From the NCBI GenBank assembly GCA_964234715.1, contig OZ174280.1: DNA of 64,000 bases, one strand, 5' to 3'. A program made the translations under genes and the position numbers. Positions 1-64,000 of the stretch are shown in pieces. How positions within the stretch are numbered: position 1 is the stretch's first letter; every line of letters starts with the position of its first letter. Below the pieces are notes generated by a model that did not search any database, was not told the origin of the DNA, and was given only the letters and a program-made list of their open reading frames with translations. The DNA is from Podarcis melisellensis. Its lineage: Eukaryota.

Positions 1-167
1 GAGGTTGGTCAACCTAGAAAGTGATGAGGGAAAATGTATCTGGGCAGAGGCTCATGTGCAAGGAAAAAGTGATAGAGCATATATTTTGACAACATAGCCA
101 CAAAGTCCTATATCTACACCACCTTTCTGCCCTGGTAAACATCACATTTCTTCAGCAGAGTGTATAG

Positions 168-351
168 GGCTGTATTCAGACATGAGGATTATTGCCGGTA
201 GGTTAGTTTTCATGGTTATAATGCTAGTGCTTCTGTCCCAGTTTCTAATGTTCCTTTTACATTGCACCCTGTTGCCTAATGGAACTGTGGCCTTTTTAAT
301 CAAGATACTGCTATGTTGGGCTGCATTTCACTCACACCAGTGGACATGATG
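168..351 (+). mobile_element. Unclassified interspersed repeat (possibly PIF/Harbinger-like MITE), cut by the gap
   Basis: GGCTGTATTCAGACATG...ATGCTAGTGCTTCTG...TTCCTTTTACA...GTGGCCTTTTTAATC aligns by eye with 40950-40987, 41570-41657 and 42545 onward. Confidence 0.55.
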
Positions 352-551
352 NNNNNNNNNNNNNNNNNNNNNNNNNNNNNNNNNNNNNNNNNNNNNNNNN
401 NNNNNNNNNNNNNNNNNNNNNNNNNNNNNNNNNNNNNNNNNNNNNNNNNNNNNNNNNNNNNNNNNNNNNNNNNNNNNNNNNNNNNNNNNNNNNNNNNNNN
501 NNNNNNNNNNNNNNNNNNNNNNNNNNNNNNNNNNNNNNNNNNNNNNNNNNN
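352..551. other. Assembly gap (200 N)
   Basis: Run of N; ORFs spanning it are artefacts. Confidence 1.
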
Positions 552-1855
552 CCTGCTAGGAAGCTGTATAAAACCCTGCAAGAAGTTACCAACACCTAAA
601 CGGAACCTAAATTTCATAGTCAAGGTTCAACACATGTATGATAAACTGTAGTTGGTTAGGTAGTTAAAATAAAATAAATTTAGGAGCATGAATTTGTTCA
701 TCGCCACTGGGTGTTGCTCTGTTTGTAGAAAGTATGTATCAGAGGGGCAGGGACCATTACAGGCTAATGGGGCAGATAGCTTCTGAAGGTCCTAAACGTG
801 TTCACTTGGAAATGCAGTCCAATCCCACTTACTTATTTCATTGAATTTATATCCCTCCCTTCCTCCCCAAGGATCTCAGGGCACAATTTGAAAACAAAGG
901 GGGCTGGAATCCTGAAACATTTAAAATGCTCTAAAAATAATTACCATTAAAAACATCTAAAAGCAGTTATACTTAAAAGCATTCTAAAAGCAATTCCAGT
1001 TAAAAACATTCTTCCATCCAACAATCGTGGGTTGCCAGGAACAGCATTCAGTATTATATTCCATGGTGCACAAGGTGCTCTTTAGGATTACATCATCTTC
1101 TGCTTATCATTTGATCTCTGTTCTTTCTAGATGCTGTAGGTGAACATTTCACTTTTAGAAAAATGAGCCGCAGCTGATTTCTAATACCTTCTTCAACAAT
1201 GAGTGTGAAATGGAATTCCATGGAAGCTTTCAAATTACAGCCCACTTACATGTGTGCATTATATCAGCAGTGACACTTTGATATATTGATAGCGAGCTGA
1301 CAGTTCTTTTGACTGAGTAGACTTTGCCCCAAGGACTACGAAAGCAGGGGCACTTGCAGTCACATGACGTATTGCATGCACAAACCAGGATGAAATTTTG
1401 GTTAAACAGCTACATGAGGCTGTGTCTTGGGGAGTAAAAGGTTAGGCAATAACATGATTAGGAAAATTGTGCACAACTCAGAAAGCAAGCAGAGGCCTTG
1501 CAGTTCTAGGCTGAATATTCCACCCAGAGTGATCTCAGCGATTTTTGGGGTTGGTAGTAGAGTGAATCCCTCCCTAAGAACACATATGGTGACATGTTCA
1601 GGATGGGATGGAGGACTTTGGAGGGGGTGCATTATGTCCTTTCTGTTGTTAATGAATTGCTCCATGAGGGTTTTCTAATTAGGTTTAAAAAGCCATGCCA
1701 CTCAGCTGTAGGCTAGCTACCACATTCTTTGAAATAGGGCTGCTCTGAGAGGGAAGCAACATGGCGACAGAGTGTTGCTGCCAGTGACACAGTTGTCTGA
1801 GGCTGATGGGAGTTGTAGTCGAAAACATCTGTAGGGCACCAGGTTGGGGAAATCA

Positions 1856-2460
1856 ATCATAGCTAATAGGCACTGGGAAGCCTTGTTGTTGTTTGTTGTT
1901 TAGTCGTTTAGTCGTGTCCGACTCTTCATGACCCCATGGACCAGAGAATGCCAGACACCTCTGTCCTATGCCTATGCTTCATGAATTTGTCTATTCTTCT
2001 TTGATAGCCAACTAAGCTAGCGGCCATCAGCAAATCAGAAGGTGGTGAATCTCATTGATCAGGGAAGAAGAATTTGAATCAATGGTCAGGGATTATGGTC
2101 AATATCTGGAGAGCTACAGGTTCCCCAGCCCTGCCAAACGTCAACCGTTCACCATGTGAGCAAATGCTCCTGTTTTTCTGTTCTAAAACTCTGTTTCATT
2201 TGGGTGGCTCTGGAATCTAGTGTTATAAGAGAGGGAGGAAAAACTGTTCTCTATCCACACCAGGAATAATTGTATGAATCTCAATCATCTCCCAATTTAC
2301 TTGCTTTTGGACTAGCTTCAGGCCTTGCAACTTTCTCTTCATTTTGACTGGACATTTTGGCACCTTTCCCACTATTTTGTGAGATGCCGTAGTCAGAACT
2401 GTATGATGGGGTGAGATGCTCTATATTTATTTGTATAAAGGCATGACAAGACTGAAAAGT
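1856..2460 (-). mobile_element. Old CR1 LINE 3' fragment interrupted by a BovB tail and a short MITE
   Basis: Degenerate antisense CR1 3'-region phrasing (ATGAATTTGTC, TTCTCTATCCAC, AATCATCTCCC, CAGAACTGTA). Confidence 0.5.
1885..1966 (-). mobile_element. BovB (RTE) LINE extreme 3' end
   Basis: TTGTTGTTTAGTCGTTTAGTCGTGTCCGACTCTTCATGACCCCATGGACCAGAG matches the BovB tails at 9120-9184 and 58278-58340. Confidence 0.9.
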
Positions 2461-3181
2461 TGTCCCACATCACATTCAGTCAATGTCATAAGAATAGATC
2501 CAGGATAATGATCTTGCTCCAGTTCCTTGAAGTGCCAAGATAGAGTAGTCTATTAACATAGAAAGGCTTGAGAAGAATTGTACAGGTTAGAACACCATCT
2601 AGGACTTTCATGGAGAGCTAGGTATTTCACACAGAGACTTGACTTTCTTTTGTTTCATTTCTAAGCTATAACTCTCCTGCCTCATTAGATATCCTGAAGA
2701 CACCAAGACTGGGAAGAAATATCATCTCCCATGCCCTCATTATGTTGCAGACAACTAAAACACATTTATGGCATTTTTGTTTGTTTGCTTGTTTCCTGTT
2801 CTGCAGCAAACCTCTTACTGTATTTATTTCCGATTCTTCATGAACCTCATTGCCTCATGGATTGCTGCAGCTCTGCTAATGGGGTGAGATGCCTATTTCA
2901 TTATTTATTCTTCTGATATCCAGGTGTATTGAAGTGAGGGTGAAATTATAATTTACTTAGGATAGCCTTTTTTGTTCTTTATTTTTGCACTCCAAGAACA
3001 AGGCTGTTTATGTCTAATGCTTCTTTATGTTGCTTAGGGTTGCCGCTTGATCATTCTCATTGCTCACTGCAAATTTGCCCTTGTTTTGTATTAACAAAGC
3101 ACTAGGCAGCACAACAGCAATTTTAATAACAGGGTTACACTAGACACCTAGATTCTGGCCAGGACAGGAATTATCTGTTCG

Positions 3182-3196
3182 TCTGTCTGTCTGTCC

Positions 3197-3267
<71 letters not shown>

Positions 3268-3270
3268 ACA
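3182..3270. repeat. Compound (CT)n(CA)n microsatellite
   Basis: Seen directly. Confidence 0.98.
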
Positions 3271-3411
3271 TTTAAAAACAACATAATTGTACTTCAGGAG
3301 ACGCAACTGCTTTACAGAATGAAAGCAGTTGGGAACTAGCTTTGTCTGTTGAGATGTGTGTGTTGAAAAAAGGAGGAGAGAGAGCATCCTGGATGGCTGT
3401 TTTGTTTAAAC

Positions 3412-3547
3412 CAGTGTTTCCCAAACTTGGGTTTCCTGCTGTTTTTGGATTACAATACCCATCATGCCTAGCTAGCAGGACCAGTGGTCAGGGATGATGG
3501 GAACTGTAGTTCCAAAACAGCTGGAGACCCAGGTTTGGGAAGCACCA
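3412..3547. mobile_element. hAT (Charlie-type) MITE
   Basis: CAGTGTTTCCCAAAC...GTTTGGGAAGCACCA termini; same family as 10847-10982. Confidence 0.8.
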
Positions 3548-3951
3548 GTTTTAAAGCCTGATTAGTCCTTCAATATTTGTTGTAGGTCCAGCAGTGGCTG
3601 GTGCCCATTAGGGCTGGTAGTCAAGTAGGCCAACAGTAGGTGAAGCCAGAACCAATGAGAGGCAAAGCCCATCCTCTTCCCTGATGAGTTCTACAAGGGC
3701 AAAACTGTGACTAAGGAGGAGGAAGCTGAGAACCAAGGCCACCCTCTGGGCTATTTGTATTTATTTATTGAAAATTTATCACCTGCTCTTTCAAAAATAT
3801 AACAAGACAGCTTATAACATATAACATGCAATAAACTCACTGTATAAAAAACATAATGTAACATAATTTAAAAACACCAGTAGATGTAAGAAAGAAATAA
3901 GTTTGGGAGGGAGGAGGGAGGAAAGCAAGCACAGTCACTACTTTATAGTTA

Positions 3952-4177
3952 CAGTGGTACCTTGGGTTACAGACGCTTCAGGTTACAGACTCTGCTAACC
4001 TAGAAATAGTACCTTAGGTTAAGAACTTTACCTCAGGATGAGAATAGAAATCACATGGCAGCGGTGTGGCAGCAGCGGGACGCCCCATTAGCTAAAGTGG
4101 TACCTCAGGTTAAGAACAGTTTCAGGTTAAGAACGGACCTCCAGAACGAATTAAGTTCTTAACCCGAGGTACCACTG
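3952..4177. mobile_element. Tc1/mariner (Tigger-like) MITE
   Basis: TIRs CAGTGGTACCT/AGGTACCACTG with TA on both sides; same family as 26448, 35271 and 37531. Confidence 0.92.
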
Positions 4178-5358
4178 TATAGAATTTTTGTAACGATGAA
4201 CTGGGATGGAGAGATTTGTAGAAAATTAGTTTTCTTTTCACTCCTTTTCCTAATGAACTCTGGCATGGAATTTTCCATTTTCACAGCTACTGCATACTCG
4301 GTTGACATCTTCATTGAGCTATCCATAACATCCTCAAGTTGTTGTTTTTTAAAAATTGTTAATCGTTGTTAAATTAAATAAATTGATAAAAGGTGGGGGA
4401 GAGAAATGAACGGGGTGAAGTAACATAATGAAAATGAAATTATCTGTGCAATTTCTGTAATTATGCAAATTACGCAAGTTGTTTAGTTTCACCACAGTGG
4501 ACAGTGAGACGAATAGCATAGTTTTTGGTGGAAGGCAAAACGCAGTGTAATGGAAACAGTTCTGTATCTGGCAAATCAAGAGCGGAATGGAAAATGATGC
4601 CTTCTTACAGTCCTATCTGCCACTGAGCCACACAGCTCAATGACACAGGAGACAATGTGACTTCCAAGAGGGTGTTTCAAGGATATGCATACCTTATCTA
4701 AAAGCAGAGGAATTTTTTTTATACATCCCTAATGATTGTTTTGTTCAAAAATTAATAGATAGATTAATTGATTTAAATCCACATGATTAATTGAGGGCTA
4801 TTTAATTGTTCCTCCTTAATTGGGTGACAGCCCTGCATCTCATTTTTATGTAATGAGAGGGAAGCTGACTGTATCTTTTCCCAAGGTGCTTCTTTCTATT
4901 TATCGCAAAGACAATGGCTAGTAGAATAATGATTGTTAAAAACATGGATTGCCTTCCTAATACTAGTTTATATGAATCTACTCCTTTGGCTAGAAATCAG
5001 ATTGCTGGAAAGCCGGGCTTTGTTCTGGAATTTATTGTATTTCCTGCAGATGTTGGGGTTAGACATAATGTGAGATCACTGCAGTGTTCAATGACAGCAT
5101 CATTGCTGCTGTATATATCACAGTTGGATGAGTAGTAAGAAATAATTGATTTGCAAATAAAAGCACAGAGTTCAGCATTCTGCTATGATTCACTGGGTCA
5201 CATAATTTATTACACACAGGTAGAAGGGCAATAGAAGAATAATTCACAACAACAAGGTTTGCAAAACTAAAACTTTTCATGGATTTCTGCATGATTGAAT
5301 ATTCATCTAAAAATTCATGCTCAGTAATACTTTTTATTTTTTTAAAAAATATTACAAC

Positions 5359-5707
5359 CAGGGATGCTTGAGAAATCCAATTTATGTGAATTCCGGCGCT
5401 AACTGACCTGATTTGCACCATTATCCTTTGGATTTTGCAAATTTTGTGAAATGGTTCTCAGCTCAGAAGAAGTATCAAAATACATTTAAAAACACATATT
5501 TCAGGATTAAATACATTCAGAAATGCATGCATTAAAAAGCACATTTAAATAATATGTTGTGATCTAATGTATATTTAAAATATGTACTTAAATACAAAAC
5601 TTTGTGCAGATGTTTTTTAAGGCAAAAAGCATAACTTAATGTGGAAATGTGGCAGAACTGACTTATGAATGAAAACATGCAAGGCTGACACAAACCTGTC
5701 ATCCCTA
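5359..5707. mobile_element. Old AT-rich hAT non-autonomous element
   Basis: Termini CAGGGATG...CATCCCTA flanked by a perfect 8-bp TSD ATTACAAC (5351-5358 and 5708-5715). Confidence 0.85.
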
Positions 5708-6477
5708 ATTACAACTATATATTTGCAAACCAATCAAACACATGTATAATTTTTGAGTGTGGATATCTACAGGATCTATGCAAGTAAACTGGCCAATGGG
5801 GTTCAGTAACATTCATCAAAATGCATGGAGTTATTTCTGGATGAGGCAGCATGTTCTGGGAATTATCCAAACAACCTCAGAGCACAAATAATGAACAAGA
5901 CAACAAAATAAGCGAGTAACAAACAACTGATGCCAGAGGCAGAAAAATAATTTCTCCACATTTATTGGCAAATACTAACAACGCAAGCATTCACGAAGAG
6001 CCATGAGCTGTTTGTGATAGATTTGCTAATCCCAAAGCAGTTAGCTTAGTTATGAAGTGTATTTGAAACACATAGTTAAAGATCTTCATGGGGAAATGTA
6101 GGGAAACATATAGAGGAAATTACAGGAATTAAGGAACCATGGCAAAGTGTTGCAAACTGAGAAGGTAAATTCATTACTCATTGCAAGTCTGCTTAGGTTT
6201 GTGTTTTGTTAACCTGCAATCATACATTTATTCTGATGTCTACTTAAATCTCATATTTCTGCACCCCCTAAGTTTTCCCATTATATAGTGGGAGAGGGGT
6301 TCATTGAAAAAAACCCAACCTTGGAACACTAAATGATAGAAATGGCCATTTCAACAAAGATTCTGTAAGCGCAGTATACCATGTATCTGAAAAGACTGTT
6401 CAAAGCAACACTTGATGTCCATAGGCACACATTTGCTGGAATGGAGGAGGTAGGTGTGTTCCTCTGTCCAGTATTGC

Positions 6478-6994
6478 TGTCATGAATGAGCCAGCTCCAA
6501 GGGAAGGTGTGTAGCCAGGGAAGAGTTGCTGCTAACTGAAGAAAGCAGCCAGGAACAGAGAGGATTAACAGCCATGCAGGATGAGCATCGTCTAGTGCCA
6601 ACTTCCCTGCCCCTTGGAATACTGGCTGATAAGGGAATAGCGGAGAGCCAGCTAGAACGCTGTCAAAGCTCACCAGAAGCAAAAGCAGGTGGGAAAGAGT
6701 TAAGAGACAGCCTCTCAGAGAACAGAGAAGAGGTGGGAGCTGACCCACTCTCTCTGAGGTCTCAATGAATGGGAGGGCTGCAAGACAGGAAGCAAGACAA
6801 AAGACATCTGAAGTGAAAGTTCAGTTGCTTCTGGGCTAGCAGGAAGCAGTCTTCAGAAGAGTCAACTTGAATAATGGTGCCGGCAGCTTCCTAGAGCCAT
6901 CCTAGAGCCAGCCTTTATTGTTTTTGCAATAAATCCTGCTTTTTAATTAGCTACATTTACTGTGTTATAAGGTTGAGAACCTGGACTCCAGACA
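6478..6994 (+). mobile_element. Solo LTR (probably Gypsy-type), 517 bp
   Basis: TGTC...GACA ends, perfect 5-bp TSD ATTGC (6473-6477 and 6995-6999), AATAAA near 6928. Confidence 0.88.
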
Positions 6995-8739
6995 ATTGCC
7001 TACGGAAGCCAAACTCCCCCAGTGAGGGAGCTGTGCAGCCATGAGGCACCTTGCAGTGCCTTTCCAAATGGTGGATGGGCAGAAGCTACCAATAGTGGTA
7101 GCCCTGTCAGACGTAGCCAGTGGAGTCCCACAAAACAGGACAGCTGGGCTGCCAAGGACCTGATGGTTGAAGATCCAGTCATGCTGCCTGTCACCACATG
7201 CCTCTTTTCCATGCCCATCCTGGGAGATGGCATAGCAAAAAGACATTTTGCCTCTCCCCCACTTGCTCAGTTCTGCCCTAGCTCACGCAATCAGTGAGGC
7301 TATAGGTGCAGCAGTGATTATGCTGATCCATTAAGCACCTCTGCTGCCATAAAATGAGGACATACATTTACTGGCTGGATTAGGCCAGTGCGACCCATCT
7401 AGTCCAGCATCATGTATGCAAAAAAAAGCATATATTAATGAGTGCATAAAAACAAACATAAAAAGGCACTGTAGCAAGGAATAGTGCTTGCAAAAATGTG
7501 TCTATCAGAGAAATTGCATACAAAAATGTGTATGTTAGGAGGAATGTGCATTAAAACGCTAACAAATTATCATGAGGACGTCTTAACAAAATCACAAACT
7601 GATGTATAAATGTGAGGAACTTAAGCCTCAAAAAAAGAAGAAGAGAGAAACTAAGAGAAACAGACGTTTATAGATTCGTCTAAAAAGCCCATTTGTACAT
7701 AAGAGAATATTTTAAAACTGGATGAGATGTCAATGAGATGTTATAACTTTTGTTAGGGACACATGGTATCTGCAATAAATTGTTGTGGTGTGGAACAACA
7801 CTTACCACTGCAAACAATTAAAGATGATATATTCTTGGTGTGAGTGACTAAGTCCTACTAGAAACACAAAATGCAATTTTGTGTTAATCCCATTTGCTAG
7901 AATCAAGACAAATGGTCAACAGAGAAAACTCCACAAGCTGAATTTTGTGGCGTATTGAATAGCCTCACAAAAGAACAACTAGCTTCGTGCCAACTCTTGA
8001 AAATGTGTTCTTATTAAGTGGAGCTAGCAGCTAGCATTTATCATTTTTGGTGAGCCCCACATCAATGCTTCACTAAACAACTTAGATTATTTCCCTGTAA
8101 TTGCATCCCCAAGCTACCTAATAACCTCAATTCATTTCCATTAAATCTCAGGAGGGTTAGATCATTTAGCAACTCTACACCCATTCCCTGCTTTCTCACT
8201 TTCTCCCATTCTGTAAATATATGCAATTGCTGTCATGCAAGTGGAGAAGTCCAAATAGAAACAAAAGCAATGGCAGCAATCTTTTTCGTTTTCTTTGTGG
8301 CATATATTTTCCTTTCATTGTGCTGTACCGCATATGTCAGTGAACAGCAAAAACTGAGTCGCTAGTGAGCTTGGTTGCTGCTGGCTCTCCAGGAATTTCT
8401 CAGCTGAATTTTGCCTTCGGTGGCTTTCCCCCCATCCCCCAATTAACAATCCTTTCCTCCCAATGTTCCCATCCCTGGTTTTCAAGTGAGAATTAATGAG
8501 CCTTGAAAAATGGATAGACCTTCCGTCTCCAGTGCAAAAATATTTGAGAACCTGTCATTTCCAAAACATATTAAAGTTTCACATTAAGTGTACGCTCTTG
8601 ACCCCACCAACCATCAACATTTGACCTCTGTGAATCTTGAATCTCCATTTCTCCTCAGCCCTGGCAAGCCACAAAGTAGTTTTTTCCCACCTTAGTGCAT
8701 CCCAAACCTGATGTACCAGTCCAGGGAATTACCCACCAT

Positions 8740-9184
8740 TATGGTTTTCCCAGTAGTGATGTATGGAAGTGAGAGCTGGACCATAAAGAAGGCTGATCGC
8801 CGAAGAATTGATGCTTTTGAATTATGGTGCTGGAGGAGACTCTTGAGAGTCCTATGGACTGCAAGAAGATCAAACCTATCCATTCTTAAGGAAATCAGCC
8901 CTGAGTGCTCACTGGAAGGACAGAGCATGAAGCTGAGGCTTCAATACTTTGGCCACCTCATGAGAAGAGAAGATTCCCTGGAAAAGACCCTGATGTTGGG
9001 AAAGATGGAGGGCACAAGGAGAAGGGGACAACAGAGGACGAGATGGTTGGACAGTGTTCTCAAAGCTACGAACATGAGTTTGACCAAACTGCGGGAAGCA
9101 GTGGAAGACAGGAGTGCCTGGCGTTCTCTGGTCCATGGGGTCACGAAGAGTTGGACACGACTAAATGGCTAAACAACAACAACA
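8740..9184 (+). mobile_element. BovB (RTE) LINE, 5'-truncated
   Basis: Translation MVFPVVMYGSESWTIKKADRRRIDAFELWCWRRLLRV...EKTLMLGKMEG is the BovB ORF C-terminus; (CAA)n tail. Confidence 0.96.
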
Positions 9185-9599
9185 TAAATATACTTCTGGG
9201 TGCTACCTGGTTGCCTTCTTTGCCCTCAGGTTATGGGAGCCCAGTGCATCCCCCACCACCACCTTGGTACCTGACTTCCGGTGGCACCAGAAGTCAGATG
9301 CCAAGACCTTGTGAGACCTCAGAAAGCATTGTGATCAACCTATTTTACTCTCACCAGTTCACCTATTTCCCCTGGGTGCAATGCAGATTAGGCACACACA
9401 AACATTATTCCCATGGCCAATCAGGTGTACAGGTAAAACATTCTGACTCAGTCCTCAGAGCCATCATCCTCTCAAGGGTGGATGATATGATGTTAGGAAA
9501 GAGGACCAATAAGTAGTAGCACTCAAGGTCAGCCCAAGACATTTTGGCACCTGAGGCAAAATGCCCCACCACCACCACAAGGGGGTGGGGGCATGAGGT

Positions 9600-10040
9600 T
9601 CTACAGGGTCTCACCCTCAAGGAAATGCTCTTGCAAAATTATACTACCAGGTGGGATGGGTGCCAAACTCTGCAAGCCTTTGGAATGCCTCCCTCCCACT
9701 GAGATTGGGCGAGAGGAAACCAGCAAAGCTTTGCTGCTGGTTTCTCTCTGCCCCTCTCTCCGCAGAAGGCTGTGCTGCTCTACCACTGCCAAAGCCTCCC
9801 TTACCTGAGTTGTTTCTCCAGCAATAGCAAAAACCTGCCTCATGGGTTGGTCGGCTCTGGCAGCTCTGGCTTTTATACACAAATGTCCAACCTGTGTGAG
9901 TCCACAGGCAATTGCTCAGCATTTACATGCTTGCTGATACTGCCTTACCTTTTCTTGAGACAGGTGCAAAACTGCCTCCACTTCATCTGTCATTGAGATG
10001 CAGCTGAAGGAGGGCATTCTCCCCAATGATACTGGATGCG
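9600..10040 (-). mobile_element. Degenerate LTR-like sequence
   Basis: Minus-strand TATAAAAG near 9868-9875 and composition similar to the other solo LTRs; ends and TSD not resolved. Confidence 0.35.
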
Positions 10041-10046
10041 ATAACC

Positions 10047-10374
10047 CATGGGTAGGCAAACTAAGGCCGAGGGGCCAGATCCAGCCCAATCACCTTCTCA
10101 ATCCAGCCTGCAGACGGTCCAGGAATCAGCGTGTTTTTACATAAGTAGAATGTGTCCTTTTATTTTAAATGCATCCCTGGGTTATTTGTGGGGTCTGCCT
10201 GGTGTTTTTACACGAGCAGCATGTGTGCTTTTATTTAAAAGGCATCTCTGGGTTATTTGTGGGGCAGAGGAATTCGTTCATCCCCCCCCCAAAAAAAAAA
10301 ATTATAGTCAAGACCCTAACAAGGTCTGAGGGACAGTGGACCGGCCCCCTGCTGAAAAAGTATGCGGACCCCTG
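10047..10374 (+). mobile_element. hAT (Charlie-like) non-autonomous element
   Basis: CATGGGTAGGCAAACT...GCGGACCCCTG termini; internal ~70-bp tandem duplication; second copy at 57141-57466. Confidence 0.8.
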
Positions 10375-10846
10375 TAACCAAATACCTGTATGACTCTATC
10401 CAATTCAGGAAAGGTTTCTTGTGAGTGTAATCAACTCACATTTTGAAACATTAAGGTTCCAAAAAAGGGTTAATGCAATCTGGGCCCTGGGCTTTTAAAT
10501 ATAGCTCCTCAAACACTATGTTCCCATTTTAAATCAAATCTTTGTTTTTCATCATTTTTCCAGAAGTTCACTTATTACAAGATGCTCCTTATTCTTCTGA
10601 TAATTGTTATCACATGAACATATTATCAGCCATTTTAAAATCTCTCGTGTCCTAGTTATTATTCTGGTTTATTGCAGTTTCTTTTGAAGTTCCCATGACC
10701 AATATGTTCATTAATTTGAGATCCCAATCATCCCCATTGTAATTTGAATTGTTGATTTTATTGCCATTTTGGGGCGGAAGCTGCAGAGAATCATTGGCCA
10801 GGATTAATTCCCATCTGATTTGCTGTGGGTCAGTCATTCTCTAGAG

Positions 10847-10982
10847 CAGTGTTTCCCAACCTTGTGCCTCCAGCTGTTTTTGAACTACAACTCCCATCAT
10901 CCCTGACTAGCAAGACCAGTGGCAAGGGATGATGGGAATTGTAGTCCAAAAACAGCTGGAGGCACAAGGTTGGGAAACACTG
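10847..10982. mobile_element. hAT MITE, young
   Basis: Perfect ~35-bp TIRs (CAGTGTTTCCCAACCTTGTGCCTCCAGCTGTTTTTG) and perfect 8-bp TSD CTCTAGAG. Confidence 0.95.
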
Positions 10983-11047
10983 CTCTAGAGTGTTCTGGCT
11001 GCCAACTAGTAAAAGAGAAACATAAACTAACCAGCAAAGTATGAAAA

Positions 11048-11567
11048 TGTCAGAGATCGGGCTGAGGAGTGCTGTTCTGAGAAGGAATGGTGGGAGTCTC
11101 CCCTTCTCCATGACCAGGATCCTGAAGCTGCCCAGGAGCAGTGGAGCAGTATAGATTTGGAGCAGTGGTTTGCAGAGGGACATAGTTCGGAAGACAAAAG
11201 CTGGGCAGAGTTGAGTGGGGAACAGCTAGGAGAAGAAGAACACGGAGAGAGAGAGAGAGAGTTAACAGACTCCGATCCACTGGAAACTGTCCAGCTGCTC
11301 AGTCCAAGGTCAAGAAGATTAGATAAAGTAGCTACACAGAAGGCACAGTGTTTGCAAGATCAGGTTGCAAGACGAGGAAGTGACTCGGGTGACTCAGGGG
11401 GAAATAGGTGGAAACCTTAACTGGGAGCACCTTTACTCCGAGAATGGACTCTTTGTCCTTTCACTGTGAATATTAAAATCTATTTAAATGGTATGAGACT
11501 CTTTTCACTTTGTTCTGCTTATCCACGGCCAAAGGGAGGGAAGAAGCCACTTCCCCGAAGCCTGACA
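11048..11567 (+). mobile_element. Solo LTR (probably Gypsy-type), 520 bp
   Basis: TGTCAG...CTGACA inverted ends, perfect 5-bp TSD GAAAA (11043-11047 and 11568-11572), ATTAAA near 11472. Confidence 0.9.
11049..11420 (+). other. Uninterrupted reading frame inside LTR U3 (no ATG; 123 codons from LTR nt 2)
   Basis: VRDRAEECCSEKEWWESPLLHDQDPEAAQEQWSSIDLEQWFAEG...LLSPRSRRLDK...RWKP*. The frame is seen directly; coding status is inferred. Confidence 0.5.
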
Positions 11568-13305
11568 GAAAAAGAATCAGCACATTTTAAATATAGATTC
11601 AGTTTTCCTCCCAACCCAATATAGGCAGGATTCATCATACCCAGTGCACTAGTGGAAACCAGCGCCAGGACTCCCATTAGTGCAACAGGGGTTTTACACT
11701 GCACAGCCCCCCCCCCCGCTCTGGAGAAGTGTTTGAGAGGGGAGAGGGCAAGCAGAAATTATTGTGCTTATGGAACAAGCATAATAGCACAGTGTTGAAT
11801 TCCATCCTCAGCAATATTCAGGTAGGGATGCTCATCAAAGGAGACCTGCTTATCCTTGTGTAACTGCCTAGAGTAAAATCAGAAGCAAAGGCCCCATCGA
11901 GCCTCTTTCTTGAAGCATCTGACTCAAAAATAATAGCAGAAGGGCATAACACAGCACAACCCCAGGATAGAGCCCTGATGGATCATACCAAGTGCCAATT
12001 TCAGGGGGTGGGGTCAGGTCTAAGGGCCAAAGGTAGCCCTCAGGCACCTCTGGGAGGCCCATGGCTTCGTCCCCAAGCCATGTCCCTTCCTTAGGGCACT
12101 CCCTTCGCTAGCCCTGCTCCATGTCCTGCTTAAGTGATTTTGCCTGACTGGAATGTGCCCTTGAGCTCTAATAATGCCTTTTGCTTGCCTGGGCAGAGAT
12201 GTGCAAAAATATTCTCTGTCCATGTTTGCTTCAGACCCTGCCCACCACTAGCATCCTGCACCTGGGAAGTTGCCAATGATGGGAGGGGACCCTCAGGTTG
12301 AAAAATGTTCCTAATCCCTGGCCTATCAAGCCCAGCATCCACTCTCCCAACCAGATGGCTATGTGAGGCTCGCAAGTACGACATGAGGCAAATAGCCCTT
12401 CCTTTCCTTTTCCTCCAGCAACTGGTATTTAGGACTGGCTAGTAGATCCTGAGCAACCACTGCTATGCAGCAAATCAGAGAGAGGAGGGGGGCTCCACAA
12501 AAGACCTCTCCTGAGCTCCATGGAATTCAGAAATGGGATTGATGTGAGATTTTTCTCTAACTGTCTAGCATATGCACTGATAGCAATACTGTAGCTTGGT
12601 AGGCAGAGGGGAACTTTTAGCTCAAAGGAAACATAAACTTGATGCCTGGCTGACTAATGTAAATGGACACCTGGAAAGTCATCATTCCACTGCACAAAGC
12701 CTTTTTATTTAAATTCCTTAAAAAGAAAACACAGTCGATAAATCCTGGATTATAGTATCTGTGCTTTGTGTCTCTTATACCTTGTGTCAGCCCAAGAGTG
12801 TCACTGTGTAGATCACATCCAGCTTTGCTAGGCCTCCAGGGCTATTAAGTCAAATGAGGGATTGCTGCAGACTCATTCTCAAACAGCTGCTGATGTTTAA
12901 TTTTTTTCCATCAAATGCACTGGAAATGAAGATATAATGCACTTAGCATCTGCTAGACTCGCTTTTGCTTGTACCTGGTATGTGAAAAATGGGGGGCGGA
13001 GGTCTGTTTTATCTCCAAATCTACTTCTGATGTGCAATCTCCCTTGAACATCTAGATACCCATTTAACAGCACACTCCAAGCCCTCAAAATCACAGTGTG
13101 AGTTACTGGACTTTAAAACAGTCTCAAGTCTGGGCTCACATTCTAAAGATAGCCATGCTTAGTTCAGCTGCCAAAAATTGCTTCAAAGCATGCAATCGTT
13201 TTTCTTCTCCATCATTTATGTACATCAAAGGATGATGAATTTTGTTTTCCATAACATGAGAAACCACATAGCATGTTCTCCCTGCTTTCTCTGACATCCT
13301 CATTC

Positions 13306-13312
13306 CCTCCCT

Positions 13313-13366
<54 letters not shown>

Positions 13367-13372
13367 AACACA
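13306..13372. repeat. (CCCT)n(CT)n(CA)n microsatellite
   Basis: Seen directly. Confidence 0.97.
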
Positions 13373-14291
13373 CAATATGGTCACTTATGGCAAATTTACA
13401 GAAGGAAAGGCCTGAGGAATTTTGATAGGTTTTAAAGTAGGGAAAGGAGTCACCAGGGCTTTTACCTCATTGGAACACTAGAAAGAAACAAGTGATGGGT
13501 TCTCCCAGTCAAGGTGTTTCAAAATTATTTTTATCAGGCAGTCCACCCCCATATCATAACAGGATTCCCCTTCTTCTATTTCCCCTTCTCCATATTTAAG
13601 ATTCTGTAGTGAGAGGGAAACACTCATTACATTGCTTTGCTCATTGCTTTGCAGCTAATGCATTTTTTTTTAAGGTACCAATCTCCTGTAGGATATTGGA
13701 ACTAACATAAACCTGGACCCACCACCACTGTTCCGCAATAACAACTCTGGATTTTAAAATTATCAGAAGTGAAGTAAGACTGAGCTGAAACCACTCTGCT
13801 TGCAAACAATCCAGGGTTCTCCGAAAGATAGTCTGAAAATGAGTGACATCTCATATTTGACCATTTGATGGTTCATGTGTGATATGAATTAGTGGTCATC
13901 TCCACTGCCTTTCATTGCAAAAAGAAATATCAAGGAGGTTCACAAACAAAAGAAGTTGACAGCTTTTCTTGCATACATTGTATGTGTGTTGCATGTGCAT
14001 AGGGTCTCCCTGTCACAGATGCTATGATCTTGACTGGCTTATGGCTAAGGTTGGAGCTGCGGTTAGATGAGCTGCCACTACAGGAGGGTGCAGATGGCAC
14101 CCTCGGTGGGGAGCAGCCCTGGAGGGAGGAGGGAGCTCTTGCAAGTTGAGCCGAGGGAGGGGGAGGCAGTCCTTTTGGTTCCATCTCCTGCTCCATGCAT
14201 GAAATTGAGAGATTCCCTAGCAACAGGGAGGGTGTTGACTGGCCAGGTGGGGTGGCTGGACAGCTGGAGAAGGAGTCAGTGGGGCTGACCT

Positions 14292-15781
14292 TTGTTGTTG
14301 TTGTTGTTGTTGTTGTTGTTATATACTGCCCTACAGGTCTCAGGGCTGTTCACAGTAAAGATCACGATATATAAAATAAAAATAAAAACAATAACCCAAT
14401 AACAGCCCCCCCCCAAAAAAGAGCCACATTTTAAAAGGGTATAGGATGTCAATCAGGTCAACCAAAAGCCTGGTTAAAAAAGAACCTTTTTGCATGGCGC
14501 CTAAAGGTGTATAGTGAAGGTGCCAGGCAAACTTCCCTGGGGAGAGCATCCCACAGATGGGGAGCCACTGCAGAGAAAGCACGTTCTTGTGTTGCAACCC
14601 TCCAGATCTCTCGAGGAGGAAGCACATGAAGAAGGGCCTCACAAGATTATCTCAGAGTCCGGGTAGGTTCATATGGAAAGAGGCAGTCCTTAAGGTATTG
14701 TGGTCCTGAGCTGTTTAAGGCTTTATAGGTCAAACCAGCACTTTGAATTGAGCCTGGCAGCTAATTGGTAGTCAGTGCAGTCAGACCAGGATCAGTGTAA
14801 TATGCTCAAACCATCTTGTTTCAATGTGCAAACTGGCCACTGAATTCTGCACCAGTCGAAGTTTTTGAACCGTCTTCAGAGGCAACCCTACGTTTAACAT
14901 GTTGCAGTAATCTAACCTTGAAGTTACCAGTGCATAGGGAACAGTAGTTAGGCCAGGTATCCCCAAACTTGACCCTCCAGATGTTTGGGGGCTACAATTA
15001 CCATCATTCCTGACCACTGGTCCTGTTAGCTAGGGATGATGGGAGTTGTAGTCCCAACACATTTGGAGGGCTGGGTTTGGGGATGCCTGAGTTAGGCTAT
15101 CCCTGTCTAGATAGGGGCATAGCTGGCCCACCAGCCAAAACTGATGGAAGGCACTCCAGGCCAATGAGGCTACCTCGAGCGACAGCAAAGGATCCAGGAA
15201 TACCCCAAGCTGCGAACAGGAGAAGTGTAACCCCATCAGGAGCAGGTGACCTCCCACCCATCTGTTCTCGGGAACCACTCATTAACAGTGCTTCAGCCTT
15301 ATCTGGATTGAGCTTCAGTTTGTTGGCTCTCATCCAGTGCATTACCAAGGCAATACACTGGTCCAGCACTTCCACTGACTCACCTGCAGAGGTAAAGGAG
15401 CAATAGAGCTGGGTGTCATCAGCATACTGATAACAACATACTCCAAACCTCCAGATAAAGCCCTGCAGGACCCCACATTGAAGGTTCCACAGGGCTGAAA
15501 AGCACTCCCCAAGTAACATCCTCTGCGAACGACCATCCAAGTAGGACTGGAACCACTGCAAAGCAGTGCCACCCACCCCTAGTTCGAAGAGTCAGTCCAG
15601 AAGGATACCATGGTTGGTGGTATCGAAAGCCACTGAAAGGTCGAGAACAATTACCAGAGACATGTTTCCCTTGTCCCTCTCTCTTGACAGAGGTCATCAT
15701 ACAGGGCATCAAAGCAGTTTCTGTGCCAAAGCCAGGCCTTATCCCCAATTAAAATGGATCCAGAAAATCAGTCTATCCCAT
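14292..15781 (-). mobile_element. L2-clade LINE 3' fragment (RT) with internal deletions
   Basis: Translations QYADDTQLY, WMRANKLKLNPDK, ALVTSRLDYCN and GFGTETAL; L2-type 3' UTR and microsatellite tail. Confidence 0.92.
14954..15089. mobile_element. hAT MITE nested in the L2
   Basis: CAGGTATCCCCAAAC...GTTTGGGGATGCCTG with perfect 8-bp TSD AGTTAGGC. Confidence 0.92.
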
Positions 15782-16535
15782 CACTGTGGGCCTTCTGCAG
15801 AGCGGGTGCAGCTGAGTACACTTGTCCCAGGCCTTGGAGGACTAAGCTAAGGGCCTGCCAGACTTACAGTGTCATGTCAGAAATGACCTGTGCCTTCCAT
15901 CTGCCCTAGGCCTCAGACAAGCTCTGCATGGGCCTGCATCACCAAGAACGCAATTCCATTGGAAACAGATCAGCCTACACCCAACCACCCTCATAAGAAC
16001 AGTTTCAGAAGTGAGAAAACTGCTTCTCACCATTAAAAGCTGGTAGGAACGGTGTGTCAATTTGTTGAGACATCGCTGCAGCTTTCATGCAGTCTCAAAC
16101 TCCTGATATTGTTCTTGAATTTTCTAGCTGCACCTTTGATGTTCTGCGCCTGTAGTTTCCCCCCCCTACTAACAGATAATAATTTTGGTCATCGGGGGCA
16201 GGAGCCAGGGCATTCCTTCTGACTGTGAACACTTTAATTTTTTATTTTTTTAAAAAAATAATGATTTAGATGCACTTAGCTACAGTGGTCTGTAAGCAGC
16301 ATAGTGATTATGCAGAGTTTCTCAACATGTGTTGATGGTGTTGGGAAGGACCAGCAGGGGATGTAATGGCAGAGGCGAGTCAGCTGGCTCACCACTACGT
16401 GGCTTGCAATCATGGGGAATGATTGCCTGAAAAAGGCTATTGAAATCTTAAAATACCTGACACCACCTTTGTGGGAGTCCAATGAGCAACTGCCCATTAT
16501 TTCCCCTTTCTATAAAAACAGAAACCGTGTTTATT

Positions 16536-16930
16536 CCTATCTAACCATCTAGCACCTTTCTTGTCCCCTATGAGTATACAAATATAAATGCTAACGACTT
16601 CTCGATTTCTGCAGCAATTTCCATCAGCATCCTGGGGTGTAATTCATCAGCCCCTGCTGGCTGAATTCATATGCATTGGACAAATATTCTTTAATTTGCT
16701 GCATTTCCGGGGCTGACCTACAAACCTTCCTCCACCTTGCGTGTTGTTTGACTGCGATTTACATTTGCCTTTGAAGTCTCATACAAAGTAAAAGTTAAGC
16801 AATTTATTTTTGTCTTGCATGAATAGTGTTTTTTTTCTCAAGCTGAGCCATAAGTTAAGACATGTTCTCACTTTGTGTTGCCTTCCTTTTGCTTCTACCA
16901 GATGATTTGTTCGTAGAAGACTTTGCAAAC
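16536..16930 (-). mobile_element. Ancient CR1 ORF2 fragment (linker / pre-RT region)
   Basis: Minus strand reads RSKRK..KLLNFYF..QIKEYL..PAGADELHPRMLMEIAAEIEKSLAFIF, matching the CR1 motif SAGPDxIHPRVLKELAxxIxEPLxIIF. Confidence 0.75.
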
Positions 16931-17073
16931 AGCAATTTGCTGTTCGTTAGTATTTGCCTGACTGAATTTGACATCTGATACTAATTCTAACCATGCACCG
17001 AGTTCTGTCAGCACCTGTATGTTCCCATTCATGGCCTGTCAGGTTCTGTGGGTGATACTTATAAAATGCTGCT

Positions 17074-17438
17074 AAAAGGTAAAGGTAAAGGTACCCCTGC
17101 CCGTACGGGCCAGTCTTGACAGACTCTGGGGTTGTGCGCCCATCTCACTTAAGAGGCCAGGGGCCAGCGCTGTCTGGAGACACTTCCGGGTCACATGGCC
17201 AGTGTGACATCGCTGCTCTGGCGAGCCAGAGCTGCACACGGAAACGCCGTTTACCTTCCCGCTGGTAAGCGGTCCCTATTTATCTACTTGCACCTGGAGG
17301 TGCTTTTGAACTGCTAGGTTGGCAGGCGCTGGGACCGAGCAGTGGGAGCGCACCCCGCAGCAGGGATTCGAACCGCCGACCTTTCGATCAGCAAGTCCTA
17401 GGCGCTGAGGCTTTAACCCACAGCGCCACCTGTGTCCC
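17074..17438 (-). mobile_element. Sauria SINE, full length
   Basis: A-box and B-box head (GGTGGCGCTGTGGG, GGTTCGAATCCC), (ACCTTT)n tail, 14-bp TSD TATAAAATGCTGCT. Confidence 0.95.
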
Positions 17439-17599
17439 TATAAAATGCTGCTGCTGAATGGTAATTATGGTGGGATGACCTGTCCATGGTGCTGAAATCC
17501 TTTCTTATACAGAGATCTGCACAACTGGTAGCATTATGTACCTGGCCGTCCACAGTTGATGCTTGGTAGCAACTATTCTGTGGCTACTCTTTGGGTTCA

Positions 17600-18290
17600 T
17601 TCTTTCTTTTCTTTCTTTCTTCTTTTTTTAAAAAATGAATTTTATTAGTATTTTCCACACAACAACAACACGAAAGCTATCAAAAAATAACAATACACAA
17701 CACACAAAAATCAGCATTCGAAAACTAAAAAAACAAACAAAACAAAAACAAACAAATCCATATCTTAAAAATTCATATTATAAACACTAAAACAACAACA
17801 ACAAGACATTGACTTCCACCAATCCCACAGCACCTCCTTTATCTCTCATTGTGTCTTCCTGTTTTCCTCTTTTCTTTATCCACTCTATCCTAACATCTAG
17901 ATATAAATCCTTCTTTCATATCCTTTCACTTCACAAGGTTATTCCAGACTCAGCCAGATTTCTGCCCTCAAACCTTGACTTTTGAGGTATTCATTTAGGC
18001 ACTCCCATTCTTTTTTTACTTCACTTTTTGGTTTTTGTCTTATTATATCTGTCAGTTTGGCTAATTCTAAGTATTCTGAGAGCTTACATAGCCACTCTCC
18101 CCTAGCCTCTCTCCTCTTTGGGTTCTTTCAAGAACCTGCTTGTAAATACAACAAAGTCCTCTTCTCTCCTTATTAGCCTCCATGATCATCACTTTCTGGG
18201 TTATATAGAAATAAGTCTCAAAGCTCTGCCACTTGCCTTTTGCTCAAAACTTCAAAACCAATGGACAAAACCAAGCCTGCTTTCCTTCCA
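17600..18290 (-). mobile_element. L1 LINE 3' end
   Basis: Minus strand encodes GEWLCKLSEYLELAKLTDIIRQK...KKEWECLNEYL (resembles the squamate L1 ORF2 C-terminus), followed by a T/G-rich UTR, AATAAA and an A-rich tail. Confidence 0.8.
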
Positions 18291-19253
18291 GCTGTATTTT
18301 AGTATAATAGAAAGGAAGCCAGTGTGATGCCCTCCAGGTGTTGTGGACTACAACTCCCATAACCCACAGCCTGCATGGTCAGTGATCAAGAATGATGGGA
18401 GTTGTAGTCCACAATATCTGGACTACCTGTGTGCAAAACCTCCCCCCATTTGCTGTTGACTCAGAGACAACATACAAGAAGACATGAACAATTTAAGCCC
18501 AAATGTTGTTTTGTGATTAATTTGTATTCACTTGGATAAATTTGTATTCAGTCGTAACTAGAACTTTATTTGATGTTTTACATGAACAGACAGTCACTTA
18601 GGACCATGTTACGCTAATGTGTTTGGGATCTGTGTGTGTTTTATCCATAGATTAATTTTCTTCAACAAGATTACTCTTGGTGAATAGGATTTGTCTTCTA
18701 ATGCCTTAAAGAAAACATATCTTTGGTTGCCTCTAAGTTCTTTTAAGTATATCTCAGAGTAGATTTGTTCCAACAAAGAGTTCATATTGAAGAAGGCTTT
18801 GAAATACAATGAAAGAGACAAACGTATTTAGTGTGTCAGGCAGTGTATACTAAATCAGAATTAATGGAAACAGACAAATGAGCAGGGAATTATCATGATC
18901 AATTAAACATATGCATTAATAATGGGGCGGGAGGGTAAGTTGACACAGAGTGCATTTCTGGAGTATATTTCCTAGTGTTAAATTTTCTATATTAAATGAC
19001 CTGCTCTATGAAGATTGGAACTTGCCTACTATGGACTGGATCTTGCGTTTCTCTGAAGGCTGTGTGGCAGTTCTCTGAAGCTTAAACAAATCAAAATGAA
19101 TTTTTTGAGACAAAATATGCATTTAAAATACGTATTTTGAGAGGTTTGGGAGGGGTACTGCAGATTAGCACAGAAACAGGATAGAATGGAATCATGAGCA
19201 TCAGCATGTGAAAGAGATTTCTCCCTCCCTAAAATGGAAGAATGGTAAATCAT

Positions 19254-19284
<31 letters not shown>

Positions 19285-19433
19285 CTCTGAAGTTAGAATG
19301 TAAAAAAGTTAGAATGTGTGTGATCGTTTTGATGAAAGCACACTTCAAATTAAAAATGCTGTAATCTATCCAGATCCTAATGTACCAGATACCACTGCAT
19401 GTTATCAGTTAAATGCCATTAGATTAAAAATGC

Positions 19434-19482
<49 letters not shown>

Positions 19483-19515
19483 TTATTTATACCCCACCCA
19501 TCTGGCTGGGTTTCC
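19434..19515 (-). repeat. (AAT)n microsatellite derived from an L2 3' tail
   Basis: Repeat followed by TTTATTTATACCCCACCCATCTGGCTGGG, the reverse complement of the L2 end at ~31440-31480. Confidence 0.85.
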
Positions 19516-19739
19516 ATCAAATAGTCAAATATGAGATGCCACTCATTTTCAGACTGTTTTTCTGGGAACCCTGGATTGCAAGCTTAATATGAATTACTCA
19601 AAGAGGAGATCCATACAGGTGCACCAGCATCTGTGAAAGAAAGCTTGACCTTTCACTGCTATGAAACCATTGTGTAGGCTTTTAAGGAAGCATTCTCAGG
19701 GCACAGCTGGGATTATGAAACTGGATAGAAACCTGTATA

Positions 19740-19935
19740 TTAATTTATTGTTTTATTTATTACATATATACATTGCCTTTTCTCTAAGAAGCTCAAGGTG
19801 CAGCGTCCACAAGATGAGATTAGCAAGGGGTGGTGACTTGTCTACAGTGTCTCATTGAGTTACATAGTGGAGTGTGAGTTTGAACCAAGGTCTTCCTAGT
19901 TCTAGTCAGATACCACCATACAACACTGGCTCTCA
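19740..19935 (-). mobile_element. Degenerate MIR/Squam3-like SINE
   Basis: TTTGAACC (B box, antisense) and ACACTGGCTCTC head; similar to 37189-37458. Confidence 0.6.
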
Positions 19936-20054
19936 TATACTAAGAGTGAAATCTAATGCCCCAGAATCCTCTGCAATATGGAGATGGGCTTTTTGGCAGA
20001 CAAGGTTATGTTTGGAATTCACCATGATAGACTAATGCATATCAGTTTCCAATA

Positions 20055-20279
20055 CAGTGATCCCTCAGGTTACATACCACTCTGGATATGTAACTTTCAG
20101 GTTACGAACACGGCAAACCTGGAAGTGTATTCTTCCGGGTTTCACTGCATGCGTATGCACAGAAGCCCTCTATCGTGCTGCGTGTGTGCGTGCACAAAAG
20201 CGGCACCTCTGGTTACAGAATTTTTGGGGTGCGCACAGACCCCAGTAATGAATTAAATCCATAATCAGAGGGTCCACTG
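20055..20279. mobile_element. Tc1/mariner (Tigger-like) MITE, second family
   Basis: TA-CAGTGATCCCTC...GAGGGTCCACTG-TA. Confidence 0.85.
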
Positions 20280-22839
20280 TACTGTCATACACCACCATTG
20301 CATACAAACTGACAAATAAAAAGGCAGGGATTAAATATTGAAGTAAAATATCACTGGGTGCCAAATAGAGAAATCAAATATTTGATGAATATTTAGGAGC
20401 TTTTTGAGCTTTCAGAAAATACGTGAAGAACATTTAACACTAAATGTCACAAAAGAGTTTGGGATGAAAATTGGTTTCAGTTCGACAGTACCCTCTCCAC
20501 CCTGCCCCACAAAAGGAAAATTGTGCCATAGTCTGTTAAAACCTGCAATTACTGTCTATCTCCAAAAAATTATGACCTGTTTTTAATTTAAAAATGAATA
20601 TTATATAACAACTAGGATAAATGATCATGGCTTAATTTAACCCAGGTCTCTGCAGTTCATCCCTGGAAAAAAGAGGATATTCTCAGACCATGTGCAGACT
20701 GAATTTTTGTCACACAGTTATTGTCAACCTACACACAGGATTACATTGATATTGAATATTGTTTATGAAATAAGAAACATGAATAGCAAATGCTGAATAG
20801 TGAATCAAGTATTATTCATAGTGTAGAAGAAACTTGTAGGTTTTCAAATATCTCCTGGAGTGGGGGGAGAACCAGTTGTAGCTCAGTTGTGGAGCCAATG
20901 TCCAGCATGCATGAGTCCTTGGAATCATGCTGAAAGGAACAGTCAGAGACCTTGGAGATCTGCTGGCAGTCAGTATTGGGCTAGGTGGACAAATGCTCTG
21001 AGGTTATAGAACAGGAGGGGACCTTTGGCCCTCTAGATGTTGCCATCAGGCACTGCCAACAGCCCAAGCAAACAGGGGCAATTACCAGGGATTATGGGAG
21101 CTGTAGTTCACCAACATTCAGAAGACCACAGGTTCCTTGCTTTTGTTGTAGAAGACAGTTTTGTACATTTCTTTGTGCTGTCTGAAATCAGATACCCATC
21201 TGATATGGAAAAGTGCCATACAAACAGCTTCTGCTGTTGCAATCCCCAAAAGACATTCCCAAAATTCAAGAGCTTCTAACAAAGCACAAGGGGCTGTAAA
21301 AAGGACTCAAACCAGGCAGTACTTTCTGTATGTAGGAGCACTTGAATTCATATTCAGGCTTCTTTAGTTTGTGGCACAAATTCTTCTGTACGGTTGCAGC
21401 ATTGGCTTGGCAGATCGCAGGATTGTTTAAACCTGCATTCTGAATGGCACTTTGCAAATGCTAACAAAAGCATCATCATTAACACAGGTAGCTGTGCCTT
21501 ACTGCTGTCAGAACAGATACTCTAAGGCTCTGCTATTCAGTACTTTCAGAGTTCCAATAATAATGGCTGAACTACATTGCATGTGAAGCATCAAATGTTG
21601 TCAGATATCAACTATCGGGTATAAAATGTGCCCCCCAATGGATATTATTACATTTATATCCTGCCTTTCTTCCATCCTGGAATGCAAGGTGGGATAAATG
21701 GGGTTCCCAAGTGGTTATCCATCCAGACACTAACCAGACCCAGACCTCCAGCTGTAGTCAAATATTCAGAAAACCTCCCTAGGTTTTCTGTCTGGGATGG
21801 TTTTATATCCATTAGTCAGTGAACATTAGATAAAGGAATTATCAGAGGACAATTTGGGAATGCTTTAGCAGTGCAAATTCATTGTAGCTCTGCCCAGTCT
21901 AATAATGCCCCCTTCATTCAGCTTTCATACCATTGGCATGGACTTTGAGCACCAATAACCTTTTAAAACGAATGTTTGATGTAAACGTCTAATAAAAAGA
22001 AAACCTCTATGTGAAGAATATTTAACACTAAATGTCACAAAAGCATTAAATATTCTCTGCACAATAGCTTTATTTGTCCATTGATCTTTCTTTTAAAAAA
22101 CAACAACGAAAGGCTTTGCCAGACAACGTAACACATTTCCCTTTTTTATTTATATACACACAATAGGCAAGGAATCATTTCTGAACAAGTAAATCCTTCC
22201 TCTTCCCATAAATAAAGAATAATTTGGCATGGGGAGACACATGGATGGAGGGTGGGTGGAACTGAGTAATAGAGCTCTCAGTTTTTCTGTAAATTAGGAA
22301 TGCCCGGTTTGACAACCAACAAGTTGTCTTCATCAATTTGCTTTCTCCACACAGTGCAAGTCCTCAAAAATAAAGCTTCCTGTCCATTTCATACCTAATC
22401 ATGTATATCATAAATCCAACAGAACAGAGACTGCTTGTCAGGCTCAAAAGATCACCAGGGGCGTTTGTGTGGAAGTGTGATAATGGCAAGACGTTTGCTT
22501 TCATATTCTCAGTCTGCCTTAACAGGATCATGGAAACTCAGATGCTCCAGGGAAGAAATATGTAGTAATTAGTGCTGTGCTGAAAATTTATCCCATGTTT
22601 TCCCCCAACCACCACCACCACCAATCTCCATCAGTGAAGGAGAAAAATTGGGTTCAAAACTATCAAAGAGGGGGGAGAAAAAATCAGTGAAACTTTCAGG
22701 GGTAGGTATATTTTAGCCTTATTTGCTACTTGTCACATCCTTGTGGTGAGCTGGTGAACTGTTTGATCCTCAGCACATCTCTTCTGTATCTTAGACATCC
22801 TTTGCTAATGCCATGGCTATGGTGTGCTACCAGGGTCAG

Positions 22840-23444
22840 AAAGTTTCATATGGTAAGAAAGACACAATGTTTGGTTTCTGCCTCCTGCCAGTTCACACCC
22901 AGAGCTTTGATGTTTGTTTGTTTTCCCTTTAATGGCACATTTTATGTTGATAGGGATTTGCCTATGGGATGTTCTGACTCATGCATGGCCTTTGAGATGT
23001 TTAGTGCAGTGCCTGAGTGGGCAGTGAGGTCATAGGAGCCAACTCCTAGGGGTCAAGGTCCCTTCGCCACCCCCAGTAAAATATTTGAGGGGGCTCCCTC
23101 AAGTTGATGGGCATTGCCATTCAAATGGTGTTTGTGGACCACATTATGTGATCAGTTATGCAGGGCGTGGCTTACCTGTCCCCCACAATAGTTTATTCAA
23201 GTTGTCACCCCGGGTGACACACAGGATTGGCTCTGAGTTTGTTTTCCATTATTTGTATAATTTTGTCTTTGCTGGTGTGATGAACTTGGATGATTGTTGC
23301 TGACTTATTTGACTAATTGGCATTCAGTGTGGGTAGCTAAGGAGAGGTAAGATCTGAATTTATTGCAATCTTGAGGCGTTGTGGGTGTTGGGGTGCTCTT
23401 GAGTTATTTCCCAAAGCCAGAGGTTTGGGGGTTCCCTTAGTGCC
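22840..23444 (+). pseudogene. DIRS/Ngaro-type tyrosine-recombinase retrotransposon RT relic
   Basis: FYVDRDLPMGCSDSCMAFEMFSAVPEWAVR, then after a MITE HYLYNFVFAG (decayed HYLDDFLFxG) and GVPL. Confidence 0.8.
23031..23213. mobile_element. hAT-like MITE nested in the DIRS relic
   Basis: CATAGGAGCCAACT...AGTTGTCACCCC imperfect TIRs; interrupts the RT between motifs B and C. Confidence 0.65.
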
Positions 23445-24138
23445 TGATGTGGACTTCATGGTGAACGTTTGACTGTACGGCCCAGGTGCACCAGTTGGAC
23501 TTCACTTACCCAAGGCTCACTTAGCAAGGAGCGAATATTAGAGAGCTAGCATCAGCTCTCCCCATCCTTGGCTGGGGAGCAGCTAACCCATTTTACATGC
23601 CACAGTGTGAGGGATAATTTTCTTATATGCAAGCATCGACTCCCTCTATCCAAACATAGTTGTTTGGCTAATTTGGCAGATCCTCACAGTTGTTCTATTT
23701 TAATAAATATAAGCCTTTTACCACTTATTAAAGTTTCTCGAGTCTTCTTTCTGGGTGTAGGGGCAATTCTTCCTTTTAATTTCCTCCTTAGCTATAGTTC
23801 CATAGCACAGTCCTTGTTTGGAAAAGTTTATTTTCTGTGCTAGGTGTTTTAGAGAGGGTTAGTGTTTGCTAGTTTACAAATGCTTCCTCGTTCGAGCCTT
23901 AATTTCTCTCGTAAATTTCGAACTGGGGTCATCTCAGCAGGGGCTGGGAAAGGGAATGTGTCTCATTTCATACAAAGCACTACAGCCAATATAAGAACGA
24001 GCCCTTGATGCCTAACTACAATTGTTCAAGTGGAACTAGAGTAACCTAAATGAAGCTGCGCCTTGGGAGACCAAGCTGAATCGACTGCGAGCGGAGGCAA
24101 AATTCCCTAGGCAGATGGCAAAAGTTTTGCGGCTGACA
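23445..24138 (+). mobile_element. Probable solo LTR (~694 bp)
   Basis: TG...GACA ends, near-TSD TGCC/TGCT, AATAAA near 23702, CpG-richer than flanks; begins exactly where DIRS similarity stops. Confidence 0.55.
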
Positions 24139-25459
24139 TGCTTAAAAATGCAGCAGTACTTCTTCAGTCCCATAGAGTCCAACATTAGCTCCATAAAGCG
24201 CTGCTATTAGGGAGATGGGAGCAGCTATAAGTGTCTCTTAATGCCAGTGGGGAGGCAGGGAGCAGAGTGAGAGAGAGACTAATATAAAGGATAGAGGAGT
24301 ACATTCACCAAATTAGACTGGGCTGCTTGAGGTCTAGCTGCTGAGGTCTGCTTATTTCAATTAGCAATTGTGCAGCAAAGTTCCCTGGAGGCTACCATTA
24401 GCTCTCAACATGTTTCTTTACACAAAAATATATACAGCAGCAGCAGCAGTGTAGGCTAGCTTGACCATATCTATATAAGAATTCTTCAGTGTTTGGAATG
24501 AACTGATTCAGATGAAGTATTGCATTGTATTAATTAAAAAAATCTCTTACTCCCATAATTTCTGAGTGAACTGGACATGAATCATATTCCTCTTGCAGTT
24601 CAACTGTGGGTGATTTTCAGTTCAATTCAGTTTTAATTTTAATTCGTATAAGTTTGATTGCTCTTAAATCTGTGTTTGACTGTGGCTGTTGCATTTGCCA
24701 TTTTTCCTGTGTGAAAAATGATGCGGCTGTTTAAGCTTAAGGATCATAATTGTTGAGGAAATTAATAAAACAACAGTTCACTTTACACTGTGTGGGTGTT
24801 TTGATGTTTTCTTATGTATATTTTATACTTTAGCAGAGCCGCTTGTAAAAGTCTGAAGGCTGTTGGAGGGGGCGGGAAATACGGAAGAGCACACAAATGA
24901 ATTGTGAAGTGAATTGTGAAATAAAGTGGAATGGAATTAGGTCCATTTTGGAGGAGGTAAACTGGAAGTGGAACTAATTCCTTTTTCAAATCAACTTTCC
25001 AAGCACAAGAATGCTTACTCTCCTCCTTCAAGGAAGTAAAGCCAAGTTGTATATGCAAATAGATTCAAGAACTGACCTGGGGGACAAAAAACCTGGCCCT
25101 GCCTTCTGCATTTAAAAGTGGCTTGGAATGCAAAAAAATAAATAATAATGAGCTGGTTAAGCTTTTTACAGCATGGAGGAAAGCAGAATCACCTGCACAT
25201 CAGGCTGCTATGAGCATCCACTGCTGCTGTGTCCATTTGAAAATTTGGCAACCATATGAGCAAATACCTATTGCTTCTTTATGGTTTTCAGTTGTGAGCT
25301 TGCAATTGCCCAAATAATGATCTACAGTGTGTCTATTTATGATAGGGGTGTTGGGGAATGATTGCCAGTTTGCTGAACCATCTGAAGTTCAGAATGTGCA
25401 TGTTCTGATTCCCTGAGAAACCTGCTGCTCTGTCAATTGATCTTAGTTCCTACACAGGG

Positions 25460-25880
25460 AAACATGCTCCTGAAATATTTAAGTTTCAGATCGTTCAGAG
25501 TTTTATAGGTCATCTACAATATATTGAATTCAGCTTGGAAACATGTCTTTCAGCATTGGAGCAACATGGAATAAGATGGCATCTGTTGGTAACTGCGCTC
25601 AAAAGATGAACTGCCACATTTCATGTTTGGTTCAGTTTCCACACCATTTCCAGAGACTGCCCCATATCGAGTGTGTTACAGTAGCAGGTTACCAGAGCGT
25701 GCATTATTATGGTCAAGCTACCGCTTTTCCAGGAACAGACACAGCTGGTGCAACAGCCCAAATTGAGCACAGGCACTTTGTACTGCTGTTGCTCCAGTGA
25801 GAGATTCACATGAGGACCACCCATTCACCTGCTCTTCCAAGGGAAATGAAAGTCCATCAAGAACAGGTCATTCTCCTGTT
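25460..25880 (-). mobile_element. Degenerate L2 RT fragment
   Basis: HALVTCYCNTLDMGQSL resembles HALVTSRLDYCNxLYxGLPL. Confidence 0.65.
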
Positions 25881-25973
25881 TCCTGGACCTTGCTAGCTAG
25901 GAGAAGGACTGGTAAGGAGGACTGATTTCACACGTTTCCCACTGTATTAAGAGAGAGCACACTTGCCGGCCAT

Positions 25974-25974
<1 letters not shown>

Positions 25975-26017
<43 letters not shown>

Positions 26018-26310
26018 CAACAACATTTATACCCCACCCTCCCCAGCCAAGACGGCTAACAACCGATATAAAAACAAATTGAAATACACCTTAAAAAACA
26101 AGATTAAAATACAACATTAAAACTTTAAAATGCAGCCTCATTTCAATGGAAACTCAAATCAAAAACTTTTTGGAGGATGAAAACATTAGGTCTTCACCAA
26201 GGCTAACTATCCAGACTGGTCCTACACGGGCCAGAGAAAAGCCAGGGAAGTCCCCAAATAGGAGTTCCATCACAGGAGGAGAAAGGAAAAAAGAAAGGGG
26301 GAGGAAATCA
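25975..26310 (-). mobile_element. L2 3' UTR with (AAT)n(AAC)n tail
   Basis: TTTATACCCCACCCTCCCCAGCCAA..GGCTAAC matches the tail of the 47-kb L2. Confidence 0.75.
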
Positions 26311-26447
26311 AATTGATGTTATTACAATGATGTTATTTATTTAAACATCAATAATGGGGAGCATTTATGACTAGAGTCGGCTCTCTGCCACAGATATTCA
26401 TCCCCACAATGCATGGAATGCATTTGAGCCAGGCAATCAGGAGCGTA

Positions 26448-26673
26448 AAGTGGTACCTCGGATTAAGAACTTAATTCGTTCTGGAGGACTGTTCTTAACC
26501 TGAAACTGTTCTTAACCTGAGGTGCCACTTTAGCTAATGGGGCCTCCCATTGGCGCTGCACCACCGCTGCACAATTTCTGTTCTTATCCTGAAGCAAAGT
26601 TCTTAACCCAAGGTACTATTTCTGGGTTAACAGAGTCTGTAACCCGAAGCGTCTGTAACCCGAGGTACCACTG
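26448..26673. mobile_element. Tigger-like MITE
   Basis: TA-flanked, AGTGGTACCTCGG...CGAGGTACCACTG. Confidence 0.9.
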
Positions 26674-28323
26674 TAATTGCACTGGGGCCAGCCAGTGTGC
26701 CTTCAGTCATCCTTTTCCCACCACGGCAAAAAAAAGTTGCAAACTGAAATTCCTGTTTCAGTTACCTGTGGAAATAGATTAAAGGATTGGATTCTCTGAC
26801 AGGGTGTGGAAGTCACATGGCTAAACCTTCTTCCATGTTTTCTGCACAATCATTAGAGTGGAAGGAAGCGTATCCTCTGAATGTGGTCACCATAGCCAGC
26901 ATATACTTGCCAGTAAATGGGGCAAGTGGTTGGAGGAGGGTTCAAATCCCAACATAGCCTTGGGCTAATCACTGTCTCCCAGGCTGACCTACCTCATAGG
27001 ATTATTGTCTGATAAAAATAAATTTGGGAATCAAAATTTTCTTCAGTGTCCTGTTCTATAAAAGTTCTGCCTCTCCCCCCCCCCATGAAGCAAGCTACTT
27101 TGGTTTGTTGCCTGAAATCTCTAAATCGTTAAATATGGATGCATTAAAAACAACAAAGGGTTGTTTTTCTCCTAGATAAAGAAAGCAAAATTATCTTTAC
27201 GGCTGATATATTTCAGTTATGTGGAAATAGTCCTGTGAGGAGTATATCTCCAAATTGCTTTAAATACGTAGGTAAACAATAAACCAACGGGTAACTTCTT
27301 CCGTGCCAGACATATGTATCTGCTGCATTCAATAAAATTACAGCGGGGGCAGGATTTTTATTTTTTTTAAAAAAACAACAACAACACAAAACCCTCTGCA
27401 GTTTATTTTCTCATTTTCTTTTGTATGGCTTCATTGAGTGCTGCCGCATTGAGAAGGAGCTGGAAGCCATTTGAAAAACCCAGGGTGGCAATTTAATAAA
27501 AGTTCAACAGATGTGAAATGAGATGAGAGGGTGGCTTTCAAGATGTTTTAGAGGCCCATACACCACAAAGCTCTTTAGACACTGGCAGTTAACACACACC
27601 TTGTTCCCGCTTTGCTTTCTGACTCCTGTTCCCTGAAGGAACAGAAAACTAAATTAAGGGCATAAGTGTAAACAGTTCCTGAACCTGTCCCTCCACTCAC
27701 TTTCACCTGCAAATCAAGATGAAAGCAGGACGAGGAAATCATCAGTACGGACAGAACATTTACATGGGACAAATGTATAAAATTTGTAGACCTGGCAACT
27801 TTTCCCACCGGCTAAGATAACTTTAACAGCAGATTGATGTGGAGACATTAGCAGGCGACAAGACTTGTCTCAATGTTGTAGCTGGACTGTCCTGAGATGC
27901 ACCCCCTCTCTAGTTTGTAGCCCCATTCACAGGATGTGAAAATAGGAGCAGTGGAGCAGGGGCTGGGGAGGTATGTGGGGAGATGAAACTCAGAGAAAGG
28001 AGCAAAACTCAATTGTACCTCACATAAACCAAGTGTGCGCTATAGAACACGCCCTGGAATCCTATGGAACATGTAGGAGTTCCATGGAGGAGCCACATAT
28101 GAAGCTATGTTGTGGAAAATGTTCCCTGAAAGTAGAAAGTTTAAAAAGTTTGGTATCCAATTGTGACGTATCAGCTATTGATGCTTTCAAAACCCAAATA
28201 TCATTATACATCTTATATTGAAAACAATATCATTAGACAGCAAATGCAGGTATCCATTATCTGTAGAATAGTGTCTGTGCGTGTGTATCAGGCAACAACA
28301 AGAGACTACCTGGACATATTTGA

Positions 28324-28898
28324 AATACATTTTAAAAAATATAAAAAAATTGTCCAGAAGTACCTTAGAGACCAACTAAGTTTGTTTTTGGTATGAGCTT
28401 TCAGGTGCATGCCCACTTCTTCAGATACACTGAAACAGAAGTCACCAGACACTTATATATAGTGAGAGGGTGGGGAGGGGTTACTGGCTGATAGGTGTGG
28501 TAAACCTGTTGATGACTGTTAACAACTGCATTTGGTCTTACAGGAAAAAGCAAGGGATGAGATGGTGAAAAATAGCTTTATCATGTATAATGAGATAAGA
28601 ATCCAATGTCTCTATTCAGACCAGGTCTCTCCATGGTTTAAAGTTTGGTAATAAGTTGTAATTCAGCAACTTCTCTTTCCAGTCTATTTCTGAAATTCTT
28701 TTTGTAATATGACAGCTACTTTGAGAACTTGTATAGAATGTCCTGGGAGACTGAAATGTTCTCCTACTGGTTTCTCTGTCTTGACCTTAGCCTTTGGCGT
28801 AGGGTTTGTCCTGTTTGTCCAATATAGAGAGTTGAAGGGCACTGTTGGCATTTGATAGCATACACAATGTTAGAAGATGAGCAATTAAATACCTGAAT
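28324..28898 (-). mobile_element. Penelope-like element, 5'-truncated (GIY-YIG endonuclease fragment plus pLTR)
   Basis: FNCSSSNIVYAIKCQQCPSTLYIGQTGQTLRQR is a PLE GIY-YIG domain; perfect 14-bp TSD CTGGACATATTTGA (28310-28323 and 28899-28912). Confidence 0.92.
28391..28428 (-). ncRNA. Minimal type-I hammerhead ribozyme motif in the Penelope pLTR (stem II degraded)
   Basis: guau-CUGAAGA-agugggcaugcaccu-GAAA-gc-UC-auac. Confidence 0.7.
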
Positions 28899-30562
28899 CT
28901 GGACATATTTGACGCAGACAAGATCAGAATGGAGATCCCCACCCCCCTTGATTAAATTCATCTCAGATTTTTCTAATCGGTGGGAGATTCTGCTGAATAA
29001 AGAACTGTGTTCATGTCAAGAATGCTATGTACTCCCCCCTCATGGGTGTGGGTGTATGTGGGTGTGTGCCTATCCATGCCTGTGTAAATGTTTGTGGGTA
29101 GCAACTGGTTTTTTTATAGTATCAAAAGGGATGTCATCTATAGTTTCCTCCTTTCAAATATGAAGATGCTCTTAGAGTTTATGCAGTATTTTATATTTCA
29201 ATGTGCATTTGATTTGATTGGTTTTATTGTGATTGAAGACTTAAGATGTGGAGGGTTAGAAATTTAGCATTAAAAAAAATATCAGTGACCTTCCGCCCAT
29301 CTCTCATAACAGAATTCTATGTAGTATACTTAGGGGTTCTCAGACAGTCTCGCATTCAGCCACTGATAAGACCTGGACTTGTTTAGCTTAAGTGAGCTTA
29401 CTGCATCACATGCCTACAGGCCTTGCTATTAAATCACAGTTACACTGAAATGCAATGTTCATGAAGTTCCTAGACATAAAGCATTAACATTCTTGAAGTA
29501 CCATGTCCCCTATCCAGTCTCTCCTACCCAACACCCAATATGACTGTGTAGGGGGGACAAATGTCACAAATCTCATCTCATAAACTTGGTCCTAAACTGC
29601 TTCCCTCTAATGACATTTTTTTTTGGGGGGGGGAGCTGTGAAGCTGTTAGGGCAGGATTTGCAGACAGAAATCCAGGATCCCCACACAGCAGGAGGCTCT
29701 CCAAGCACAGCAGAACTGGCTTGCCAGATTTTGAAGTAACTGATGTAGTACACATCTAAAGAGAATAGCAGTGTAAGGCCATTAAATACAAAATCTAAAA
29801 TTATTTAAGTATTTGGGGCATTTGTATGTTTGTGTGCAAAAGTGATGTTGCACACCACAGATCTATCACATCTACAGGGGATATGGCAAAGGGAACATTT
29901 GCACATTTAGGTTTCTGAGTGCCAAGCACAGCTATTTATTATAATGCTGTTGTACATTCTCTTTGGTTCCAGTAAAAGTTTATAGTCTGTTTAATTTCCT
30001 ATGTCACAATGCCAGGAGAAAACAAGGTAAGAAAACAACACTCATAAAAGCAATGACCTAATAAATTTGGGGAGAATTTAGCAACTTTTGTTTTCCTTCT
30101 AAGACTTCGTGTACGTGTCCATGTCTAACAAGAGACAACTTCCCTCCTTCTTCTCTCTCTGTGGATTCTGCAGAGACATATTTCACTGAAAGAACTGCTT
30201 GCCACAGGATTTGACACTAAGAGAAAATGAATGATTTGAAGAGTCCAAAAATGGTTGCTACAAGGAATGAGGAGCAAGGACAGCTATTTTTATTCTCTGG
30301 GCCAATTGTGGCATGGTTGTCTGCTGCTTCAGTTGTGTTTGACTTGTTCACAATGCCCTTCTCTGGAGGTCTCTCATACATCAGGATTAAAGGCATAACC
30401 CATGCCCTGTATATGACTTAATTAATAGCAGTCATATTATAAATAACTTGCCTGTAAATAGCAAATGGCAGGGAAAAGGCTGCAGGCTGAGCAATTGTAG
30501 ACAGCAGTCGCATACAACCTATTCAGCCATTCCCAGGTCCTGAAAACCCTTAGTTCATCTTT

Positions 30563-30788
30563 CTACAAGAAAGAAGATTCCACCTAAACATTAGGAAGAA
30601 CTTCCTGACAGTAAGAGCTGTTCGACAGTGGAATTTGCTGCCAAGGAGTGTGGTGGAGTCTCCTTCTTTGGAGGTCTTTAAGCAGAAGCTTGACAACCAT
30701 ATGTCAGGAGTGCTCTGATGGTGTTTACTGCTTGGCAGGGGGTTGGACTTGATGGCCCTTGTGGTCTCTTCCAGCTCTATGATTCTAT
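30563..30788 (+). mobile_element. CR1 LINE 3' end, young
   Basis: Encodes [24 protein letters not shown]; CR1 3' UTR ending CTATGATTCTAT. Confidence 0.93.
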
Positions 30789-31189
30789 TATCCTTCTCCA
30801 ACCCGCTGTGCTGCAGATGTTTTGAACTACAGCTCCCATCGGTCTCAGCCAGCATGGTCCATGATCAGGGATGATGAGAACAGTAGCATGGGTCCTAGCT
30901 CAACATTCTAAGCATTTCCCCACACTGGTAGAAATATTTTCCTCTGTACTCAGGTCTTTGACCTTTAACTATATGTGGCCTTTTAGAAGTGGGTGGGCTG
31001 TTTTTAAAATATTTCTTTTTCCTCTTGATTTTGATGTATCTATGTGGTTTAAATGCCCATTTGCTTGGTTGTAAGCCACTTTGGGTTGCCTGGGCAAGAT
31101 AAAGTGACTGACAAAATTAATTAATAATGCTAATATTAATAATGCTACTACTGCTACTACTACTAATGGCTATGCTTTGCCTCCACAGT

Positions 31190-31497
31190 CAGAGGTCCAG
31201 TTCTGAGGGCCTTCTTGTGGTTCTCTCACTGCAAGAAGTGAGATTACAGGGAACCAGGCAGAGAGCCTTCTTAGTAGTGGCCCTCCCTGTGGAACACCCT
31301 TCCATCAGATTTCAATGAAATAAAGAAGTATCTGACTTTTAGAAGACATCTGAAGGCAGCCCTGTTTAAGGAAGTTTTTAATGTTTGATGTTTTATTGTG
31401 TTTTTAATATTCTGTTGGGAGCCACCCACAGTGGCTGAGGAAACCCAGCCAGATGGGCAGGGTATAAATAATAAATTATTTTATTATTTTTATTATT
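31190..31497 (+). mobile_element. L2 LINE 3' end
   Basis: RSSSEGLLVV..EVRLQGTRQRAF.V; 3' UTR ending GGTATAAATAATAAATTATT. Confidence 0.88.
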
Positions 31498-34400
31498 ATA
31501 GTTGCTGGAAAATGAAGAGAGAGTGCTTTTGCACTTGAGTCCTGCTTGTGGGCTTAACACAGATCTAGCAGTACTATTCTTAGCATTTTGTGTTGAGGGG
31601 TCTGCATACTGAACACTGGTCCAGCAGAGCTGCTATAGCATATTTTGTCCAAAGACATTCATGGAAGTTAGAGATAGCAGGAGGGAATTCTTGTTTAGTC
31701 TACCCCACATATTGCAGGTGGGGAAGGGATGATAAAAATGGAAGGTACCTTCCACATGGGCTCCACAATTCTAAAACCAGGACTGTGCTGATACTCAGTG
31801 CATCTCAGTATGGCTTCCTAGGCATTTAACTGCTGTTATTGCAAAGGCAACAATTTAGGCCTGAGCTGCAGAGCTCAATGTGTAGCTTTAAAAGAAGAAT
31901 GGTTGCACTTTTCACAGGAACAAATCGCACATCGATGTGGTGGTGGGGAGATGAGATGTCAGCAATTAGATTAGATGGTCAGACAATTAAATATCAAGAA
32001 CAAAGAGATGTTACAGTGTAGAGCAACTTTCTCTTAACTCATTTAAATGTAATTGAATGGAAATTGCTTCTATGTAGGCCACAGATGAAAGAGCAAAGGG
32101 CCTCTGTTAATTATTAGCCTAGATTTCCATATCCTCCAACATTTCACAAATGAAAACCAGGACATGTTTGTACGAGCATCCTCATTTCTATACCAAGTTT
32201 TGCTGCCTGAGCCCTTTGTACTATATTATTCATTGTTGGTGCCTCTATTCCACTGGCTCTGTGTATTTGTTTTGGGGGATTTGTTTTTGAAATACTCTAT
32301 CTTCTATTGATTTCAAGGCCAAGAGGATGTTTGTTCTTTTGATTAAAGATAAAGATAGCAGCACAATCCTATAAATGTCTACTCAGAAGTAAGTCCCAAT
32401 GGCACACTGAGTGCTGTGTGGCGGATAGGGAGGTTGGAGAATTTGATGGAAATGGAAATTGCTGCAGTTCACATGTTCACCTGTTGTCTGAAACAGAAAG
32501 CAGCTAAGTGAATATGATCAGCAATCACTCACATTCTTGCTAGCAAACAATACATTGTTAATGACTTTTTTTTTACATTGTTTTGACATTTCCTTTACAC
32601 TGAAATGTGGAACTTATTTTTATCTTTTTTAAACCAATTCTTTTGTGTATAGCTTTATTTATTCTTCCATTCTTCCATGACAGAATCTATCCCAACATCC
32701 CAAGATGGAGACATGCTGCCAGAATGCAACTGAAAATGGATGAAAGGGATGTTGCAAACTTAGGATAATGGTTGAATGGAACTGAAGGAATCTATTCGTC
32801 CCTAATTTTATTCCAAGAAAACTGCATGGTGATAAGGGTTAAACACTGCCCTTAAAATAAAAATAAAAGCTGAGAGTCGCTGAGGAATCTTCTACATAAA
32901 AACAAGAACACCAGGAAATCAAATCATTGAGCTCCTACATGACATGTAATGTGGTCATGAATGTCAACAAGCACAATATTTCAGACATTCATTGCCTGTT
33001 AACATATGGAACATTTCTATAAACAACTGATAAAGATAGCATTAAACTGTAAATGGCTTGTTGCCCTATTTTGTATTTCAAGAAGATTATTCAGAATTAA
33101 CGTAATGGACAGATGCATTTGTATGAATCTGCCTTTTACAGAGACACAATGTCTAGTGGTATACAATTGAAATGGAGCCATTTTAAAATTCAGCTTGATC
33201 CAGGCGACCTCTGTCAGAAGAAAATAATCCCAAACAAATGTGCTCAGGATTAGTAGTGCTGGGAATGCGAGACAGCCCAGCAGGTCAAGTTCCCAATTAT
33301 GCGGTTAAGCAACGTATTCCACTAACGGAATGTTCTTAAAATGATATGATAGGAGCACTGCTCTAGTTAAGGCAAGTAGTGATAACAAGGTTCTGTCACT
33401 ATAAGCCTCAACATTTGGTAGCTTATACAAATGGCATCTGCTGAGCTAATAACCTGAAACTTGGCAGACATGGTCTAATTTGGAAGTTCTACAGAAGTAC
33501 CAAATTTAACACTGATTTGATAAAATTGCCAATGATATGGCAAATCAAAGAGTGCTGAGAGTTGACATTTTGAGCTCCCTTTTCGTGTCATTAAAGAGCA
33601 TCTATATTGCTTTTCAGTTTTGCCGAAAAAACTACTGATGTACTTTATACAGGCTTTTTGCAGAGTATATTATTTTCCTGGTTTGTCTGATGACCAGTGA
33701 GCTGCAGCTGGACTATAGTCCTGCAATAAAAAGTAGTACGGAGCACACAGAAAATGATTACTATACTCTTAGTTTCAGTCACCACAGTCCTTGTCTTCTG
33801 AATTAATTTCACCAAAAAGTAATTAGCACCTCTATTAAATTAGTGGCACTTTTTAATTTAGTACCATTTACCATGCATGACAGGCAAAACAAACACTATT
33901 GGCACCTAAGAGTGTACAGTCAGTATCACACCAGAGATTATCTGTTAATGCATGTTAAGAACAATGTCCTGTGCAAGGGCAAGCCATCTAAAAAAGGAAT
34001 CCAAAAAAGGAATTTCCCCATTCTTTCATTTCCGGTTGTTGTACCCTGGGAATTTTAATCCATGAGACTGAGAGGCCAACCCCTGATCATGTCCCTGAAA
34101 ATGTGCTTACAGATATGACAACCCAACTTTTCATTGTAATGTTTTGCTAATGTGGATTTAAATATCATTATGACATGTATGCTATATATAATTTGTTCAC
34201 CGTTCTTATGAGCCGCTTTCAACATAAATGTGGAAAAGTGGCATATAAATAAATTGACGATAACAAAAGGGAAATAGCCCCATTTCACTCACCACAAAGA
34301 CATAAGGTAAGAGTGTGTGTGTGTGTGTGCCCATTACCCATCTCAGCAAAAGATCTTGGGAATAAAATGTTTTATTTTAAATAATGCAGAAGCAGATTTA

Positions 34401-35270
34401 GTTGTATCCACAAAATCCTGCTTAATCCATGGATTTGTATCATTTGCTGACTATGCTGAGAATTTTGCCTGCATTTAATCCTTCAGCTTGTGAAGATAAA
34501 TGGTTTATTTAAATATTTAGCTGCACTTTGTCAACATCAGAGGAGTAGGGGGGAGGGGGGTGATGGATGGCAGCAATTATACAGGGTGCATCTCCATTAA
34601 CACACAATTTTTGTCCAGGTATGAAGTCTGCCTCTCAGAGGAGTCGCTTAATGATGAGGACTCAAAAGGAATTTTAATTACCACTTTAGAGTTATCATGC
34701 TCATTTGCAGTTGGATCTCAGAGTAGTTAAATTTGACAGTGGTTAGACGTCTAAGTATAGTTAGGTACTATATGTGAACTTTTGCTTATCTACTTAGCAA
34801 TGTTAATTTCCAATGCCTGGGAGTTAAAGTAGGTCATCACCTGTTGGAACCAAGCTCCTCCATGCAAGATTTTATTTTATTTTATTTTTTTAAAAAAACA
34901 CCTTGCTGGCCCTTGGGAAGGAGTTTCTCTTTTTGTCTGAACATCAGTGACTGGCCCACTTAGAAAAAAAGGAAACCAATGCTGTGGAATTGCAGGTTTC
35001 TTCCACCCAAAGAAATACCCTTCATTTTGGGAGACTATGAGCTAATTCAAACCTCATGCAACAAACAGAGCTCTATGCAGACATCCTAGTTTCTGAAGAA
35101 TCCTTGCACTGGTGCTAGTGATAGGGATGTAAGGAGACAGTGATTTCCATCCAGTGCTGTGTCCACCACAATCAGTGCTATTTCCATTCCACTGCAGTTT
35201 GACTTCCGGTAACACCTATGTTGTTGTGTGCCATGCTGTCTGCTGTTGCCCAAACTACTGTAATTATGTA

Positions 35271-35479
35271 CAGTGGTACCTCGGGTTAAGTACTTAATTC
35301 GTTCTGGAGGTCCATTCTTAACCTGAAGCACCACTTTAGCTAATGGGGCCTCCTGCTGCTGCCGCACCGCCGGATCATGATTTCTGTTCTCATCCTGAAG
35401 CAAAGTTCTTAACCTGAGGTACTATTTCTGGGTTAGCGGAGTCTGTAACCTGAAGCGTATGTAACCTGAGGTACCACTG
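35271..35479. mobile_element. Tigger-like MITE
   Basis: TA-CAGTGGTACCTC...GAGGTACCACTG-TA. Confidence 0.93.
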
Positions 35480-35600
35480 TAATCAGTTTTGAGGCAGATA
35501 GCTTAGGGCTAGTCAGTGCACAAAGGGGTAGAGGACCACAGAGTTGTATTACTGCTAGATCACACACCCCTAGATATAATGAGGCCACCAGAGGTGAAAG

Positions 35601-36440
35601 TGTTGCTCCCCATCCACAGGTTGTGGTTCGAGGACCTGACCCCCACAATGTGAAATGAATACACAAGGACACGTGATGTAAGGTTAATGGGCAAGAAAAG
35701 GCCACAACTTTATTGACTACAGCAGTGAAAAGGTATTGGCTTAGGCATTGGATGTCTAAAACAAGGGGGTTTATTCACCAGTAGGTGGAGCCTGTTGATG
35801 CTAATCCAACTATAGGCTCTCCCCTGATGTCACCAAGGGTCGTGCCATGGCCTCCCGCCAAGCAGGCATCGGACAGAGTACACGACCGCCAGATTCCTTT
35901 AACGGAATACCCAAAAATTGAAGGCATAGGCGATGGCCACACCTAGCCCTTTGACACACCACAAAACATTATTCCAATGCCTAACCTACCCACCAATACC
36001 ACAAAAATTGTGACGATTGCTACGAGGTAGGCGAAAAAACCAAAAAGCCTAATGCCAAATGGAAAAATTCCTACCAGGCCCCCTGGACAACCAGGGCCAC
36101 CAACCTAAGGTCCATAGCAAGTCCAATGAACTAAGACCCTGAGCTCAAAGGGAGTGGAGGGTGGGTGACTCGCGACGAGACGACGGAGAAGAATGAGGCT
36201 GAGGAGAGGCTGGCGCCGCAGCAAAAGGCTGCTGTAAACGCCCCCTCGGAGGCACCTGGTTGGGTGCCTGCCAAGGAGGCGTGGGCGCCAGCCAGGTGAG
36301 AGGAGGAGACAGGGGCGGAGCTCGGGCTCCTGCCCACAACCACTCCCCTCTCTTCCAGGGAGGAGAGTCTTTGTCACAGCAAACACATGGAATAATAAAG
36401 CAAGGATAGAAGGGAATCCTTTCATCCTTAGCCAGCAACA
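35601..36440 (-). mobile_element. Probable solo LTR, CpG-rich; boundaries ambiguous
   Basis: Minus-strand AATAAA near 35709-35714. Outer ends TGTTGCT/AGCAACA with flanks TGAAAG/TGAATG; alternative inner ends TGTGG (35622)/CCACA (36338). Confidence 0.6.
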
Positions 36441-37188
36441 TGAATGTAAGATTGGGGCCATTTATATGGTAATTACCATTTATATGGTAATAATACGATG
36501 CCATCCTGCTCTGGATAAAGTATGAAGGAATGCCCATGTGCTTAGTGGTAGGTGTGTGATTCTAAAACTTCAAAAGATAACCTTTGATCATCTTTTCGGT
36601 ATGGTAGATTTGTGGAGACAACTTGAAATGCCTCCTTATGCCAGTAGCTCTGTCTTGCTGCTATATCATATGGACTGTGGAAACCATCCATCGGAGTAAA
36701 TCCACATACCATGTGACTCTATTGCCAGACAGAAAGATCTGCAGAGATTTCCATCTGGCTGCTGTAACATTTCAATTGACCTGCATGGGAATGTAAACCA
36801 GACATTAAATCCTATAAAAGCAATGTGATTACTCTTCTGCAATAAGAGCATAAGAACATAAGATGAGCCTGATGGATCAGGCCAAAGACCCATCTGATAA
36901 TGATGGTTAAGTAAGAGGAGGATCAGAAATGCTGACAGAGTTTGCTCCAAATGGGAAATGTTGAGAAATATACCATTTCAACCCTTATGGATCATCAGTA
37001 CAGGAGTCAATGCTATACTCATTTACCTGAGAGTACTTGGGTCCTGCTTGGCGGTTTCCTACAGTCATCTGGTTGGCCACTGTGAAAACAGGATTCTGGA
37101 TTAGATGGGCCATTGGCCTGATCCAGCAGGCTTTCCTTATGTACTTAGTAAGCCCCCTAGAACTCAATGAGACCAGATTCTGAGTGCT

Positions 37189-37458
37189 GAAGAAGAAGAG
37201 GAGGAGGAGGAGGAGGAGGAGGAGTCTGGATTTGATATCCCACTTTATCACTACCTGAAGGAGTCTCAAAGCGGCTAACATTCTCCTTTCCCTTCCTCAC
37301 CCACAGCAAACACTCTGTGAGGTGAGTGGGGCTGAGAGACTTCAGAGAAGTGTGACTGGCCCAAGGTCACCCAGCAGCTGCATGTGGAGGAGCGGAGACG
37401 CAAACCCGGTTCCCCAGATTACGAATATACCACTCTTAACCACTGCACCACACTGGCG
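37189..37458 (-). mobile_element. Squam3 / MIR(CORE)-derived SINE with (CTC)n(TTC)n tail
   Basis: Head GCCAGTGTGGTGCAGTGGTTAAGAG, B-box-like GGTTTGCGTCTCC, CORE TGGGTGACCTTGGGCCAGTCAC. Confidence 0.88.
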
Positions 37459-37530
37459 CTCATCAAGAGGCTCTCAGCAAGAGAAGTGATAGGAATGGAC
37501 TCACAATGGCTTCACAATGGTTTATTTCTA

Positions 37531-37788
37531 CAGTGGTACCTTGGGTTAAGAACTTAATTCGTTCTGGAGGTCTGTTCTTAACCTGAAACTGTTCTCAACC
37601 TGAGGTACCACTTTAGCAAATGGGGCCTCCCACTGCCGCTGTGCCGCCACCATGAGATTTCTGTTCTCATCCTGAAGCAAAGTTCTTAACCTGAAATACT
37701 ATTTCTGGGTTAAAGGAGTCTGTAACCTGAAGCATCTGTAACCTGAAGCATCTGTAACCTGAAGCATCTGTAACCCGAGGTACCACTG
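37531..37788. mobile_element. Tigger-like MITE with expanded 16-bp subterminal repeat
   Basis: TA-flanked TIRs; TCTGTAACCTGAAGCA repeated three times plus a partial unit. Confidence 0.93.
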
Positions 37789-39832
37789 TATATTCTATGG
37801 GTTCCTGGTTAAACTAATATTGCTTATGTTAAGGTTTCCGTTAAGGGATGCCATAGGATTTAGAAGCATTAAAAAAAACCAGGGACATTAAAAACAATTG
37901 AATTATAACTTAGAACATGGCAAGCTTCCACCAAAGTAAAAAAAAAGGAGGGAATACAAACCCTTGAATTCTGTAAATAAAAACTACGCTAAATAATATA
38001 TTCATTTTTTTTCTGTGGCTATAGGGCAATGTTTCTATCGACAAGTCTAAGAATACAATGGCTACTAATCTCAATTCTGTATTTCACTTGCTGCTGCAAA
38101 GAAACATACAGTAGCCTCCTTAAAAAGTAATTAAAACCAGACCACACAATATATCTGCCCAGCATCGCCATCCATTAATGGGAATGATGGATGCTCTGCA
38201 TTAATCCTGCCACAGTTACAGCCCTATGTCCAACGTGAAAAAAAGCAATGTGATTCAGTAAAGTTACCTCCTGCAAATTGTGTCCATATTTCACCCGAAT
38301 AGCAGAAATCCTGTCTTGGTAGACTAATTCTTGCTTTAACTGATGCAGGGCTGAGCTAATCTCATGTTACTAAGAGATACTGTGAGGTTCCTGACAAAGC
38401 TAACGGTGGTATTGGTTGCTGGCAAACAATACCGGTTGCTGGGAACTGCAAGTGGGGATAATGTTGCTGCACTCCTGTCCAGCTTGTGGACTTCCCATAG
38501 ACATCTGGTTGGCCACTGGGAGAACAGGATGCTAGACCAGTTGGGCCATTTTCTTATGTCTTTATGGCAGCAAAATCTGTCGTAAGATAAGTAGCAGCTG
38601 TTGACACTGAGAGTGGTGCTGCAATTATGAAACGGAATATGTGGGGTAGTCCTCAAAGAGATCCACGAGCCCCACCCTGAATGCCCTCAACTTTAATCAG
38701 ATGGTGACTCCTGGTAGACTTCCAAAAACAGTAGTAAAGAGGGTCATCACAAAAGGAAAGATGGTGAGACCACCTCTGGTCACTGTGTAACACAAACATT
38801 GATCATAGGTCTTTCCTGATAATCAGGGGAAAAACAGCAACACTAACATGTTTGAAATATAAAGGCCAAACATCATTATTTGCTGAAGTCACAGGAATAA
38901 TCTCCTGATACCTTTATGCGTGCAAGACACAACAGTAAGACAAGACACAAGGTTGTTGGGTAAACTAGGGCCACAATATTTCACAATATGATCTGCAACT
39001 TAACATGCACAGGGTTCACACACTTACCTAGCCAATCTGGCTCCTGGGTTTTGGGATAGTCACCCCACTATTGCTAGTGGCCATGTGTCAGAGAAAACAG
39101 AGATACACAATCAGCAGCCAGATAAAAAGGCAGCTACCAGTTTGCCTGATACATGTACCAGGTTGGAGAGCAGAGAGAGTGGGAGAAAGTGAGACATTAG
39201 CAGGAAGGAGATTAAGAGAAGCGGGATAGAGTTAGAACGAAACAACAATACCAGGAGGTGAAGGAGAGTCTAAAGTGAAAAAGAGCAGAGAGCAGCAGTT
39301 ACTAGGTTGATAGATGCTGACAGAAAGGGTAACATAGAGGAAGCCGCCAAAGACCAGGAGAAGAGGAAGGAGGGAGAACAGAATGAGAAGGCCAGGAGGA
39401 ATTGGCAAGCTCTTCTCCAGGAGTGAAAGAATCACTGGGCAAGGAGCTGCTTAACGCTATCACTGATCCTGTCATTCTCGACTCAAAATTTCCCTCAAAA
39501 TTAGTGGTACTATAGGTCTATGAACATTCTGAATTAAGGTTTAATTATTTTTGTTACTTCAATCCATCTCAATGTATTATTTACTTTAAGATTTTGCACT
39601 ATATTTTTGCTTTTATTTTATATGTGTATTGTGATTTAGTATTTAGTCATTTTTATTCATAGTAGTATATATAATTGGTAGTTTGATTAGTTCATCTTTT
39701 TATTCTATGATTTTGTATGTTACATTGGCTTAACACCAAATCAGTTATTATGTATGTTACTAAATATGGGAATTCCAATTTACAGCTTCTAGTTTAGAAA
39801 TATGTTTGTGGCTCTTACTGCTATTTTTAAAT

Positions 39833-39836
<4 letters not shown>

Positions 39837-39893
<57 letters not shown>
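39837..39893. repeat. (AT)n microsatellite
   Basis: Seen directly. Confidence 0.99.
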
Positions 39894-39897
<4 letters not shown>

Positions 39898-40987
39898 CCT
39901 CCATCATCAGATGCTTTCCAACCTGCAAGAAAATAAAATGAGGCCCTTGTGTCTTTTCTGCTGTGGGAAGAAAAGCTGGATGATTCTGAGCAAACAAATA
40001 TGACACGGGGAATTGTTATGTAACTTGTTCTATTTCCACGGAAACTGACAGCTTCCAAGCCTGCTTTTCATTTAAAAACCAAGCAGGAGGCTATTAACTT
40101 GCTTACAAGGAGGGAATCAAATCCAATTCAAGGGTCCATTTAGCAATAACCACACGAGGTCTCAGGTATTTCCCAGCCCATTTCCCAAGATCTTGGGATA
40201 TATGCCTCCCCGTTCCATTGCACTATACATCCTAGGGCCGTTCTCACGCTGGTGCTGCTCTAGCAGTATTCCCCGTGATATCCTCCTACCCAATAATGCC
40301 TGAGACTGTAGCAGGGGACTTATTGAAGGTGGCATATGCAAAGGTCAGTAGAACACACTGCTTTCCGAAACAATGAGTGCAACCTTTCTCTTGTTTACAT
40401 GGAAATAAATCTCACTGTGTTCAATGGGACCTATTCTCAGAGTTTGCATAGGATTGCAGATTAATCCTGCACATAATGAAGGGCAGGTCTTTGCACTTTG
40501 CTGTGATTCTTTCATCACTGTCATCCTGAGATGAAACCTATTTGATTCATCCCTTGAAACGGCATTTCTGCAGTGCAGAGCGAAGAGAAAAGGGAGGAAT
40601 TAAAAGCAGAGCCCTGCTTTTAGAGTACAGTGTTGATGCAGGGGGGTAGCTTTTTAGTGCCTTGACAGAATAATACTAAACAATATATTCTCAGAGTTTG
40701 CTATTTTAGGAATGTTTAGAAAAGCAGCCATGATCTATGTGAGTAAGCAATCTCTGGAAACCACACAGAGCACTAAGTTCTATTGGCAGTACATTTGAAA
40801 ATACAGGGGTTTTTTATATATTTTCCAGAAAGGCGTAAAACCCAGAAGGGTAAGCAGACTTTGGATGCCAAGTTTCAAGAGTCGCATCTAAATTTTACTA
40901 AAATGGAGGAAATTCATCATAAGCTGTTGGCCAGAGGATAAGACTCTGAGGTTGCATTCAGACATGGGATTTACTGCAATAGTTTTA

Positions 40988-41555
40988 AAAAATTGTCCAG
41001 TAGCACCTTAGGTAAAAAGGTAAAGGGACCCCTGACCATTAGGTCCATTCGTGGCTGACTCTGGGGTTGTGGCGCTCATCTTGCTTTATAGGCCGAGGGC
41101 ATACACCTTCTGGGTCATGTGGCCAGCATGACTAAGCTGCTTCTGGCAAACCAGTGCAGCGCATGGAAACACCGTTTACCTTCCCACCGGAGCGGTACCT
41201 ATTTATCACGTCAAATTGCAAACTTTGACGTGCTTTCGAACTGCTAGGTTGGAAGGAGCAGGGACCGAGCAACGGGAGCTCACCCCGTCGCAGGGATTCG
41301 AACCGCCAACCTTCTGATCGGCAAGTCCTAGGCTCTGTGGTTTAACCCACAGTCAAAATAAATAAATTTAAAAATTGTCCAGTAGCACCTTAGACACCAA
41401 CTAAGTTTGTTCTGGGTATAAGCTTTTGTGTACATTCACACTTCTTCAGAAAGCTTATACCCAGAACAAACTTGGCTGATCTCCAAGATGCTACTGGACA
41501 ATTTTTAATTTATTTATTATGACTGTGTCAGACCAGCACAGCTACCTACCAGAAT
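40988..41555. mobile_element. Penelope pLTR-only inverted (fold-back) insertion containing a Sauria SINE
   Basis: AAAATTGTCCAGTAGCACCTTAGA.ACCAACTAAGTTTG matches the 28.35-kb pLTR; inverted arms; 14-bp TSD CTGCAATA(G/A)TTTTA (40974-40987 and 41556-41569). Confidence 0.85.
41011..41352 (-). mobile_element. Sauria SINE lacking the first ~14 nt
   Basis: Highly similar to 60797-61153. Confidence 0.95.
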
Positions 41556-41657
41556 CTGCAATAATTTTACTGATTCTTATGCATAGTGCTTCTGTTCAAA
41601 TTTCAAGCATTCCTTTTACACTGTAGCTGTTACACTTTGGATCAGTGGCTTTTTGAT

Positions 41658-42536
41658 CATAGCTGTCAAGTGCCCCTTATTTGAAGGGGCAGTTCCTTAT
41701 TCCAGCACCATGTCCCGCTGCTGTCCCTTATTGATGGATGTCCCTTAAATGTCCCTTAAATGATGTCCCTTAAATTTCAAAGGAAGCAGCTTGTCTTCCT
41801 CCCTCCCTCCCTGCCAGCCAGGGAGGAGGGAGGCTCCAACTGTGTTGCTTGGCTGTGTTGCTCACCCAATAAGTCTAAGAATGACTGAGGGGTGGAGCCT
41901 GCATGCCTTGTGCTGATCAAATCGGCCGCATTGCCTGGGGACTCGCCTTTGCTCAGCGCTTCCCTGCGGAGAGGTGACGGTGGTTTTCCTTGAGGTGTCG
42001 TTTGGCTGCTTGCTGGGCTTTCTGCCTTTGGCTCAGAGGGGCTCAGAAGTTGAACATACCTGTGCTGAGTGCTCGGATCGGAATCGGATGGATACGTCAT
42101 TGACGGCCCACTCACCCTTGCCAGTGAAAAGGTCGGTCTGGAGCGGGGGCACATGGTGGGGGAAAAGGAAAGGAGATATTGTGGGAGGGGGGGAGGCTGT
42201 GTGTGTGTGTGGCTAGTTAATGCAAGCTGAGGGGTTTTTTGAATGCTGGATGCCATTTTGTTGCACGTGCTGCTGCAATCTTTGCAGTGCAAAGCCAGGC
42301 CGAGGAGCCATCTTAAGTTGAGGCTGCATAGGCCTTGTGGTGCATGTGATTCAGATTCTAGTCAGTTGAACCTCTGGTTACAAAGTTGGTTGGACAGTGT
42401 TCTCGAAGCTACCAGCATTAGTTTGACCAGACTGCAGGAGGACAGGAAGACTGGAGTGCCTGGAACAGGTGAGGCTGCAGGTCCCTTATTTTGGCTGCTG
42501 GTCCCTTATTTTCAAATCTGTAAGTTGACAGCTATG
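41658..42536. mobile_element. hAT non-autonomous element (879 bp) with cargo
   Basis: 12-bp TIR CATAGCTGTCAA/TTGACAGCTATG, perfect 8-bp TSD TTTTTGAT (41650-41657 and 42537-42544), subterminal GTCCCTTA repeats at both ends. Confidence 0.92.
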
Positions 42537-42828
42537 TTTTTGATCGATACACCATCATGTCACTCTAGATTTTAAACAGCAGGAGAAAACTCTATGCTGT
42601 AATACCATAGGAAATTGCAGTGTAAAAACTCCTGTGATTTTCCAAGTCAACAGCGTTGGAAACGGGGGTATTTTTTTCCCCTGGGAACATTTAACACAGA
42701 AATCAGCAATAAACTCCCACTAGATTTCCAGAAGGGGCTTCTGCATTGTGATGAAAGATCATGCCAAACACAGAATGTTTCAGGTAAGTAAACATCAGGA
42801 AAATAAAGTACTAAATATGCCTGTTGTC

Positions 42829-43493
42829 CATGGGCCACTGGTCCCATCACTTCCTGGCAAATAGAAGGGGAAGAAATGGAGGCAGTGAGAGATTTTACTT
42901 TATTGGGCTCCATGATCACTGCAGATGGTGACAGCAGTCATGAAATCAAAAGACGCCTGCCTCTTGGAAGAAAAGCAATGACAAACCTAGACAGCATCTT
43001 AAAGAGCAGAGAAATCACCTTGCCAACAAAGGTCCGTATAATTAAAGAAACGGTTTCCGCAGTAGTGGTGCATGGAAGTAAGAGCTTGACCATAAAGAAG
43101 GCTGATCGCCGAATAATTGATGCTTTGGAATTATGGTGCTGGAGGAGACTCTTGAGAGTCCCATGGACTGCAAGAAGATCAAACCTATCCATTCTGAAGG
43201 AAATCAGCCCTGAGTGCTCCCTGGAAGGACAGATCCTGAAGCTGAGGCTCCAATACTTTGGCAACCTCATGAGAAGAGAAGACTCCCTAGAAAAGACCCT
43301 GATGTTGGGAAAGATGGAGGGCACAAGGAGAAGGGGACGACAGAGGACAAGTAGGTTGGACAGTGTTCTTGAAGCTACTAACATGAGTTTGACCAAACTG
43401 CAGGAGGCAGGGGAAGACAGGAGTGCCTGGCATGCTCTGGTCCATGGGCTCATGAAGAGTCGGATACGACTAAATGACTAAACAACAACAACA
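42829..43493 (+). mobile_element. BovB (RTE) LINE, 5'-truncated
   Basis: 201-aa open frame MEAVRDFTLLGSMITADGDSSHEIKRR...; (CAA)n tail. Confidence 0.97.
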
Positions 43494-46400
43494 CTGTCTT
43501 GGTCAAAGGTAACCATTGTGGTGTTCTCCAGTTGAGTTGGTGTCCAAATCACATTAGACTCAGCCAGCATGGTCAATGGTCAGGTATGATGGGGGTTGCA
43601 GTCCTGCAGCATCTGGATAGCCAAAGGGTCCCCAACCATTGGTGTCTATGGAAGAACATCATTCAAAGCCTCACTGCTGTGCAAGGGCAGAATCAGAAAG
43701 CAAGTTCATGGAGCTGGTAGGGAGGCCCTTCAGGCCAGAGATGTCCTACCTCTGCTCCAAGCGATGATGCAGTAATGATATAATTGGATTAGAGGTCCCT
43801 GTGTAACCTGTATGGTCTGAGTCAGGCCCTTCTGGAAAGGACGTCTGTAGAAACAGAGAGGACCTTCTTTATGTCAGAGCCTGTATAGCCTTTACAATGT
43901 CCACAAGTCACTTTCATTTATAAAGTGCATGCATGTTCCTGGTATCCAGACACATGCAGCTTGATAGGAAGCCAAACTCCTTTCCATAGTGCTAGTTTGG
44001 AATAGTGCTAGTTTGGAATGAAATATCTACTTTCATTCTTGACCATAGTCATGACTTTTTGTCCTGCCAAAACTCAACCTCTCAGGTGGGTGCCATTGCT
44101 ATTCTAAGAGAACAAGGAAGGCATTCATGGTGAGTTCTGTCACCTCTTTTTCTAGAAAAATAGCACTGACTATAGTCAAGTATATATATGTTTTTCCTTT
44201 GCCCCTAGAGTCTTCTCATTTGACTTATTTTCCATCTTGCATTTCACAGTCATTTCTGGATTGCAGAAAGTAAGGTCGGTAAGTTGCCCCCATTGATGAG
44301 CACTTGGCTGATTACAGGATACAATTGTCATCTTAGTGGGAAGGCAATCAAACTATGGAGAGAGGATACTTGCTAGTACTTGGCAATGCTCCTTGATTAA
44401 AAAGGAAGCTCTTAGCTATCCCAAGCCGGAGGAATGTAAACAGCTAGACTGGTGAGGAGGCGTTCATTATATCATTGTTCCTGAACTGAGTGCTTGCCTG
44501 TGTTCATGTATGATTCACCATGCAAAAGTAACCTTTCTGTATGAGGGCCATACATGCTATGCTGAAGATTTCCAAACTAAAATGAATAGTGATCTGATCA
44601 TGTAAATGTTTACCAGAATTATAAATGGAGTTTTAAAAACAAATAATGGTGTTCTACTTTATGAATTTGGCCACTCCTGCCAATTTATAATATACTTTAA
44701 ATCTTGAATGTGATATGGTTTGTCACATCTTTCTCATTTACTTGGAATATGAAGTATGATCACAGATGTCCATCTAACAGAACCATGAAAATTATCTCTA
44801 TATGGCAGGAGGGCATTCTCCCTCTTACTTTGTCAGCTAATAACTTTAGGATATTTACTTCTACACTTGGCTACCATCTTTGTCCTTTAACGTTCATTCA
44901 TATTTAAGCATTAGAACATAAAAAAAATTCTATTTTACAAGAGTTTAAGAAAGACATTTCATACCATGAAAGTAAGAAGTCATTGCTTAGTTACTTTACT
45001 ACCAGTCAGTTCTCCATCATATCCTAATTCAGAGTTAGGTATTAATATGAATAGATCATTCTGGGCTTAGGTGGCAAACACTTATTGCTTCTGCTTTTGT
45101 AGTCCAAGGGATGAGAAAGTCTGAGGTCTTAGCCAAATGCATGTGGAGTTTTAACAGGAGCACCCCCCCCCAAAAAAAATGGCCACATAAGTGGTTATTC
45201 TTCCAATACTGGACTGGACCAATCTGTGGACCAATGTAGCTGTTAACAGTAAATGTATTGTAAACTCCACATGGTTTCTATGTTTATCCAACTACCATCT
45301 ATACTAATCATGACAAAATTGGAATTTGGGGGTTCTCTGTAACAGTGTGGATAACAGAATGCCAGTTTGAGTGTTGGGGAGGGACCTTCAATTCAAAACG
45401 AGAAGAGCCTTAGATGACTGACCAATCTCTTATTTTGCAACCAAGAGAGAGAGAGAAATATGTAAATCAGTGAGATCAAGCCCTTCATCTTGCTAAGGAG
45501 AAATGAAATGCTGTTCTTTGCCAGATGACACTGTAATAATTACCTGCTGGACCTTTCAAGTCATCTAGATAGGCTCAGATCAAAAGAGTATCCTTATACT
45601 CATAATTTCTATGTGTTAAAATACATGATGTGCTATCAGTTACCATTTCAAAAGAGACATGCATAAGAACCATTAAAATAATGTTATGAATTGCTTGAGC
45701 TCTAGGATAATTACATGCCTCTGATAAGAGGTTTCTAAAACTTGCCTATATATTTTCATTAAGAAATACCACCACCCGAATCTAAACACAGAAAACTTAC
45801 TTTTTTGAAGGAACGTTCACTCATAGTTCCTTATTGATAGACTTCAAAGAGATAGCTCTATTCCTTATTCACAGTTGACTAGTTATGATAATTATAGTGA
45901 AAGCAAATTGCAGCTGCTTAATTATCAATGACTGTTTAACCTTTCAGAAGATTTAAGAATGTGGTGGTGGCAGGAAGAATGTGTTTTCTGCTTAGCACCG
46001 AAGTTTCTCCAAGCAAGCAGAAATGAGGACAATTCTCCTATGTGGCATTTGGGAATGGACCCAGGGTGAAGGAAGCATAATCCTGAAATGGTGTGACATT
46101 CAATCATCACAGAGGCTGAGCAAAATTCAGCCACTGCCACCCAATTCTCAGTGGAATTTCCATAAAGGAAAATGCTCACATTTCTCGTTCTGCTCCCATT
46201 CACTACAGAAGAATTTGAGAAGAGCCTGGCTTAAAGGAGGTTCACCTAATCTTGCTAATGTACTGTAAACTTGTCCGTGGAAAAATAAACCCTTTATCTG
46301 TGGTTTCTGAAGCACTCTGTAGGAGGCCACTAGAAACTCATTTGGGTTTATCCATTCAGTCTAACTTCATAAAGAAAACCAGCAAATTTGATAAACACAT

Positions 46401-46689
46401 AGAAGTAACTCCATTCCATGCACTTGACCTGGATGGGTTTGGATTGGGATAGCAGCATTGTGTCCAGCCTTGAAACAGCGTAGGATATGTTGGCATCACA
46501 TGAACACATGTGTAACATCTTTGAACGCTCACCAAGGTGGACCCAGAAAGCCCTATACCACTCCCAGCAGACTATAATTGACAGTTGTCCCATCACCGTT
46601 GCTGCTGCTGCTGCTACAACTGCTGTTGTGATAGCTTGTTTGTTGCTTGTTACCTGAATTTCACTAAGTGACTTACAGAAAAAACCCAG

Positions 46690-46970
46690 AACAAAGCAAC
46701 CTCCATAACAGCCACAGGAAACTTGGCAGCACACTAATAACAAAGCAACACCATCTCAGTCTGTCAAAAGCCTGGAAAAAGTGATAAATCTTTACCTGGT
46801 GCCCCAAATATGTCAACCAAAGCACAAAGCAGAACTTGCTGAAGAGAGCATTCAACAAATGGGGAACCACAACTGATAAGGTCCTCCATTTTGTCATCAG
46901 CCTCTAAGCCTCCCTCAGAGAAGGAACCTTGAGAAGGGCCTCAGAAGGAGATTTAAGGATATGGGCAGTT
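46690..46970 (-). mobile_element. Degenerate L2 3' fragment
   Basis: RTLSVVVPHLLNAL resembles RAFSVVAPxLWNAL; AAAAGCCTGG marks the ORF end. Confidence 0.55.
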
Positions 46971-47268
46971 TTCTGTTATGTTTCAAGTTAATAAAATTGT
47001 GGCTCTAGTTAACACAACAATAAATGTCTTGCCTCTTTAGTCCTAGTTTCCTAGTCAATTGTATACATTGCCTTTTAAGTGTCTGAACTGTTAAGTTAGA
47101 ACTAAATGTGTTCCTGAATCAAATTTGAGTATTGATTTTCTTTGTTGAACACTTACAATCAAATTTGTACACTTTGAAAACTTTCAGCTTCTATCATTTT
47201 TTCAATTCAGATTTTAATAGAAGACAGACTTCAGCTTGGACTAGTTTGATTGGTTTGACTGGACTGTT

Positions 47269-50200
47269 TAATAATAATAATAATAATAAATTTTATTTAT
47301 ATCCCGCCCTCCCCAGCCAAAGCTGGGCTCAGGGCGGCTAACAACAGTCAAAATAGATCAACATTCTAAAAACATTCATTATAAAATTAATTAAAATCAA
47401 ATTAATGGCAACCATCAAGCAAAATTCTGGGTAGGTTGCCAGAGGAGGGGGTCAGGCTGCGCCCTGACCAAAGGCCTGGTGGAACAGCTCTGTCTTGCAG
47501 GCCCTGCGGAAAGATGACAGGTCCCGCAGAGCCCTAGTCTCTTGTGACAGAGCGTTCCACCAGATTGGAGCCGCGGCCGAGAAAGCCCTGGCTCTAGTTG
47601 AGGCCAGCCTAACCTCTCTGTGGCCTGGGATCTTTAGGATGTTTTTATTTGCAGATCGTAAATTTCTCTGTGGGGCATACCAGGAGAGGCGGTCCCGTAG
47701 GTACGAGGGTCCTAGGCCGTATAGGGCTTTAAAGGTTAAAACCAGCACCTTGAACCTGATCCTGTACTCCACCGGGAGCCAGTGCAGCTTGTATAGTACT
47801 GGATGAATATGATCTCGCAGCGAAGACCCCATAAGGAGTCTCGCCACGGCATTTTGCACCCGCTGGACTTTCTGGGTCAGTCTCAAGGGCAGCCCCACGT
47901 AGAGCGAGTTACAATAATCCAGTCTGGAGGTGACCGTCGCGTGGATCACAGTGGCTAGGTCAGGGCGAGAGAGATAAGGAGCCAACTGCTTAGCTTGGCG
48001 GAGATGAAAAAATGCCGCCTTTGTTATAGCTGTAATCTGCACCTCCATAGAGAGGGAGGTATCGAAGATTACACCCAAACTCTTAACGGACGATGCTGGC
48101 ACTAATTGCACCCCCGCAAGAGATGGGAGTTACCCCCTCAATCCCATATCGCTCCATCCCAGCCAGAGGACCTCTGTCTTCGAAGGATTTAACTTCAACC
48201 GGCTCCCACGTAACCATCCAGCCACAGCTTCCAGATATCTGGTCAATGTATCTGGGGCCGAGTCAGGATGGCCGTCCATCAACAGATAGAGCTGGGTGTC
48301 ATTGGCATACTGATGGCAACCCAGCCCAAAACTCCGGACAAGCTGGGCGAGGGGGCGCATAAAGATGTTAAAAAGCATCGGGGAGAGAATCGCACCCTGA
48401 GGCACTCCACACACCAAGGAGTGGCACGATGACAATTCCCCCCCAAGCGCCACCCTCTGTCCCCGACCAGAGAGAAATGAGCGCAGCCATTGAAGGAGTG
48501 TGCCCTGGATCCCCACGTCGGCAAGGCGGCGGTCTAGGAGTTCGTGATCGACCATGTCGAAGGCTGCTGACAGGTCTAGAAGAATCAGCAGCCCCGACCC
48601 GCCTTGATCCAGCTGCCTGCGGAGATCATCTGTTAGGGCGACCAGAGCTGTCTCGGTCCCATGACCAGCACGGAAGCCAGACTGGAATGGATCGAGAGCC
48701 GATGTTTCATCCAGAAACCTACCAAGCTGTTCAGCAACCGCTCTCTCAATCACCTTACCCAGGAATGGAAGATTTGAAACCGGGCGGTAATTGGATAGAT
48801 CTAAAGGATCTAATGATGTTTTCTTTAAGAGCGGACGCACCACTGCCTCCTTCAGTTCCCCTGGGAATATCCCGGTGCCAAGGGACAAATTGATGATATC
48901 ACCCAGGGGGGCCCGCACCTCGTCTGGACACGCTCTAATCAGCCAAGACGGGCACGGGTCAAGAGGACAGGTGGTGGGCTTTCCAGCTTGGAGGAGTCTG
49001 TCCACATTGGCTGGGGATATCCAGTCAAAGTGGTCCAATACTGGACCCGAAGACAGTCGAGGGGCCTCCAGTTCCTTTATTGTATCCAAATTGGCAGGGA
49101 GGTCATGGCGGAGCAACAGGACCTTCTCCGCAAAAAAGCTCGCAAATGCCTCACAGCTGTGTGTCAAATTGTTATTTAAATTTGGCTGTCCTTCAAGGGA
49201 CGTTAAAGACCTAATTATACTAAATAATTGTGCCGGGCGAGAGCTAGCGGAGGTAATGGAGGCCGAGAAGTAGGACTTCTTAGCGGCCTTCACTGCCATC
49301 TCGTAGGTTTTCATAAAAACCCTATAAGATGTTCTTGAGGCTCCGTCACGGGCACCCCGCCATACTCGCTCGAGCCGTCTGAGGTCCCGTTTCATTTTCC
49401 GAAGCTCCTCGGTAAACCAGGGAGCCCGGTTTCTGCGGGGTCGCAGAGGGCGCCTAGGTGCGATCTCATCGATGTCTGCTAGGAGCTGTATATTCCAGCC
49501 CTCAACAAGCTCAGTCAATGAGTCGCCAGGGGGAGCAAGGTCCCGTAAGGCCTGATGGAATCTATCAGGATCCATCAGCCTCTGCGGGCGAGCCCAAATT
49601 GGCTCGCCACCTAAGCAGGGTGGGGGTGAAAAATCAATCCTGGCTTTCAGTGCGTAGTGATCAGACCATGGCACCTTCATCGAAGGAAACATGATCACAT
49701 CTATACCGGCGCCAAAGATCAAATCCAGCGTGTGGCCTGCTTGATGTGTGGGGCCCGAAACAAACTGGGAGAGCCCTAGTGTCGCCATGGAAGACACCAG
49801 GTCCAGAGCCTGTGAGGAGGGAGTGGCATCAGCATGGATGTTGAAGTCCCCCAATACCAATAGGTTAGGGAACTCCAAGGCCCAGCCGGCCACCGCCTCC
49901 AGCAGGCCTGACAGGGTGGCTGCTGGTGCGCTAGGTGGCCGGTACACCAGCCAGACAGCCAAGCTCACCTCGGAGCCCCACACTAGGCCAACACATTCAA
50001 TGCCGGGGATCGATGGCGATGGTAGAGCCCTGAAAGATCAGTCTTCTCGGATTAATAATGCCACCCCTCCCCCCCGGCCCACAGTCCGCGACTGGTGGAG
50101 GACGGAGAAACCCGGGGGCGCCATCTCTCGTAAGGTAACAGTTTCCCCTTCACGCACCCAGGTCTCCGTCACACAAGCCAGGTCAACCCCGTGCGAGGTG

Positions 50201-50400
50201 AAGAAGTCTCGCAGGGTGGCGGTTTTATTGCCTATAGACCTGGCATTGCACAACACCAGTGACGGAGGTGAGTAATCCTTGCTCACCCTACCTTCGTCCC
50301 TCGGGATGGGGCGCAGATTGGAAGGGTTATGAGCATATCCGTATCTCGATCCCCTTCGCCTATGACATCTGCCCCCACCGCCATACCTCCCTCGCCCCAA
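47269..50400 (-). mobile_element. L2-clade LINE, 3.1 kb, 5'-truncated near the ORF2 start
   Basis: APE endonuclease motifs (CNARSI, VTETW, GGGVA, VYRPP, GDFNIH, SDH), RT motifs (YRPVSNL, LDLSAAFD, GVPQG), 3' UTR and (TTA)n tail. Confidence 0.97.
47452..50400 (-). pseudogene. L2 ORF2 (APE endonuclease plus reverse transcriptase): single frame, two nonsense codons, YADD>YAND
   Basis: ORFs 50038-50400, 48130-49983 and 47452-48111 are all in one frame (983 codons in total). Confidence 0.93.
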
Positions 50401-52254
50401 CTAAACTTAATTGGAGTCAAAAGTCTACTCTCATCAAAATGCCAGCATAGTAGTCAGAAAAAGGTTGTTACTAAATTGCTCTAGCCATACAGTGAATGTC
50501 AAGGTTCCAGTGAAGTTCCTTAACTCTCCAAGATATTTTGATGGATAACATATAGATGAAATCATAGCTTTATATGGAAATAATGATGCTTTGCACTGAC
50601 ATATTGTGGAATTAGTAAATTACAGCTGAATTAATTTAGGAGCCGGAACAGATAAATTCAGAAGGAGCTTGTGAAATTTCAAATATTTATTATATTTATT
50701 AAATTAAATTTCCCAGACTGTGTTACAGTGCAATCCTAAAAGCCATAAAGTTAAAAACAGACAGAAATGTGGAAAGATGTATTCTTAACAGCCTGCACAG
50801 ATCTGGAAGTATAAAAAAGTTTTCAGTTGGCGCAGAAAGTGGTTCCTGACTCTGCTGGGCTTTGTCAGTGAGGAGTGTGTTCAGCCTAGCTTTATTCAGC
50901 ATTTTTTAAAAAAGGGGGGAGGGAATTAGGATTAATTTCTAACATTTTTTAGCAGGAGACGCAACCATAGTAGGCAGAGAAAGCAGCACGAGTCTTTCTT
51001 TTAAAACAATGTTATAAGTTTCAATGGCCAATTGACAACAATTTGCTGGCATTTCTTCCTGAGAACAGCACAATAGAATGGTTCCACATGCTGATCTAAC
51101 ACTGTTATCAGTGGCATTCTTGGTAGCAGGAAATCTTAAACATTTTTTTAAAAAGAATGTCAGATGCAACTCTTTGCCATCTCATATCTGCTTAAATTTG
51201 CCCTGCTCTTCCAAGAAGGTCTCTGGCAATGCCCTTCTCACTTTCATGGAAGATGAATGGCCCTGTGAAGGGGGGGGGGGAGACGGCAACGACTTTCAAG
51301 CCATTTTGATGTGCTCACCATGATTCCATTGTATTTCATTTCAGCATTAATCTGGCGTTTGTTTTTTTAATTGAAAAATGCACAATACCTATATAACTCT
51401 CAAAATACACATTTAAATTCATTAAAAATATATATTTTTAAGCTGTGGCAACTGTGCCACATTTGAAGCTGTGACCAATCTGTTGGATAGCTAAGTTCTG
51501 ATGTGCATACTAGACTGAGAGTTGTGGATCAATACTTTTTTTTGCATAGGAATTCAACAACAAAAAAATCAAATTTCTAAAGCATCTAGAATTGGAAATC
51601 TCATCAGGTTGGTGTCCAAATTTTGGACCAGCCATAAGAATGTAGAAATCCTAGATGGGGCTTGGCCATACTTCACACCTGCAACGTACTTTCATCCTTC
51701 CCCTCTGAACCTCGCTTCCATCCTCCCTAACAAGCAATCTTGAGCCTAATCAAAGCTTCACACTGCCCTATTTCCATTCCTACTGGGTCTATGCTTTCAG
51801 CTTTCATTTAGTTCTGCTTATAGTCCCCTCTTTCCCATGAATGGCAGAAAACCTACCCCTGCTTCCTATTTTCCTTATTACCAACCTACCATGCTACTTT
51901 GTGACTACCATTCCCACTGCTTCTTCTTCATAGGAACCTAGATCAGTGCTCTGGCTCAGTTTTCTTTCTAGTACTAAGTTCACACTAGGATACTACGGAA
52001 TGGTTATTTGCTTGGTTCACCCTTCATGGGTTCTTCAAATCCCCCTTCTAAGACCCCATCTGCACTAAGCAGCAATGTGCCACTTTAAACAGCCATGGAA
52101 ACTGTAGTTTGTTAAGGATGCTGAGAAGGGTTTAGATACCCCCATTTCCCTTCCTAGAGCTACAATTCCCAGAGTGGTTTAACAATCAATCCCTCTTCTC
52201 AGGAGGTTAGCATCACAGGGCTTTCCATGCACAGTGTGAATGTGGCATAGCTCA

Positions 52255-52372
52255 ATTTTGTCCATACTGACTGGCTGTGGTTTCTTGGCAGGACGCCCTC
52301 CCCTACCTGGAATTGGACCTGAAACCTTCTGTGTGCAACACAGATGCTCTGCAATAGAGCCACAGCCTTCCA
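52255..52372 (-). mobile_element. tRNA-derived SINE, degenerate
   Basis: GGAAGGCTGTGGCTCTATTGCAGAGCATCTG...CAGAAGGTTTCAGGTCCAATTCC head; related to 61240-61343. Confidence 0.7.
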
Positions 52373-55300
52373 ACCTGTCCAGATAAAGCCAGGACCAACT
52401 GAATTTCCAGTGCAAAGGCTGGAAGAAGTACAGCGGAAATGCCAGTTCATTCAGCAGCACAGATGGGTCTTATTCACATTAAGCAGCAAAACTGAGATTC
52501 TAAACAATGGCGTTTGGGCATGTTCCCAGTTTAGTCAAATAGTTGCAATACTTGGAGCACTTCAGCCTTCTTTGAGCACAGCACTTCACATTCTCCGGGT
52601 GGAGGGACCTGTTAGATATAGTCCAACAGCTTTGCTGGCAGGCTGACTGAACCTCAAAATCAAAGCGGGTTCTCTACGTATAATGAACAGCTCTTCTGAG
52701 AAGGGGGCTGCTGCATCAGCACCCACTTCACTACACCAGTGGAAAGGAGTTTGGCTTCCAAGCATGAGTAGCTGTCATCAGCCGTCAACATTAAAAAGGG
52801 GAAAGGACTAAAAAGGAAAAAGGAAATGCTTTTATAAGCAGAAGCAGGCTGCAGAATCCTGTTCGGATCTGAATTCTTCCATTAAAGAATGCAAAAGTGA
52901 GGATTAACTTCTTGCCTGCAATTTTGAACTATTATCACAATGAAAATCTGAGTGCTGTTACATATGCAAAGGATAATGTTGGATCACATGCGGTCATTGC
53001 CTTGCCAATTTATGCACGTCACAAATGTTTGAGTTACTAAGAAGCTTCTGTTTCTTATTTGTTTAATGGTGATGTTGCTCATTGCCAACATACCAGGGCG
53101 CTAGACAACAGGAATGTGGGTAAACAGGCTATATTTATTAAAATATAACAACTGTTGTGCAGCATGCAAAATGGTGGCCATGCTGTCCCAAAGTGGTGGT
53201 GATGCAAACAGAACTACAATTCTCTTGGTGGTTTAACAACCAATCCCTCTTCAAAGGGAACTGTAGGAATTGTAACTCTGGAAGGAGAATAGGGAGTCTC
53301 CTAACAACTCTCAGCACCTGTAATAAACTACAGCTCCCAGAGTTCTTTGGAGGAAGCTATGACCATTAAAATGGTATGATAGTGCTTTAAATACATGGTA
53401 TTAATGTGACCCGTGAAAGGTTTGGTAGAGACAGTAGTGAGGAGGCTAATACGCCCTTACTTCTCCCTTGCCCTAGAAGTAAATCCTTTTCTGTGTGTTT
53501 TTTTGCTTTGTTGAAAAAAGAAGAGGATGAATAGATCTCTCTGTGTGTTTAACAGATTAAAACAATCTTTGTTGCTTCATTTAACTAAAGCATTTTTCCA
53601 GGCAAGTTCCCCTGCTCAAATGTTCCTTCTAATTACCATTTTCTTTTTACAATATGTTGTGTCACACTGTTTGGGAGGACACACATAGTGAGAGAGAGCA
53701 CCAGGGTTGCATAGGAAATATGCCCTGGCTATTAGGAAGTTCAGTGAAGCGCTGGTTTTTATATCATCATGTAGGGACGGGTGAAACGGTCCAGAAAAAA
53801 ACTACCCCTAGCTGGGCTCCTAGGTCGACTGGGAAAAACAGAAAGACTAAACTGTGTGTGTGCTTTTTCTAAAACAACTCTCTGTCATTTCCAAAGGGCT
53901 TCTGAACACTTTCTAATGTTTTCACTCTAACAGTGTGGGTCTCAGTGATGGAGATTTGTTGATATCTGAATTTGTCTAGCCTCTCTTACAGATCTCTTCA
54001 GTCATGCTGTTTTATGCCAGGATTATCGCTGGGCCTCTCATTAGGGCCAGATAGAACCATTTCTTCTATCTAAGAAGAAACAAGCTGATAACCCAGTCCT
54101 CTGGATGCTTACTTGAAAGTAAGTGCCACAGTGTTCAGTGGGGTTTACTCCCAGGTAAATCTGCTTGCAGCCTTAGAGTAGAATTCAGAAACTTTCACTC
54201 ATGTCAACTTCCTGAATTATTCACAGCTGTTAGTTTTACACAGTTAAGAATGCTAATCTTCTTAAGGCAACAGCATCTGTTGCAATGTTTTAGATGATGC
54301 AGCCCAGATGAAAAGTTAAGAAGCAATGGGAGTTCAAAGAATAGGGATTGGAAGATCTGTGCCGGCATGTCTTCAAAATAGAATCAGCATGGTATCCATG
54401 CTTCTTAATGCAATATGATCGCAGATAAAGTTTTTCCATTTTCCTCTCAGCTGCAGCCCTCGGGGTCAACAACAGTGAGCCATTTGGGCTGTACATAGGC
54501 AAGGAGGCACAGGAGATATACAACACCACTGGGGATGCCATTTAGAAAAGATAGGGGGAGCTGTGATTCAAACCCTCTGTGATTATTCCAAATTATTAAC
54601 TCAAGTTGACCTTTGCTTCAATTGAGCTCCAAAGAGTGGGTTTTTGCAGGGAAAGCTCCAGGGCAAAAGCAACAGCAACAATCAGACAGCGAGCTTTTAA
54701 ATGTGGGTCTGTGCCTGGAAAGAGCAAGGTAAAGGTAAGTGTGGTTAAGCCCTTAGACAGTGGCTGAAAGTGGAGTCAAGGATGAGCTGACAGGTAGGTA
54801 GCTCGGTATTTGACCCTTGCTTTGCTTTAGGTCATTTAGCTGAGAGATATATGAGATGCTTTGCTAATGGTCTGTATCAGGGATGAAGAACCATTTTTCA
54901 TCCAGAGGACTGCATTCCTTTCTGAGCGACCTTCCAAGGTCCACAAGCCAGTGGTGGGTGGGCTTAGAGGCAAAACTGGCAGAGCAACAAATGCAAATTT
55001 TGCGTTTGTACAGGAGGTTATTTTCTCACTCACACACAAATACCCCTCTCTATCCTCCATCCAGGCATACATTATGGGAGTTCAAGGACCAATCCAGCTA
55101 GGACAAAAACATTGGAGGATGTGAAGCAGAGTCAGTAGCAGGTGCGGGTGAAGAGGATGTGTGACCTCAGGTGAGTTCTGAGGTCCTATGCCTGGAGGGC
55201 CGGCTACATTTGACTCCTGGGACATCCATGGTATGTTTGCTGCTTTTATAGATTTGAAATTTGCCCTCATTTCCAAGTGATAGTTTATGAGCTAATTGTG

Positions 55301-55552
55301 CTAATTGTGCAATAGACAAAAGTCTATTGATGAAAGCTTGCTTTGTCTTAATTTATCAATAGGTAGCTCCTAGTAGTGTTTGCCAGGGTTGCATACATGT
55401 TCCCATATTGTTTAATATATGGTTAAATAGTTAGATTGCAGCTTCCTCATCTTCTGATTTTCATTTACCTTATGTGCAGCCCCTGCTTTTCTTCTTTCAT
55501 TAAATACAGTGGGCCTGAAACAATTACTTTATAGAGCATCCTCTATAGTAAC

Positions 55553-55697
55553 CAGTGGCGTAGCGTGGGTTGTCAGCACCCGGGGCAAGGCAAGTAATTT
55601 GCACCCCCTAACCCGTGGATTTGTGCCCCCTAACCCTAACCCCCAGATGTTGCGCCCAGTGCAGCCGCCCCCCTGCACCCCCCATGCTACGCCACTG
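55553..55697. mobile_element. hAT MITE, young, GC-rich
   Basis: TIR CAGTGGCGTAGC/GCTACGCCACTG, perfect 8-bp TSD ATAGTAAC. Confidence 0.95.
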
Positions 55698-56784
55698 ATA
55701 GTAACCCACCCTCATTGTGGAATATCCTCCTCTCACAATTTTGCTTTTTGCCAACCTAGATGGGTTTTAGGCACCTTATAAAGATGTTTATATTTAGGCA
55801 TTTGGTTAGTTAAACAACTCTGGGAACTGTAGCTCTGGGCACAACTCTCAGCACCCTTACCAAACTACTGCTTCCAGAATTATTTGGAGGAAACCACAAA
55901 GAGTATTTTAAGTGGCATTATAGTGTTTTAAATGAATGTTGTGAATGTGGCTCTAGCCATTCCAGAAGCTTCATACTATCTAGCCAATCTAGAGTCTTAA
56001 TACAACCTGCCAGTTGCAGGGTTCACTTTGTACACTCTATTTCTCTCTGCAACTGAAAAATAAATAAAAGTGAGGCTTTGTCCCTTTCAAGCAGATTGCC
56101 AAGCCAGGTCCAAGCACCAGACCATGAGATTCCTTGTTCAAGCTCCAGAATACTGAACATTCATAGTGCTATTTGACACTATGAATTTAGCCAGCTTATT
56201 TGTTGTGTCAAACTGCAATGTTTTCCTTTTTGTCACTGATGGCAGTAAGACGTCTACACCACATACGCATGGCATTTTGGAGGACAAATTCAAGATTGCA
56301 TGCAACAATCCCCCGCAAAGTAAATTTCATTGATATTTGGGTTTCAGAGGTGGCTTTGGACCTCTTTGGACCTCTTTGACATTTTCCTTTTGGTCTCCAG
56401 GCCACATCCAGGCAAACAAAGTCAAAGCGAAATGTTGAGATGCTCATGAATGCTGTTTAATAGGTTGTGCTGTGCCCTGTTTTCCCACTCTGCTTTCTAT
56501 GTAAGCTTGTCACAGCTCTGTTGACGTGCTGGAATACTGAAGGCTTTAAAAATAACTTTTCATGTACTTGCTCGCAATTATTAGTAGCAGTTTGATACAA
56601 TGGATTGAATTTTTTTATTTTTTTATTTGCAATGAGGTTGGGAGATAAGGTTTTCTTGAGAATGATTTTTCTATTTCATTTGCACAAAGTTACAAACAGA
56701 CGTTCTTGATTCCAGCATGCCTTTTGTATTATGTCACTAACAAGCAAAGGAAACTGTCTCTTTGGTGCCCTAGAAGAAAGAGCT

Positions 56785-56955
56785 GGATCTAAAGGCTTTA
56801 AGTTACAGGAAGCTTCAGTTTTGGTTTGAACATTAGAGAAACTTTATAACAGTAAGAGCAGTTTGACAATGAAACCAGTTACCTATAAGGGACCTGGGCT
56901 CTTTCTTGCTGTAAGTTTCCAAGCAAAGGTTGGACAGCCATCTGCTGGGCATGTG
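56785..56955 (+). mobile_element. Degenerate CR1 3' fragment
   Basis: AAGTTACAGGAA...TGAACATTAGAGAAACTTTATAACAGTAAGAGCAGTTTGACAATG is similar to 30563-30700. Confidence 0.7.
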
Positions 56956-56958
56956 CTA

Positions 56959-56959
<1 letters not shown>

Positions 56960-56989
<30 letters not shown>

Positions 56990-57140
56990 CTTCTTCTTCT
57001 TCTTCTTCTTCTTCTTCTTCTTCTTCTTCTTCTTCGTTGAATTTATACACCACCCTATATCCAGAGGTCTCAGGACGGTTCACAGAATTAAATCAAAATA
57101 TAAAACCAGAAAATACATAATCAAAATAAAAACAACAACC
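56960..57140 (-). repeat. (TCT)n microsatellite plus L2 3' tail
   Basis: Repeat followed by sequence similar to 14320-14400. Confidence 0.85.
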
Positions 57141-57466
57141 CAGGAGTAGGCAACATAAGGCCTGGGGGCTGGATGCAGCCCAATCACCTTCTAAATCCGA
57201 CCCGTGGATGGTCCGGGAATCAGCATGTTTTTACTGGAGTAGAATGTGTCCTTTTATTTAAAATGCATCTCTGGGTTATTTGTGGGGCCTGCCTGGTGTT
57301 TTTACATGAGTAGAATTGTGTGCTTTTATTTAAAATGCATCTCTGGGTTATTTGTGGGGCATAGGAGTTTGTTCATTCCCTGCCCCCCAAAAAATATAGT
57401 CCAGCCCACCACATGGTCTGAAGGACGGTGGACCAGCTCACGGCTTAAAAAGGTTGCTGACCCCTG
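57141..57466 (+). mobile_element. hAT (Charlie-like) non-autonomous element
   Basis: Paralog of 10047-10374. Confidence 0.8.
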
Positions 57467-58277
57467 TAATATCTTGTAGTGGGTTAGGCTGGATGGCACA
57501 CAAAGACCACAACAACTCATTCATCTATTACCTGGAACCCAGAATAAAGCCCTATGCAGGTCTTCTGCATGCTTAAGACCTGTTAGTGAGCAGAAAGACT
57601 AGCCGAGGAAGTGCCACCCCCTTCCTGTTGACCTCTAACTTGTGGTGCATTAGTCTGAAGCCTGCACACATGGAGACTTCCTGCACAATTAAGAACCTGA
57701 ATTAAGCAGAGTTCTAAGTCACATAGGGAACCTCTGTATATACAGGAGGCTCCCAGCCCTTGAGCAAGTTGACGAGCAATGGGAAGGGAGGCGGGAGGGC
57801 AAAGCTTAGCACAACAATCCTAGCATGCCATGCTCCTATGTTGGTTTTACATGTTGCAGAACACCTGCATAGGGCTTCAGTTAGTCAGAACAAATCCTAA
57901 ATGGAATGCAGATGGGAGTTAACCTTTCCAAAACCTTATTGTTTCACTTTGGAAGGATTTTAACTTTTAAGCTCTCACATTTGTTCGCCTATTTCTTTTT
58001 GAATCTCTTAAACTGGTTTCAAAGGGATGGGAAATGTATTGTATGTTTATTCATTTACGTATTTAAGAAAAGGTATATACCACTCACAAGACCTCTAAGT
58101 CATTTGGCATAAAATACATATGCCACCTCAAGGTTAGTATAAGTACCGGGGAGGGACAGACTTTGGTAATATAGTGCCCTGAGCAAATACAAAAATTATC
58201 ACCCACCCCCCAAAACAATTCATTTTCCACAACAATTCCTTTTGGTGGATGCTTTTTAATGGATCTTCTCAATTTGA

Positions 58278-58973
58278 TGTTGTTGTTTAGTCATTTAGTT
58301 GTGTCCAACTCTTCGTGACCCCATGGACCAGAGCACACCAGGCACTCCTGTCTTCCACTGCCTCCCACAGTTTGGTCAGACTCATGTTGATAGCTTCAAG
58401 AACACTGTCCAACCATCTCATCCTCTGTCATCCCCTCATCCCCTTCTCCTTGTGCCCTCCATCTTTCCCAACATCAGGGTCTTTTCCAGGGAGTCTTCCC
58501 TTCTCATGAGGTGGCCAAAGTATAGGAGCCTCAGCTTCACAATCTGTCCTTCCAGCGAGCACTCAGGGCTGATTTCCTTAAGAATGGATACGTTTGATCT
58601 TCTTGCAGTCCATGGGACTCTCAAGAGTCTCCTCCAGCACCATAATTCAAAAGCATCAATTCTTCGGCGATCAGCCTTCTTTATGGTCCAGCTCTCACTT
58701 CCATACATCACTACTGGGAAAACCATGGCTTGAACTATATGGACCTTTGTTGGGAAGGTGATGTCTCTGCTTTTTAAGATGCTGTCTAGGTTTGTCAACG
58801 CCTTTCTCCCAAGGAGCAGGCGTCTTTTAATTTCGTGACTGCTGTCACCATCTGCAGTGATCATGGAGCCCAAGAAAGTAAAATCTCTCACTGCCTCCAT
58901 TTCTTCCCCTTCTATTTGCCAGGAGGTGATGGGACCAGTGGCCATGATCTTAGTTTTTTTGATGTTGAGCTTC
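58278..58973 (-). mobile_element. BovB (RTE) LINE, 5'-truncated
   Basis: KLNIKKTKIMATGPITSWQIEGEEMEAVRDFTFLGS...; (CAA)n tail. Confidence 0.97.
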
Positions 58974-60796
58974 CTTGGATGCTGTTTCAATTTAACCCTG
59001 ACTGGACTCAGTATTGTCCCAGGTAGGGCCTGGTGGTGGCAGCGAGAAATAAAGTGGTGGCATAGGGATCAATAAACGGTGAAAAGTCCGGGGACCCTGT
59101 GTGATCGCCACATTGAGTACTCTGATTTTTATTTCACAGGCTACAAAAATGCAAGTATTGTACTAGAATGATACATTTCACAATAATATCTGACCATATG
59201 CACCCCTCATACAATGATTTTAAATCCTGGCATTTTGTGTGGTATATATTTGTATCTACTTCCTATTTTAAAAATTCTAGGACCTATGAGTACCTTACAG
59301 TAGTCACATGTAGTAGCATCCACAATAAGTTTTATCATACAAAGGAAGGTGCTTTTCAGACAAGGGAAGAACCAACAATTGATGCTTATTTACAATGGCT
59401 CCTATGAATCAAAGCGCTCTCTGGGCACATGTAACGGCAAACAGAAAGGAAGTGAAAGCTTTTAAGAAATCTTCTTTATAGTGCCGCATTGATGACATGC
59501 ATTTAAATTTTCTTCATGCCATCAAATGTGAATTCCAATTTAAATGTCAGACTGGAAACTCAAACTCTCGTCCTTTCGTAAAATCATTTGTTACCCTCCA
59601 ATACCTTGTAATGAAGGAACAGAGATATAAAAGAAAAACTAAGCAAATGAAAATATGATTTTAGGACCTAAAATCCTTGAAAAATCCCCTGCCCTTCTTT
59701 TTATACCTTCCCTTCAGAAAAAAATAGTATTTTAAAAATAAAATAACAATAACAAAGCCAAAATACCAGTTTTAGAAAGGTAGTGGAAAAACAAAGACTT
59801 TATCCCCCCCCCCCAGGTTAAAATGCCAGCTGTAATCATACAAAATATCCTTTCTTGCTCATCACTTGACTCCCATCAGCAGATGATTTACCTCTTTATT
59901 TATTACTACTGCTATTGTGATGAACTTGAATATGTGCTGCTGGTGGAAAGTCCTTAATATTAAATATGCAGCTTTTGCTCATCCTTTCATGCAAACTTAA
60001 TGAAAAACACTCCAATTCCTTGCCACCTTACAAAAACTTGTTTCAGCTAAAGTCATTTTTACAAAATGACTTCAATATTTCCTGATTTATTGTTCTTGGG
60101 GAAAATCTGACTTAGTGTGAAACAAAGCAGGAATATAAAGATCATATATACATTTGGGGGGGGATACTTTGATCAAAGGGATCATTAGTAATATGGTTTG
60201 TACAGTGACTGATTGTTCAGCACTAGTGATCATCCAATGTCCAAATCCAGGCCAGGCAGGTTCATCATGGGGTTTTAATAACACTTCCATATAAATCCTT
60301 AAAATTACACACAAGCACTGACAAAATATCTGAGTTGTGAGCACTTACAATATGGTCTGAGGGCTACACCCCTTCTCATCATGCACATTGGAACCAATAT
60401 AGCAAGTCTGTCTAGGAGTGATGGCTCTTGACTGGTTTCTGATTGGTTTAGAATGCTTTCAAGGGGCTGCAACTATTTTTGCTATAATTGTCTGATCGGT
60501 TAAGCAATAATCGCCTGTGTAGTTGGACGTGTATTGAAGATGATACCTGACAAGGTCAACGTGCAGCCTCCTTTTGATATTTTAAGAGGCTCACTCTATG
60601 TACGTTTATATTAACCAAGGCCTAACTTTTAACTTAAAGCTCATGTCTATTGGCATTCCTTTGGGGAACCCCAGTTAGGGAGAACACTTTACATTTTTTT
60701 TCCAACAGATGTACCATCCATCTCGGGGGTAATTTTATGTATGAGACATTCGATTTCCCCAGAGACTATAAAAGGGAATTGGACATAAAGTCAGTA

Positions 60797-61153
60797 AAGG
60801 TAAAGGGTAAAGGGACCCCTGACCATTATGTCCAGTCGTGACCGACTCTGGGGTTGCGGCACTCATCTCATTTTATTGGCCAAGGGAGCCGGCGTACAGC
60901 TTCCAGGTCATGTGGCCAGCATGACTAAGCTGCTTCTGGTGAACCAGAGCAGTGCACGGAAACGCCGTTTACCTTCCCGCTGGAGGGATACCTATTTATC
61001 TACTTGCACTTTGACGTGCTTCTGAACTGCTAGGTTGGCAGGAGCAGGGACCGAGCAACGGGAGCTCACCCCGTCACGGGGATTCGAACCGCCAACCTTC
61101 TGATCGGCAAGTCCTAGGCTCTGTGGTTTAACCCACAGTGCCACCTGCATCCC
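60797..61153 (-). mobile_element. Sauria SINE, full length
   Basis: Pol III A and B boxes, ACCTTT tail, 12-bp TSD ATAAAGTCAGTA. Confidence 0.95.
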
Positions 61154-61239
61154 TTATAAAGTCAGTAGATGTACATAAAACACATAGATGAGTCAGACCC
61201 AATGGTCCATCTAGCTGGCAGCACCTCTCCAGGGTTTCA

Positions 61240-61343
61240 GGCAGGGGTCTCAACCAACCCTACCTGAAGATACCATGGACTGAACCTGGGACCTTCTGCA
61301 TGCAAAAGCAGATGCTCAACCACTGAGCTGCAGTCCTTTCCCG
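61240..61343 (-). mobile_element. tRNA-derived SINE
   Basis: A box CAGCTCAGTGG, B box GGTTCAGTCC. Confidence 0.75.
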
Positions 61344-61888
61344 AGAGTTGACAGCACATCAGCAAGGCCCATTGCTCCTGGAATGGGATGTTACATTAAA
61401 TTCAATGCACATGGCAGCAGGAGCTAGCTTGCAAGGGGCTTAAATTCATACTGAAAAACAACAAGGCAGATAGGCAATCATCAGATCACTTCATATGTGA
61501 ATCCAGAGGGCGAGTGGGAATCCAGCAGTGTGCAACCCTGCCCTGATCCCTGAATTGATTTGTGGATATCAAATGCATTGCATCTGCTTTGGCACCATGC
61601 CCAGGTGGATGCATCTCCAATCCCTGCTCAGAGCTGAAAATATGATCTGACTTCACTGAAAGTGACATATAAACCGACATTGGATGACATTAAAAATCTA
61701 CCTGTGGTGTTAGATCAGTGATGGCTAGCCCTTTCAGGTCTGTGATCTGAAAGGACTAGTGGGGGAAAGAGATTCTGAATGGTCAAATGTTTAGTGGTGG
61801 AGGCAGGGGGCAGATTCTGTTGCCTGGGTGTGTTTTTCTTTTTCTTTTTCTGGTAGGTAGTATTGTTCCACTGATATCAGACTGAGTA

Positions 61889-62135
61889 CAGTCATACCTC
61901 GGGTTGAATGTGCTTCAGGATGAGCGTGTTCGAGTTGCGCTCTGCGGCAACCTGGAAGTAACAGAGCACGTTACTTCCGGGTTTTGCCACTTGCACATGT
62001 GCATACGCTCAAAATGATGTCACGCGCAGAAGTGGCGAAAAGCGACGCGCCAGACATGCCATCGCTGGTTACGTTTGCTTCTAGATGCGAACGGGGCTCC
62101 GGAACGGATCCCGTTCGCATCTAGAGGTACCACTG
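61889..62135. mobile_element. Tigger-like MITE, third family
   Basis: TA-CAGTCATACCTC...GAGGTACCACTG-TA; CpG-rich interior. Confidence 0.88.
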
Positions 62136-63057
62136 TATATACTTTCTGAGACATTGTTATAATGCTGATACTATCATATTATGTTCAAGCATGTGTATCT
62201 GAATACAAGCCTATTCTGCCATGAATTATTAGTGGTCCCTTATTTCCATGCACCACAGCTGTGGCAAAGATCCTTCTAAGTAGACCCCCATGAAACATAT
62301 GACAGTGTTGTACTTAGAATAGTAAGTGTCTCCTGTTCCAATTGGAAAAATCAAAGCTTCAGTAGTGATGTCATCAAAGGTTCTAATTTCCTGGTTGGAA
62401 TATGAAGTTGTCCTGCTTGTAATGCATTGCAAATCAAGCGTAATTTCTTCAAGAAATTATCTGGCCCAGAAAGTGTTACTGTACAGTCAGTGAGTTTTCA
62501 ACTGCCCATCAAAATGCGTTTTAAGGCATCATGGAACTGACTGGTCTTTGAGCACCTGCTCAAGGCATGCTGTTCAGGAAAGAACCTCAGCCCTGAGAGC
62601 AAGAGCATTGTGTAATCCCTGAGCTTGTCCGTTGAAGCTTAGGTAAAGCTTAGGTTAGACCAAGGATGAGAAACTGTGCTCTTCCAATATTGTTGCACCC
62701 CAGCTCCGATCAGCCCCAGCCAGCATGGCCAATGGCCGGGAATGATGGGATCTGGAGTCCAGTGACAATCTGGAAGGTTACAGGCTACCTTTTCCTGGCT
62801 TAGGCAAAATACATTTGCAAACCTCAAACCTCAAGCCCATGTGACCCATAGCAGTCTAAGAGCATCACCCTGGCACCAGCTACAATCACATAGTCTAATA
62901 AGCGATCATATAAAGACCAGCATTTGGACAAATACATTGATTCATGTGATTATGGAATATCTTCTAATTTACTTCATAGGAAATACATTTATGCTGGAAC
63001 TAAATGCAGTTTGGATGAGTAAACCAATGGCAACAAATGAAGTAGTTTGACATTAGG

Positions 63058-63192
63058 CTGCTGCCACATGACCCAGAAAGCTGTCTGTGGACAAATGCCG
63101 GCTCTCTCGGCCTGAAAGCGAGATGAGCGCCGCACCCCATAGCTGCCTTTGACTGGACTTAACCATCCAGGGGTCCTTTACCTTTTTTACCT
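63058..63192 (+). mobile_element. Sauria SINE 3' fragment (different subfamily)
   Basis: GCCACATGACCC...GAGATGAGCGCCGCACCCC...AGGGGTCCTTTACCTTT. Confidence 0.85.
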
Positions 63193-64000
63193 AAGACTAC
63201 TACAAAGTGACAGAAGGCAAATTGCATGAGTCAGATATTATGGATGAAGCTGATATCCCCCCCCCCAATATCTCAGCATGAAAACACCAACTTAATTAGT
63301 GTGGGGCTCCAGATGTCAAGATGCCTTACTTTAAAAACTAATTGCCCAGACTACTGTGAGAAGAAGGCTAGTTACAAGGGGCCAGCCCTTGGGGGATGTG
63401 TTCAAACTATTGGCAACCAAACTGGAGAGAAAAGAAGGAGCAACAGCCAAAAAGAATGGCTGCTTATCCATCATCTTCCCTAAAATTTGTCAAGTTCCAT
63501 CAGTTATAATTCATCAAACAAATTGTGGGAATTATGGCAGCCCTGTAAATGGAGAAGAATCGTGCTGACAATTCCAAAGCTCAAAGAATATTCTGCATGA
63601 AATGTTGCCTTAGCATCTCTTTAGGCAGATATTTGCCCTGCTTCTCCTTGGATGCTGTTGTGTCTAGACTTCGGGATCTGGAAGTGCTGAAGCAGGATAT
63701 ATATAAGCCATAAAATTTGGACCATGGCCTATCTGGATCTGGTCAGAATGAAATCTCTTGTGAACATCTGCAGTTCACCCTTCATGCAAATACATTGTCA
63801 CAAGTGTTCCCCAGCCAAAGGAATCCACGTGGCATATAGTTATCTTTCATTCTCAAAAGCAGATACAGTAATTTCTATGGGTCTGAATACCCATGCAAAC
63901 CAGTCAAGTGTCCAGGCAGCTACTGACTGGTCTGCACTCCAGGGAACAGCTGCAGCAACAGGGGACCATGCTCCCCCCACCAGTTTATGTACCTTCCCCT

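Follow-up and report, generated by a model that had tools for sequence, protein, structure and literature searches.

The locus considered here raises the question of why an LTR in a lizard genome carries a long open reading frame that begins at the very edge of the element and contains no start codon. The window, a stretch of 64,000 nucleotides of contig OZ174280.1 in the Podarcis melisellensis assembly GCA_964234715.1, harbors a 520-bp LTR in which this frame is open from the second nucleotide (nt 2) for 123 codons. With a probability of roughly 0.8, we interpret the locus as a defunct solo LTR left by a Ty3/Gypsy chromovirus of lizards, with the frame representing the tail of Pol, which probably gives the integrase a second means of docking on chromatin.

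The LTR spans positions 11048-11567 on the plus strand and shows the features of a solo LTR, namely TG...CA ends (TGTCAGA...CCTGACA), a short inverted repeat (TGTCAG/CTGACA) and a 5-bp target-site duplication (TSD), GAAAA, with its left copy at 11043-11047 and its right copy at 11568-11572, both on the plus strand. The 520-bp LTR of the first-pass annotation is thus borne out. Moreover, TGTCAGA and CCTGACA match the end motif of Sushi LTRs, given as TGTYANR...CNTNACA in the accessible part of PMC3601003. The LTR belongs to a family of lizard Sushi-like chromoviruses, here termed family A, which was collected by a genome search with the LTR in which the best 40 of 1287 DNA candidates and the best 150 of 3989 protein candidates were scored. 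The mean pairwise identity of 51 family-A copies is 82%, an exact 5-bp TSD borders 16 of the 22 full-ended copies (among L001-L030), and we did not observe flanks common to different family-A loci. Family A is an old, high-copy and decayed family of solo LTRs. The copy in the window is likewise a dead, inert fossil without a gene attached at the locus, since the frame, which is open for 129 codons in all, has neither a start codon nor a gene upstream. The remainder of the LTR (11421-11567, plus strand) is non-coding, lacks codon periodicity, and contains the putative signals ATTAAA at 11472 and TATTTAAA at 11481.

Several other elements are present in the window. A 152-bp MITE-like element with a near-perfect 66-bp inverted repeat is located at 10839-10990, 57 bases upstream of the LTR, and a 508-bp TG...CA element with a 5-bp duplication at 57581-58088 lacks an nt-2 open frame on both strands. 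In addition, a LINE at 47455-50037 on the minus strand, which we take to be of the L2/CR1 type, contains an open frame of 635 codons, and further LINE fragments, presumably of the RTE/BovB type, are found at 42807-43493 and 58275-59068.

The frame itself (11049-11420, plus strand) starts at LTR nt 2 and comprises 123 codons plus a stop codon. In agreement with the first-pass annotation, it contains no ATG and encodes an acidic, Trp-studded part followed by SPRSRR, with 30 D/E and 6 W among the 123 residues. The acidic segment (residues 1-84; 11049-11300) is mostly disordered with a short predicted helix at LEQWFA, and the net charge over residues 1-80 is -20. It is followed by SPRSRR and a predicted basic helix (residues 86-110; 11301-11378). 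The AlphaFold model of the peptide is of low confidence (mean pLDDT 58.5), with values of about 72-74 over residues 91-110. When the LTR was subjected to dinucleotide shuffling, an nt-2 open frame was obtained in 3 of 4000 shuffles, and an open frame in any of the six frames in 139 of 4000. Correspondingly, the survey of family copies for stop codons that the earlier annotation had proposed did not reveal a majority stop: among the 51 family-A copies, no codon of the nt-2 frame is a stop in half of the copies, as compared to 10 and 3 such codons in the other forward frames. SPRSRR is retained exactly in 25 of these 51 copies.

A Pfam scan of the window peptide yielded 0 families, and none of 315 candidates was a longer protein containing the peptide. 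A profile search of 1.84 billion representatives yielded 6 matches, all of them short ORFs or Podarcis gene models with LTR pieces; the closest named proteins are likewise from Podarcis. In-frame pieces of the family-A LTR peptide were observed in two P. lilfordi endophilin-A2 models (P0125, P0128) and in a P. muralis SPARC model (P0127), reflecting either exonisation or a prediction artefact.

The origin of the frame is indicated by two family-A LTRs (L317, L318) that are preceded by RT, RNase H, integrase and chromodomain, in this order. In L287/L318, the chromodomain, PKSVGWKKEESLGGDD and VSDHAEEEWW are read in a single frame across the polypurine tract (PPT) into the LTR. In L283/L317, a complete family-A LTR is located directly 3′ of chromodomain and PPT, and the frame is broken at the PPT G-run; both family-A 3′ junctions are decayed and one of the two is out of frame. 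They were recovered via the integrase-end DNA of a relative (35 candidates, all scored), and sequence patterns designed for the PPT or leader junctions of family A matched only solo copies or chance sites. A 5′ LTR was not found within the 9.9 kb examined at either L287/L318 or L283/L317, and the genome searches, which recovered only these two 3′ junctions, did not reveal a two-LTR family-A element with gag. Together with the junctions of intact relatives, these data show that the nt-2 frame at 11049-11420 is the C-terminus of Pol crossing the PPT into the 3′ LTR, as the first-pass annotation had surmised for Pol/integrase. The internal ORF running in frame through the PPT into LTR nt 2, which that annotation had suggested looking for, is seen in L287/L318 and likewise in families B, D and E.

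Chromodomain-to-LTR junctions were examined at 68 distinct chromodomain ends, which are kin and hence not independent trials: 33 are in frame, 20 out of frame and 15 uncalled, in a pattern count that missed L287 (in frame on direct reading) and misplaced L303. Most of the out-of-frame junctions (20 of the 53 called) belong to family B and are shifted by a single base within a G-run. In an RT-RNase H tree of 40 chromodomain-bearing homologues, all of them chromovirus rows without an outside outgroup, family A groups with A3, D and E at 100/100. The element in the window is a Ty3/Gypsy chromovirus and not a retrovirus. In such an element, Pol would be read past the chromodomain and the PPT, with its last ~120 residues coming from the 3′ LTR. 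By the established biology of retroelements, translation would be confined to the copy in the 3′ LTR, within Gag-Pol, and the integrase, being the C-terminal product of the polyprotein, would bear the tail. LTR-LTR recombination would then leave thousands of promoter-side orphan LTRs without such a protein.

The same layout is found in related families. A chromodomain search (best 150 of 3634 candidates scored, 30 loci) yielded the young family B. Three of its members (L100, L101 and L105), with LTRs that are 99.85-100% identical, contain one ORF of 1575-1625 codons comprising gag, protease, RT, RNase H, integrase, chromodomain and PPT, which enters the 3′ LTR at nt 2 and stops 111-117 codons inside. 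From nt 2, the ORF runs into the 3′ LTR for 100 codons in family D and for up to 218 in family E. In these intact relatives, Pol and the LTR lie too close together to accommodate an env gene. Family A2 is the sister of A with a clearly homologous tail; the A2 LTR follows the chromodomain in frame in L284, L289 and L293, and precedes gag-pro-RT in L198. The locus L199, where a chromodomain lies near an A2 LTR with a near-TSD and no PPT, was rejected as a junction. As to family B in general (L072-L107), it is very young, with LTRs up to 100% identical and many open 1575-codon ORFs; in many copies, 1-base differences in PPT G-runs truncate the tail, which may reflect slippage, regulation or an error of assembly. 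Contig C19, a repeat-rich chromosome, accounts for many of the matches to the chromodomain and the internal region.

The tails of families B, C, D and E share a common architecture only, their sequences not being alignable. All 16 squamate rows of the tree lie on one side of a branch with support 84/61, the 3′ ends of four of them not being established, a pattern compatible with one origin of the tail as well as with several. The fish-type homologues suggest that a short LTR read-through may be older than the squamate tail. Three of them (P0056, P0074 and P0120) continue for about 25-45 residues beyond a GG(S/T)V junction, with SPEY as the C-terminus in some.

The first-pass annotation had reported the SPRSRR-type motif in two further LTRs of the window and a common downstream GAAGTGA, of which only part is retained. 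The site at 6751 is located in a solo LTR of a second family, C (6478-6994, plus strand, TSD ATTGC), a copy of which follows a chromodomain in L303/L321. The nt-2 frame of family C extends over about 130 codons; it is decayed in the window, where the motif reads SLRSQ-stop. Family C gave 556 candidates in the genome search, and SPRSRR is present in 4 of 29 copies, with most others differing at CpG-type positions. In L303, where the family-C LTR follows the chromodomain, the frame break is similar to that of L283/L317. The site at 15939 is not in an LTR. It reads SPRTQF and starts just after a short inverted-repeat element of ~155 bp (15785-15938), located beside an L2/CR1-type LINE fragment, at the junction with unrelated DNA; the genome matches to this site mostly cover only the last ~37 bases of the inverted-repeat element and did not reveal an LTR family. 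GAAGTGA at 11377 is coding, within the RGSD codons (33 of 51 family-A copies), and at 6810 it is one variant of several, present in 8 of 29 family-C copies besides GAAGCGA (7) and GAAGCAA (7). Its recurrence is thus coincidental.

As to function, the tails are built alike: a linker that is acidic and for the most part disordered leads to SP or TP and from there to a segment rich in Arg and Lys. We take the tail to be a probable docking arm on the integrase. We consider it an even bet that the flexible acidic linker would display short host-binding motifs, and that SP plus the Arg-rich helix would tether the integration complex to nucleosomes and may also act as an import signal. The tail ends in RRSARL in family B and in RRSARI or RRSLRI in Anolis polyproteins, the acidic linkers of which differ in sequence; RRSxR(L/I/V) was found in the last 60 residues of 0 of 116 non-squamate homologues. 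Judged by the protein junction only, the Anolis tail presumably lies inside the LTR. In HMGN, the motif RRSARLSA binds the H2A-H2B acidic patch through an arginine anchor (PMC12487698, available in part), and the acidic patch tethers viral DNA via LANA, IE1 and foamy Gag, according to the accessible part of PMC9040877. The core RRSARLSA of HMGN and Dsup is matched by RRSARL in family B and RRSARI in Anolis, with an apparently similar disordered carrier and tethering logic. In family B and Anolis, this HMGN-type RRSAR(L/I) anchor would engage the H2A-H2B acidic patch. In contrast to HMGN, the lizard motif is located on a retrotransposon integrase and is LTR-encoded, its binding is putative, and it is absent in the family of the window.

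A second type of candidate docking motif, helix-acidic-FxGF, is present twice in family D (L251, L253, L254, L255 and L267), after the chromodomain and upstream of the PPT. Such motifs are ligands of LEDGF/HRP2 (PMC9987994, in its available part), and those carried by the retrotransposon integrase are candidate ligands for the same LEDGF/HRP2 domain, of the TFIIS N-terminal type. One helix-acidic-FxGF motif is found in family E (L239, L257-L260), and EEENLGF in the Anolis tails P0003 and P0150. In the family of the window, the RRSAR core is absent and only SPRSRR and ARRGSD are present. Since RRSARL is lacking there, the HMGN-anchor argument applies to it by analogy, and as neither the RRSAR nor the FxGF motif is exact in family A, the role of the tail in the window likewise rests on analogy. 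The more general notion, that squamate chromoviruses possess a second, LTR-encoded integrase arm mimicking host motifs (RRSARL, and elsewhere FxGF before the PPT), with the LTR in the window as its fossil version, is plausible, with the odds slightly against it.

The alternative that survives best is that the tail on the integrase is mainly a nuclear localisation signal (NLS), the acidic part being a spacer and SP a regulating phosphosite. NLS and phosphosite roles are possible from the sequence: a K/R-rich segment follows SP or TP at the end of the tail in every family, and a C-terminal NLS is known for the Ty1 integrase (works cited in PMC3605345). However, lacertid family B and Anolis have retained RRSAR(L/I) exactly in spite of diverging flanks, which exceeds the needs of an NLS, and as a main function we regard import as rather unlikely; it is compatible with chromatin docking as a second role.

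An acidic and Trp-rich composition is typical of acidic activators, and the first-pass annotation had accordingly proposed a transcription activation domain, for which the 30 D/E and 6 W of the peptide would speak. We consider this improbable, because the tail is fused to the integrase and the conserved parts of its relatives resemble chromatin-docking motifs: a DNA-binding regulator is absent upstream, the family B tail contains only one Trp, and in family D the acidic stretches correspond rather to docking motifs of the helix-acidic-FxGF kind.

Genes located in U3 are found in retroviruses, and families B and C have an ATG at LTR codon 2 (VMAW, VMNE), as would suit a separate small protein, either released by the protease or translated from an RNA that is spliced or initiated internally. 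This ATG is absent in A, A2, D and E, and in contrast to the retroviral U3 genes nef, sag and bel, the frame at 11049-11420 lacks an ATG of its own, and such frames are continuous with Pol. A separate protein is therefore a shade less probable still, and the accessory gene across U3, put forward initially as the alternative to a Pol extension, is not upheld.

The preferred reading, a tail of the integrase, is consistent with the pattern of substitution. In family A, shared variants are distributed over the three codon positions as 16/19/33 (p=0.007), with 67/91/79 for singletons and 11/9/3 for shared variants downstream of the frame. Differences between A and A2, with 67 out-of-phase columns set aside, are distributed as 27/22/47 (p=5e-4), and three intact-family pairs gave 52/52/104 in the tail (p=5e-7) and 47/51/49 downstream; within A2 on its own, third positions are not in excess (7/12/10, p=0.53). 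The checks of indel phase and dN/dS envisaged in the first-pass annotation gave a mixed outcome. In four pairs, the tail indels (18, 30, 6 and 21) are all multiples of 3, as compared to 4 of 17 downstream, whereas the shared indels of family A have triplet lengths in only 4 of 14 cases and thus show no frame bias. The dN/dS, computed without transition correction, is 0.27-0.59 for the tail versus about 0.08 for the integrase (family B); the L258 pairs were saturated, and the internal values for the L077/L078 pairs, unreliable for these short loci, were ignored. Moreover, the tail dS is about half of the integrase dS in B1/B2, which hints at constraint at the DNA level too. The tail evolved under moderate protein-level constraint, with promoter constraint probably acting on top. 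That the frame is a functionless read-through, open through purine-rich promoter sequence conserved as DNA, is very improbable and largely refuted by the codon periodicity: tail dS below integrase dS, the apparent short extension of fish relatives beyond the chromodomain and the many out-of-frame copies would fit it, but the third-position excess and in-frame indels end at the stop codon and shuffles seldom yield the frame.

As far as the accessible parts of the sources go, the closest known arrangement is that of plant CRM group A elements, where one ORF for Gag-Pol continues beyond the PPT into the 3′ LTR, the portion encoded there being a putative motif for targeting of the integrase (PMC3059260, PMC3605345). 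The Pol ORF of the lizard elements also extends into the 3′ LTR. However, the CR motif replaces the chromodomain in CRM, whereas the lizard elements keep a canonical chromodomain upstream of the PPT and are hence not CRM members. Their LTR adds an acidic-then-basic tail of 100-220 residues, in a vertebrate and not a plant host, and the likeness is one of layout. Furthermore, in contrast to the tRNA-Met PBS of CRM, the lizard leaders start with GTTTGCTC or GATTGCTC and not with a TGG-type PBS. The vertebrate Sushi-type chromoviruses, in the portions of the literature available, are similar in LTR ends, 5-bp TSD and the order RT-RH-IN-chromodomain, with homologues in fish and amphibians, but outside the squamates the homologues mostly terminate within 20-60 residues of the WEP motif of the chromodomain.

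The reading of Pol into the 3′ LTR is therefore already known; what would be new is a family-wide tail with host-like motifs. UniRef already includes tailed polyproteins, named only 'Gypsy retrotransposon integrase-like protein 1'. In the literature searched, to which subscription journals, repeat databases and supplements did not belong, we found no description of the squamate tail, or of any retrotransposon integrase with a motif of the HMGN or FxGF type; the FxGF motif was applied to a host kinase only in the accessible part of PMC6877644.

For genome annotation, thousands of lizard solo LTRs contain an open frame for an acidic peptide, which gene prediction can merge with models of host genes. 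If the docking interpretation is true, the tail would correspond in vertebrates to the CR motif of plants, but added to the chromodomain instead of replacing it, and a retrotransposon integrase would have borrowed the nucleosome anchor of HMGN. The tails would thereby offer short, testable motifs for the choice of insertion sites by vertebrate Gypsy elements.
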